Shown piece by piece: positions 1-64,000 of a stretch of 64,000 bases of DNA (position 1 is its first letter; every line of letters begins with the position of its first letter). The stretch spans positions 320,726,001-320,790,000 of the forward strand of contig OZ024743.1 of the NCBI GenBank assembly GCA_964016885.1. The letters are read 5' to 3'. Under the pieces are notes generated by a model. It had not been told where the DNA came from, did not search any database, and worked only from the letters and a program-made list of their open reading frames with translations. The DNA comes from Eledone cirrhosa. Taxonomy: Eukaryota. The translations under genes were made by a program, and so were the position numbers.

Positions 1-31
1 TTCTTTGCTTAAACTTTAATCTGTTATTTTA

Positions 32-388
<357 letters not shown>

Positions 389-1403
389 TAATTATAAAGA
401 ATTAATATCTAGTAACATATATATACATACAGATGCATATCAATGCTAGCAAATATATAGGTTTTGTCTTAGTAACTTTGTGGTTCAATGCATGGGGTTG
501 CAGATCAATAATATGAGAGACGTAAAATAAGAAAATTATAAAATTAACTTACTTACTAAAATATCACTTCCAACTAATTAGTTTCTGGAATGGAATAAAT
601 ATATTTTCCGAAGAAAACACAGAGAATCATTCCGTCGTCAGGGAAGACTATTCTCATCTAAGTATCCAGGCAAAGCGTGGACTCTGGAAACTTATTAAAA
701 AATAATTCAGTGGATAGAAAATAGCAAAGCGTGGACTGAATTCCTACCCATTGAGAAAATCACTGCCTCTGCGTCGGTGGCAAATTCAAAAAGAATCAAT
801 CACGTGACATCGAGGTCAATCAGTGGAAAGTGGTTTGCTAATAAAACAGCGGCCTGCCTGCTACCATAGCAGCAGTCATGGCCAATATTACTCAACAAAT
901 AATTTGGAGATAATTATAAAGAATTAATATCTAGTAACATATATATACATACAGATGCATATCAATGCTAGCAAATATATAGGTGTTGTCTTAGTAACTT
1001 TGTGGTTCAGTGCATGGGGTTGCAGAACAATAATATGAGAGACGTAAAATAAGAAAATTATAAAATTAACTTACTTACTAATATATCACTTCCAACTAAT
1101 TAGTTTCTGGAATGGAATAAATATATTTTCCGAAGAAAACACAGAGAATCATTCCGTCGTCACGGAAGACTATTCTCATCTAAGTATCCAGGCAAAGCGT
1201 GGACTCTGGACTTTTTTTAATAAGTTTCCAGAGTCCACGCTTTGCCTGGATACTTAGATGAGAATAGTCTTCCCTGACGACGGAATGATTCTCTGTGTTT
1301 TCTTCGGAAAATATATTTATTCCATTCCAGAAACTAATTAGTTGGAAGTGATATTTAGCAAGTAAGTTAATTTTATTATTTTCTTATTTTACGTCTCTCA
1401 TAT
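389..1403 (-). mobile_element. PLE pseudo-LTR / retrozyme-like unit: 522-bp-period direct repeat plus an inverted copy, between two (TA)n tracts
   Basis: 389-688 recurs at 911-1210; 1213-1403 is the reverse complement of about 512-701; each copy holds a hammerhead motif. Confidence 0.75.
1269..1348 (+). ncRNA. Type I hammerhead ribozyme (minus-strand copies at 567-646 and 1089-1168, the latter with C3>G)
   Basis: cttcc-CTGACGA-c-ggaatg...cattcc-a-GAAA-cta-at-tag-TT-ggaag. Confidence 0.8.
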
Positions 1404-1438
1404 ATATATATTAATATATATATATATATATATATATA

Positions 1439-1497
<59 letters not shown>

Positions 1498-1839
1498 GTT
1501 GAGACAGTAAACAGAAACCAAAAAAACAACGTGGAAGCGAAGAGGCAATACAAATGTTAATATTAGTTTCACGCTTGAGAGTAGGGGGGGGAGACGACAT
1601 AAGCCCTTCATCAAGAGAAAGGTGGGCAGGAAGAGAGTTCCGAGGGTGTGTGGGGGAGTGGTGGAAAGACATTAAAAAGGGGGAGGGAGAGAAAAGGGAA
1701 GAAAAAGATTTTTTAGGGAGTAAAAAAATTAAAAATAAAAAGAAACAAGTGTTGAAAGGGTGTGAGGCGTGTAGGGGTGGTGGTGGGTGGAGGGGTGGAA
1801 GGGGAGAGGGAGACGTGGGGTCCGAGCAGGGAGGGCTGT

Positions 1840-1930
1840 AGGTGGTGTGTGTATGAGACGATGGGGCGGCCTCGGTTGTCGGGTTTGTGGATCTTGGGGA
1901 GGAAGTAGATGGTGGAGGTGCGAGGGGTTA
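1840..1930 (-). pseudogene. Penelope-like RT N-terminal fragment
   Basis: [24 protein letters not shown] matches the conserved PLE LPKIHK...RPIVS motif. Confidence 0.75.
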
Positions 1931-1945
1931 TACATATATATATAT

Positions 1946-2058
<113 letters not shown>

Positions 2059-2201
2059 CAGCAAAAGGGATATTCAATTGTTGCTAATTCAATAAATATA
2101 AATGTTTATAACTGATTCAGAGCACTCGACGAGTTTTCTGGAGTATAAAATTCAATGATATTAAATAATTTGAAACTATATTTATAAAACCATATTTATA
2201 C

Positions 2202-2252
2202 TATTATATATATTTCAAGGGTACCAAAACTTTGGTACGCTTTCATCAGATA
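2202..2252 (-). ncRNA. Type I hammerhead ribozyme
   Basis: tat-CTGATGA-aag c gtaccaaa gt tttggtac c ctt-GAAA-tatata-TA-ata. Confidence 0.75.
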
Positions 2253-3490
2253 AAATACGAAGTGTGTTTTATGAAATTTGACATAACCAAGAAAAATGCC
2301 TTAACGGTTCAAGTTTTCCTTGGATAGTGAAGTGATAAGAGAAGAAAAGTCAGATATTTCAAATTTTTCAGATGAGTATGCAGATGAGGTTGAGGTAAAA
2401 GGCTGTAAAAACGTTATTTTAGACGCTATGGAGAATTTAAATAATTAGGATATGTGTATGTATGCGTAGGAAAGAAGAAAAAGGAAGTAGAGCTTGTATT
2501 TACGTTAATTTGGGGGCAAAGGTGGAATATGATTCCAGAGTTTAAATTTAAATTTATTTACCTATATTATGAGTTATAATATTGTATATATTTGTTTTCT
2601 GCCCTCTTCACTGTATCACCTTATATTTATTTTTAAGTTGAGATTGATTATAACACAAACACATTTAGTTTGATTATCTCATCTTAACATCTTCTCTCAT
2701 ACCAACTATACAACATATTCTGACCTTGAGATTGGTTATAGCACACACACACTTTATCCTACATTATTTTTCACTTCTCCATATTCATTTTCATTACTTT
2801 TTCACCAATTTTTCATTTATTCTTTATTGTTTATTCTCTATTTATTTATTTTCAAATTATACAAATTATATTAATTATTTTATTATATTATTTATTTATT
2901 TTCTGTTTTCTTCATTTATTGCCTTATATTTCTTCATATACATGGAAGAACCCCCACCCCCCACCACTACTACCACTATGATGGTGGCAGGAGGGATGAA
3001 GAAAAAACACACACTGGATACTTCTAAATTGTTAGCAGCAGCAAGATATAAGCTGACCACAACACCAACAACACTACCAAAATAATGGTAGAGATCAAAT
3101 GTACTGAACAATAGCAAGCAAAAACACTACAGGGAGCCTCACCCCAGAAAGAATTCTATAGACTTCTGACTGAGGAATGCTCTCAGAACTGACCAATGGG
3201 AAGTTTGAGACTTTTTTGTTATTTTGTTCCTTTAACACCTTGTCCCTTCTACCATTTTATCAATTTTTAAGCTAACTCCAACAATAACAACACTTAGAAT
3301 GAGGAATGTTCTAATAACTGACCAATGAGAGGAGAAAAGGACATTTGACACTGAAATTCGTTTGTTTGAATTCATATGACTCCAGTTCCTCAGTGAAATA
3401 ACAAACCAACAAGGAACTGGGCATATCAGAGTATTGACAATATTATACACCTAAATAACATATGTACTTGTCTATACCATACTAATTCAA

Positions 3491-3545
3491 ACTGCCTGAA
3501 GAGGTCACAGCCAAAGATGACTGTCACTGAAATATATATAGCAGT
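3491..3545 (+). ncRNA. Type I hammerhead ribozyme
   Basis: actgc-CTGAAGA-ggtcacagcc..gactgtcact-GAAA-tatata-TA-gcagt, followed by AATAAA and (TA)n; same family as 49029. Confidence 0.8.
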
Positions 3546-3589
3546 AATAAACGAAGCTATATTTTAATCATTTAACTTTTATTTAACTT

Positions 3590-3673
<84 letters not shown>

Positions 3674-3722
3674 AATTAAGTTAAAACGAAACGAAATTTA
3701 ATTTCGTTTCGTTATTTGTTTT

Positions 3723-3753
<31 letters not shown>

Positions 3754-3994
3754 ATATATATATATATGTGTGTATGTGTGTATATGTGTATGTGTGTATA
3801 TGTGTGTGTATGTGTATATGTGTATATGTGTATATATGTATATATGTGTATGTATGTGTATATATATATATATATATGTATGTGTATATATGTATATATA
3901 TATATATATGTATGTATATATGTATGTGTGTGTGGTTGCGCATGTGTATGTGTGTGTGTGAGTGTGTGTGTTTGTGTTTGTGAGTGTGTCTGTT

Positions 3995-4350
3995 GACATT
4001 TGGAATATAGCTTAAGAGAAACTTGAAGATAATGGTATTATAGGCACCCAATATTTTGAACTGGTCTATAGAATTCTCTAGGCTTTTGTCACTCTAAGTA
4101 GAACCTTAAAACTTAGCTTTTAGAGAATTTCCCTTTTCTTTAAATCCATCAACCATGACTGACCCCCAACGATCTTATAGACACCTGAAATATAGACATC
4201 TTTAGCTTAAGACAAACTTAAAAATAAGGAGTGTTACCCCATTCTGAATTTCTTTATAGAATTCTTTCTGCCTTTGTTACTCTAAATATAAATTATAGGT
4301 TTAAAGAATTAGCTTTTAATGAATTCCCTTTTCTATCAACCAATGACCTC
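3995..4350. repeat. Diverged ~200-bp tandem duplication upstream of a hammerhead (probable PLE pLTR relic)
   Basis: Blocks gacat..tagcttaaga, tatagaattct, actctaa, ttagctttta, atcaacca occur twice in the same order. Confidence 0.55.
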
Positions 4351-4421
4351 TACCCATTCCACTCCCTACACTCTCCTACCACCTGAAGAGGCCTATAAAT
4401 ACCATATATTTTTTGATACGC

Positions 4422-4472
4422 AGATTCCTGATGATTTCTAAAGAATGAAACAGTTCTAGTCCTGTAGAATCT
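4422..4472 (+). ncRNA. Type I hammerhead ribozyme
   Basis: agattc-CTGATGA-t ttct aa agaa t-GAAA-cag..ctg-TA-gaatct. Confidence 0.8.
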
Positions 4473-4484
4473 CATCTATATTAA

Positions 4485-4548
<64 letters not shown>

Positions 4549-4729
4549 CGATGATATACCAATGAAAGTTGGAAAATCACTGATGAAGGACTAATTTTAT
4601 TCATATGTAACCCATGTGCAACCACGCAGCATTCAATTCTTCTCATATTTATATATATATATATATATATATATTTCGTTTCTGAATTTGTTTAGCAAGA
4701 TTGTTTATCTCAAAACGTGTGTTGAAACC

Positions 4730-5125
4730 GATATTGTTATACTTTGGGAGGGTCATGTTGCCAATAAGAAACACACGCACCAGGTGCTTTCACTTCAATT
4801 TATTATAAATTAAATTTATAAATTTAGGAATTTATAAATTTCATGTTGGTTGGTTGGTTCCACAAAAAACAAGATGGCGTAGGACAGAACAAAGGAGAGG
4901 CACAAAAACAAAGAAAAGAAGCCCCAGTCACTGAAGACGTCACATAATGTGTGACGAAAGAACTTTGACAATATATGAACAATCGTCTGGTTGTGGAACA
5001 AACCAACCAACCGGAAATTTATAAATTCCTAAATTTAAAAATTTAATTTATAATAAATTGAAGTGAAAGCAACTGGTGCGTGTGTTTCTTATTGGCAACA
5101 TGACCCTCCCAAAGCATAACAATAT
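4730..5125. repeat. Inverted repeat (~135-bp arms) flanking a hammerhead
   Basis: 4730-4865 is the reverse complement of 4991-5125 with few mismatches. Confidence 0.85.
4927..4969 (+). ncRNA. Minimal hammerhead ribozyme (related motif on minus strand at 6230-6268)
   Basis: gtca-CTGAAGA-c gtcaca taatg tgtgac-GAAA-g aa c-TT-tgac. Confidence 0.75.
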
Positions 5126-5500
5126 ATATATATATATATATATACATATATATTGGGGAGGGACATATTGTAATAATATTGCCAGAAATAACAACAGAAC
5201 ACACTTACTGTTTGGTTGGTTTTCGCTTCTGTATCCTTTATATCTCCATAGTTAATTTATTTGACAATCAATGTTTATCATTGACTGACCAATCAAACGT
5301 TAACCTAATATATACCTTCCACATACTGTACCGTTGTGTTGTTATTTATGTTTACCTTTTACATACATAGATATATATATATAAAAACTAAACCTGACAA
5401 AGGGTGGAAGAACTCATAAGAGTCAACGGCCATCCAAAAAATGTGTAAATATGTATATACACATGTACATATGTATGTGTATGTATATGCGTGTGTATAT

Positions 5501-6214
5501 ACCTGGGGTGTCAGGGAGGGGCATGTACCTCTGTAGGGAGGGCTAGCCATGCTCTTTTCAGGACAGCTCGTCTTGCATTGGGTCCCACCTGATACTCAGC
5601 TCTCACCTGTGGCCCCCAAGAAGCTGTAGCATGCGACAGCTGCCACACCCCGTTAAACCGTCTTGGTTGGCGGTCCGAACCAGGTTGAGGGTAGCCGGAC
5701 GGTTCTGAAACCCCCCGATGAGTTAGATAGGGGATTCCTGCCCCTGCATGCGAAGACTGGACCCGGCGGAGTGAGTGGAGGAGGACAACATCGTCCCAAC
5801 GGTCACAAAGGCAGCGACAGCAAGCGGTGTGGAGCGCTAGGGCACGGCAAGGCACTACAGACGTCGTGGCGATCCACTGCAGCCAAGGAAGTTCCTGGTC
5901 GTGACGGTCCTCCGTACCACCGGATTCTGGCTCCTGCGGCCGACTGAGTAGGACCGTCACTGTGTACTGGCCCTCCCACTATAAACCTTTTCCACACAGG
6001 TTTCTTCTTTAGCGTGCACTCCCAAAAACCTGCGGCGATGGGCGAGATGTGGAGGTAACCTCTGGGAGTTGCCGGTCTGACTCCGGTCTCTTCCCCTGCC
6101 TCCACTGTCCCCGGACCTGCAAGTCAATGATCGGCCTCCACAGCCACCTTCGTGCCCACGGCAGACGGGAACAACAATAAAGATGTCATCATCGTTTACG
6201 ATGGACAACCAAGA
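5501..6214 (+). mobile_element. Internally deleted non-autonomous RTE-clade element (5' UTR-like part joined to 3' end)
   Basis: 3' part encodes FPCLHCPRTCKSMIGLHSHLRAH (RTE C-terminal C2H2 finger) and ends ..cgatggacaaccaaga; GC-rich island in TA context; no APE or RT between. Confidence 0.7.
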
Positions 6215-6781
6215 TATATATATAGTCTAACAAAGTTCTTTCGTTGCACATCTGCAACATCATCAGTGGTGCTATTATCATGTTTCCTCCTATTGTGTTG
6301 TGTTCATGCCATTTTTTAATTTATTTATTTTATTTATTTTATTTATTTTATTTATTTTATTTATTTATTTTTGTCTCTGTCTCTGCGCATGTGTTTGCGT
6401 GTGTATATAATGCTTGGTGTGTGTGTTCGTGTTTGGGTGTATGTGTTTTGGTTTTTATATTCTATCTCTGTTTATTAGTGTGTGTTTATATGTGTTTGTT
6501 GGTATTGTACTTGTGTATATATTTATTTATTTATTTATTTATATTTCTCTTAAGTCAGTATTGTTTGGGTATGGTTGCTGTTGTTATTCCATTCATTTTT
6601 TCGATGTAACTTTGGCTTTCTAAGCTCTATTTCGTTCGCTTCTCTGATTTGCCTACCTGTTGGGTCATTTCTATGTTTAGATATTATTTTAATGTCTATG
6701 TTGTCTAGACAACATATAAATATATATATATATATACATATATATACATTCACATACACACACATACACATACATACATAT

Positions 6782-6831
<50 letters not shown>

Positions 6832-6945
6832 TCACACAGACATGTACATACACATACACGCACACACACACACATATATATATATATTGAAGTACGTTAT
6901 ACATGTGGAAAAAGCAGATGGGTAAGAAGTACTTACAGCCGTAAG

Positions 6946-7500
6946 GCTGTACAAAAAGGGTTTATTTACAGTATTAACAATTGTTTCATTAATCAGGTGA
7001 GTCTAAAAGCCGCTGGTCGTTAGAAATTAAGTCAATCGACCTTAATTACAGTGTTTGCCTGATCAAATCATCAGAATATGATGTGTGTATAACACAGGGC
7101 ACTGGTATTTATAGATACATCGGAGAATAACATAAATGAAAACAATCATAATAATAATAATAAAATAAAAATACGGTTACTGATAATATTAATATTTTAA
7201 TGAATATTTTAATCTGGGTGGTTTTGACTGGATACTGAGATCGCTAGATCGAATTATGCCGGTTGCGGTTTGAAGTTGGAGAATTTTGTGACTTCTTTAA
7301 AATGTATATTAGACCAATGTCAACGAACCAACTTTATACCCCATCACTGTTGTTAGCTGTCAGTTGACCAACTGGTCATTAAATAAAAATTGGCAATTCC
7401 TCAAACTTTTTTCCTTTTTTTCTAACGACCAGCGACTTTTAGGCTCACCTGATGAATGAAACAATTGTTAACACTGTAAATAAACTCTTTTTGTACAGCC
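6946..7500. repeat. Inverted repeat (~80-bp arms)
   Basis: 6946-7026 is the reverse complement of 7419-7500. Confidence 0.8.
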
Positions 7501-7727
7501 GACCATATTATTCGTCATTCTTTTACTATTATTACTTCAAGAACCACCTGCCTAGGAACTTTCTTAAACAGACCACCTAACTAAAGAAACATCTTGTTGA
7601 GTCAAACAACGCCGTACTTTAAAACTATTCTCAATACAGAGTACTCACAACCTCTAGCTGGATTACCTTAAACGATACCTTAAACGATACCCAGTGAATT
7701 ACTGGTACTTTATTTTATCGACCCCGT

Positions 7728-10050
7728 AATTATAATAATAATGATTTCATTTATTGGCCACAAGGGCCGACATGTAGGGGACAATACAAAGACAGGGACG
7801 TAGGGGTTTAGAATAAGCTCGAGTAAAAGTGCACAATGGCAAGACTAAGTTAACAATGAAAATGTAAAATAAACTATGCATAAATATAACAAAATAAATT
7901 CCCCAATAGAGGGGGAGGACCCAGGGGTGACTCATGTACCCCACCAATCCTGAACCGCCCGGCTCTTTTAGGGTACCGGTGGGGGGGGGGACCCTTTTCC
8001 TCATCAAATTAGCCAGCCTATAGGTGCATGGTCAGAGTAGGCCCGCTCACACGGGCTATTCTGGCCATATTCATCCACCTTTTAGCCAATGTATTCGGAG
8101 GCAGCACTTCTCTCTCCACTCTCACCTTCTTTCCAAGAGAAATTCGAAAAAGTTGATGAGGGATTGGCCGAAGAGAAACGTGTCAGTCTTCAGTCCTTTC
8201 AATCTGGTTCACAATACAGCCTCTTTGGCAACTGCCACCAGACAGAAAAAAATTGCCTACCTTTCCTGGCCAAAAGAAGACGGTGGATCGATCTTTACTA
8301 TGGACTCGGCCGATAGCCGGATCCATTCTACACGCGACAACAGCTGTTCGACATAACTCCACAATTCAGTAATGCTCAGACATTGGAGGAGTGCGTGCAG
8401 AACTTTTTCGTTACTCTGCGCACATCTCGAGAAACACTTCCATACCTGTAGAGTTTATCTTGAATCAGCCGGCAGTGTCCCTCGGTAGCACTGCCAAGCG
8501 AAGGATTTCTGGAAGTTATCCATCGTCCCGGCTCAAAAGTCCTCCGGAACACACTGGTCAGTTCGTTCGTCGACACCCAGATCCTCTCTGAGTGCGTCGT
8601 CGCAATTACCCACCACTAATCCTCTATAGAACTCGAGATTGGAAGTTCCACTGATAGCATTGCCCGCCTGGTAGAGAGCAGTGAGTGCCTGGCAACATAC
8701 CAGGTGCCAGTAACCCAGTTTGGTCTCTTCTTGACCCAGGACTGCAGCTCAGTCAAAGAGAGGAGCTGCGGAAAGGCCCGTCTGATAAACGGCGACCACA
8801 CCTGTTCACCGTTTAGGCAGAATATCTGGAGATGTCGCAGCCTCAGTGCATGTCTGCGCAACATTAGCCACATCATACCCAGCTCTCCGCGTGGCGGGTG
8901 CTGGCAGCAGATGGACCGCAGATGGACCGAGCTGCAAGCCCAGCGACTTTTCCGGGTTAATAATTGTTTCTACTTTAGGCACAAGACCAGCAATTACCCA
9001 GTACATTACTGGCACATTATGTTATCGACCCCGTAAGGAGGAAAGGCAAAGTTAACCTCGGCGGGATTTGAACTCAGACTGTAAAGGGACGTAACTATAC
9101 TAGAAAGCATGGCGTCCAACCTTCTACCGACACTGCCAATTCACCGCCCTTTTCCGGGTTAATAATGAACAGTTCCGAAAGGGGGCCATCTACTCTCACA
9201 ACAGTGTTGATGTCATTGTGCATGGAAGCGACTCACCCTCTGCAACGGGCCCAAAGCCCGCCGCCCTGAGTACAACCGCGAGGTATTGATGGTCGACCAT
9301 ATCAAATGCTTTCGAATTATCTAAATTGATCAGGGCCCCAACCGTGCCAGGTTCCTCAGCTACCCTCTCCATGATGTATCGCATGAGATGGAGGTTGTCG
9401 TAGATGAATCTGTTGGGAATGGTGCATGTCTGCACCTCTCCCACCAGACTCCCGATGACAAGCGTCAACATTTTTGCTAATAAGTCAGCAGAATTATGGG
9501 CTTGACATTATATACGTTGACCCCTTTCTTAGGGTGTTTCTCAACAACGCCACTAATCCTCAAGTCACAGAACTGGAAATTCTTCCGTCCTGATGCCAGT
9601 TGTTGCAGTAGACGTCTGACAAGAGGTCACCGTATATGTAAGGCATATGTACTTAAAGCCCGGGAGATTTTGCTCACGCAGCCAGTCATTGCCACCTGTA
9701 TTTCAACGGCAGTTATCGGCTTTTCATAGCACTCCGCCTCTGTCATCGAGAATCACGCAGGCCTTTGACATAGGGACTCAAGTCCATTCCATGGACCGGC
9801 CCGCAAATACTCATTCATGAACAGTTGAACGAAGTGCAGCTGAAAGGCCGCACACATGCTGGGGATCGACTAACATGCGCTCGCTGTGATGCGCCAAAGA
9901 CCACGACTTTGTTGCCACGCCATGCCTTCACCACCCGGGCCCATTGAACGGCTTTCGTCCCCTCGTGTCTTAGAGCACGTGCCCTGACTCTGACAATGCA
10001 GCCTTCGTGCTTAGAGTTGAAGAATTTGTCGTGATGCCTTTTCTATGTGC
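7728..10050 (-). mobile_element. Degenerate, deleted Tx1-clade LINE ((TTA)n-tail subfamily)
   Basis: DNLHLMRYI, LINLDNSKAFD, WLMLRRHALRLRHL homologous to ORF2 at 13539-16976; 3' end cccttgtggccAATAAA..(att)n. Confidence 0.9.
8965..9149 (-). mobile_element. tRNA-derived SINE (octopus OK/OR-like) nested in the Tx1 relic
   Basis: A-box tggcagtgtcgg, B-box gagttcaaatcc; 17-bp TSD ttttccgggttaataat at 8948-8964 and 9150-9166; related fragment at about 7692-7726. Confidence 0.85.
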
Positions 10051-10429
10051 CTCGTCTAGCTTTCTAACTGGTGCCCTTGTGGTATAATTTGAATGACTTG
10101 TCAAATGTATGTATTATCAAATTTTGTCCCGGTTGCCAAGTTATCACTCGCCTTTATTTGCGAAAGAAGCAGAATTCAAAGAAAATTTCAAGTATTAATG
10201 ATATTAATAATAATAATAATACAATTTTAAACATGATGTGCATATGTATAAAGCAAATGATATACTTGTATCCGTGGAAAGTACGTGACGTGAACAATCT
10301 GTTATATATATGTGTATGACTTATCAATGTATGCAGTGAGCTTTTTTGCCCTAGGTATCCGGAAGACACTCGCCAAGAAACTAAAACAAAATTGAAAGAA
10401 AAGGAAAAAACAAAAAATATAATATCTAC

Positions 10430-10645
10430 CAGTAAATTTCCAGAAATCATCACCAATCAAGCCGTATTTCTTTGGCTTATTGTCTGTGACACTACATTGG
10501 GAGTAAAATTGAGCGTATTCCATTGCTGTGCATTTATTAACAACACACTTTTCTTTACAATGATCTTGTGATTTAATGTTACCGAACTCAGCAAGATGTT
10601 CACAAGTTATTATACTTGCTCCATTGATGACAGCAACTTTGCTTT
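10430..10645 (-). CDS. Candidate 216-nt phase 1-1 exon, Cys-rich PAN/apple-like module
   Basis: Acceptor ttttattttctag, donor G|gtagat; reads SKVAVINGASIITCEHLAEFGNIKSQDHCKEKCVVNKCTAMEYAQFYSQCSVTDNKPKKYGLIGDDFWKFT. Confidence 0.55.
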
Positions 10646-10828
10646 CTAGAAAATAAAATGAAGTAAAACATAAATTGATCGTATAATAAAACCAAAACAT
10701 TTTTTCATACACGCAGAGTAGAGTTTCCAGAGTAAGTTCCACAATGATCCCCAATTCCCAGTACTGAATGCTTTTTCAGATCAATGCAAGGTTCGATTAG
10801 ATCATATTCTTTAAAAAGTATTCCTTAC

Positions 10829-10861
10829 CTTGCTGTTGATATCGTAACATTTGCTTGCCTC
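10829..10861 (-). CDS. Candidate 33-nt micro-exon upstream of the PAN-like exon
   Basis: ttttcctatgttctag|GAGGC...CAGCAAG|gtaagg; open in phase 1 (GKQMLRYQQQ). Confidence 0.4.
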
Positions 10862-11424
10862 CTAGAACATAGGAAAATTTCAGAAGATCAACTACGATAG
10901 AATTATTCATGGGGGTAAAATGAATACTTTCAATGACCATACCTACAAATGACAGTCCTTCTTACCTTTATAACTAGAAAGCGTAAAATAATATTACCGA
11001 TACTAGGGAACAACCTTATCTCTCCGAATTACGAAGACATTCACTCTTATACGATTGCCATGACCACAGAACAGATTCCATCTTTATGAACATACTGTGT
11101 ATTTATTAGCGTCTTGTGTTTGTTCAAAAGTAGAAATGACTGCAAAATTCACAATACATTCGTAGTTTAACGGTCAGAAAATCCAGTGAATATTTCTCTT
11201 TTAATCTAGAGATTCAAGCCATTCTTAGAAAGCAAAGTCGTCAATAGTGAAAGTGTAGGCCTGCATGAATGTCCCGTTTACAGATTACTGTCAATATGCC
11301 CAGCTTGACTGTTACGATCGGGTCTTATACTTCTGCTTCAGTGATCGCTGCTTCGCTGCAGTAGAGATTAGATTTTATAGAGTGAGATATATAAACGCCC
11401 ACACACACACAAACACACACACGT

Positions 11425-11537
<113 letters not shown>

Positions 11538-11568
11538 AGTGGTTACACAACAGTTAGTTCACCATACC

Positions 11569-11604
11569 GAGAACAATTGTTTCATATTAGCGGATCATCA
11601 GCTC
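11569..11604 (-). ncRNA. Hammerhead ribozyme motif in PLE 3' pLTR
   Basis: gag-CTGATGA-tccgctaatat-GAAA-caa ttg-TT-ctc; stem II weak. Confidence 0.6.
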
Positions 11605-11773
11605 ATAATGGACATAGTTATACTGAACAGGAAGGACAACCGTACGAATGCGCATGCGCAGAAGCGGTCACTTCGCTCAGGCAATACTAAATTGCGTGCG
11701 CGAGGTGTAAGGGAGATAACTGCGAAAGTCCGAAAGTTTCTAGTTAATAAGAAAATTAGGATGTTGTTGTAAT

Positions 11774-12262
11774 TCAATCCGGAGCTTTGTAGTTATGTAA
11801 GAGGTGTTTCGAGACGTGTGGATAACGTGTGAAGAATTCATATCTTGAGTCGCTATTGCGTAATCTCTTTAGAATATTTATTCGTTCATCAATACATAGT
11901 CCACACGACGGATTGCCCCTTGCGTATGGCTTGGACTTAGTGATGGCTTTCCATTGAATGGAGTAGTCTATACTTGAGTACTTAAGGGACCATACGTGCC
12001 TCGCGAGTTTCGTGGATGAACGTCTCTCCGGGTACCTAAAGGTCGACTGGTGGTTCAGGAAGCGTTCCGTAAATCGACCATCCGCCATACCCACATAGGA
12101 TTTGACCTTCTGTGGTTGATTTGGTCGGTTGGAAGTGACCACAGCTTCATAAACTACAGCGGGTGTGTTGCATTGCTGTTGAAGGGGACAAGCTTCGGGC
12201 TTAAGGCAAGAGCACCCTGGTGGGGTGTTGCTCTTAGGGCTGTTGGTGATGTGGGCTTTCAA
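11774..12262 (-). pseudogene. PLE GIY-YIG endonuclease domain
   Basis: ORF track 162 aa: AVVYEAV..SYVGMA..FTERFLNH..STKLARHVW. Confidence 0.85.
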
Positions 12263-12775
12263 GTTCTTAGCGCAGGAGTATCCTAGTTTTACTTTGTGTC
12301 AGTTAAAGATGGAGCGGTATTTATGCCCTATGGGAAAGTGTCTATCTAAGAGGGCTAGAAATTGTTTGCCTACATTGGTTTTAACGTTGAGTGAGAAGGG
12401 AGGAGAGAACCAGATAGTTTGTCTATTGTTACGTTTTGTTTTCTTATTGCTGTTGTTGTTAGTGGGAGAGTAAGTGATAGGTTGTGAGAAGCCGCTGTTA
12501 GCTAACGCTGTGTTATAGTAGGGTGCTGCTCTGTCAAAGATAGCCTTATTAGAGGAGAGGTTTGAGATTCTAGTACTAATATTATTTACGAAGTTTCTAA
12601 AACAAATGGTATGGTGGCATGAGTCCTTGTGAATGTAATTGAGTGTTTCTTTAAGCTTACGGAAGGGTCTGTAGGTGTGTATGCAAAGGTCTAAGTTAAT
12701 GTCTAAGAAATCTACGCTAGAGAGGTTCGTAGCTACTGTTATTCTAAGTCCTAACTCATTGAAGGTAGAAGCTGA

Positions 12776-12998
12776 ATAATATCAGTACTAGAGTCTCAAA
12801 CTTCTCCTCTAATAAGGCTATCTTTGACAGAGCGTCACCCTACAATAACACGGTGTTAGCTAACAGCGGCTTCTCGCAACCTATCACACACTCTCCCACT
12901 AACAACAACAGTAATAAGAAAACAAAGCGTAACAATAGACAAACTATCTGGTTCTCTCCTCCCTTCTCACTCAACGTTAAAACCAATGTAGGCAAAAA
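12776..12998 (+). repeat. Inverted duplication of PLE segment 12363-12586
   Basis: Near-identical reverse complement; inverted 5' segments are typical of PLE insertions. Confidence 0.9.
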
Positions 12999-13223
12999 AT
13001 CTGTCTCCTCTTCCTCTCTCTATGACTCTCTTTCGATCTACTCTCTCACAATAACAATCTCTTTCTCTCTATCCTTCTATCTCTGTTTATGGAGCTACCC
13101 GGAGAAAACCCATATCTCGGGAACCAGTGCTTCAATTTACGCGAAACCTTTTCCAATTATGCACCCTTTTGGCTCTATTGCATCGCAGACAAGCAAGCCA
13201 GCAAGGAATCACAGACTTTTAGT

Positions 13224-13299
13224 AATAGATAGATAGATAGATGGATAGATAGATAGATAGATTGATAGATGGGTAGATAGATAGATAGATAGATAGATA
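13224..13299. repeat. (GATA)n tract = 3' tail/target of Tx1 copy A; equivalents at 19147-19212, 25007-25126, 30178-30212
   Basis: Direct reading. Confidence 0.95.
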
Positions 13300-13538
13300 T
13301 ATTTCTTTATTAGCCACAGGGGCACAAAAGAAGGGGACAAATACAAAGGGGGAAGTTTACATACAATAAAAACGTGTAAAATGTTATCACAGATGGAATT
13401 TAAAAGTTAGTCGATTTTCCCCAATAGAGGGAGACAGTTTATATGGGTAACACAGACCCCCGAAAAAAATGTGCAACCCTCATCTCCAGGAGTACGAAGA
13501 GCTTGTACTCCTTTCCTCTCCTCCTCCTTTTCCTCAAC

Positions 13539-16500
13539 CTACAGGCTGATATAGAGAGAAGGCCCATTCACTCGGGCCATTCTCGCCACTTTCACCCACC
13601 TTTCATAAAACTTGCTGGGGTACAGCACCTCTCTCTCCATCCTGATTCTTCTTCCAAAGTGGTATTTGAAAAAAAGAATCAGTTGTTGGCCGGAGAGAAA
13701 GGTGTCTGACCTCAGCCCTTTCAACCTTGTCCACCATACAACCTCTTTCGCCATAGCTATCACACAAAGGAAAACCGCCTCTCCTTCGTTTTTGAAGGAG
13801 GGTGGCGGTTTGATCATGACAATGGACTCGGTGGTCAACTGGATTGGTCCCACCCGCGACAATAGTCGTTCCACATAGCCCCACAGGTCAGTGACGCCCG
13901 GGCAGTGTATGAATGCGTGCGCGACGGTTTCTTCGTCTCGCACGCACCTCGGACAGATCTTTTTTGCAGGGTCCCTGCCCGGGCGCCCATGTCTGTAGAG
14001 CTTGTCTCGAACTGGTAGAGCTCCTCGGTAGCACTGCCAGGCCAGGGACTTTTGGAAGTTGTCCATCGGTCCCGGGCGGAAGGTCCTACCGAACAGACTG
14101 GCCAGTTCATCTTCCTCCACGCCTAGAGTTTCACCGAGCGCGTCGTCGCACTTGCTGCGGACCAACCCTCTATAGAATGACGAAGTGGAGTCTCCACTGA
14201 TCGCCGGGTCCGCCTGCCAGAGGGCTGTGAGCGCCTGAGCACATTCGATGTGCCAGTCGCCCATTTTCCTCGGTCTCTGCTTGACCCAGGACTGCAGCTC
14301 GGTCAGCGAGACGAGTCGTGGGAAGGCTCGCCTCACGAACGGGGCCCACACCGGTTGTCCGGTGAGGAATACGTAGAGATGCCGCAGCCTGAGCGCGTGT
14401 TTGCGCATCGTCAACCACGGCATCCCCAGCCCTCCGTTAGAAGGGTGTTGGCAGCAGATGGATCTTCTTACCAAAGGAGCCCGCCTCTTCCAAAGGAATC
14501 GGAAGAGGGCGCGCTCCATTTTGGCGAGCGTTTTGGCTGGACAAGGCACGACGGTCAAGCGGTAGTAGATGGCGGACGCTATAAAAGTGTTCGCCACCTC
14601 CGCTCGACCTTTCAAGGATAGTTTGCACTCGGCCCACTTCTGGGTGAGTGCAAACACCTTGGCCGTCACTTCGTTCCAGTTCTTCTCCACCTGGAGGTCC
14701 GGACCAAACCAGACCCCGAGCAGCTTTACCGGTCCTTCCGTCCAGCGTCCGACGACGCCATCGGAAGGCATCGGTCTGCCTCTCCACGATCCGAGTTGCA
14801 AACCGATGGACTTGTCCCGGTTCAGCTTCGCTCCTGTGAGACTTTCGTATTCCTTTAGTAAGGTGCCGACTTCCTCGATTTGCGAGGCGCTCGACACCAT
14901 TACTGTCACGTCGTCGGCGTAGGCCGACGCCGCTTTCCGCAGTCCCGGTTCCAGAGGGATGCCCTGCAATAGCTCCAGCTTCCGCAGTAGTGGCTCGAGA
15001 GTCAGTACGTACAGAAGGGAGGAGAGAGGGCATCCCTGTCGAATGGATCGCGTAATATGGAACGGCTCCGAGAGGTAACCGTTCACCTTGACCCTTGAGC
15101 AGATGTTGCTGTTGTGCATTGCAGCAATCCAGCCCCTGAACACGGGTCCGAAGCCTGCCGCCTCGAGCACCGCATCCAGGTAACGATGGTCAACCCTATC
15201 GAAAGCCTTAGACTGATCCAAGTTGATCAGGGCCCCACCGAAGCCGGGTTTACACCCTACCCTCTCTATGATGTATCGCATGAGGTGGAGGTTGTCGTGT
15301 ATGGACCTGGTCGGGATCGCGCATGTCTGCGCTTCTCCCACCAGGTTCTCGACGACAAGCGCCAGCCTCTTTGCCAACACCTTGGCCAAAATCTGTAACT
15401 CTGTGTTTAGCAGAATTATGGGCCGGAAGTTGCCTATGTCATCCCCCTTATTCTCGTCCTTCCTGATTAGTGTGACCACGCCCCCGGTTACAGAATTGGG
15501 AATTCTCCCGTTCTGTTGCCAGTTGCAGTAGACCGCTTCCAGGAGACCGGAGAATAAGTCCGGCATTGCTACGTAAAATTCGTAGGGTAGACCGTCGAGA
15601 CCTGGAGATTTGCGTTTGCCGCATTGGCTCAGCGCGTCCCCTATCTCAGTGGCTGAAATCGGCTTTTCGCAGAACTTCGCCTCGCTGTCCGAGAGTCGCG
15701 GTAGGCCGTCGAGGTATGGACCGAAATCCATAGCCTCTCCCGGCGCGCCGCTCCCCCCGAACAGCCGAGCAAAGTGCCGCTGAAAAGCCGCACACATCTG
15801 CTTCGGCTCACGTATCACGCGTCCGTTTTGGTCCTTCAAAGACCGAATCGTGGACTTGTTGCCACTTTCTGCCTCCGTCACTCGGGCCCAGCTAACAGCT
15901 TTGGCTCCCTCGTTTCCCAGAGCACGTATTTTGCTTCTGACAACGCAGCCCTCGTGCTTTGCGTCGAAGAACTGGTCCAAGGCCGTTCTCGTTGCTAGCA
16001 CGCTGGCTACGTTGCCACTTCTAATAGCCTCTTCTACTTTATCTACCAGTTCCTTCTCGGTTCTATTTCTATCTAACGCTAATTCTTTACTAAAAACTAT
16101 CGAGTCTAATCTAACTGCCCTCTTGAGAGAGTACCACCATCTGTTGTTGACAATGGCCCCTGTCAAGTGCTGTTTAACTAAAGTGCTAATCCGTCTACTG
16201 TAGGCTTTGCTTGTCGGTAACGACAAGTTCAGCTTCCAGTAGCCGGGTCCTTGTCTATGGGTTCTATCAAGGTTGGCCATGCAGGTCACTAGTTTGTGAT
16301 CTGAATAGGCAACCATGAACATTTGTGGACAGCTTAACATGTCCCTATCCTTATTTCTAACTAGAACCCTATCTAGGTACGATCTAGATGTTCCGCTACG
16401 ATTACTCCACGTCCACAGTGGCGCAGTCGGAAAATCTAGTCGATATCTATCGGCCAGGTCAAATCGGTCGATTAACTGTTTGAGGCTGTTACACCCCCCT

Positions 16501-16976
16501 TTATCGGGACATGCTCCCACATAGTCCCAACGTGCATCTAGGATTCCATTCCAGTCCCCCACTAAAAGCAAGGAGCGGGACGTTACTAGAAAAGTCTCTA
16601 GACGTTTGAAGAAGTCTGGCCGCGGTGTCCCGGATGGGGCATATGCGGCCACCAGCCTGAACGCTCCACCTTCACTACCGTCAACGTCTAGGACCACCAG
16701 TCGACCCTCCGGGTCCAGATGTACCGTCTGTGTTACGAGGCCCAGGTGTTTCCGCAGCAAAACGGCAACTCCGCCCCCACCCCCCGGTTGACAGAGAGAT
16801 GCGTAGATCTCAAAGTCATCGAAGATGGGGGCCAGCTGTCGCTCGCCGTGGATCCTGGACTCGCAAATGGCTACCACATCCAAACTGTGCGACCTGAGGT
16901 CGTTTAAGAGTTTGCCCTGTTTCCAGGGCATCCCCAGGCCGCGTACGTTCACACATCCAACTCTTATATTGGCCAT
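13539..16976 (-). CDS. ORF2: APE endonuclease, reverse transcriptase and C-terminal CCHC finger (1145 aa)
   Basis: NVRGL, GDWN, YLDR, SDH; KSPGLDG, RPI.LLN, LDQSKAFDRV, RQGCPLS, YADD; CPRC..ET..H...HC. Confidence 0.97.
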   Translation of the reverse strand: MANIRVGCVNVRGLGMPWKQGKLLNDLRSHSLDVVAICESRIHGERQLAPIFDDFEIYASLCQPGGGGGVAVLLRKHLGLVTQTVHLDPEGRLVVLDVDGSEGGAFRLVAAYAPSGTPRPDFFKRLETFLVTSRSLLLVGDWNGILDARWDYVGACPDKGGCNSLKQLIDRFDLADRYRLDFPTAPLWTWSNRSGTSRSYLDRVLVRNKDRDMLSCPQMFMVAYSDHKLVTCMANLDRTHRQGPGYWKLNLSLPTSKAYSRRISTLVKQHLTGAIVNNRWWYSLKRAVRLDSIVFSKELALDRNRTEKELVDKVEEAIRSGNVASVLATRTALDQFFDAKHEGCVVRSKIRALGNEGAKAVSWARVTEAESGNKSTIRSLKDQNGRVIREPKQMCAAFQRHFARLFGGSGAPGEAMDFGPYLDGLPRLSDSEAKFCEKPISATEIGDALSQCGKRKSPGLDGLPYEFYVAMPDLFSGLLEAVYCNWQQNGRIPNSVTGGVVTLIRKDENKGDDIGNFRPIILLNTELQILAKVLAKRLALVVENLVGEAQTCAIPTRSIHDNLHLMRYIIERVGCKPGFGGALINLDQSKAFDRVDHRYLDAVLEAAGFGPVFRGWIAAMHNSNICSRVKVNGYLSEPFHITRSIRQGCPLSSLLYVLTLEPLLRKLELLQGIPLEPGLRKAASAYADDVTVMVSSASQIEEVGTLLKEYESLTGAKLNRDKSIGLQLGSWRGRPMPSDGVVGRWTEGPVKLLGVWFGPDLQVEKNWNEVTAKVFALTQKWAECKLSLKGRAEVANTFIASAIYYRLTVVPCPAKTLAKMERALFRFLWKRRAPLVRRSICCQHPSNGGLGMPWLTMRKHALRLRHLYVFLTGQPVWAPFVRRAFPRLVSLTELQSWVKQRPRKMGDWHIECAQALTALWQADPAISGDSTSSFYRGLVRSKCDDALGETLGVEEDELASLFGRTFRPGPMDNFQKSLAWQCYRGALPVRDKLYRHGRPGRDPAKKICPRCVRDEETVAHAFIHCPGVTDLWGYVERLLSRVGPIQLTTESIVMIKPPPSFKNEGEAVFLCVIAMAKEVVWWTRLKGLRSDTFLSGQQLILFFKYHFGRRIRMEREVLYPSKFYERWVKVARMARVNGPSLYISL

Positions 16977-17009
16977 GTTGGTGCTGAAAAGTTAAAAGAG
17001 GAAAAGACA

Positions 17010-18926
17010 TCACTCACCCTTCGCCTCCTGGGGACCAGGCCGCACGATTTCCATGGGGGTGTTGGAGGGGTTGTCTGGATGGGTGGTGGTTTCCGGCGGG
17101 GTGGGGACGCAGATGTTTGGTGGGGTGGGGTCTGGTGGAATGGGGGTGTCTGGGGTGGGGAGGCATTTGAGAAGGACGCGGTTGAGTGGTTTCACGCAGG
17201 AATTCCCCACATCCTTCTCAAATGTTTCTTTTAGGGACCTATAAGTTTGTATAGGGACCCTAATCAGTTTTAGGTTCATTTTTTTGCTATTTTTTATAGA
17301 GTGGGCGAAAGTTTTCCCTTCGGTGAAAACCGAAGGGTCGTTCGTAATGGTCTCCATTAGTGTTTTGTTTTCAGTGTTTATGTAAGTGTAAGTGTAATTT
17401 TCTTGTGTTGTGTTTGTTTTTGTCTGTAGTTCTTGTGTGTGCTTTCGTTTTGTTGTAGGTATTTTGTTTTCAGGAGGTGGGGGTTTTGTTTGTGATATTT
17501 TTGTTGTTTGTGTTGGTGGTTGTATGTTTGTGGTAGTGTTTGCTGGTTTTTTGCTTTTGTGATGTCTTTTCTTTCTTTTCGAGCGATGGGGTTCTCCCTC
17601 GTCTTCACTGGGTGATGGCGAGATAGCCTCATCTGTTGTATCGTCTGTGTGATTGGGGAGGGGTATGTCTTGGGGAGCTGTTGTGTCTGTATGTGATTTT
17701 GCAGTGGTTTTAGGTGGAGTGAGGTTGGGTGGGACTGTGTTTGTTGTGGTTATTTTTGTGTGTTGGTGTTGTTGTTGTAGTGGTGGTGTTGGTGGTTGTG
17801 TTGTTTTGATGGGTGTTGGCAGAAGAGCCTTTTTTTGGTTCATTAGTTTAGGACAGGAAGCCCTCAGGTGACCCCTGCTAAAGCAATGGTAACATGAAGG
17901 CCGCCTACCCTCAACCGAAAGGTTTATGTAGGTAAGTCCGTCCAGGAGTACACGCTGTGGGATCATAGCTATTCGCTCTGGGCTCATTTGCACCAGAACT
18001 TCAATGCTAGTCCCATTGAATACATCTCTGGGGGACTTGCCTACTGACAGTATTCTGTCTTCATCAAAATTGATGAAGCCGCACAGTATCCACCATATGT
18101 TCACCTTTGGTGTGACACTTGTGATTCTGATCTTTTGTGTCCTTTTTCCCATGTATGTAGGGAAAAAGGTGTACAGGTTGGATACAATTGGCGACACAGA
18201 GTAATTTTGGGCCGTCAATTGATCCTTCATCAGTACCGAAATACTCCTAAAAAGTTTGCTTCTTTGAATGAATGCAATATCATTCATTGAATCTTTGAAA
18301 ACCAGTTCAATATCTTTCTGTGACAATTGGACTGGTTTTCGGGTAGAATTGGAAACTGTCCTAAAAACTATCGTTTTGAGAGCAGTTTCCTTGCGAATTT
18401 CTACCGGAGAATTGATGCTGAAAGCACCATTTTTTTCGAAGGTGACATATCTCTTAGCGTCCTTTAAAAGGTGTTCAGCATTTGTTATGTCGAGATATAT
18501 CAATTGTTCTTTCTTTTGAACTTTCTCCGCAAAGGAGATTTTTGGTTTCTTTGTGGAATCCGTATTGGTGGTGTTGTCATTATTGTTGTTATTCTTGTTG
18601 TTATTCTTGTTGTCACCGATGTTGGTATCATCCGTATTTTCCTTGGTGTTGTTGTTGTCTTTGATGCTGGTGTTATTGGCGTTGTCTTTATTTTTTTCTT
18701 TGTTGTTGTTATCATTGTTGCTTTTATCATCATTATTGGTTTTGCTGTTATTTTTGTTGTCATTGAGCTGTTTGGTGTCATTTGTGTTGTTTGGATGTGA
18801 ATTCGTTTTTTTATTTTCATTTTGTCTTTCCATCTCTATAGTATCTAGTGAAGAAGACGTTGTTGACTGCGAGCTTTGTAGTCTTACCGCCTCTCCACCA
18901 CCATTATCGTTGGACGCAGCGTTCAT
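17010..18926 (-). CDS. ORF1: gag-like nucleic-acid-binding protein (638 aa)
   Basis: N-rich N-terminus, putative RRM-like region, CCHC knuckle CYHCFSRGHLRASC, P/T-rich linker, conserved C-terminal block. Confidence 0.9.
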   Translation of the reverse strand: MNAASNDNGGGEAVRLQSSQSTTSSSLDTIEMERQNENKKTNSHPNNTNDTKQLNDNKNNSKTNNDDKSNNDNNNKEKNKDNANNTSIKDNNNTKENTDDTNIGDNKNNNKNNNNNDNTTNTDSTKKPKISFAEKVQKKEQLIYLDITNAEHLLKDAKRYVTFEKNGAFSINSPVEIRKETALKTIVFRTVSNSTRKPVQLSQKDIELVFKDSMNDIAFIQRSKLFRSISVLMKDQLTAQNYSVSPIVSNLYTFFPTYMGKRTQKIRITSVTPKVNIWWILCGFINFDEDRILSVGKSPRDVFNGTSIEVLVQMSPERIAMIPQRVLLDGLTYINLSVEGRRPSCYHCFSRGHLRASCPKLMNQKKALLPTPIKTTQPPTPPLQQQHQHTKITTTNTVPPNLTPPKTTAKSHTDTTAPQDIPLPNHTDDTTDEAISPSPSEDEGEPHRSKRKKRHHKSKKPANTTTNIQPPTQTTKISQTKPPPPENKIPTTKRKHTQELQTKTNTTQENYTYTYINTENKTLMETITNDPSVFTEGKTFAHSIKNSKKMNLKLIRVPIQTYRSLKETFEKDVGNSCVKPLNRVLLKCLPTPDTPIPPDPTPPNICVPTPPETTTHPDNPSNTPMEIVRPGPQEAKGE

Positions 18927-19154
18927 AACGTAATCAAAATTTTACAATATTTTTTCCAAGATTCGATGGAGAAAAATTTTTTAAATGGATATTCCGCCCC
19001 TGAAGGGGCGAAAATGAGTTGACCCACCACCTGAAGGTCCAGACGGGTGGTCAAGTTACACAATGATATAAAATTGAACTAAAAACTCACGTTTTTTCCT
19101 TACATAAATTAACGGAAACTTCTCCGCGAAGTGACACACGACTGATAGAGAGAG

Positions 19155-19212
<58 letters not shown>

Positions 19213-19214
<2 letters not shown>

Positions 19215-22200
19215 TTCTTTATTAGCCACAGGGGCACAAAAGAAAGGGACAAATACAAAGGGGGAAGTTTACATACAATAAAACCGTGTAAAATGTTATC
19301 ACAAATGGAATTTAAAAAGTTAGTCGATTTTCCCCAAATGAGGGAGACAGTTTATATGGGTAACATATATCCCCGAAAAAAAATGTTCAACCCTCATCTC
19401 CAAGAGTACGAAGAGTTTTTACTCCTTTCCTCTCCTCCTCCTTTTCCTCAACCTACAGGCTGATATAGAGAGAAGGCCCATTCACTCGGCCATTCTCGCC
19501 ACTTTCACCCACCTTTCATAAAACTTGCTGCACCTCTCTCTCCATCCTGATTCTTCTTCCAAAGTGGTATTTGAAAAAAAGAATCAGTTGTTGGTCGGAG
19601 AGAAAGGTGTCTGACCTCAGCCCTTTCAACATTGTCCACCATACAACCTCTTTCGCCATAGCTATCACACAAAGGAAAACCGCCTCTCCTTCGTTTTTGA
19701 AGGAGGGTGGCGGTTTGATAATGACAATGGACTCGGTGGTCAACTGGATTGGTCCCACCCGCGACAATCGTCGTTCTACATAGCCCCACAGGTCAGTGAC
19801 GCCCGGGCAGTGTATGAATGCGTGTGCGACGGTTTCTTCGTCTCGCACGCACCTCGGACAGATCTTTTTTGCAGGGTCCCTGCCCGGGCGCCCATGTCTG
19901 TAGAGCTTGTCTCGAACTGGTAGAGCTCCTCGATAGCACTGCCAGGCCAGGGACTTTTGGAAGTTTTCCATCGGTCCCGGGCGGAAGGTCCTACCGAACA
20001 GACTGGCCAGTTCATCTTCCTCTACGCCTAGAGTTTCACCGAGCGCGTCGTCGCACTTGCTGCGGATCAACCCTCTATAGAATGACGAAGTGGAGTCTCC
20101 ACTAATCGCCGGGTCCGCCTGCCAGAGGGCTGTGAGCGCCTGAGCACATTTGATGTGCCAGTCGTCCATTTTACTCGGTCTTTGCTTGACCCAGGACTGC
20201 AGCTCGGTCAGCGAGACGAGTCTTGGGAATGCTCGCCTCACGAACGGGGCCCACAACGGTTGTCCGGTGGGGAATACGTAGAGATGCCGCAGCCTGAGCG
20301 CGTGTTTGCGCATCGTCAACCACGGCATTCGCAGCCCTCCGTTAGAAGGGTGTTGGCAGCAGATGGATGTTCTCACCAAAGGAGCCCGCCTCTTCCAAAG
20401 GAATCGGAAGAGAGCACGTTCCATTTTGGCGAGCGTTTTGGCTGGATAAGGCACGACGGTCAAGCGGTAGTAGATGGCGGACGCTATAAAAGTGTTCGCC
20501 ACCTCCGCTCGACCTTTCAAGGATAGTTTGCACTCAGCCCACTTCTGGGTGAGTGCACACAACTTGGCCGTCACTTCGTTCCAGTTTTTGTCCACCTGGA
20601 GGTCCGGACCAAACCAGACCCCGAGCAGCTTTACCGGTCCTTCCGTCCCTCGTCCGACGACGCCATCGGAAGGCATCGGTTTGCCTCTCCACGATCCGAG
20701 TTGCAAACCGATGGACTTGTCCCGGTTCAGCTTCGCTCCTGTGAAACTTTCGTATTCCTTCAGTAAGGTGACGACTTCCTCGATTTGCGAGGCGCTCGAC
20801 ACCATTACTGTCACGGTTCCAGAGGGATGTCCTGCAATAGCTCCAACTTCCGCAGTAGTGGCTCGGGTGTCAGTACGTACAGAAGGGAGGAGAGAGGGCA
20901 TCCCTGTCGAATGGATCGCGTAATATGGAACGGCTCCGAGAGGTAGCCGTTCACCTTGACCCATGAGCAGATGTTGCTGTTGTGCATTGCAGCAATCCAG
21001 CCCCTGAACACGGGTCCGAAGCCTGCCGCCTCGAGCACCGCATCCAGGTAACGATGGTCAACCTTATCGAAAGCATTAGACTGATCCAAGTTGATCAGGG
21101 CCCCACCGAAGCCGGGTTTAAACCCTACCCTCTCTATGATGTATCGCATGAGGTGGAGGTTGTCGTGTATGGACCTGGTCGGGATTGCGCATGTCTGCGC
21201 TTCTCTCACCAGGTTCTCGACGACAAGCGCCAGCGTCTTTGCCAACACCTTGGCCAAAATCTGTAACTCTGTGTTTAGCAGAGTTATGGGCCGGAAGTTG
21301 CCTATGTCATCCCTCTTATTCTCGTCCTTCCTGATTAGTGTGACCACGCCCTCGGTTACAGAATAGGGAATTCTCCCGTTCTGTTGCCAGTTGCAGTAGA
21401 CCGCTTCCAGGAGACCGGAGAATAAGTCCGGCATTGCTACGTAAAATTCGTAGGGTAGACCGTCGAGACCTGGAGATTTGCGCTTGCCGCATTGGCTCAC
21501 CGCATCCCCTATCTCAGTGGCTGAAATCGGCTTTTCGCAGAACTTTGCCTCGCTGTCCGAGAGTCGCGGTAGGCCGCCGATGTATGGACCGAAATCCATA
21601 GCCTCTCCCGCCCCCCCCCCCCCCAAACAGCTGAGCAAAGTGCCTCTGAAATGCCGCACACATCTGCTCTCGGCTCACGTATCACGCGTCCGTTTTGGTC
21701 CTTCAAAGACAGAATCGTGGACTTGTTGCCACTTTTTGCCTCCGTCACTCGGGCCCAGTTAACAGCTTTGGCTCCCTCGTTTCCCAGAGCACGTATTTTG
21801 CTTCTGACAACGCAGCCCTCGTGCTTTGCGTCGAAGAACTGGTCCAAGGCCGTTCTCGTTGCTAGCACGCTGGCTACGTTGCCACTTCTAATTGCCTCTT
21901 CTACTTTATCTACCAGTTCCTTCTCGGTTCTATTTCTATCTAACGCTAATTCTTTACTAAAAACTATCGAGTCTAATCTAACTGCCCTCTTGAGAGAGTA
22001 CCACCATCTGTTGTTGACAATGGCCCCTGTCAAGTGCTGTTTAACTAAAGTGCTAATCCGTCTACTGTAGGCTTTGCTTGTCGGTAACGACAAGTTCAGC
22101 TTCCAGTAGCCGGGTCCTTGTCTATGGGTTCTCTCAAGGTTGGCCATGCAGGTCACTAGTTTGTGATCTGAATAGGCAACCATGAACATTTGTGGACAGC

Positions 22201-25006
22201 TTAACATCCTTATTTCTAACTAGAACCCTATCTAGATACGATCTAGATGTTCCGCTACGATTACTCCACGTCCACAGTGGCGCAGTCGGGAAATCTAGTC
22301 GATATCTATCGGCCAGGTCAAATCGGTCGATTAACTGTTTGAGGCTGTTACACCCCCCTTTATCGGGACATGCTCCCACATAGTCCCAACGTGCATCTAG
22401 GATTCCATTCTAGCCCCCCACTAAAAGCAAGGAGCGGGACGTTCCCAGAAAAGTCTCTAGACGTTTGAAGAAGTCTGGCCGCGGTGTCCCGGATGGGGCA
22501 TATGCGGCCACCAGCCTGAAGGTTCCACCTTCACTACCGTCAACGTCTAGGACCACCAGTCGACCCTCTGGGTCCAGATGTACCGTCTGTGTTACGAGGC
22601 CCAGGTGTTTCAGAAGCAAAACGGCAATTCCGCCCCCACCCCCCGGTTGACAGAGAGATGCGTAGATCTCAAAGTCATCGAAGATGGGGGCCAGATGTCG
22701 CTCGCTGTGGATCCTGGACTCGCAAATGGCTACCACATCCATACTGTGCGACCTGAGGTCGTTTAAGAGTTTGCCCTGTTTCCAGGGCATCCCCAGGCCG
22801 CGTACGTTCACACATCCAACTCTTATATTAGCCATGTTGGTGCTGAAAAGTTAAAAGAGGAAAAGAGATCACTCACCCTTCGTCTCCTGGGGACCGGGCC
22901 GCACGATTTCCATGGGGGTGTTGGAGGGGTTGTCTGGATGGGTGGTGGTTTCCGGCGGGGTGGGGACGGATATGTTTGGTGGGGTGGGGTCTGGTGGAAT
23001 GGGTGTGTCTGGGGTGGGGAGACATTTGAGAAGGACGCGGTTGAGTGGTTTCACGCAGGAATTCCACACATCCTTCTCAAATGTTTCTTTTAGGGACCTA
23101 CAAGTTTGTATAGGGACCCTAATCAGTTTTAGGTTCAGTTTTTTGCTATTTTTAATAGAGTGGGCGAAAGTTTTCCCTTCGGTTTTCACCGAAGGGTCGT
23201 TCGTGATAGTCTCCATTAGTGTTTTGTTTTCAGTGTTTATGTCAGTGTAAGTGTAATTTTCTTGTGTTGTGTTTGTTTTTGTCTGTAGTTCTTGTGTGTG
23301 CTTTCGTTTTGTTGTAGGTATTTTGTTTTCAGGAGGTGAGGGTTTTGTTTGTGATGTTTTTGTTGTTTGTGTTGGTGGTTGTATGTTTGTGGTAGTGTTT
23401 GCTGGTTTTTTGCTTTTGTGATGTCTTTTCTTTCTTTTCGAGCGATGGGGTTCTCCCTCGTCTTCACTGGGTGATGGCGAGATAGCCTCATCTGTTGTAT
23501 CGTCTGTGTGATTGGAGAGGGTTATGTCTTGGGGAGCTGTTGTGTCTGTATGTGATTTTGCAGTGGTTTTAGGTGGAGTGGGGTTGGGTGGGACTGTGTT
23601 TGTTGTGGTTATTTTTGTGTGTTGGTGTTGTTGTTGTGGTGGTGGTGTTGGTGGTTGTGTTGTTTTGATGGGTGTCGGCAGAAGAGCCTTTATTTTATTC
23701 ATTAATTTAGGACAGGAAGCCCTCAGGTGACCCCTGCTAAAGCAATGGTAACATGAAGGCCGCCTACCCTCAACCGAAAAGTTTATGTAGGTGAGTCCGT
23801 CCAGGAGTACACGTTGTGGGATCATAGCTATTCGCTCTGGGCTCATTTGCACCAGAACTTCAATGCTAGTCCCATTGAATACATCTCTGGGGGACTTTCC
23901 TACTGACAGTATTCTGTCTTCATCAACATTGATGAAGCCGCACAGTATCCACCATATGTTTACCTTTGGTGTGACACTCGTGATTCTGATCTTTTGTGTC
24001 CTTTTTCCCATGTATGTAGGGAAAAAGGTGTACAGGTTGGATACAATTGGCGACACAGAGCAATTTTGGGCCGTCAATTGATCCTTCATGAGTACCGAAA
24101 TACTCCCAAAAAATGTGCTTCTTTGAATGAATGCAATATCATTCATTGAATTTTTGAAAACCATTTCAATTTCTTTCTGTGGCAATTGGACTGCTTTTCG
24201 GGTAGAATTGGAAACTGTCCTAAAAACTATCGTTTTGAGAGCAGTTTCCTTGCGAATTTCTACCGGAGAGTTGATGCTGAAAGCACCATTTTTTTCGAAA
24301 GTGACATATCTCCTAGCGTCCTTTAAAAGTTGTTCAGCATTTGTTATGTCGCGATATATCAATTCTTCCTTTTTTTAACTTTCTCTGCAAAGGAGATGTT
24401 GGTGTCTATGTGGAATCCGTATTGTTGGTGTTGTCATTATTGTTGTTATTCTTGTTGTTATTCTTGTTGTCACCGATGTTGGTATTATTCGTATTTTCCT
24501 TGGTGTTTTTGTTGTCTTTGATGCTGGTGTTATTGGTGTTGTCTTTATTTTTTTCTTTGTTGTTTTTATCATTGTTGCTTTTATCATCATTATTGGTGTT
24601 GCTGTTATTTTTGTTGTCATTGATTTGTTTGGTGTCATTTGTGTTGTTTGGATATGAATTCGTTTTTACATTTTCATTTCGTCTTTCCATCTCTATAGTA
24701 TCTAGTGAAGAAGATGTTGTTGACTGCGAGCTTTGTATTCTTACCACCTCTCCAACACCATTATTGTTGGATGCAGCGTTCATAACGTAATCAAAATTTT
24801 ACAATATTTGTTCCAAGATTCGATGGAGAAATATTTTTTTTCAAATGGATATTCCGCCCCTATAGGGGCAAACATGAGTTGACTCACCACCTGAAGGTCC
24901 AGAAGGGGGGTCAATTTACACAATGATATCAAATTTAACTAAAAACTCACGTTTTTTTCTTACATAAATTAACGGAAACTTCTCCGCGAAGTTACACACG
25001 TCTGAT
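19213..25006 (-). mobile_element. Full-length frameshifted Tx1 copy B, very similar to A
   Basis: Collinear with A; several frameshifts; deletion near 20816 removes the YADD motif. Confidence 0.95.
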
Positions 25007-25076
25007 AGAGAGATAGAGAGATAGATAGAGAGATATATAGATAGATAGATAGATAGATAGATAGATTGATAGATAT

Positions 25077-25126
<50 letters not shown>

Positions 25127-25127
<1 letters not shown>

Positions 25128-28100
25128 TGTTTCTATTTGTTGCCACGAGGGCGCAAAAGAAGGGGACAAATACAAATGGGTGAGTTTACACAAAAGAACG
25201 ATTAAAAAAAAAAGAAAATAACAAATATAAAATCAACAATAAAGTCCTCAATAGGGAGGAGGCGTTTTGGGGGGTCGCACCGAAAACGCCTCCTCCCTAT
25301 TGAGGACTTTATTGTTAATTTTATATTTGTTATTTTTTTTTTTGAAAAGTGTGCAACGCTTCTCCTCAGGAGCACAGAGAGATGGTTCTCCCTTGTTCTT
25401 CCATCTTTTTTACCTACAGGCAGATATAGAGAGAAGGCCCATTCACACGGGCCATTCTCGCCACTTTCACCGACCTTTCATAAAACTGGCTGGGGTGGAG
25501 CACCTCTCTCTCCACCTGATTCTTCTTCCGAAATGATATCGGAAGAAAAGGACCAGTTGTTAGCCAGAGAGTAAATGTCTCTGGCCTCAGTCATTTCATA
25601 CGCGTCCACCATACAACCTCTTTCACCATGGCTATTACGCACAGAAACACCGCCTCTCCTTCATTTTTGAAGGGCGGAGGCGGCTTGATCGTTATAATGG
25701 ATTCGGTAGTCAACCGGATAGGTCCCACCCGTGACAGGAGTCGTTCGACATAGCCCAACAGATCGGTGACGCCCGAGCAGTGTACCAATGCATGCGCAAC
25801 GGTTTCCTTGTCGCGCACGCATCTGGGACTGATCTTTTTCGAGGGGTCCCTACCCGTGAGCCCGTGTGTGTAGAGTTTTTCTGGAACGGGCAGAGCCCCT
25901 CGGTAGCACTGCCAGGCCAGGGACCTCTGGAAGTTGTCCATGGGTCCCGGGCTAAATGTCCTACCGAACAGGCTGGCCAGTTCGTCTTCCTCCATGCCTA
26001 GGGCTTCTCCGAGATCGCGTCGCACCTGCTGCGTACCAGCCCTCTATAGAATGTCGAGGTGGATTCTCCACTGATAGCCGGGTCCACCTGCCAGAGAGCC
26101 GTGAGCGCCTGGCAACACTCGGTGTGCCAGGAGCCCAGTTTTCTCGGTCTTTGCTTGACCCAGGATTGCAGCTCGGTGAGTGAGACGAGTCTCGGAAAGG
26201 TTAGTCTCACAAACGGGGTCCACACCGGTTGACCGGTGAGGAATACCTGGAGGTGCCGCAGCCTTAATGCGTGTTTACGCATCACCAGCCACGGCATCCC
26301 CAGCCCTCCTTTCGAAGGGTGTTGAACGCAGATGGATCTCCTCACCAAAGGGGCCCGCTTCTTCCAAAGGAATTGGAAGAGTGCGCGCTCCATTTTGGTG
26401 AGCGTTTCCTTTGGGCAAGGCAAGACGGTCAGGCGGTAGTAGATGACAGACGCTATATAAGTCTTCGCCACCTCCGCCCGACCTTTCATGGATAGTTTGC
26501 ACTCGGCCCACTTCTGGGTTAGTGCAAACACCCTGTCGTTACCTCACCCCAGTTCTTCTCCACTTGGAGGTCGGGTCCGAACCAGAACCCGAGCAACTTC
26601 ACCGGGCCCTCAGTCCAGCGTCCGACGACGCAATCGGAGGGCATCGATTTACTCCTCAACGTGCCGAGTTGCAACCCGATCGACTTGTTCCGGTTCCGCT
26701 TAGCCCCTGTAAACCTTTCGTACTCCTCCAGTAAGGTGCCGGTCGCCCCGATTTCCGAGGCGGTCGACACCAATACTGTTACGTCAACGGCGTAAGCCGA
26801 CGCGGCTTTCCGCAATCCCGGTTCCAAAGGGATGCCCTGCAACAACTCCAACTTCTGCAGCGGTGGCTCGAGGGCCAATACATACAGAAGGGAGGAGAGA
26901 GGGCACCCTTGTCGGATGGACCGCGCGATTTCGAACGGCTCCGAGAGGTAGCCGTTCACCTTGACTCTAGAGCAGATGCGGCTGCTGTGCATGGCAGTGA
27001 TACAGCCCTTAAAAACGGGTCCGAAACCTGCCGCCACTAGCACCGCATCCAGGTATCTATGATCGACTCTATCGAACGCCTTAGATTGATCCGAGTTGAT
27101 CAGGGCCCCACCAAAGCCGGGTTCGTTCCCAACACTCTATAATGTATCGCATAAGGTGGAGGTTGTCGTGGATGGACCTGGACGGGAAAGCATATGTCTG
27201 CGCATCTCCCACCAGGTTGCCCACGACAAGCGCCAATCTCTTTGCTAACACCTTGGCCAAAATCTTTAACTCTGCATTTAGCAGAGTTATGGGCCTGAAA
27301 TTACTATTCGTCCCCTTGTTCTCGTCCTTCCTCACTAGCGAAACTACGCCCTTGGTCACAGAAGAGGGAATTCTCCCGTTCTGTTGCCAGTTGCAGTAGA
27401 CCGCCTCGAGGGGATCGGGGAACAAGTCCGTCATAGCTAGATATAGTTCGTATGGAAAACCATCGAGACCCGGAGATTTGCGTTTTCCGCATCGGCTCAG
27501 CACGTCCCCTATCTCAGCAGCTGAAATCGGCCCCTCGCAGGACTTCACCTCCTCGTCCGAAAGACGCGGCAAGCCTTCGAGGTATGGACCGATGTCCACA
27601 TCCCCATCCGGCCCCCTCCCCTCCCAAACAATCGGGCAAAGTGCCTTTGAAGGGCCTCACACATCTGCTTAGGTTCAAGGATCACCCGTCCATCCTGGTC
27701 TCGCAAAGACCGGATAGTGAATCTAATCCCTCTTTTGGTTTCTGTCACGCGGGCCCAACTAACAGCTTTGGTCCCCTCGTTTCCTAGAGCACGTATTTTG
27801 CTTCGGACAACGCAGCCTTCGTGCTTCGCGTCAAAGAACTGGCCCAAGGCCGTTCCCGACGCTAGCACTCTGGCCACGTCGCCGCTTCTAATTGCCTCTT
27901 CTACACTATCTACCAACTCCCTTTCCTTCCTATTTCTATCTGAGGCTAACTCCTTACTAAATCCTATTGAAACTACTCTAATCTCTCTTTTGAGAGATCC
28001 CCACCACCTGCTGTTGACAATCGCTCCCGTCAACCGCTCTTTAACTGAAGTACTAATCCGGTCCCTGTACACTTTACTTGCCGGTAAGGACAAGTTCAGT

Positions 28101-29704
28101 TTCCAGTAACCGGGTCCCTGTCTATGGGTTCTATCAAGGTTGAGTATGCAAGTTACTAATTTGTGATCCGAATAGCCAACCATGAGCATCTTTAGACAGC
28201 TTAAAATTATCCTTATTTCTAACTAGGACCCTATCTAGGTACGACCTAGATGATCCGCTGCAGTTTGCCCAAGTCAAGGTTGGCGCAGTCGGGAATATTT
28301 TTAGGAGGACCCGGTTAATGGGTCCGACGCAGGGCGGGGGGCACGTCCTCTTTAAAATTGTCCTTTAAAGCTTTGTATATGTCCTCTGGGACTTTTATCA
28401 TTTTGAGGTGGGGGGAATCCCCTGCCTGGGTGAAGTTAGGCCCTTCGGTTTTTACCAAATTGTTATTATAAATAATGTTCAACAGTTTTTTGTTTCTTGT
28501 GTTTATGTATGTGTATGCATATTTTTGTTTTTGTGTGGTGTATTTTGTTTGCTGTTGTTGTGTGTTCTTTTGTGTTGATGTCTGTGTTATATTTTGAGGA
28601 GGGATTGTTTTTATTTGTGTGTCTGAGGTATGTTTTCTTTTCATTCCTTTAACCTTTTGGAAATGCTCCCCCTCGTCTGACGACGAATGCGGATCGTCTT
28701 CCGTGTTGGAGGGTGGGGTAAATTTTCGGGTAGTGTTTGTGGTGCGGATGTTTTGGAAATTGTTTTTTTGAGTGCGTGTGTGTGGGGGGAAGGGGGTGGA
28801 CAGTGTTTTGTTTTGTGTTAACTTGTGGTTGTTGTTTTTGTAGTGGTCGTGGTGGTGATTGTGTTGGTTGTGTAGTTGTTGGTGGTGTGGGCAGAATTGG
28901 AGTTTTCTTTTTAAGTTGAGGACAGACAGCCTTCAGGTGACCTCTGGTTCCACAGATGTAACACGAGGGCCGCCTACCCTCAACGGTAATGTTTATAAAA
29001 GTTCGGTCATCCAGTATGACGCGTTCGGGCATCTGGGCGATCCTTTTGGGCCTCATTTGAACTAAAAGTTCGAGGCCCGTTCCACTGAACGCGTCACCCG
29101 ATGCCTTTCCCATGGATATTAATATGTCATCGTTCAGGTCAAGAAAACCTGTCAACACCCACCATATGTCCATAGTTGGAAGAATTGTGTGTATTTTTAT
29201 TTTCTGTGACCTTCTACCCATGTACGTAGGGTAGAAGGTGTATGCGGTGGATGTAATAGGTTTACCGAAAATTTTTTGACGTGTCCTGATCCTTCATGAG
29301 AATGGATAGACTCCCATAGAGTCTATCCTTTTGTATGAACAGAATGTCTTACATTACATCTTTTAAGACCAGCTCTATCTCACGATGTGATGGTTGAGCT
29401 GGTTTTTTCGTTTTATTTAACACTGTTCTAAACATCACTGTGTTTAGGAGTCTCTGACTTTTTAGTTCCGGGTGTGGGGGGGGGGTCGAAAATGAACCAT
29501 TTTCCCCGTATACTATGTATTTTTTGGCTTCTGCAGTAGCTCCTTAGCGTTGCTTATGTCTACTGGCAGGTATTCAAGGGTTGTTTTCGCAGTTTGGGCA
29601 AAGGAAATCTTTTCCTTGTTCGTGGAGTTGTTCGTGTTGCTGTTGTTGTTGGTGGTGTTGTTGTTATCATTGTTGCTGTTGCTCTTGTTCTTTTTGTTGT
29701 CATT

Positions 29705-29769
<65 letters not shown>

Positions 29770-30177
29770 CCTAGTTGGTGTTGTTTATATTGTGCATGTT
29801 ATTGGTGTTTGTGTTAGTGTTGATGTTACAATCAACGTTCGACATCGTGTTTTCAAAACTGACGACATTTTCGACGTTTTTCAATGAGGTGGTGAGAGGA
29901 GATGAGTGCGAGCTTAACACTCTTACCACTCTCCACCACTTCTAGTACTGGACGCAGTGTCCATGACTGAATGCAACATTACAATTTTTTTTGTTCACCG
30001 CAGAAATGTTTTCAAACGAAAATTTCACCCCAGGGAGGGGTGAAGATGAGTTGACCCACCGTCTGAAAGTCCAGACGTGCGGTCGAGCTATAAAATAGTC
30101 TCAAATTTAACAATAATTTTTTTATTTCTTACTTAGAAAATCAACAAAAAGTTACCAGCGAATTGGCACACGTCTAT
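25127..30177 (-). mobile_element. Tx1 copy C, diverged subfamily, with an ORF1-end/APE deletion
   Basis: Homologous ORF1 (CYICGTRGHLKAVC) and ORF2 fragments (YAVD for YADD); same 5' agacgtgtg motif and (ATCT)n tail. Confidence 0.92.
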
Positions 30178-30212
30178 CGAGGGAGATAGATTGATAGATA
30201 GATAGATAGATA

Positions 30213-33200
30213 TATTTCTTTATTAGCCACAGGGGCACAAAAGAAGGGGACAAATACAAAGGGGGAAGTTTACATACAATAAAAACGTGTAAAATGTTAT
30301 CACAGATGGAATTTAAAAGTTAGTCGATTTTCCCCAATAGAGGGAGACAGTTTATATGGGTAACACATACCCCCGAAAAAAATGTGCAACCCTCATCTCC
30401 AGGAGTACGAAGAGCTTGTACTCCCTTCCTCTCCTCCTCCTTTTCCTCAACCTACAGGCTGATATAGAGAGAAGGCCCATTCACTCGGGCCATTCTCGCC
30501 ACTTTCACCCACCTTTCATAAAACTTGCTGGGGTACAGCACCTCTCTCTCCATCCTGATTCTTCTTCCAAAGTGGTATTTGAAAAAAAGAATCAGTTGTT
30601 GGCCGGAGAGAAAGGTGTCTGACCTCAGCCCTTTCAACCTTGTCCACCATACAACCTCTTTCGCCATAGCTATCACACAAAGGAAAACCGCCTCTCCTTC
30701 GTTTTTGAAGGAGGGTGGCGGTTTGATCATGACAATGGACTCGGTGGTCAACCGGATAGGTGTCACCCGCGACAATAGTCATTCTACATAGCCCCACAGG
30801 TCGGTAAGGCCCGGGCAGTGTATGAATGCGGGCGCGACGGTTTCTTCGTCTCGCACGCATCTCGGACGGATCTTTTTCGAAGGGTCCCTGCCCGGGCGCC
30901 CATGTCTGTAGAGCTTGTGACGAACAGGTAGAGCTCCTCGGTAGCACTGCCAGGCCAGGGACTTTTGGAAGTTGTCTATCGGTCCCGGGCGGAAGGTCCT
31001 ACCGAACAGACTGGCCAGTTCATCTTCCTCTTAGCCTAGAGTTTCACCGAGCGCGTCGTCGCACTTGCTGCGGATCAACCCTCTATAGAATGACGAAGTG
31101 GAGTCTCCACTGATCTCCGGGTCCGCCTGCCAGAGGGCTGTGAGCGCCTGAGCACATTCGATGTGCCAGTCGCCCCTTTTCCTCGGTCTTTGCTTGACCC
31201 AGGACTGCAGCTCGGTCAGCGAGACTAGTCTTGGGAAGGCTCGCCTCACAAACGGGGCCCACACAGGTTGTCCGGTGAGGAATACGTAGAGATGCCGCAG
31301 CCTGAGTGCGCGTTTGCGCATCATCAGCCACGTCATCCCCAGGCCTCCGTTGGAAGGGTGTTTCCAGCAGGTGGATCTTCTCACCAAAGGATCCCGCTTC
31401 TTCCAAAGGAATTGGAAGAGCGCGCGCTCCATTTTGGTGAGACTTTTGGCTGGACAAGGCACGACGGTCAAGCGGTAGTAGATGACGGACGCTATAAAAG
31501 TGTTCGCCACCTCTGCACTGAGTGAGTGCAAACACCTTGGCCGTCACCTCGTTCCAGTTTTTCTCCACCTGGAGGTCCGGACCAAACCAGAACCCGAGCA
31601 GCTTTACCGGCCCTTCCGTCCAGCGTCCAACGATGCCATCGGAAGGCATCGGTTTTGCCTCCCCACGATCCGAGTTGCAAACCGACGGACGCGTATGCAC
31701 CTGGTGGGGATTGCGCATGTCTGCGCTTCTCCCACCAGGTTTTCGACGACAAGCGCCAGCCTCTTTGCCAACACCTTGGCCAAAATCTGTAACTCTGTTT
31801 TTAGCAGAGTTATGGGCCGGAAGTTGCCTATGTCATCCCTCTTATTCTCGACTTTCCTGGCTAGTGTGACTACGTCCCTGGTCACAGAACTCGGAATTCT
31901 CCCGTGCTGCTGCCAGTTGCAGGAGACTGGAGAACAAGTCCGGTATTGCTACGTAAAATTCGTAGGGTAGACCGTCGAGAACTGGAGATTTGCGCTTGCC
32001 GTCGGAGAGTCGCGGTAGGCTGTCGTGGTATGGACCGAAATCCATAGCCCCTCTCTGCGCGCTGCCCTGCCCGAACAGCTGAGCAAAGTGCCGCTTAAAG
32101 GCCGCGCACATCTGCTTCGGCTCACGTATCACGCGTCCGTGTTGGTCCTTCAAAGACCGAATCGTGGACTTGTTGCCACTTTTCGCCTCCGTCACTCGGG
32201 CCCAGTTAACAGCTTTGGCTCCCTCGTTTCCCAGAGCACGTATTTTGCTTCTGACAACGCAGCCCTTGTGCTTTGCGTCGAAGAACTGGTCCAAGGCCGT
32301 TCTCGTTGCTATCACGCTGGCTACGTTGCCACTTCTAATTGTCTCTTCTACTTTATCTACCTGTTCCTTCTCGGTTCTATTTCTATCTAACGCTAATTCT
32401 TTACTAAAAACTATCGAGTCTAATCTAACTGCCCTCTTGAGAGAGTACCACCATCTGGTGTTGACAATGGCCCCTGTCAAGTGTTCTTTAACTAAAGTGC
32501 TAATCCGTCTACTGTAGGCTTTGCATGTCGGCAAGGACAAGTTCAGCTTCCAGTAGTCGGGTCCTTGTCTATGGGTTCTATCAAGGTTGACCATGCAGGT
32601 CACTAGTTTGTGATCTGAATAGGCAACCATGAACATTTGTGGACAGCTTAACATGTCCCTATCCCTATTTCTAACTAGAACCCTATCTAGGTACGATCTA
32701 GATGTTCCGCTACGATTAGTCCACGTCCACAGTGGCACAGTCGGAAAATTTAGTCGATATCTATCGGCCAGGTCAAATCGGCCGATTAACTGTTTGAGGC
32801 TGTTACCCCCCCCCCCCCCCTTTATTGGGACATGCTCCCACATAGTCCCAACGTGCATCTAGGATTCCATTCTAGTCCCCCACTAAAAGCAAGGAGCGGG
32901 ACGTTCCCAGAAAAGTCTCTAGACGATTGAAGAAGTCTGGACGCGGTGTCCCGGATGGGGCATATGCGGCCACCAGCCTGAAGGCTCCACCTTCACCACT
33001 GTCAACGTCTAGGACCACCAGTCGAGCCTCCAGGTCCAGATGTACCGTCTGTGTTACGAGGTCCAGGTGTTTCAGCAGCAAAACGGCAACCCCGCCTCCA
33101 CCTCCCGGCTGACAGAGAGATGCGTAGATCTCAAAGTCATCGAAGATGGGGGCCAGATGTCGCTCGCTGTGGATCCTGGACTCGCAAATGGCTACTACAT

Positions 33201-33661
33201 CCATAGTGTGCGACCTGAGATCGTTTAAGAGTTTGCCCTGTTTCCAGGACATCCCCAGGCCGCGTACGTTCACACATCCAACTCTTATGTTGGCCATGTT
33301 GGTGCTGAAAAGTTAAAAGAAGAGGAAAGAAATCACTCACTTCTTCGTCTCCTGGAGACCAGGCTGCACGATTTCCATGGGGGTGTTGGAGGGGTTGTCT
33401 GGGTGGGTGGTGGTTTCCGGCGGGGTGAGGACAGAGATGTTTCGTGGGGGGGGGGGGTCTGGTGGGATAGGGGTGTCTGGGGGGGGGGTCTGAGGTGGGG
33501 AGACATTTGAGAAGGACGCGGTTAAGTGGTTTAATGCAAGAATTCCCCACATCCTTTTCAAATGTTTCTTTTAGGGACCTATAAGTTTGTATAGGGACCC
33601 TAATCAGTTTTAGGTTCAGTTTTTTGTTATTTTTAATAGAGTGGGTGAAAGTTTTCCCTTC
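30213..33661 (-). mobile_element. Tx1 copy D, 5'-truncated with internal deletions
   Basis: 3' UTR nearly identical to A; RT deletion junction near 31690; begins within ORF1 3' part. Confidence 0.92.
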
Positions 33662-33669
33662 AAAGGTTA

Positions 33670-34305
33670 CTTATTACTAATTATATCTAATGTTTCTTCT
33701 CTCTTCATAATGTACTTTATAGCTCTGATACTGAATCAGTCTAATCCATTCGGATAGTTCTGTCCCAGTTATTCATAGAGCAACATCGGTTAAGGTTGGC
33801 ACCACTAACACAGGGATATGTGTGGATATATTCAATGTATATATATGTGTCCGCATGTATCTGTGTGTTTCTCTCTATATATTGTTTATAACTCCCTTTG
33901 GTCGAGTAACCTTTGAAGTGTAGTGACTGCTGGATAGCTACCATTACTCATACTTCTCGCCTTCTCAAACCACCTCTTCTACGGCTTTGATATGAATACC
34001 CTCTCCGCCTCCGTGGTATTTAGGGTTATAAGGGGCTTAGCTCTGTTTCTTGACCGCTGTATCACGTTATTGACTCTCCCTCCGCCTTTTCGAGATTCTA
34101 TCTCGCGCATTGCAGACGTGTTTTGAAATCCTTAATGAGATATCCCCTTGATAAGTCGGCAGAACCTCACAAAAACTCTATATCTCTATGATCTAGTGTT
34201 TTTACATAATATGCCACCAAACTACGTAGTCGGGGACTGAAGAACCAGCTAGGTATGATATATCTTATTACTAATTATATCTAATGTTTCTTCTCTCTTC
34301 ATAAT

Positions 34306-34310
<5 letters not shown>
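33670..34310. repeat. ~46-bp direct repeats about 594 bp apart (possible pLTR-type unit)
   Basis: cttattactaattatatctaatgtttcttctctcttcataatgtact at about 33670 and 34264. Confidence 0.7.
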
Positions 34311-34399
<89 letters not shown>

Positions 34400-34713
34400 A
34401 AGATCGGAATTAAGAGTATTCCACAATTCACTGTAATAATAATAATAGTATTAGCTCAAAGAAGAATAGAGAATTTTCTTCTGAGCTCAAATGCAAATAT
34501 CTTACACAAAGAGAAGTGTGTTACACAGTGAGATGTGTGTAAAGAATTATTACAAGTGAGTTTTACCGTTACTGTATAGAGAACAATATCTACAGGTTTT
34601 GCAATTAAATAGAAAAAAACTAAGTCAGAATCAAATCTCTGAATTAGAGTTTTAAATTACCAATCTTATAACTATAAGTTTGCTGATACGAATCTCAAAC
34701 GCCAATATATATA

Positions 34714-37700
34714 TATAAGGAAAATAAATCGAAAATGCAACTGGAATCTTTTTAAGAATATTTATTTGTTTCCTTTACCGGTTTCACAGTTCTTATGCTT
34801 TTCAAAAGTAGAATTGGGATGGAGGGTTTGTGGTTTTTCTCAGATGTTACTTCTGTTTTATGTGGAAAAAAGTGACTGGAATTGCTAGTTTTCTTTCTTA
34901 TAATTTGGTTGGTTGATGACTGTCACGTGAATAAGAACATCAACTTTCGCGCCAGTCGCGTTTGAGGGTTCTTTAGTGTCATTTTCACTTTAAAAAAGTG
35001 GCTCAAATTGTTGTTTTTATAAGTGTAATTTGATTGGTTGATGACTGCCACGTGAATAAGTATATTAAATTTCGTTTCAAACAAAATATAATATACAAGA
35101 AAATGGAAGAGGAGAAAACGTTCAGTGAGCATGGCTAATGTGCTGAGGTATCAAAATTCAGACTTTCTATTGAAATAAATTGAATGTTTGTGTCGTTAGC
35201 GGTGGTTGTGGCGGTAGAGTAGAAAATAGAGATATATATTTTTATTTGTGTGCGGATGTGTGTTTGTGTGTATGTATGTGTGTAATGAGTGTGTGTGTGT
35301 ATGTGTGTATGTGTAGGAAAATGATTCTATTAGTAGAAATGGAGAAAGATGTTATGTTTGTGTGTGTATGTGTGTGGTATGGTGAGCATGTTAAGGTGTA
35401 AAAATATTATCGTATGTTGAAGTATATTCAGCTCTTGTCCTTTATTTTCGAATATAAAATAGGGTGTTATGTGTGTGTATGTATGTGTCTGTGTGGATGG
35501 TTAGCATGTTATGGTGTTAATATATTAATGTATATTAAACCATATTTAATTCTGGTCTATATTTTTGAATAAACATATTTTCCTTATTTACTCGTATTTG
35601 GTCTTTTGTATTGTCATTGCAAAGATAGAGTGGGAAGACTTGGAATTTTGGTGTCTTATCTCTTGCGCATATGTCTAGATGTACACTGAGTGGTCTTGAG
35701 GTATAGTCTCATAATTGTTGACGATGAATTGTCATTCTGTTTCTGAGCATGACTTTAGTTTGACCTATATAATCTTCATTGCATCCTTTACATTTAATGG
35801 CATAAAGTAAATGTTTTGATGTGCAAGTGAAGTGATTTTTTACAACAAAATGTTGTCCTGATTGAAATGTATACATGGTGCCTTCGATGAGGAGAGTACA
35901 AGTTCCGTAATTAGAGGGATCACACTTTTTGACAGTTGGTTGAGGAGTTGTGGTGGGTAATTTGGCATTGGTGAGTAATGTTTTTTAGTGATTTAGGCTG
36001 TCTTTTGCTTTCGATTATGTTGTATTTCAGGTGCTTTTTTTCATTCTTGGGTCTTGTTTCAATAGTGGGATGTTCTTGTGAATAATTTTATATGCTTCCG
36101 TATTTCTTGGGTTGTGTGTTGAGATATATGATAGAATGTTGGACGTACCTTGAATTTGTTTTTGTTTTCGTAATTCATCAATGACTATTGCTTTAGCCCT
36201 TTCTATTCTCTTATCTGTTAGTAACGGTGGGTACCGTCTTTCGAGCAGAATTTCCTTTAATTCTTGAAGTCTTTTATTTCGCGTTTCATAATTGGAGACA
36301 ATTGTGCAAATTCTTCTTGCTATATTAAAAGGGGCGTTCGTCTTCGTGTGCTTTGGATGGCTGGAGGTGAATAGCAGGTATTGTTTGGAATCTGTTAGAT
36401 TTTAATGGATGTCAGTTTCAATATTTGTGTCTTTTTTATGATTAAGATGTCCAGAAATGGGAGTTGGTCTTGACTGTATTCCATTGCGAATTGGATGTGG
36501 TTATTGATGCTGTTAATTAAATTTTTGGAATCATTTAGTTGGTCGAGTGTGTGAGACCATAGAATAAGACAGTCATCCAAGTTGCGTTTCCAATTCTGTG
36601 ATAAATATTTGTGGAAGTTCAAGACGTATTTTGATTTGGAATGTTCATATATATGAACTTACAAGTATGCCATGACTAAGTTAGCGTAAGTTGGAACGAA
36701 TTTTGTACCCATCGCAGCCCCCGATATTTGTTTGTAAATGCTGCCATCAAAATCAAAAAAGTTGTTCTGTAAAATAAATTTTAATCCCTCGGTGATGAAG
36801 CCTTTTTCTATTCTTTCCGGTATCTCATTGGGGAATTTTTCTAGCCAGAATCCTATTGCTTCTAGTCCGTGTTGGTGTGGGATCGTCGTGTAGAGATTTA
36901 TTACATTGAAAGACACAATAATAGTGTCGTTGCTGACATGTTTAGGGAGGTGGTTTAAGAGGTCCAAGTCGTCTCTTACAAGGCTTAGTATGTGTTTGAG
37001 AATTGGTTTTAGTAGTATGTCTATAAAGTTACTCCTTCTGTGAGTTTCACATTGTGTGTCCGCTACATTTGGTCTTACTTTAAGATCAATGGGGTGCTGT
37101 GTGTTTACACAGGTTGAGGTGGATTCTTTACAGGCATCGTTAATTGTTTTACACTTGTGGATTTTTGGAAGTCCGTAAAGGTTGATGGTTTTGTATTCAA
37201 ATGTGTTACATAATCGCGTTCCTTTTTAGTTCTCTTTCTGGTATTGACAAATGAATGCGTTTAATCTGGTCACCTTTTTTGATTGCTGGTAGTTATTTAC
37301 TTTTTCATAGTAGTTAGTGTCTTGTAAGAGAGAGAATATAGAATGTTTATACTGTTCAGCATCCATAATGATGACAGTACTTCCCTTGTCCGCTTCCTTA
37401 ATTACAATGTCAATATTGTTTTTTTAATGTATGGATAATTTCCCATTCCCTTCGACTAGTGTTGGGTTTGGGTTTAGATTGTGGTAGTTCATGGTATGGG
37501 AAAGTTGATACATGGTTACAACATTTGTCAAGAACTCTGTTCCTGCCCTTTGTTGGGTTGTAGCTGCTTTTATTCAGTACAATTGATTGTTCGTTAGTCT
37601 CCTTATCAAAACATTCCTCTGTTTGACTAATTTTCTACAGAAGTCTGAAATATCATCGTTTATCTCATTGAGGTGTTTGTGTGAATATCAGTCCCTTTGA

Positions 37701-39902
37701 GAGAATTTTAATTTCTTTGGCTGAGAAGTTTGAATTTGAAAGATTGGCTATTTTCGGTTTTTCAAAATCGGTTTGTGCCACCGGATGTCGTGGGTCCTGT
37801 AGCCTTGGTCTAAAAAATGATTTTTTCTGAAATGTTTTTCATGGGTATTACTATATCTAATGGCATTTTCCCTGTTGTTGTTTGGTCTTGTATAGAAGTT
37901 TCGGACGTATTGAGGTTCGGTTTGTTGATGGTCCGGATTCTAATTTTTGTTCCGTTGTGTGGGTTGGAATCTATGATTTTAGAACAGGTTCTGTGTGGTT
38001 TGGGGTCTAGGGTTTTGGAACAGGTTTTGTGTGGGATGTGATCTGCAGATCGGGTCCTGTCTTGTGTGAAGGGGCATTTAGGTTTTTTTTAGTAAGGTTA
38101 AAGTTTTGTCTATGGATTCTTGGATTATCGTCATATTTTTGCTGGGGGTATGTTGGAGATTTTGTTGTTTGTTATGAGTTTGGTGTGTGAATTTCAGTTT
38201 GTTTTAAAAATGGGGTACCTGTATGGTGTTTGTTTTTGAAAATCATTTCGTAGTTGTTGAACCAAGTGGCGTTTTTTCCCATCGTTAAAAGGATGATAGT
38301 TCTTCATCCTCACAATTTTATTACCAAAATTTGAAGGTTTTTTCATAGAGTATGCCTTCGGAGTGCCTTGAGATTTCGGTTTCCATCTGTTGGTCGAGTA
38401 ACTTGAATTTTTCTTCGTTGGAGTTGGCTCTTAACCGCAACAGTTCTATTTCTATTTTAAACTTTTCTAAGGCCCTAAGATTTGTTGGTTTTCTGGTTCA
38501 TTCGGGATGGGTTTTATTTGGAGTTTTTTGGGGAGGATGATTGGGTTAGGGTTTAGCCACGTTTCATATATATCTACTTTTCCATTATTTTTTAGGAGAT
38601 TCCAAAAGACACATTTGCGAGCTGTGAGCTTTTGAGTCCATATATGGTTTAGGCTGGTTTCAATGAGTGAACTTCTCGTAGATTGGGTTCTAATGGTTGT
38701 TCCAGATTTTGGAGCATTGCTGTTTCAATTATTTTGATTAATTTGGTTAATGCTGGAGTAATATCCGTCTCTTGGGTATTTTCTCCTTTTTCATGGAGTC
38801 CTTTCTTGTAGATATGTATTTGGTCCACTTTGTTCATTTAAGATGTCCTTGTTGAGACTTTGGTTGCATTGTCGGTACCCGTGTGGTGGGTGTGACTAAG
38901 AAAGTGAGGGGGGGGGTAAAGAAAAAAGTGAGATGTCCTACACGAGTGAAAGTATAAGGAAAAGAAATCGAAAATGCAACTGGAATTTTTTTAAGAATAT
39001 TTATTTGTTTCCTTTACCGGTTTCACAGTTCTTATGCTTTTCAAAAGTAGAATTGAGATGGAGGGTTTGTGGTTTTTCTCAGATGTTACTTCTGTTTTAT
39101 GTGGAAAAAAGTGGCTCGAATTGCTTGGTTTTTCTTTTTTAATAATTTGGTTGGTTGATGACTGTCACGTGTAAGTACATCAACTTTCGCGCCAGTTCGC
39201 GTTACAAAGTTTTTAAAAAATGGCTCAAATTCTTTTTTTCTTATAAAAGTGAAATTTGGTTGGTTGATGACTGTCATGGGAATAAATACATCAACTTTCG
39301 CGCCAGTTCGTATTTGCCATTTTCACAGTCACATGATTTGTCATAGAGGGTTTTGTGCCAAACAAAAAATAATGGCCAAGAAACGGGATGAGGAGAAATC
39401 GTTCTGGTTCAGTGAGTATGACAGATGTGCTGAGATGTCAAAATTCAGACTTTCTATTGAAATAAATTGAATGATTGTGTCGATAGCGGTGGTGCTGGCG
39501 GCAGGGTAGAAAATAGAGATATATATTTTTATTTGTGTGCGGATGTGTGTTTGTGTGTGTGTGTAGGAAAATGATTCCATTAGTAGAAGTGGAGAAGGGT
39601 GTTATGTTTGTGTGTGAGGTATGGTTAACCTGTAAAGGTGTTTAAATATTAACGTATGTTGAAGTATATTTAGCTCTGGTCTTTTATTTTCGAACATAGA
39701 AGAGGGTGTTATGTGTGTGTGTATGTATGTGTCTGTGTGGATGGGTCTGTGTTATGGTGTTAATATGTTAATGTATATTAAACTATATTTAATGCTGGTC
39801 TATATTTTTGAATAAACATATTTTCCTTATTTATTCGTATTTAGTCTGTTGTATTGTCAGTGCAAAGATAAAGTGGGACGACTTGGAATTTGGGTGTCTT
39901 AT
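34714..39902 (-). mobile_element. Near full-length degenerate Penelope-like element with two direct ~950-bp pseudo-LTRs
   Basis: pLTRs 34714-35659 and 38953-39902; RT motifs LPKIHK, NLYTTIPH, GAAMGTKFVPTYANL, LDD, LPFLD, YLLFTSSHP; endonuclease C-terminus (FIQKYRPELN) runs into the pLTR. Confidence 0.9.
34773..34808 (-). ncRNA. Variant hammerhead (U3:A8 core) in pLTR; second copy 39012-39047
   Basis: ctt-TTGAAAA-gca taagaac tgt-GAAA-cc gg-TA-aag. Confidence 0.6.
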
Positions 39903-39949
39903 GATAGATCATTTTAGTGCTTACGAATTACTTTTGAGATATATATTTT

Positions 39950-41000
39950 TTTTGTTATTCCTCTTAGCACGACCTTTCTCCGACTGTTATTTCAAATATT
40001 GATCTTGTTATAATCTCTTTTTATTGAAATAACTTTTCATAAAATAATTGTATACGAAAACTATTTTGTAAAATTAGTTTAACTATAGTGCATCTTTAAA
40101 TATAGAATGATTTTAATGTAGTATAAAATAAAGATCACGCCTGAAATTTTAATTTTGAAATAAAGAGCAACAGTCTTTCCAATCCTTGACAATTTTATCT
40201 TTATTTCTTTATCAGATCATAGTGTCCTGTTTATTGTTATGTACCGTGTTTGTTATATGCTTATATCTCTTCTTCCCCTATTTCATGTCGAAAGTTTGGC
40301 ATGCTAGTGTTTATATATTCAGACTTGGTAAATGTGGGAAGCCAGAAATGATGTAGTTAACCGTGTCATTGTGCTGGTTGTACATTCTGCATTTGTTGTT
40401 AAGATCCGTTTTCATTGTCGTGTTCCTATATTTGTTTGGGGTCAAACATTTGTCGTGTATTGTGAAAATGAATCCTGTTTTTCCCGTTAGTTCGTAGCTT
40501 CTGAATCATTCTTGTCATTAACTTTGACTTGCTTTTCTCTTTCAAGCCTTGTCAAGATTTGGTCGTGGTGTGGCTTTTCTCACCGTTTCTCCTTTATTAT
40601 GTTTTGTAAATCCGTTTTCATGCTATATTTCGGCACTAAATTTGTTTATTGTATTGTTATCTAAATTGTTTCAGCGTTGTTTGTTTCTGCTTTCTAATTT
40701 GTTGTTAGATTGTACATATAAAAACGTTCTTTCGTTATCACATTTATCCGTGTTCCTCTATATGTTTCTAATCTTTTTTCTATTCAATCAGTTGTTATTT
40801 TGTAGTAGGTTTTGTGTCGCTTCGGTACACGATCAATTGTTTTCGTGTTTCTTTTTCTATCTAAATTTTCAACTCAGCTTTCAGAGCTTTTAGTCTATTA
40901 GATATGTCGACTAAACTATCAGAAAATCCGCCATTCGGACAGTTCTCTGCTAACATGTGTATTGGTATTATATGCATGTAGATATGATATGTAAATTGAA
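39950..41000 (-). mobile_element. Highly decayed PLE fragment
   Basis: FWLPTFTK (cf. YWLPKFHK) near 40325-40350 and a QTFD motif near 40290; N/K-rich N-terminal region. Confidence 0.4.
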
Positions 41001-41014
41001 AAGTAAATTGACAA

Positions 41015-41690
41015 TATCTTCTTCACCCACTTATTTCTAAGAGAGTCGTAGGGGAAGAGTCCTTCTCAAACACTCCTTCCAGCGAGTCTGTCAGAATCAA
41101 ACATCTCTAAGTGATCCAGCTGGATCCCAAAGCGTGACCAGCCAATATCATGGATGTTATCCAACTATATTGCTCAGGGTCTACATCTGGGTCTCCTACC
41201 AGTTGGTTTTGCCTGTAAAATCTGTCCAGTGATGCTTTCCTGAGACATTCTAACCATATGTCCATAGTATCGGAGCTGTGATCTCTTAATTCAGAGAAGT
41301 AGTGGCTCTACCTGGAGTGACTCTCTGATCTCCGAGCTATGCACTTTATCGACTAAATTTACTCCAAAGACCCTTCAGAGGAACCCCATTTCGGCCGCTT
41401 GTATTTGCAATCGTATTTTTTCGATCATTACCAAAGATTCATGACCATAGGTAAGGGTTGGCAGGAAAACCAGGAAGAAAGCGCGTTTGGATTTTACACC
41501 TACCTCCCTTCTGATTACTGAATGCTGAAGCTGGCGCATTACTGCATCAGCTTTTGCAATTCTTGCACTAGCCTCCTGCCTTCCATCACTCGTGAATACG
41601 GCCCCGAGATACCTGAACTTCTCTACCTGCTTCAGTTGAACTCCATTCACATGTATATGAATTTGAGTGACTTCAATCCATCCGCCCGTC
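41015..41690 (-). mobile_element. RTE-clade LINE 3' fragment
   Basis: [35 protein letters not shown]. Confidence 0.85.
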
Positions 41691-41768
41691 ACACAATGTG
41701 TGTGTTTGTGTGAATGTACGTGTGTGTAAAAGAAAGGTGACACACACAGATATATATATATATATGTA

Positions 41769-41839
<71 letters not shown>

Positions 41840-41845
41840 CATATG

Positions 41846-41926
<81 letters not shown>

Positions 41927-42828
41927 ATAATAATAAAATTGAAGACAAAAATCCAAAGAGAGCTCGATAAGGAAAATAACTTTACTTATTTGTATCGGTA
42001 GGTATATATTACCCGTATGTTATGTGAAGGTATGTATACCTTCTCGTACGTATATTTGACTGTTATGGCGTATACTTTTTACACATTCTGGTATTTAGGG
42101 TTTGGCTATGTGTATACGGGAGTTTTGCGTCTGCGTGAGTATGCAGGTTCGTACGTATGGTGGGTGTGTGTATATGAGTACTTCTTGTTTTAGTTGACTT
42201 ACGTCTCCGAACACTCGTGTATTTATTTGTAGGTATGTGTGTGAGCTTGTTATATACGTATTTAATTACTTATATACGTTTATATAATTATTTATTTATT
42301 TGTACACACACATTTATATGTGCGTGGTTTTGTATACCTATGGTAAGGTTTTGCGTATGCTTGTGTATGTCCGTATCTGTTTGCGTGTATGTATTTATTT
42401 GTTTCTATAACTTCTGTATTGTATTTATTTACTTTGTTCTTAACTCTGTAGCGGAGATTCATTTGGTCTCCTAGTTAGAATTTTAGTCTACAACTTCTGC
42501 TATACCATTTACGTGGTTTTGTCTTTGTGTGCTATTGTTCTCCACGCTCCACATATGACTTATTATCTTCGTTTTTTCGTTCATTGCCAGAGAACGTCTC
42601 TATGCACCACCTAAGAGAACATTAGTCTACGACCTCTTTTATACCATAAACGTGATTCTGTCTTTGCGCGTAATTGTTTTTCACCGCTCCTATTAATGAC
42701 GTATTATTCGTTTTTCCCCGTTCTTTGCCAGCGAACGTTTCCACGAACCAAAGTATCGTCTTCCTGTCTTCCTCCGGTTGCAACGTTTTTTGAAATATCC
42801 AGTTCTGCGTTTACAGATTGACTTTGTT

Positions 42829-42879
42829 AGTTTCAGAAGATCCCGTTAAGGGTGAAAGCAGCGATTCTTTGCTTAAACT
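42829..42879 (+). ncRNA. Variant hammerhead (CAGAAGA core); copies at 51203-51253, partial 55731-55776(-), 3' part at 1-40
   Basis: agttt-CAGAAGA-t ccc gttaa ggg t-GAAA-gca..tgc-TT-aaact, then aataaa and (TA)n. Confidence 0.6.
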
Positions 42880-42895
42880 TTAATCTGTTATTTTA

Positions 42896-42951
<56 letters not shown>

Positions 42952-43029
42952 CACACGCACATATTCACACGCGTCCCTAATTTAAGAATTCCAACAAACT
43001 CACGCGCGCGCACATACCCACCCTGGCCT

Positions 43030-43470
43030 ATTACCACTTAAGAGATTTTGCCCGGGCAAACATCCCCCCAATTTTGGAATAGTCTGGGTTCAGAATTGAT
43101 GGGGGAAGACCTGACAGTCTTACCCTGTGCCCCTGGTCAAGAGGTAGGTGCCTTACCTAGGACGTAACAGTTAGTGACTCTTTTGCTTCTTCCCACATAC
43201 TATTTGCAGAGGTAAGGGTGAGAACTACAGCATCCGCAGCTGAACGGAACAAAATCCTAAAATACCGTGTTCTGTCAGCTAACTACATTATCCAGCCTGT
43301 GGTGTTCGAGACGTTTGGGAGAGTCGGCCTACCAACTGCGAGGTTCTTATCTTCACTGGCGGCTCACCTAACCGAGTTAATTGGTGATGTTCTTGGGGCT
43401 GCTTAGTTGTTCCAGCACCTCAGCTGCGCCATCACCCGAGGTAACGCTGCGAGCGTGCCGGCTTGCCTCG
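43030..43470 (+). mobile_element. CRE-clade non-LTR element, restriction-like endonuclease relic
   Basis: RPDSLTLCPWSRGRCLT*DVTV, AERNKILKY, PVVFETFG, FQHLSCAITRGNAASV. Confidence 0.75.
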
Positions 43471-43749
43471 AAAATGTATATGGATAATTGAGGAGCATTG
43501 ACTGAAGGCTGTAACTAATGGAGAAAAAGTGATTGGGTCTCGCTTACAGAGTGAACGTTTCAAAGCAATATGCCTCACTCACTCTTTATCCATTAACTAC
43601 AGCCTTCAGTCAATACTACTCAGTTATACATATCAATTTTCAGAGCTTGTCTTTTATGACACCCTTAAACCGCTTCTTTGGTTTATGCTGTAGCATTTCC
43701 ATCTGGTCAGCTCCACATAAAATATATGTTTAGAGAGCCTTCCATCTCC

Positions 43750-44810
43750 CATCATGATCTCAACACAAACCCAACGTATCTAGTTCACAATTAACCCCTT
43801 TCTAATTCTGGTGCTTCCCGCTTTCTCAAGTACAGCAACAATGTGGGAGTATGAGGAGCACTTGATGTCCAGGATGTGTCGCATACCATTCTAATGAGAC
43901 TTTTCCAACTGCTTGATATGATGCCTGTAAGTTGTCCACGTTTCACAACCGAATAGCTAGGTTAGAAGACCACAGGCCTCGTACACAGAAAACTTTGAGT
44001 CAGTTTAATTACCCCGATCTAACCAGACTCGCTTCCCAAGTTTCCCGAAATCAAAACTCGTTTTTGTAAACCTGTGATTTACTTCGTCATCGAAGGTACC
44101 GTCTCTACTAAGTGTACTTCAGAGATACACAATGTTGTACACCACCTCAAGTCTTTTTAATCCCACGAGAATGTCTGGCTTCAAATCCATTTCCCAAATT
44201 GGTGAGTGTACATAGTCATTGTGTTATTTATGCTATTTAGCCCAGATGCAGTGCATACATTGTAGATGTTCAATATCGGCTGCATGTCTTCTACTGTGTG
44301 TGCAACAAAATCTGCATCATCAGCATAAAGGAACCCCCTGACTAGAGTATCAAATGTTTTTGACTTGGTGTTAAAATGTCGTAGATTATTGACTTTGCTA
44401 GAGATTCTAATTCGCAAGTATACATCGATTTAGAAGAGTTGGAAGGCATATGTCAGCAGCACGGCAAAGTAGAACGAATGGTTGCAGGTATGTCGCCTTG
44501 TTTGAAACCGTTTTCCATTCATATTCGGTCTATAAGTGTTCTATTGAAGTTCACTTTTGCCTTCATATTTTCACGTTTTCTTTTTTATATTCCAACAAAT
44601 TCAAGGCATCCAAGTTTACCCAATATGACCCACCGTGCACTGCGATTAACAGTATCGAATGCTTTAGTAACTTTCAAAAATAATTGGAACAGCGACACTT
44701 GCTACTCAACACAATTCTGCATCAGCTGGCGGGCTGAGAAAATCGTCTCTCAAGTGACTCGCCCAACTCAGAATATACATTGAGTCACAGGGATGGACAC
44801 TGGGCAGATC
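43750..44810 (-). mobile_element. Decayed RTE-clade RT fragment
   Basis: FLYADDADFVAHT, LKVTKAFDTVNR, GFKQG. Confidence 0.8.
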
Positions 44811-44919
44811 CATTTTATTAGACGATTCAGCAAGACCAGACCAGCATAAACAGAGTGGACTCTTCGTTGGGATACTAATTAGATGTGTGTGTTTGTATAT
44901 ATATATACAAACACAAGTC

Positions 44920-47010
44920 ATACGGCCTATCCGTAACTATAGACCTCAACCACCAGGTTGTAAACTTCCTGGACGTGATCCTGGAGTTGAGTACGGGCCT
45001 ATATAAGCCATACCATAAGTCTGAAGAGAGCCTTTCTTATATTAATTATGCCTCCAACCACCCTAAGCAGACTCTCAACTCCATAGTCTATAGCATCTCA
45101 CATAGGATATCGAGGCTCTCCGCCAATGAGGATATCTTCAACCAAGCGGCCGATTGCTACAATACCGATTACTATGATAAGCGCCGGTTTTAACCGAGGA
45201 ATCTCCTACATCCCTAATGCTAGCTCCAGTAACCACCACCCTCATAAGACTAACGTTATAGTAAGCCATATCTATAACCGATCACGCGGCGGCTTCGAAG
45301 GAGTCGGATGTAATAGTATAGTAAATAACACTAAGGAACACGGCCACAATGCTAATTACACTAGTGATAGTATAGGTAGCTTACCATACAATAAAAATCA
45401 CGACCCCGTTGACAGTGACCACTGTAGCCTACTCGAATTATTCCCCTACTATAAAATCAACAAAGGCGACGGCCTACTACCAACGCCTTCCAACCAACAT
45501 CTTCCTATACATAAACGTAGCAGAAAGAAGAAGAGTGCCCTCGAGCATAAAGCGAAAGGGACACGTAACCGGCTACAGCGCATTAACATGCATAAGAACG
45601 GTCACCCTGATAGCACAACCCGTGCCAAACGTACTAAGACACGTAACCGCCACCGTAACGTCCTATGAGTCCATCGGAGTGTGGCCTCCGACATACTCCG
45701 GATATTCCTCGAAGCCTTAGAGAAGAACTTCCAACCCAACCATAGGTATAGGAACAATATAAAAATATCCTTCTCTACTACTCCTAACCTAGCAGACATC
45801 ATAGGAACAACTAATCACAGTAAAATTACCAAGACACAGCACCTTAGCACAGACGCACCCACACCTGACAACAACAATATCGGCCTTAACAACTCCCTAG
45901 CAGCATCCAATAGTGCTGGCAACAGCCACTACAGACTCAATCAACATAACCACGACATGACTGGGGAATATGCAAGTGACCTGCACGGGTCACCTGGCGG
46001 CAACGGAAAGGTGCTGCTGCGTGCGGAATAATAATGGTACCACCCCGCACGCAGTGGATTATAATGGGACTAATGACAGATGTGGGAGCGTAGGTAACAA
46101 CGTAGATAGCAATAATAATAGCCTTACCGTGGGAACTAGAAGAGACCACGACAGAAATTGCAACTGCCGCGACAGGGGATGTTTCCCCTTAGGGGGAACT
46201 GCTTGACTGATAGGGTTATATATAGGTGCACCGTAACTAGCCATAATAGCGTTAAACATTATATAGGGGCTACCTCTGGTCCGTTCAAAATTAGATTTCG
46301 AACATATCTCCACTCTTTCGCAAACAATCAACTAAGACACTCCACTTCGCTCGCGAACTACATCACAGCTTTAAAAGACTCAAACATCAGCCTCTCCACG
46401 CCCTGGGAAATTGACGGCAGGGCTACACCGTACAACGAAGTGCGAGCTTTGCCTCGTGGAGCTCTACCACATCATAACGGCACCCCACGAGCTCATCAAC
46501 AGTAGAGCTGAAACGACGATAAGCTGTACACACCGCTTAAAAATATCCTACTCCAGATGGAATAAGAACGAGGAGTGAAACCGTAAACTGGGTCTCCCTG
46601 CACCAAGCTTTAACACCCCGGCGGGCAGGCGCTGCAGAAATATCTGGAAACTAACGATGCATCCCAGACCCGGCATGATTCGACCCAGGTGGGCAGGCGC
46701 TGCAAACAAACGTCTCGAAACAAACGTTGCATACCTGACCCTGTGCGTATCGACAATGGTAAGGTAGTAGCCACATACTGGTAACGGATAAAAAATATGT
46801 CCGCAAAAGACTGCCATAACACCGGTCAGAGTTATCTCCCTTGACCTACTGCAAAATCAATACATGTTTTTTTACGAAGAATGAACTCTGACGTGAACTT
46901 ATCTCTAAAAACCCTTCCGAGTCATATAAGGAACACATTTTAGTTATTTATGCCCTTGAGAAGCCCATTCTGGCGAAACGTACGTAGGTGCTATTTTAAA
47001 TAAACATGTT
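44920..47010 (+). mobile_element. 5'-truncated degenerate Penelope-like element with GIY-YIG and hammerhead-bearing pLTR
   Basis: VNFLDV..L.TG.YKPYHK, YINYASNHP, KISFSTTPNL, CNCR..C.PL, VIY...YIG. Confidence 0.85.
46952..46991 (+). ncRNA. Variant hammerhead (U3:A8 core)
   Basis: cc-TTGAGAA-gcc cattct ggc-GAAA-cg ta cg-TA-gg. Confidence 0.65.
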
Positions 47011-47199
47011 TTAACGGTTTGTTCTCCTATATTTATTTCTCCACGTGCTTACGCTCTGCTAATTCTCTCGCCCACTAGATGTTAACACTTCTAATATTTA
47101 ACACTGCCGGCACTAGTATTGAGTACCCTTTCCATTCGCTATTGGCAAATAACTACATGTATCACCTATCCCTCCTTCTCTCTCTCGATACGTAAATAT

Positions 47200-47233
<34 letters not shown>

Positions 47234-47310
47234 ACGAAGGAAATGTGGTAAGGAACCAGGTGGACCATAACGCACCAAAGTACTCAATACTTAGGGTAGT
47301 AGAGTGGGTA

Positions 47311-47540
<230 letters not shown>

Positions 47541-47544
47541 ATAA

Positions 47545-48283
47545 TCGGTCGTTTTTGAAGCCTCAACAATGCAGAGGGGTGAATCTCCGAGTAACAGGAT
47601 CAGGTGGTAATGAGAGAGAGAGAGGGATGTAAGAGGAAACTGGGGTAAAAGCTTTTAGTCGAAGAGGGACAACACGTGTTCTCCGTTGTTTATCGTGTGC
47701 GTACAACTGAACTACTCTTTAGGGTGCGCGGAATAGCTGCTAGCTGCGGTCTGACAAGGTCGAGGCAGTTCTTCTATACTAAAGTAGTGGGGTGGTGATG
47801 TGTCACTGCGTGCGCATCTTCGCTGTCAATTTCTTACATTCGGTCTTTGATGTGGCAGGCATGGTGTTGGTAATGATACTCTTCCTGCTTGTTGTCTGTC
47901 GGTCGGTCGGTGGTGGACACGATATATACACAATAACAATCGCTCGATTGCCACTGTGCGTGTGTTGTTGTTTTTGTTTCATTGATAGACCAGCCATTTC
48001 GTTTCACTTCTCTCGGATCGGTTATTTATTTGTGGTCCAATGCGTTTGATCCCGAGTGCTTCCGTGCTTCTTAATTAATTAGAATCATGGAAGGCCACGT
48101 GTTGTCCCTCTCCGATTAAAATCTTTTTCCCCTCTGAAAACCCCCAGTTGATGGATGCGAAATCCGAAATATAGGGACAATTAAATTACCTCCGAAGTAA
48201 CTCTATCTCGTGTTATTATTTTTACACTTTTTCCCACGTTCCTCTACACACTCTACGTCTCATTTTACATTTCCTCTTACATC

Positions 48284-48373
<90 letters not shown>

Positions 48374-48374
48374 G

Positions 48375-48438
<64 letters not shown>

Positions 48439-48535
48439 ATCTATCTCTCTCTCTCACTCTCTCCCTCTCTCTCATTACCACATGATTACCCGGATATTTA
48501 CCCATGTGCATTGTTGAGGCTTCCAAAACGTCCAA
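47545..48535. repeat. Fold-back / MITE-like element with interrupted inverted arms and an internal (CT)n
   Basis: 47545-47680 matches the reverse complement of pieces at 48097-48150, 48270-48290 and 48465-48535. Confidence 0.6.
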
Positions 48536-48576
48536 TTTTATTATTCCACAAAGCTTCAAGCATACTTCAACACGCT

Positions 48577-48619
<43 letters not shown>

Positions 48620-49028
48620 GTTGACGGACCCACCATATTTATCAATGCCAGTACCGGTTGTATCTCAGCGCACTCAATGGGCAATGTAAGATACATTACC
48701 AGAGTATACACATAGTTATTTGCCTCAACACAACACACGTAAATCGGGTGCCTATAAGGTTCCCGGACTCTTGTTTCTGCAGCACTAAGGTGCACTGCAC
48801 CATCTGTCTGCATATATTATGCAATAATGCACAATCGGCTTATGATGCTTCATCAGCGGTTATCGCCTAGTCAATAACCAATCGATCGACATAATAAACA
48901 GGAAGTGTAAGTCAACAGGTTAAAATTAACTTCGTTTATTCATATTCGCTGCTATATATATATATGTCCCAAGTCTCTGATACCATCAACACTATACACA
49001 CAGAGCTGGTATATGTAAGAACTGACTA

Positions 49029-49084
49029 ACTGCCTGATGAGGTCATAGCCATTCAATGGCTATCATCGAAATATATATAGCAGT
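49029..49084 (+). ncRNA. Canonical type I hammerhead; inverted partial copy at about 49160-49207
   Basis: actgc-CTGATGA-ggtc atagccat tca atggctat catc-GAAA-tatata-TA-gcagt. Confidence 0.85.
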
Positions 49085-49129
49085 AAATAAAGGATTATGA
49101 GTTCATGCAATTGACTTATGTTTCGTCAC

Positions 49130-49162
<33 letters not shown>

Positions 49163-49330
49163 CGGTGATAACCATTATTCACCAGCTATGACCTCATCAG
49201 GCAGTTAGAACACATACTCAAAGTTATATATATGTATATGTATGTGTGTGTGTGTGTGCGCGTGTGTGAGTGTGTGTGTATATATATATATATATATTGG
49301 AAAATGTGTGTAATCCTTGGTACAGTTAGG

Positions 49331-49592
49331 TATATTAAGACAGGGGGGAAGAAAAAATGGCTTCACTTGTGTTTTCAACAAATTTATTTTCTTCGCAAAA
49401 TCCAAAAATAATTTTTTTCCGGATTAGAAAAAATTTTTTTCTTAAAAAAAATTATTTTATAACTTAATTTATAAAATAATTTTTTTTAAGAAAAAATTTT
49501 TTTCTAATTCGGAAAAAAATTCTTTTGGGATTTTGTGAAGAAAATAAATTTGTTGAAAGCACAAGTGAAGCCATTTTTTCTTCCCCCCTGTC

Positions 49593-49600
<8 letters not shown>
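49331..49600. repeat. ~270-bp palindrome ending in (TA)n
   Basis: tatattaagacagggggaagaaaaaatggcttcac... mirrored at 49470-49600. Confidence 0.92.
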
Positions 49601-49691
<91 letters not shown>

Positions 49692-51360
49692 TAGAGACAG
49701 ACAGACAGAGAGAGATAGATAGACAGCCCTATATATATATTTGAGAGCTATCTACCACAGAATAGCATGAGATCGACTTCAAAATGCCCAATCGTGAGAT
49801 ATGAGAGTGAACCAAGGAGAAAGGTTGCTGTTCAAATAACTTTTAGTTCAGATGGAGTTCTGAGGTCAAAAAAGCGGAAGAAGATAATACTCATTGAACT
49901 CTTAGCCCCGTCGGAAGAAGTGTGCGGCTAGGCTTTTGGGCAAAAGAGTACCAAATACCAAGTAATTGTGCAGGGGTTCCGGGAGAAATGTTGGCAGGTA
50001 TAATGTGGGTTGCAAGGAATTCTCAGCTCAATCGGCATAAAGAATGCGCATTGCTATTGGAATGGCAAGAAGAGAAATGAAGGTATCAGTTCGCAGGAAG
50101 AGGGAAGAAGGATATAGGTCCCATTGCTGGCTGTGTAGTTCGAGAAAGGAAATAAGCTGAAAGCCAGGAGAAAATGGTCATTCATTTAGTCACTATTGCT
50201 AACCCACCAAAGAAAGGATGATATGTTTATACGTCGAAATACCCAATGAACGTTTGACACCATCTGATAGTATCGACGCCTCCTGGCCGAGCTCTGTTCA
50301 CCTAATGTAAAGCATCTTGTTTAAGATGTAATCATGTCTATAAAATGTTTATTGTACGGTGTCCAGGAGGACCAGGCATTCTTTTGTAATAGTAATTAGT
50401 AAAATATGAATGGAATGCCTCTCCGTTTCCTTTGATGTGCACGCTAATTAGCTTTGAACTCAGAGTTAACTTGCCTGTTAACTTGCAGGCCAGCCAAAAC
50501 TGCCCGTCTATTTGGGATTTTACTAATTACGCATATGAGTGTGTGTGTGAGTGTGTATGTGTATCCCGGCACCATCTGCATTGAATTGTTTGGTGTTTAC
50601 AAAAATATATGGAAAAAATGATACCCCATTGTCGAATACGTTGTTCATCTGCGAAGCAAATGGTGTTCACACCACCGACATCCTCTTATGAAATTGATGA
50701 TGGCTGAATGAACTACTGTTTAGTAAGAGACATAAAGGATATTTTCTCGAGGCTTACTCCTCTAGATCCAACCTATTCTCCTAGACTATCCCGTGATAGC
50801 CATATCAGAGGCATCTTGTGTAAGATGTAGCTCTTCACCATGCAGATCAGTCTTCAAACTGAGAGAGGCTAGTATCTCAGCTAGAGTGAGCATATATTGC
50901 GTGTCATCAGTTCGCTGAATGGCATGCTGAACAGATACTAGGACACACAGGGATGCCACAAAAGACTACCCAATGGCAACCAGTGAAGCTACTACAGCAC
51001 TGCACAGTCTTAAATTAACATATACATATTTACACATCCACACATTGCGTATATACATACGTACACACTACTGAGTGACCGTTGACTCCTATGAATTCCT
51101 CATCTCTTTGTCAAATATTGTTTTTCATCTCTAAGGTTGACCAAAATCACCTTGCAACGTTTTTTGAAATATTCACTTCTCCGTTCACAGATTGACTTCG
51201 TCAGTTTCAGAAGATCCCGTTAAGGTTGAAAGCAGCGATTTTTTGCTTAAACTTTAATCTGTTATTTAATAAATATTTGCGCTACGGTTCTTATATATTT
51301 CATATATATTTATCCTTATCGAGCCCGCTTTGGATTTTAGTTGTCAAATTTTTATTATTA

Positions 51361-51458
<98 letters not shown>

Positions 51459-51499
51459 AATAGGATTTCGTTTCAAGCATAGCTTTATACAATATGTAC

Positions 51500-51815
51500 A
51501 AATATTTCGTATCTCCCAAGAAATACAGTTTTAGAAAGCCGTAGCTATGAAAACACCGGGGGGCTAACGCCCTCTGGTGATGTCCAGCAGAAGCAAGGGG
51601 GACAACCGTCTATGCATTTCAGGTTTAACTGGCCTTCGTCAGGACGGTCCCTCCCACCGCTTGCGAATGGTGGACTAGAAGTTAATCCTGAAATGCATAG
51701 ACGGTTGTCCCCCTTGCTTCTGCTGAACATCACCGGTGGGCGTTAGCGCCCCCCCCCCCCGGTGTTTGCATAGCTACGGCTTCCTAAAAGTGTATTTCTT
51801 TGGAGATACGAAATA
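51500..51815. repeat. Inverted repeat (~130-bp arms) with a hammerhead at the arm/loop boundary
   Basis: 51500-51630 is the reverse complement of 51680-51815; related sequence at 53612-53735. Confidence 0.9.
51606..51647 (-). ncRNA. Type I hammerhead ribozyme
   Basis: ccgtc-CTGACGA-agg ccagttaaa cct-GAAA-tg ca-TA-gacgg. Confidence 0.8.
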
Positions 51816-51861
51816 TATATATATATATATACATATACGAAATATCTATATCTACAGACAG

Positions 51862-51947
<86 letters not shown>

Positions 51948-52010
51948 GCATGTATGTATATATATATATATATATATCTGTAGTTATATCTACATCTATC
52001 TATATGTGTG

Positions 52011-52068
<58 letters not shown>

Positions 52069-52890
52069 ATTAAAAACGACAAACACAGAGATATAATTAC
52101 ACAGTCGTATTAGTTTCAGGCTTGTTGAAAAAAGAAAAGGAATATCTCCATATATTTGATATGGGTCCTTCATTAGGAAAAGTAGAGTGAAGAGAAGAAG
52201 GTGATTTGCAAGGTTAAAGAGAGGAAGAAAGAGGGTTTACTAGGGTGGGTAAGGTGCATGACGAACCAATCTTGCGTGCTGATGTTGCCGACAAAGTAGA
52301 TGGGGAGCGTCGGAATCTATAATTGTTACTGGTATATTGTGTGTGTGCGCTTTTTTGTGAGTGTGTATGCATGTATGTGTGTTTTGGTAGTTTGCATTTT
52401 GTTCTTGATGATGTTATGTGTTTTGGTGTGTGCGTGTATGTATGAGTGTGGTTCGGTATATGTGCCTGTTTTGGGCCTGTGTTGATAATGGTGATATGCT
52501 TTTTTGTGTGTGTTTGTGTGTTATTGTATGTTTGTACGCGCATGTTGCTTGTGTGAGTTTATGTGTTTCCTTGTTTGTTTTTAGGTCTTATCCATATCTG
52601 GATGTCTCTGAAGGAATTTGCGTGAATTATTATTGCTCAATGTTTTGCAGGACATTGCTGGGGAAATAAGCAGGAAGTTATACACAAGCTACTATTGTGG
52701 GAACCACCTCACGGAAGATACCATAGAGGAAGACCTGCTCGAACATTCATCGATCAACTGTCAGATGATACAAACCTCAACATGGAGCAGTTTCCAGGAT
52801 TTGTGCAGAGACTGTCAGAAATGGTCGACTGTGGTCGCAATGATGATTAGTGTATGTTTATGTGTGGGTGTGTATGTTTATATATATAAA

Positions 52891-53551
52891 CAGTTATTGA
52901 CGCTCTGGGCGGTAGATATATTATCTTTAAAGCGTAGAAATATCCGAGACCCCCCCCCCCCCTCCGTAGACAACTGATGAGGAAGACTCCCCCGCCCTCG
53001 TTCTTGCTTTCTTCTTATTCCCACTCCATTTTGAGCTACCTTAAATAGCAACTACACAGCCATTTCTACTCTCCATATATTTTATGTTTTCGCTGTGACC
53101 ATTCTTATCTCCCCTTCTACCTACCTATTTCGCTACTATCTACTTTCACCCCTCTTTCTTCCTCTCCCATTCTCCCTCTCACTCTCACTACCTCGCCTGA
53201 CCCTCTAGTAGTCCTTTTCTCACTTACAACTGCTGGGATCAGACGTGTCTTTTTTCTCTCGACCGGACAGTCTTGGATTTTCTTAGCTTAAGTTGCTCGC
53301 ACATTGCTCGGTGGTTTGTTATTGTTTTTGCGGTGTTTTTTTTCAGTGTTCTCTTTTCTTCCCTTTTGTTTTCCTTCCCTTTTGTTCCCCCCTCCCTCCA
53401 CCGTTTTCCCAATAACTTATCCAGTTATTGACGCTCTGGGCGGTAGATATATTGTCTTTAAAGCGTACAAATATTCGAGAGCCCCCATTAGACAACTGAT
53501 GAGGACCCACCCCCCGTTCTTGCTTTCTTCTTATTCCCACTCCATTTTAAG

Positions 53552-53553
<2 letters not shown>
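52891..53553. repeat. ~140-bp direct repeats about 530 bp apart
   Basis: cagttattgacgctctgggcggtagatatatt...cccactccatttt at 52891 and 53422. Confidence 0.85.
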
Positions 53554-53616
<63 letters not shown>

Positions 53617-53794
53617 ATTTAGCTTCAAGCAAAGCTGATACAGATATGTATAGAAATTTCGTATTTCTAAAGAAACACGGTATGTTTACAGGGTAAACAT
53701 TTAGGACGCCGTAGCTAGGAAAATAAACACCGGGGCTACGGCTACGGTTTCTTAAATGTTTTACTAGCTCTAACAATTGGCAAGTAATCAGTAA

Positions 53795-53841
53795 ACTGCA
53801 CTGATGAAGGGTAATCACCCAGAAACATTAGTGCCTGCAGT
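53795..53841 (+). ncRNA. Hammerhead ribozyme with mutated cleavage triplet (GCC)
   Basis: actgca-CTGATGA-a gggt aatc accc a-GAAA-ca ttag tg-CC-tgcagt. Confidence 0.7.
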
Positions 53842-54008
53842 TCTGTTTGCATGCCAACACAAGATCGAGAATGAGGGGTTCATTCTATTGATATGGTTTA
53901 TAAAAGAGGCTGTTTGCATAATTGCAAACGAATCGAATATTATTATTAATATTCGAAAACCTCAGATTACATTTATTGTATTCAGCCATGAAGAGCAATA
54001 ACTAGTTG

Positions 54009-54047
<39 letters not shown>

Positions 54048-54053
<6 letters not shown>

Positions 54054-55284
54054 AGTGGAAGTCAGTAATTATCCGCAATTTCAGCACAATTTCCTCTAGG
54101 TTAGTCTCACAGCCTTCAACACTTTTGTTGTTACATAACCGAGGTTTGACCTTCATCCCTCCAGCTATACATCTCGTGTTACAATATGGCCACTCCACTA
54201 ACATTGTGCACCAATGAAGAACAGAGATCAGTGGTCCAACTTCTCTTGTCTGAAGGAGTGCGAGTGATTGAAATTCATCGCGGGCCTTCACTACAATGCA
54301 ACGACGACGCTCTACCACGTAGAAGCGTGAATGAGTGGATCGAGAAGTTTAATAATGACCAGACAGATGTGAGGCACGAAGAGGGAGCATAACGCCCATC
54401 AACCACCACTGTTGACGTGAAGTTTTAATGAGCTCGAGAGACCATCGATAAAGTGGTATGTTCTCTGCAAATTAGTCATGGTTCTGCATGCGAAATCATC
54501 CATGACAAGCATCCCTTCCATAAAGTCTGTGCGAGATGGATGAGAAGATAACTTACCGAAGCGCATAAACCCAATTGTGAAGCGGTCTATCAACGCTTAC
54601 TCTACTTTTACAACGATTGTGGTGAAGCTGTTTTGAAGAGAATAGACATAGGAAATGAGACCTGGGTCTAGTACTTTGAAACAGAATCCAAAAGGCAGAG
54701 TATGAAGTGGATATATCGAGGATAGTCAGCAAAATAGAAAATGAAGACTCAAGGTTCCTCAGAAAAATTGACGTTAACTTTTTGGGGGGACGCAAAGGGG
54801 CCTATACTGGAACATTACCTGAAAAACGGGTCTGCAGTGAAATACAGTAACCAGCAATTTGCACCAAACGCCGAGGTATATTGTCAAAGCAAGTGTTATT
54901 GTTGCACAACTATGCACGCCACCATACGGCCGCCCACACCTTTGAAACAATTGTAAAATTGGCTTTCGAGTTGCTGGAAAACCCTTCATAATGTCCAGAT
55001 CTCGCACCTTCTGACGATAACGTCTTTAGACCGCTCGAACATCCTTTACAAGGTAGTCGGTTTGTTACGGACGAAGAAGTGCAGCAAGCTGTGTATAAAA
55101 GGCTACGCGACTAGTCGGAAACCTTCTTCTCCGATGCAATCAGCAAGTTTGTAGACAGCGGGCAGTAGTGTATCGAAAAGCAAGAAAACTATATCGGAAA
55201 ATGATGTAAATGGTCAATCCCTGCTTTTGTTATAGCAAGTTACAGCAACAAGAATGCGTATGATTTTTTATTTAGTTTTCCCTC

Positions 55285-55287
<3 letters not shown>
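54048..55287 (+). mobile_element. Degenerate Tc1/mariner DNA transposon (~1.24 kb) in (TA)n
   Basis: EQRSVV, EIHR, EWIEKF, KVCARW, GNETWV, PDLAPSD motifs with stops; decayed TIRs. Confidence 0.88.
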
Positions 55288-55323
<36 letters not shown>

Positions 55324-55477
55324 GATAAATCTACCAAGAGTTTACGGTAGTGTCCAATCCGTATGAAGAACTCAATGTAATCCGGATATCATGGAAAGAA
55401 GAGATGCAATGAAAAATCACTTTCGGTGAAAGATAAACGGAATACAGAGTCAAGATAAAATATTAAAAAAATTATTA

Positions 55478-55623
55478 TTATTTCTGAAGACGGCATATAT
55501 ATGAGTTGGTATGTATATTTAATTTTGATAGTTTGTATAATTTTGTATAATTTTGTACATAGATCTGTTAAATATACATGCCAATTCTAACACATATATA
55601 TCCCAGAAACGATCGTTAAATAA
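55478..55623 (+). ncRNA. Hammerhead ribozyme with ~115-nt extended stem II
   Basis: ttattt-CTGAAGA-[long hairpin ttggtatgtatattta/taaatatacatgccaa]-GAAA-cg at cg-TT-aaataa. Confidence 0.7.
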
Positions 55624-55837
55624 TGAACTTTTTTTGTTTAATATAAGGAACTGTTTCATTGTTTTATTCATTATTTTTTTAATATTTTATATATATATAT
55701 ATTAATTTATCTATTAAAATAACAGATTAAAGTTTAAGCATAGAATCGCTGCTTTCACCCTTAACGGGATCTTCTGTTAAGGGTAAAAGCAGAAATTCTT
55801 TGCTTAAACTTTAACCTGTTATTTTATTAAAAAAAAC

Positions 55838-57024
55838 TCACATCAGACGTGGGCAGAAATATGGAACCGTGGACGTGTTCTTTGAAACACCACAGGAGAC
55901 CAGAGAGACTCCATGGCCTCATTAAGAAGTGACGACTTCACACTCGTCTCAAGCTATTGTGGCCAGAGACTCGTGAAGATCAGGGTGACCCACATTCCAC
56001 CGACCATCGAAATTCCCTGGCACCAAGATAATCGAAATAGCGAAAGAAAAGCAGGAGAACTGGTCCGGATCTGGGATGGAGCTCCTGATCCAAGCAGACC
56101 AAAAAGAGGAGATACCAGAGGTAATAGACTTCACTGACGGCAGCCACCTCACCGTAATCGTCGAGGGTAGAAGGCCTAGGTATGTTGTTTGTGGTGAAGG
56201 AACCCACCTAAGGGCTTTCTGCCCTCAGGCTAAAAGGTTGAGGCCACCTCTCTTACCCACACCAGTGACTCAACCATCAACAGCACCAGTAGCAGAAATG
56301 GCAGCAACAACTATAGCAGCAACAACAGAAGCAACTGTAACGGCAACAACTCCAGCAACACTAGCAAAACCACCACCACCACCCAACGCGCCAGAACTAG
56401 CACCAGCGCCTACACCATCTACCACGCCACAACCAAAACCAACGCCTGTGGAGGATTTTTCACTCCCCGACCTATCGCAACTGGAGATAGATTGTGACAA
56501 GAGGAGTGGGAAACGGTATCTGGAAAAAAGAAAAAAAAGAAAAAGAAAGCAAAAATGAAAAAAATCCTCTTCCTTCCCCCTCTAAAAACAAAATACAGAG
56601 GGAAAAAAATAAACTATCAAACAAAAAAGTTAGGACAGCTATGCCACCATCGACACCAGCATCACCAACCCCATCACCACAGACACCAACACCATCACCA
56701 TCATTAACCCCAACACCACCATCACCAACACCACAAAAGTCACCAAAAAGCGAAACAGAAACAAACCCACAACAAACGCAAACAAAACAAAACAACCAAA
56801 ACGATAAACACTACACAGCATTAAATTTGAACAACAAGCAATTATTACACTACATCCAACACAACACCAGCATCACAGAAAAAGACTACACAACAACCCC
56901 AAAATTCACACCACCTCCACACATACAAATCACTCGCATCACACAGAAAACGTACATGACACTAAAACAAAAATTCCCCAAAGACATCGGAGACTTCCGA
57001 CAAGCACTCTCCAGGAGGATTTAT
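55838..57024 (+). mobile_element. ORF1-only fragment of the (TTA)n-tail Tx1 subfamily
   Basis: Highly similar to 57908-59080; retains the knuckle region VEGRRPRYVVCGEGTHLRAFC. Confidence 0.9.
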
Positions 57025-60000
57025 ATTTGGCGACCTACGTAGTAAATCGTATCATCGCGAGCTCTGCAAAGGTTTGTTATTTCCGTTTGTTAAAAATTGT
57101 CATTTATGGAAAATTTTATTGTTAACTGTTTATAAGCACACATACATTGTTTTCCGAAAAGGACACACAAAAAGATTGGGGCCTTGTGCCCAAAATTTTA
57201 ACTTTTATTATTATCATAAAATTTCTTTGAAAAAAAATGGCTAATTCACCTCTGCACGAAGCAGCTGAAAGCCTTCCTCACAAAATAACACCTCACATCG
57301 ACACCACCATTGTAAATGTTACTACGTTTGCCAACACAAAAAAAAAATATAAGCAGTAGCAATATTTTAAATTTGTCTCAGGCAGACATTCATTTCCCGC
57401 CATTACCAATGACTGCAGGTGTTAAAGCCTCCACCACCACCACCACCGCGACAACCACCACCCCCACCACCACCGCGACAACAGAAACAAAAGAAGAAAA
57501 AAATAAATTAACTCGTGATGTCGAAATGAAATCAAGCAAAATGGACTCTTCCGCACCAAAGACGACTGACGTCACCACCACCACAACTGAAACTAAAATT
57601 AATATTAACACAAATAACGATAGCAACAACAACAACAATGACATTATAAAACCGACCCTCAGTTTCGCCATAGTAGCAAAACAGTTCGAAGCATTCACGG
57701 TAACTCAGGAGGATTTAGAAAATGCCAAACAAATGCTAAAGAAAGATGGGTACAGGGTCCCCCCCCCCACACACACACCTAATAAAATGGAGCATTGGCG
57801 CCTATGCACCGTGTCGTATAGAACAATAAATGTAAAATCGCGCCGAGTGGAACGGGCATCCGAGTCCCAAATCCAAAAAGCTTTGGGACATATGTGGGCA
57901 TGAAAAACCCACATCAGACGTGGGCAAAAGTATGGAACCGTGGATGTGTTCTTTGAAACACCAGAGGAGGCTAGAGAACACTCCATGGCCCCATTAAAAA
58001 GTGACGACTTCACACTCGTCCCAAGCTATTGTGGCCAGAGACTCGTAAAGATCAGGGTGACCCACGTTCCACCGGCCATCGAAATTCCCTGGCTAATAGC
58101 GGCTGTCCTCGCTGGCATCGAAGCCAACACGAAAATAATAGCAATAGCAAAAGAAAAGCAGGAAAACTGGTCCGGATCTGGGATGGAGCTCCTGATCCAA
58201 GCGGACCAAAAAAGCATTGAGGAGATCCCAGAGGTAATAGACCTCACTGACGGCAGCCACCTCACGCTAAAAGGTTGAGGCCACCTCTCCTAACCACCCC
58301 AGTGACACAACCATCAACACCACCAGAAGCAGAGATGGCAGCAACAACTGTAGCAGCAACAACAGAAGCAACTATAACAGCAACAACCCCAGCAACAGTA
58401 GCAAAACCAACACCACTACCACCACCAGCAAAACCGACACCACCACCACCCAACGCTTCAGAACTAGCACCAGCGCCTACACCATCCACCACACCACAAC
58501 CAAAACTAACGCCTGTGGAGGATTTTCCACTCCCCGGCCTATCACAACTGGAGACAGATTGTGACGACGAGGAGTGGGAAACGATATCCGGAAAAAAAAA
58601 AGAAACCAAAAAAGAAAAAATTCTCTTCCTTCCCCCTCCAAAAACAAAATACATAGGGAAACAAATAAATTAAGAAACAAGAAAGTTAGGACAGATATGC
58701 CACCATCCACACCAGCATCACCAACCCCATCAACCCAAACACCAACACCATCACTATCATTAACCCCAGCACCACCATCACCTACACAACAAAAGTCACC
58801 AAAATGCGAAACAGAAACAAACCCACAACAAACGCAAACAAAACAAAACAACCAAAACGATACACACTACACAGCATTAAATTTGAACAACAACCAATTA
58901 TTACACTACATCCAACACAACACCAGCATCACAGAAAAAGACTACACAACAACCCCAAAATTCACACCACCTCCACACATACAAATCACTCGCATCACAC
59001 AGAAAACGTACATGACACTAAAACAAAAATTCCCCAAACACATCGGAGACTTCCGACAAGCACTCTCCAGGAGGATTTATAAGGACATCCTTCCTGAGGA
59101 GGCCACAAGCAGTGAAAAGGATGGAAAAGCCGTCCTTCCCCTACGAGAAGTAAGGTAAGTGGTCTTTCCCATCTTTTCCACTCCTTTTCAACATGACCTC
59201 ACTCAGAATAGGCAGCATAAATGCGCGTGGCTTGGGGTCGTCATGGAAGCAGGGCCACCTGCTCAACGACCTCAGGTCACTAAACATAGATGTAGTGGCC
59301 ATCAGCGAGACCAAAATCTCCGAAGCACAGGCTTTCGCACCGATCTTCGGCGGCTACGATGTGTAGGCATCTCCCAGCCGTCCGGGATCGGGGGGAGGAG
59401 TTGCTGTGCTTTTTCGGAGAGGTTTGGATCTTGCCATACGGGCCATCTTCCTGGACCCAGAAGGTAAGTTGGTGGTGCTGGACGTGACCAGCGGAGACGG
59501 GCAAGCTTTCAGGTTAGTGGCCGTCTATGCCCCGACAGGAGCAGGGCGGCCTTATTTCTTCCGGCGTCTGGAGACCTTTCTTGGAACGTCCCGCTCTTTA
59601 GAGTTAGTGGGCGACTGGAACGGGATCTTAGATGCACGCTGGGATTGTGTGGGATTAGTGGATAGGGAAGGAGGGTGCAAGAGTCTCACCAACCTGCTCA
59701 GACGTTTTGAACTGTCTGACAGGTACCGAATGGATTTCCCGAATGTACCAATGTGGACTTGGACAAATCGCATAGGGTCATCCAGATCATATCTAGATAG
59801 AGTATTTTGTAGGGAAATAGATAGGTCTAGCATAGGCTGTCCACAATTCAAGATAGTCAGCTACACGGACCACAAATTCGTGATCTGTGTGCTTGACTTA
59901 GATAGGCTTCATAGACGAGGACCCGGCTACTGGAAGCTAAACGCGTCCTTACCAGCGCGCAAGGCCTACAGAGACCGGATTAGCGAACTAGTTAAGCGGG

Positions 60001-62843
60001 CGTTGACGGGGGCCATCGTCAACAACAAGTGGTGGTTTGCTCTGAAAAGAGCAATTAGAATAGAGTCCATTAGGTTTAGTAAGACTTTAGCAATAGAGAA
60101 AAATAGAGCAGAGGGAGAATTAGTTAAAAAATTAGATGAGGCGCTTAGCAAAGGCATCGCGACCGACGTACTTGCGGCGAAATTGGCCCTTGACCAATTC
60201 TTCAATGCAAAGCACGAAGGCTGCGTTGTCAGAGCTAGGGTGCGTGCTCTCAGACACGAGGGGACGAAAGCCGTTCAATGGGTTCGAGTGGCGGAGGCGC
60301 GTCGTGGCAACAAAGCCACGATCCGGTCTTTGGTGGACCACGACGGGCGCATGCTACTCGATCCCGGGCAAATGTGTGAAGCTTTTCAGCGACACTTCGC
60401 TCAACTGTTCGGGGGCAGTGGCGGGCCGGATCGAGGGATGGACTTTAGTGTCTACCTCGACGGACTGCCGCGGCTTTCGGCCACTGAGGCGGAGTGTTGC
60501 GAAAAGCCGATAACAACCGCTGAAGTACGGGATGCAATGACTAGTTGCACAAGGGGTAAATCGCCTGGTTTGGATGGTCTGCCCTATGAACTTTACGTAC
60601 AAATGCCAAACTTGTTCGGAGGCCTCTTGGCGGACGTCTACTGCAACTGGCAACAGAACGGGAGAATTCCCAGCTCTGTGAGCCGAGGAGCGGTGGCGCT
60701 GCTGAGAAAGGATCCGAACAAGGGGGATAACATAGATAATTTTAGGCCCATAACTCTGCTAAACACAGAGTTCAAGATTTTGGCCAAGGTGCTAGCAAAG
60801 AGGTTGGCGCTTGTCGTTGGTGGTCTGGTAGGAGAGGCACAGACATGCGCCATTCCCGACAGATCCATCCACGACAACCTCCACCTCATGCGATACATCG
60901 TAGAGAGGGTAGCTAGGGAACCTGGCACGGGTGGGTCTTTGATCAATTTAGATCAGTCGAAAGCCTTCGATAGGGTCGACCATCGTTACCTAACGGCAGT
61001 CCTGAGGGCGGCTGGCTTTGGGCCCGTCTTCAGAGGCTGGATCGCTGCCATGCACAGCGACATCTGCTCTGTAGTGAGAGTGAACGGTCACCTTTCGGAA
61101 CCGTTCAACATCATGCGCTCTGTCCGCCAAGGATGTCCCCTCTCGTCCCTAATGTACGTATTGACTCTCGAGCCATTACTGCACAAACTGGAGACGTTGA
61201 GGGGGGTCCCGTGCGAACTAGGATGCGGAAGATCCGTGTCAGCATATGCCGACGATGTCACCGTAGTGGTGTCGAACGCCAAACACATCGAGGCGATCGG
61301 CACTACACTAAGAGAATACGAAGCGGTGACAGGAGCAATGATCAACCAGGAAAAGTCAGTGGGCCTGCAGCTCGGCACCTGGAGAGGCAGGTCCATGCCG
61401 TCCAACAGCGTCGTCGGGCGCTGGACGGACGGACCGGTTAAATTGCTAGGGGTCTGGTTCGGTCCAGACCTCCAGACGGACAAAAACTGGGACGAGGTGA
61501 CGAGCAGGGTGGCCTCTCTCACCCAGAAATGGGCCGAGAGGAAGCTATCCCTGAAAGGTCGAGCGGGGGTGGCGAATGCGTACATCGCATCCGTCATCTA
61601 CTACCGCCTGACCGTCGTACCTTGTTCTAAGCCCCGCCTGACTGCGCTGGATCGTTTGCTCTTTCGCTTCTTGTGGAAGGGACGTGCTCCGATGGTCAGG
61701 CGGTCCATCTGCTGTCAACACCCGCTACGTGGAGGGCTGGGCATGCCGTGGCTGATGATGCGCAGACACGCGCTCAGGCTACGACATCTCCACCTCTTCC
61801 TCGACGGTGATCAGGTGTGGTCGCCGTTTGCAAGACACTTTTTCCCCAGCTCGTCTCCTTGACGGAGCTGCAGTCCTGGGTCAAGCGAAGACCGAGAGGG
61901 AGCGCTTGGAGACTGGAATGTCTTCAGGCGCTCACAGCCCTCGACCAATCGGGCAATGTGATCGGTGGAAACTCCACCTTGGCGTTCTATAGGGGATTAG
62001 TGGAGGGGAAGAGCGACGACGTACTTGGAGAAACTCTAGGCGTCGACGAAAATCAACTAGCCAATCTCTTCGGAAGGACTTTCGGGCCGGGGCCTATGGA
62101 GAACTTCCAGAAATCCCTGGCCTGGCAGTGCTACCGAGGAGCTTTGCCAGTTCGGGATAAACTCTACAGGCATGGAGGTGCCGTCAGCCGGGCATGTCCG
62201 AGATGCGCGCAGGGCGACGAAACCGTCCTGCACGCACTCGTCCAGTGTCCGAGCATTGCTGACTTGTGGGTTTATGTCGAACACCTGCTGTCACGTGTAG
62301 GACGGATCCAGCTATCAGCTGAGTCCATCGTGAGGATTGCCCCGCCTCCTTCCTTTAGCCTGGAAGGGCAGGCAGTTTTTATCTGTCTGGTGGCCATGGC
62401 GGAAGAGATAGTATGGTGGACACGTTTGAAAGGGCTGAAGACGAGCACTTACCTCTTCGGTGATGCCCTGATTAACTTTTTCAAATTTCATTTGAAAAGG
62501 AAAATCAGGGTAGAGAGGGAAGTGCTCTCTTCCCAGCATTTTGTTGAAAGATGGGTGAGAGAAGCAAGTATGGCCCGAATGAATGGGCCTTCTCTGAGTA
62601 TGTGTCTGTAAATTAAAGGTGGAAAACTGGGAGAGGGCACTTGCCCTGGTGGTCAGGGCCACTGTGGTCTTTTAATGGGCTTTCTCCACAAATGTCCCTT
62701 GGAAGTCTCCCCCCTATTGGGGAATTTTTCTTTGTTATTTTATTTCAACCTCTGTTTTTTTTTACCCATTTGTACCGTCCTGTATTGTCCTGTACTGTCC
62801 TTAATGTCTACTTTATGTGAACCCTTGTGGTTAATAAAGAAAA

Positions 62844-62886
<43 letters not shown>
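57025..62886 (+). mobile_element. Full-length, mildly degenerate Tx1 element E with (TTA)n tail
   Basis: ORF1 about 57237-59158 (frameshifts, knuckle deleted), ORF2 59193-62611, 3' cccttgtggttAATAAA + (att)n. Confidence 0.93.
59193..62611 (+). pseudogene. ORF2 (APE-RT-CCHC) of element E
   Basis: MTSLRIGSINARGL start; in-frame TAG at 59364-59366; frameshift near 61845; YADD intact. Confidence 0.92.
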
Positions 62887-62892
62887 TTTTTA

Positions 62893-64000
62893 GTCTCAGT
62901 CATTGATGTTAGTTAACTGGAAAGTTTATTGAAATGAATATCAAGCCACTACCTGCAGCCTCAGGCATTCCGGACGTATCGGAGGGTTCTTGCTGTCCCC
63001 AGCAAGCATGCTTTTTGAAGCGTTCCAAAAACCGTGAAGGGGCCAATTTTCTTTAACCATCCCTGGAAACTTTTTGAGATAGTCCCTAGTGCGCCTATGA
63101 CAATCGGGATCACTTTGACTTCATGGCAGTTCCAAATCCTTTTTACCTCCCATTTTAAGTCCTGGTATCGGTTAATTTTCTCCCTCTCCTTCTCTTGCAC
63201 TCTCGTGTCGAATGGGCAGGCCACATCCACAATCAGGCACGATCTTTTTTCTTTGTCCAAAACCACCAGGTCAGGTCTATTGTGTTCCAGTTTCTTGTCC
63301 GTCTGTTTCCTAAAATCCCACAGCACCTTCACCTGATCGTTTTCTATCACCGCATCTGGCTTATGCTCATACCACTTCTCAGAATGTGGTAAATTGTTTA
63401 CTTTGCATAGGTGCCAGTGGAACACCCTGCCTATCACATCATGTCTCCAGCCCTTATAATGAGTCTGGGCTAGGTGTTTACGCTCGGATACAATGTGAGC
63501 CACAGTCTCCTCTCTCTCTCCACAGATCCGGCACAGTGGGCTAGCCTCCTTCTTGTAAATGTGGTGTTTCAACCACTTCGTTTTGAGGGCCTGCTCCTGC
63601 GCAGCCATTAACATTCCTTCTGTAGCCTTTTTAAGATCTCTCTTTTCAACCAGTTCCATGTCTGTGGATCTCTAAATTCAATTTTCTCAAAGAAGGTACT
63701 ATGAAGGGATTTTTCCTGAAGGCTGCTCTTTCTCCTTGATGTTATTTCCTCCTTGGACATCCCCTGGACTATTGTCCCCTCCTTCAGTACAGTTCTGAGC
63801 ATTGGCTCCTAACTATCAGTCACGTATATGTGTAGGTTGTTTTTCTCCATCTGAACACAGTTCTCTATTCTGATAAGACCTCTTCCACCTTCAGATCTCC
63901 TTAAGTAGAGTCTATCGACATCACTCCTCTTGTGGAACATATTGTAGATAGTCAATAGCTTCCTAGTCTTTCTATCCATTTCTTTTTGTTCAGCAACATT
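62893..64000 (-). mobile_element. R4/Dong-like non-LTR retrotransposon 3' part (CCHC + PD-(D/E)xK endonuclease); runs off the window
   Basis: AAQEQAL, CRICGEREETVAHIVS, RHD, VLWDF, NRPDLVV, VDVACP, EKINRY, PIVIGALG; AATAAA then (TAA)n. Confidence 0.88.

Follow-up and report, generated by a model that had tools for sequence, protein, structure and literature searches.

LINE retrotransposons require much more ORF1p than ORF2p. The balance between the two proteins, the keeping of an intronless RNA unspliced and the gaining of new ORF1s are open questions. Several described systems come close to the case reported here. Kibi and Koshi are microsatellite-targeting members of the L1/Tx1 group (PMC4494074). 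Spliced copies of human L1 amount to about 1.8% of full-length insertions (PMC5860796). For the plant Ty1/copia element EVD, U1 at the donor is described as blocking premature termination (PMC5580714), and a retained 5' splice-site motif is described as inhibiting export (PMC4380460).

Element layout and the proposed short intron

We analysed a 64,000-nt stretch of the Eledone cirrhosa genome (contig OZ024743.1, positions 320,726,001 to 320,790,000), which we call the window. It contains LINEs A, B, D and E (Table 1). The ORF2 product matches the Pfam families PF03372, PF00078 and PF13966, and its closest solved structure is human L1 ORF2p (E 4.6e-51 vs 1.4e-21 for R2); a Pfam search with ORF1 of A gave no match. 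With an APE endonuclease, an RT and a C-terminal zinc finger, a separate upstream ORF1, a short spacer and an ORF2 start of its own, the elements belong to the L1/Tx1 group by domains and layout, while the narrower Tx1-clade label is a provisional one, taken from a preliminary description. Tails and flanks of (ATCT)n and (ATT)n, as well as tandem arrays, were also seen; these bear on a possible target preference for a defined repeat.

Table 1. Coordinates of the features in the window (a slash in a motif marks the splice position).
Feature	Position	Strand	Remarks
ORF1 of element A	17010..18926	-	638 codons + stop; CCHC zinc knuckle by eye
Donor motif AGG/GTGAGT of A	17012..17020	-	ORF1 phase 1
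ORF1 stop TGA of A	17012-17010	-	within AGG/GTGAGTGA at 17020-17010
Pyrimidine-rich inter-ORF spacer of A	16977..17009	-	predicted 5' strand of long-range helix
AG proposed as acceptor in A, part of CAG	16984..16985	-	limited to A-like lineages; use not found
ORF2 of A, own ATG	13539..16976	-	1,145 aa; APE endonuclease, RT, zf-RVT
ORF2 stop (CTGTAG/G) and purine-rich 3'UTR start of A	13486..13545	-	predicted 3' helix strand; candidate distant acceptor
AATAAA (13311-13306) and (ATCT)n tail of A	13225..13311	-
Same junction in B, tandem neighbour of A	22835..22879	-	donor G at 22876
Junction of D, older A-like subfamily	33298..33343	-	phase 2; donor G at 33340
Donor motif AAG/GTAAGT of E	59152..59160	+	phase 2; contains ORF1 stop TAA
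Spacer and ORF2 ATG (59193) of E	59161..59195	+	AG absent before ATG
ORF2 stop and 3'UTR of E	62602..62645	+	pairs with 59154-59198 in fold of whole 3.85-kb stretch
CAG in E's ORF1 end after which hybrid family H2 resumes	59110..59112	+	putative cryptic acceptor

The preliminary description had placed the ORF1 stop of these elements in a donor consensus followed by a pyrimidine tract and an AG, and had proposed the removal of an intron of 34-52 nt, bounded by the donor and this AG close by, as a means of joining ORF1 to ORF2. In A the arrangement and its minus-strand coordinates were borne out: read 5' to 3', the donor and stop are followed by the pyrimidine tract, CAG and then CACCAACATG with the ORF2 ATG at 16976. 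The interval is 34 nt and out of frame, as stated (donor phase 1 vs acceptor phase 2), and B is identical. The reading of D was likewise correct, with GAA/GTGAGT and an in-frame interval of 36 nt (33340-33305); sister copies of D carry GAG/GTGAGT. In E the donor is present, but the AG claimed as acceptor (59205-59206) falls in an Arg codon, four codons into ORF2. The tract of E leads into ORF2's own ATG (MTSLRIG), and the claimed AG is not the counterpart of A's AG.

At the DNA level the short intron is largely refuted, and we consider it highly unlikely, even though in phase-2 groups the first downstream AG is usually in phase 2 and hence in frame, old-A copies show a good tract followed by CAG, and human introns of 37-65 nt are known (PMC4463651). 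The stretches from donor to AG would span 28-68 nt, most copies have an AG between donor and ATG in only four of 20 lineage groups, and the first AG breaks the frame in each of the four phase-1 groups, the young A family among them. A fused RNA would moreover encode its own RT, and human L1 does leave spliced copies in the genome (about 1.8% of full-length insertions, PMC5860796), yet genomic copies lacking exactly the intron, which had been suggested as a check, were absent: none was found among 571 A-type copies, 2,517 E-type copies (one of the searches covering acceptors whose exon begins in A, C or T) or 30 opened old-A candidates, and a further search gave no matches. Joining A's AG to any upstream donor ending in purines gave a single match, which proved to be a 4-nt deletion. 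Contigs from five runs, of unrecorded kind, likewise had no GT-AG skip at the junction, a result that has no bearing on splicing. The proposed intron itself is without support, and a role in a long-range helix, as one of its strands, accounts better for the pyrimidine tract. Trans-splicing to A's AG was a separate candidate, dropped because most lineages lack an AG there.

The donor motif and the families joined at it

That the signals persist across subfamilies proved true of the donor and not of the acceptor AG. A strict G/GTRRGT at most 65 nt before the ORF2 ATG was present in 69 of 82 hand-picked copies vs 117 of 6,724 control windows (1.7%), the controls being other 65-nt windows of the same loci. 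The motif occurs in two ORF1 phases across about 20 lineage groups, and in the four phase-1 groups the phases of donor and AG do not match. Across donor columns -2 to +6 a single letter is shared by 15-20 of the 20 groups, compared with 6-16 for the 28 columns upstream; GT itself served to locate the site before this comparison, and the lineage groups are related to one another, their counts not being independent. The U1 match of the donor was the best or tied-best in eight of nine elements, and that of A ties for best among the element's 256 GT sites. Variants GTAAGT, GTAGGT, GTGAGT and GTGTGT are present too in contigs of one related organism. A CCAAC before the ORF2 ATG is conserved in 20/20 lineage groups (the ATG belonged to the search pattern for ORF2 starts; CCAAC did not). 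Protein relatives at about 40% identity start at the matching Met; a metagenome scan for their loci found none, and the donor comparison covers this genome and one related organism. The conserved donor is thus likely to be a working U1-binding splice site for which the nearby AG does not serve as acceptor; of the spliceosome/U1 control suggested earlier, the donor is supported and the ORF1-ORF2 fusion is not. Since ORF2 keeps its own ATG behind the conserved CCAAC, re-initiation may still operate.

Three hybrid junctions (H1, H2 and H3) end exactly at the donor and resume after a CAG in another element's ORF1 end. H1 gave 18 matches, with its right parent and near relatives of its left parent found. 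H2 is far larger (2,459 matches; junction present in 30 of 30 opened), and its parent family survives as 72 matches, with an intact GTAAGT in 11 of 12 opened and an ORF1 end 83-92% like that of H2 in 10 of 11. H3 was seen in 3 of 30 opened copies and could equal a plain 76-nt duplication, and the CAG of H2 is preceded by a weak pyrimidine tract. ORF2 starts number 11,546 genome-wide. A scan of 187 unselected ones, which missed three known H2 copies, recovered two between-family out-of-register joins, both ending at the donor. All three hybrid joins share only a 2-nt AG microhomology, usable by template switching too. As in spliced and reinserted L1 copies, each join coincides precisely with a donor on one side and follows an AG on the other, and unspliced parents exist in the DNA. 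Because the hybrid families join exactly at the donor, it was likely spliced to neighbouring copies; our best reading of these sequences is that the donor is functional and may occasionally splice tandem neighbours into families with swapped ORF1s.

Complementarity between spacer and 3'UTR

The pyrimidine-rich spacer has its complement in the 3'UTR of the same element, right after the ORF2 stop. For A the predicted helix reached -60.3 kcal/mol vs -27.4 +/- 4.2, and in 16/16 groups helices scored z -2.2 to -6.2 vs dinucleotide shuffles. The complementarity is specific to each lineage, as the own 3'UTR was a better partner than a foreign one in 119 of 120 lineage pairs (0 of 100,000 permutations). 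Sense-strand pairing beat antisense in 15 of 16 groups, and in 15 of 19 copies no other window of the element did as well as the 3'UTR, one of the four exceptions having a mislocated stop. Five to eight of the nine donor bases were paired in the predicted helix in all 40 copies listed, and about 37 of them had +5/+6 paired to a conserved AC. The helix is also predicted to place the ORF2 AUG beside the ORF2 stop, where TAG/G pairs with the CCAACA before the ORF2 start, and to compete with a local 3'UTR hairpin.

Minimum-energy folding of the whole 3.85-kb stretch showed the helix in only three of seven elements, and in this fold the donor of A paired with its own spacer rather than with the 3'UTR. 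RNAalifold recovered only 11 basal pairs, the donor part being missing. Covariation in the length of the helix strands (rho 0.81 in 14 groups) was rejected as support, as it was not significant in all 16 groups (0.49, p 0.056). Taken together, the models predict that the complete RNA folds into a long-range helix hiding the donor.

Mechanism, alternatives and known systems

The explanation that best covers the sequence data as a whole, and which we regard as evenly poised between right and wrong, is a U1 donor masked by a 3'UTR helix, with occasional splicing between tandem copies. U1 would bind the donor while the RNA is still being made; after transcription of the 3'UTR, 3.4 kb later, the helix would cover the donor, the ORF2 start and the ORF2 stop. 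Full-length RNA would thus go unspliced and could be finished and exported, and exposure of the donor would lead to retention, decay or splicing of the RNA, in effect a completeness check. Translation of ORF2 would start at its own AUG, probably through re-initiation once the helix had been opened by the ribosome reading ORF1. When a tandem array is read through, the donor could be spliced to a cryptic CAG lying 23-76 nt before the donor of the copy that follows. With that second donor, its spacer and ORF2 retained, the product could retrotranspose as a new family with a swapped ORF1. ORF2 contains no poly(A) signal or only one, and depletion beyond chance was not significant in 7/7 elements; there would therefore be little for U1 to suppress there.

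The donor may alternatively serve a much larger intron, a reading we find rather doubtful: ORF2 itself would be a regulated intron of 3.4 kb, running from the donor to the TAG that ends it (CTGTAG/G) and leaving an ORF1-only message, in parallel to Ty1/copia gag RNA, and the helix would determine how much RNA is spliced and how much stays full-length. The demand of LINEs for ORF1p, far above that for ORF2p, would suit such a device, and the predicted helix spans both the donor and the ORF2-stop site. EVD supplies a precedent (PMC5580714). A TAG closes ORF2 in 16 of 17 groups and follows a stretch moderately rich in pyrimidines (12-17 of 24 nt), but the abundant E lineage ends ORF2 with TAA, and pairing with CCAACA is another constraint that would hold TAG/G. 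Splicing here would bring back a stop no more than two codons on, in the group's own phase, for nine of 16 groups (vs 6 of 32 other phases), including four of four phase-1 groups, but no early stop arises in the other seven. Retrocopies joining ORF1 to the 3'UTR numbered zero among eight A/old-A and seven MAMLR-type candidates, and no GTG join was found against 307 intact MADIR copies; the argument is weak because such RNAs would need mobilisation in trans. A bolder combination, offered tentatively as less likely than not, would make the RT gene a switchable intron, with the co-evolving helix between ORF2 start and stop choosing between an ORF1-only spliced message and full-length RNA; the same donor would let the host spliceosome swap ORF1 between neighbouring families, founding new active families of thousands of copies.

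Alternatively, the helix could be a switch for translation or reverse transcription, the donor-like appearance being mostly a by-product of Arg-stop codons and of a GT that is maintained because it pairs with the arm of the 3'UTR hairpin, and splicing being accidental. The position of the ORF2 AUG next to the ORF2 stop, the competition with the local hairpin and the paired +5/+6 would all fit, and in phase-2 groups +2 to +4 form the stop codon, always T-purine-purine. We nevertheless judge this improbable, as the four phase-1 groups retain the motif although it is no stop codon there, some of them with +2 to +4 unpaired, and as 18-19 of 20 groups preserve AG at -2/-1. Exposure of a donor also comes at a cost to an intronless RNA, to judge from PMC4380460, and because of this cost drift should have removed it. 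The reading that donor and hybrids are inherited accidents without function appears very improbable. All lineages go back to a single ancestor, and a stop codon would fall in such a context by chance roughly once in 250 (our own estimate), but the donor has survived in groups that share only 46-60% identity at their ORF2 starts, while adjacent columns vary, and the complementarity matches lineage by lineage.

With a donor on the ORF1 stop, its predicted masking by the 3'UTR and large donor-joined hybrid families, each of the questions raised at the outset becomes directly testable, and the spliceosome is indicated as a route to ORF1 swapping between LINE families. Like Kibi and Koshi, the elements have two ORFs, a short spacer, the same ORF2 domains and simple-repeat tails and flanks (PMC4494074); our literature searches found no description of a conserved donor on the ORF1 stop or of a 3'UTR-complementary spacer. 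With the SpIREs of human L1 the hybrids share joins at donor and putative acceptor and, probably, an origin from spliced RNA fixed by retrotransposition, but SpIREs, as described in PMC5860796, are within-element deletions that cripple further rounds, whereas the joins here lie between two elements. The hybrids, unlike SpIREs, keep a full ORF1 and ORF2, and H2 has amplified to its 2,459 matches. The shGAG splicing of EVD and plant Ty1/copia likewise starts from a conserved donor where the structural gene ends, with U1 both splicing and protecting the full-length RNA; those are LTR elements whose intron and subgenomic RNA are proven (PMC5580714), whereas in the LINEs here splicing is deduced from genomic copies, no conserved acceptor is established and a predicted helix lies over the donor. 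Finally, in nuclear retention by 5' splice-site motifs an unspliced donor in mature RNA impairs 3' processing and export, an effect shown in human reporters (PMC4380460); here we infer masking of such a donor by a cis helix within a retrotransposon.

Conservation of the donor at the ORF1 stop

The window carries a minus-strand tandem array of LINEs, in which A is followed by B, C and D, and a plus-strand LINE, E. ORF2 of A encodes an APE endonuclease, a reverse transcriptase (RT) and a zf-RVT domain in Pfam, and human L1 ORF2p is the nearest to it among solved structures; a preliminary description labelled these LINEs Tx1, a group on which PMC4494074 gives background. In this 3.0 Gb genome the A and E families are young and abundant (1,535 and 346 candidates; all 40 matches that were scored are about 100% identical), and a degenerate ORF2-start pattern gave 11,546 matches, with 312 extra without the Arg AG. 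In C, ORF1 runs straight into approximately residue 187 of ORF2 at a join that lies away from the donor and resembles a deletion, and a partial E-like ORF1 is truncated by the start of the E element that follows it. A satellite of ~70 nt flanks the MADIR lineage (L071, L072), whose copies, among the matches listed, cluster near contig ends on large contigs.

The preliminary description had noted a 5' splice motif, a pyrimidine tract and an AG at the ORF1 stop, and its motifs are all present where it placed them. For E, the donor and the tract hold, and the ATG of ORF2 itself comes after the tract; the AG proposed there is an Arg codon inside ORF2 and is therefore not the counterpart of A's AG. 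We compared 82 copies, namely A, E and 80 loci hand-picked for diversity (60 from the first 100 listed of the 11,546-match pattern and 20 from the first 100 of the 312-match pattern). In 69 of these 82 copies a strict G|GTRRGT precedes the ATG by no more than 65 nt, versus 117 of 6,724 other windows; among the other 13, the ORF1 end is missing in three and the rest show a variant donor or a single change. Each of positions -2 to +6 has the same letter in 15-20 of 20 lineage groups, versus 6-16 groups for 28 upstream columns, and since the donor was located by a loose GT pattern, conservation of the GT itself is no test. Scored against the standard U1-match consensus, the donor is best or tied-best among 225-308 GT sites in 8 of 9 elements. 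Most groups have it in ORF1 phase 2 and four have it in phase 1, and in a related organism identical donor variants occur at the loose ends of contigs.

Other donor-like motifs were also seen. A has a second one ~50 nt from its 5' end, which forms one arm of a small hairpin, and by eye comparable 5'-end motifs occur in several lineages (L071, L087, L092, L102). A second strong donor match, AAG|GTAAGT, lies 271 nt into ORF2 of the E and MAVLRIGS lineages (E in the window, L099).

Coordinates of features in the window
Feature	Position	Strand
LINE A	19140-13225	-
Donor-like AAC|GTGAGT near 5' end of A	19093-19085	-
CCAACA before ORF2 start	16981-16976	-
UGUAGG at ORF2 stop	13544-13538	-
Local hairpin in 3'UTR strand of predicted helix	13510-13488	-
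ORF1-ORF2 join in C	28295	-
Partial E-like ORF1	55829-57025	+
CAG preceding the H2 join point in E	59110-59112	
ORF2 ATG of E	59193	

Proposed micro-intron and hybrid junctions

It had further been proposed that splicing from the donor to the nearby AG would fuse ORF1 to ORF2, in frame in D and E, with spliceosome/U1 control of ORF2. While the motifs and the donor of that description stand, the AG in E and this micro-intron fusion are not supported. Most copies carry an AG between donor and ATG in 4 of 20 groups, and the first AG downstream of the donor, at 28-68 nt (127 in one copy), is out of frame in every phase-1 group. Since a fused spliced RNA would carry its own RT, genomic copies would be expected; for human L1, PMC5860796 attributes ~1.8% of full-length insertions to one spliced form. 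Copies lacking exactly the intron were absent from the A-type, E-type and old-A candidates examined (old-A being an older A-like subfamily that includes D). No match had A or old-A flanks 30 nt or less apart. Nine A-type exon ends without the following G (versus 562 with it) were all point changes, and 49 such E-type ends (versus 2,468) were all point changes or small deletions. None of 30 opened of 39 old-A candidates was intron-less, and a search for purine-ending exons joined to A's AG found none. Length by itself is no bar to a micro-intron, as human introns of 37-65 nt exist (PMC4463651) and animal introns are generally held absent below ~30 nt (PMC13644364).

Three types of hybrid junction end exactly at the donor's exon end and resume right after a CAG in an ORF1 end. 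In H1 (18 matches), an old-A ORF1 end is joined 23 nt ahead of the MAMLR-lineage donor; the upstream part is 84-89% like old-A types and ORF2 is 93-96% like MAMLR. H2 has 2,459 matches, and its join lies 42-43 nt upstream of the E donor; the junction is present in 30 of 30 opened. Its parent family has 72 matches, with GTAAGT in 11 of 12 opened; these 11 have their own ORF2, 84-85% like that of H2 in the four checked. Compared with H2, the parent ORF1 end is 83-92% alike in 10 of 11 copies; compared with E, it is 51-60% alike. The ORF2s of H2 and E are 96% alike. H3, seen in 3 of 30 opened, has an old-A end joined 76 nt ahead of the donor, and could also be a plain duplication. In every hybrid, the donor, spacer and ORF2 of the second element are retained. 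For the MAMLR-type exon end, none of 6 candidates was a hybrid. A scan of 187 ORF2 starts unselected for hybrids, which missed three known H2 copies, revealed nine within-family out-of-register joins, all scattered single events and none after AG, and two between-family types, both at the donor. Judged from these junctions, the donor looks used, with distant acceptors. The simplest cause would be transcription through the tandem array followed by splicing; template switching at the 2-nt AG microhomology may alternatively have produced the hybrids.

Exchange may also have happened elsewhere. Between A and the old-A copies L094 and L095, ORF2 starts are 94-97% alike, but beginning 100-300 nt upstream of the donor ORF1 is 63% alike, which means that ORF1 was also swapped, or diverged, by a non-donor route. 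L080 combines a MAVLRVGC-type 5' part with an E-type ORF2 end and 3'UTR, as a recombinant or nested copy.

Predicted pairing of the spacer with the 3'UTR

Folding models predict a helix in which the pyrimidine tract pairs with the 3'UTR. For the A junction, pairing with the ORF2 stop and the 60 nt beyond it reaches -60.3 kcal/mol (shuffles -27.4 +/- 4.2), and the ORF2-stop/3'UTR site beats all other element windows as junction partner in 15 of 19 copies. By lineage, leaving out two copies with donor or stop missing, the helix scored z -2.2 to -6.2 against dinucleotide shuffles in 16 of 16 groups, the own partner outscored a swapped one in 119 of 120 pairs and likewise in each of 100,000 permutations, and pairing was stronger on the sense than the antisense strand in 15 of 16 groups; as the groups are related, these counts are not independent trials. 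G-U pairs make up 80 of 638, and each of the 40 copies listed has 5-8 of its 9 donor bases paired. Other results speak against the helix. When the whole stretch was folded, 3 of 7 elements (E, L086, L099) contained it and A, L127, L072 and L087 did not, and alignment folding recovered only 11 basal pairs. Covariation of strand lengths gave rho 0.81 for 14 groups but fell to 0.49 (p 0.056) when all 16 were taken.

Since a local hairpin is also available to the 3'UTR strand, this region may switch between two states. In 15-16 of 16 groups the CCAACA upstream of the ORF2 start pairs with UGUAGG at the ORF2 stop, bringing ORF2 start and stop side by side.

Possible reasons for keeping the donor

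At the DNA level, the data support a conserved and probably working donor, a co-evolving predicted helix and donor-joined hybrid families. The LINE literature searched, which took in few subscription journals or repeat-database reports, describes no donor at the ORF1 stop, no spacer-3'UTR helix and no ORF1 swapping by splicing. Termination-re-initiation in L1, exon definition and ORF1p excess form the general background.

Of the two readings left, that of ORF2 itself as an intron seems the less likely, at about one chance in four. A TAG|G-like context closes ORF2 in 16 of 17 groups, and splicing to it would bring back a stop no more than two codons on in 9 of 16 groups versus 6 of 32 other phases; however, E's ORF2 ends in TAA, and no ORF1-3'UTR copy was found among the candidates opened. 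The donor and the helix are common to this explanation and to a completeness check, to which we give an even chance. In such a check, U1 would bind the donor on nascent RNA, and the 3'UTR, made later, would hide it. Poly(A) signals that U1 could suppress are nearly absent from ORF2, and this counts against the telescripting part of the check. Among known systems, U1 at a donor protects full-length RNA of EVD according to PMC5580714, and a retained donor blocks export according to PMC4380460.
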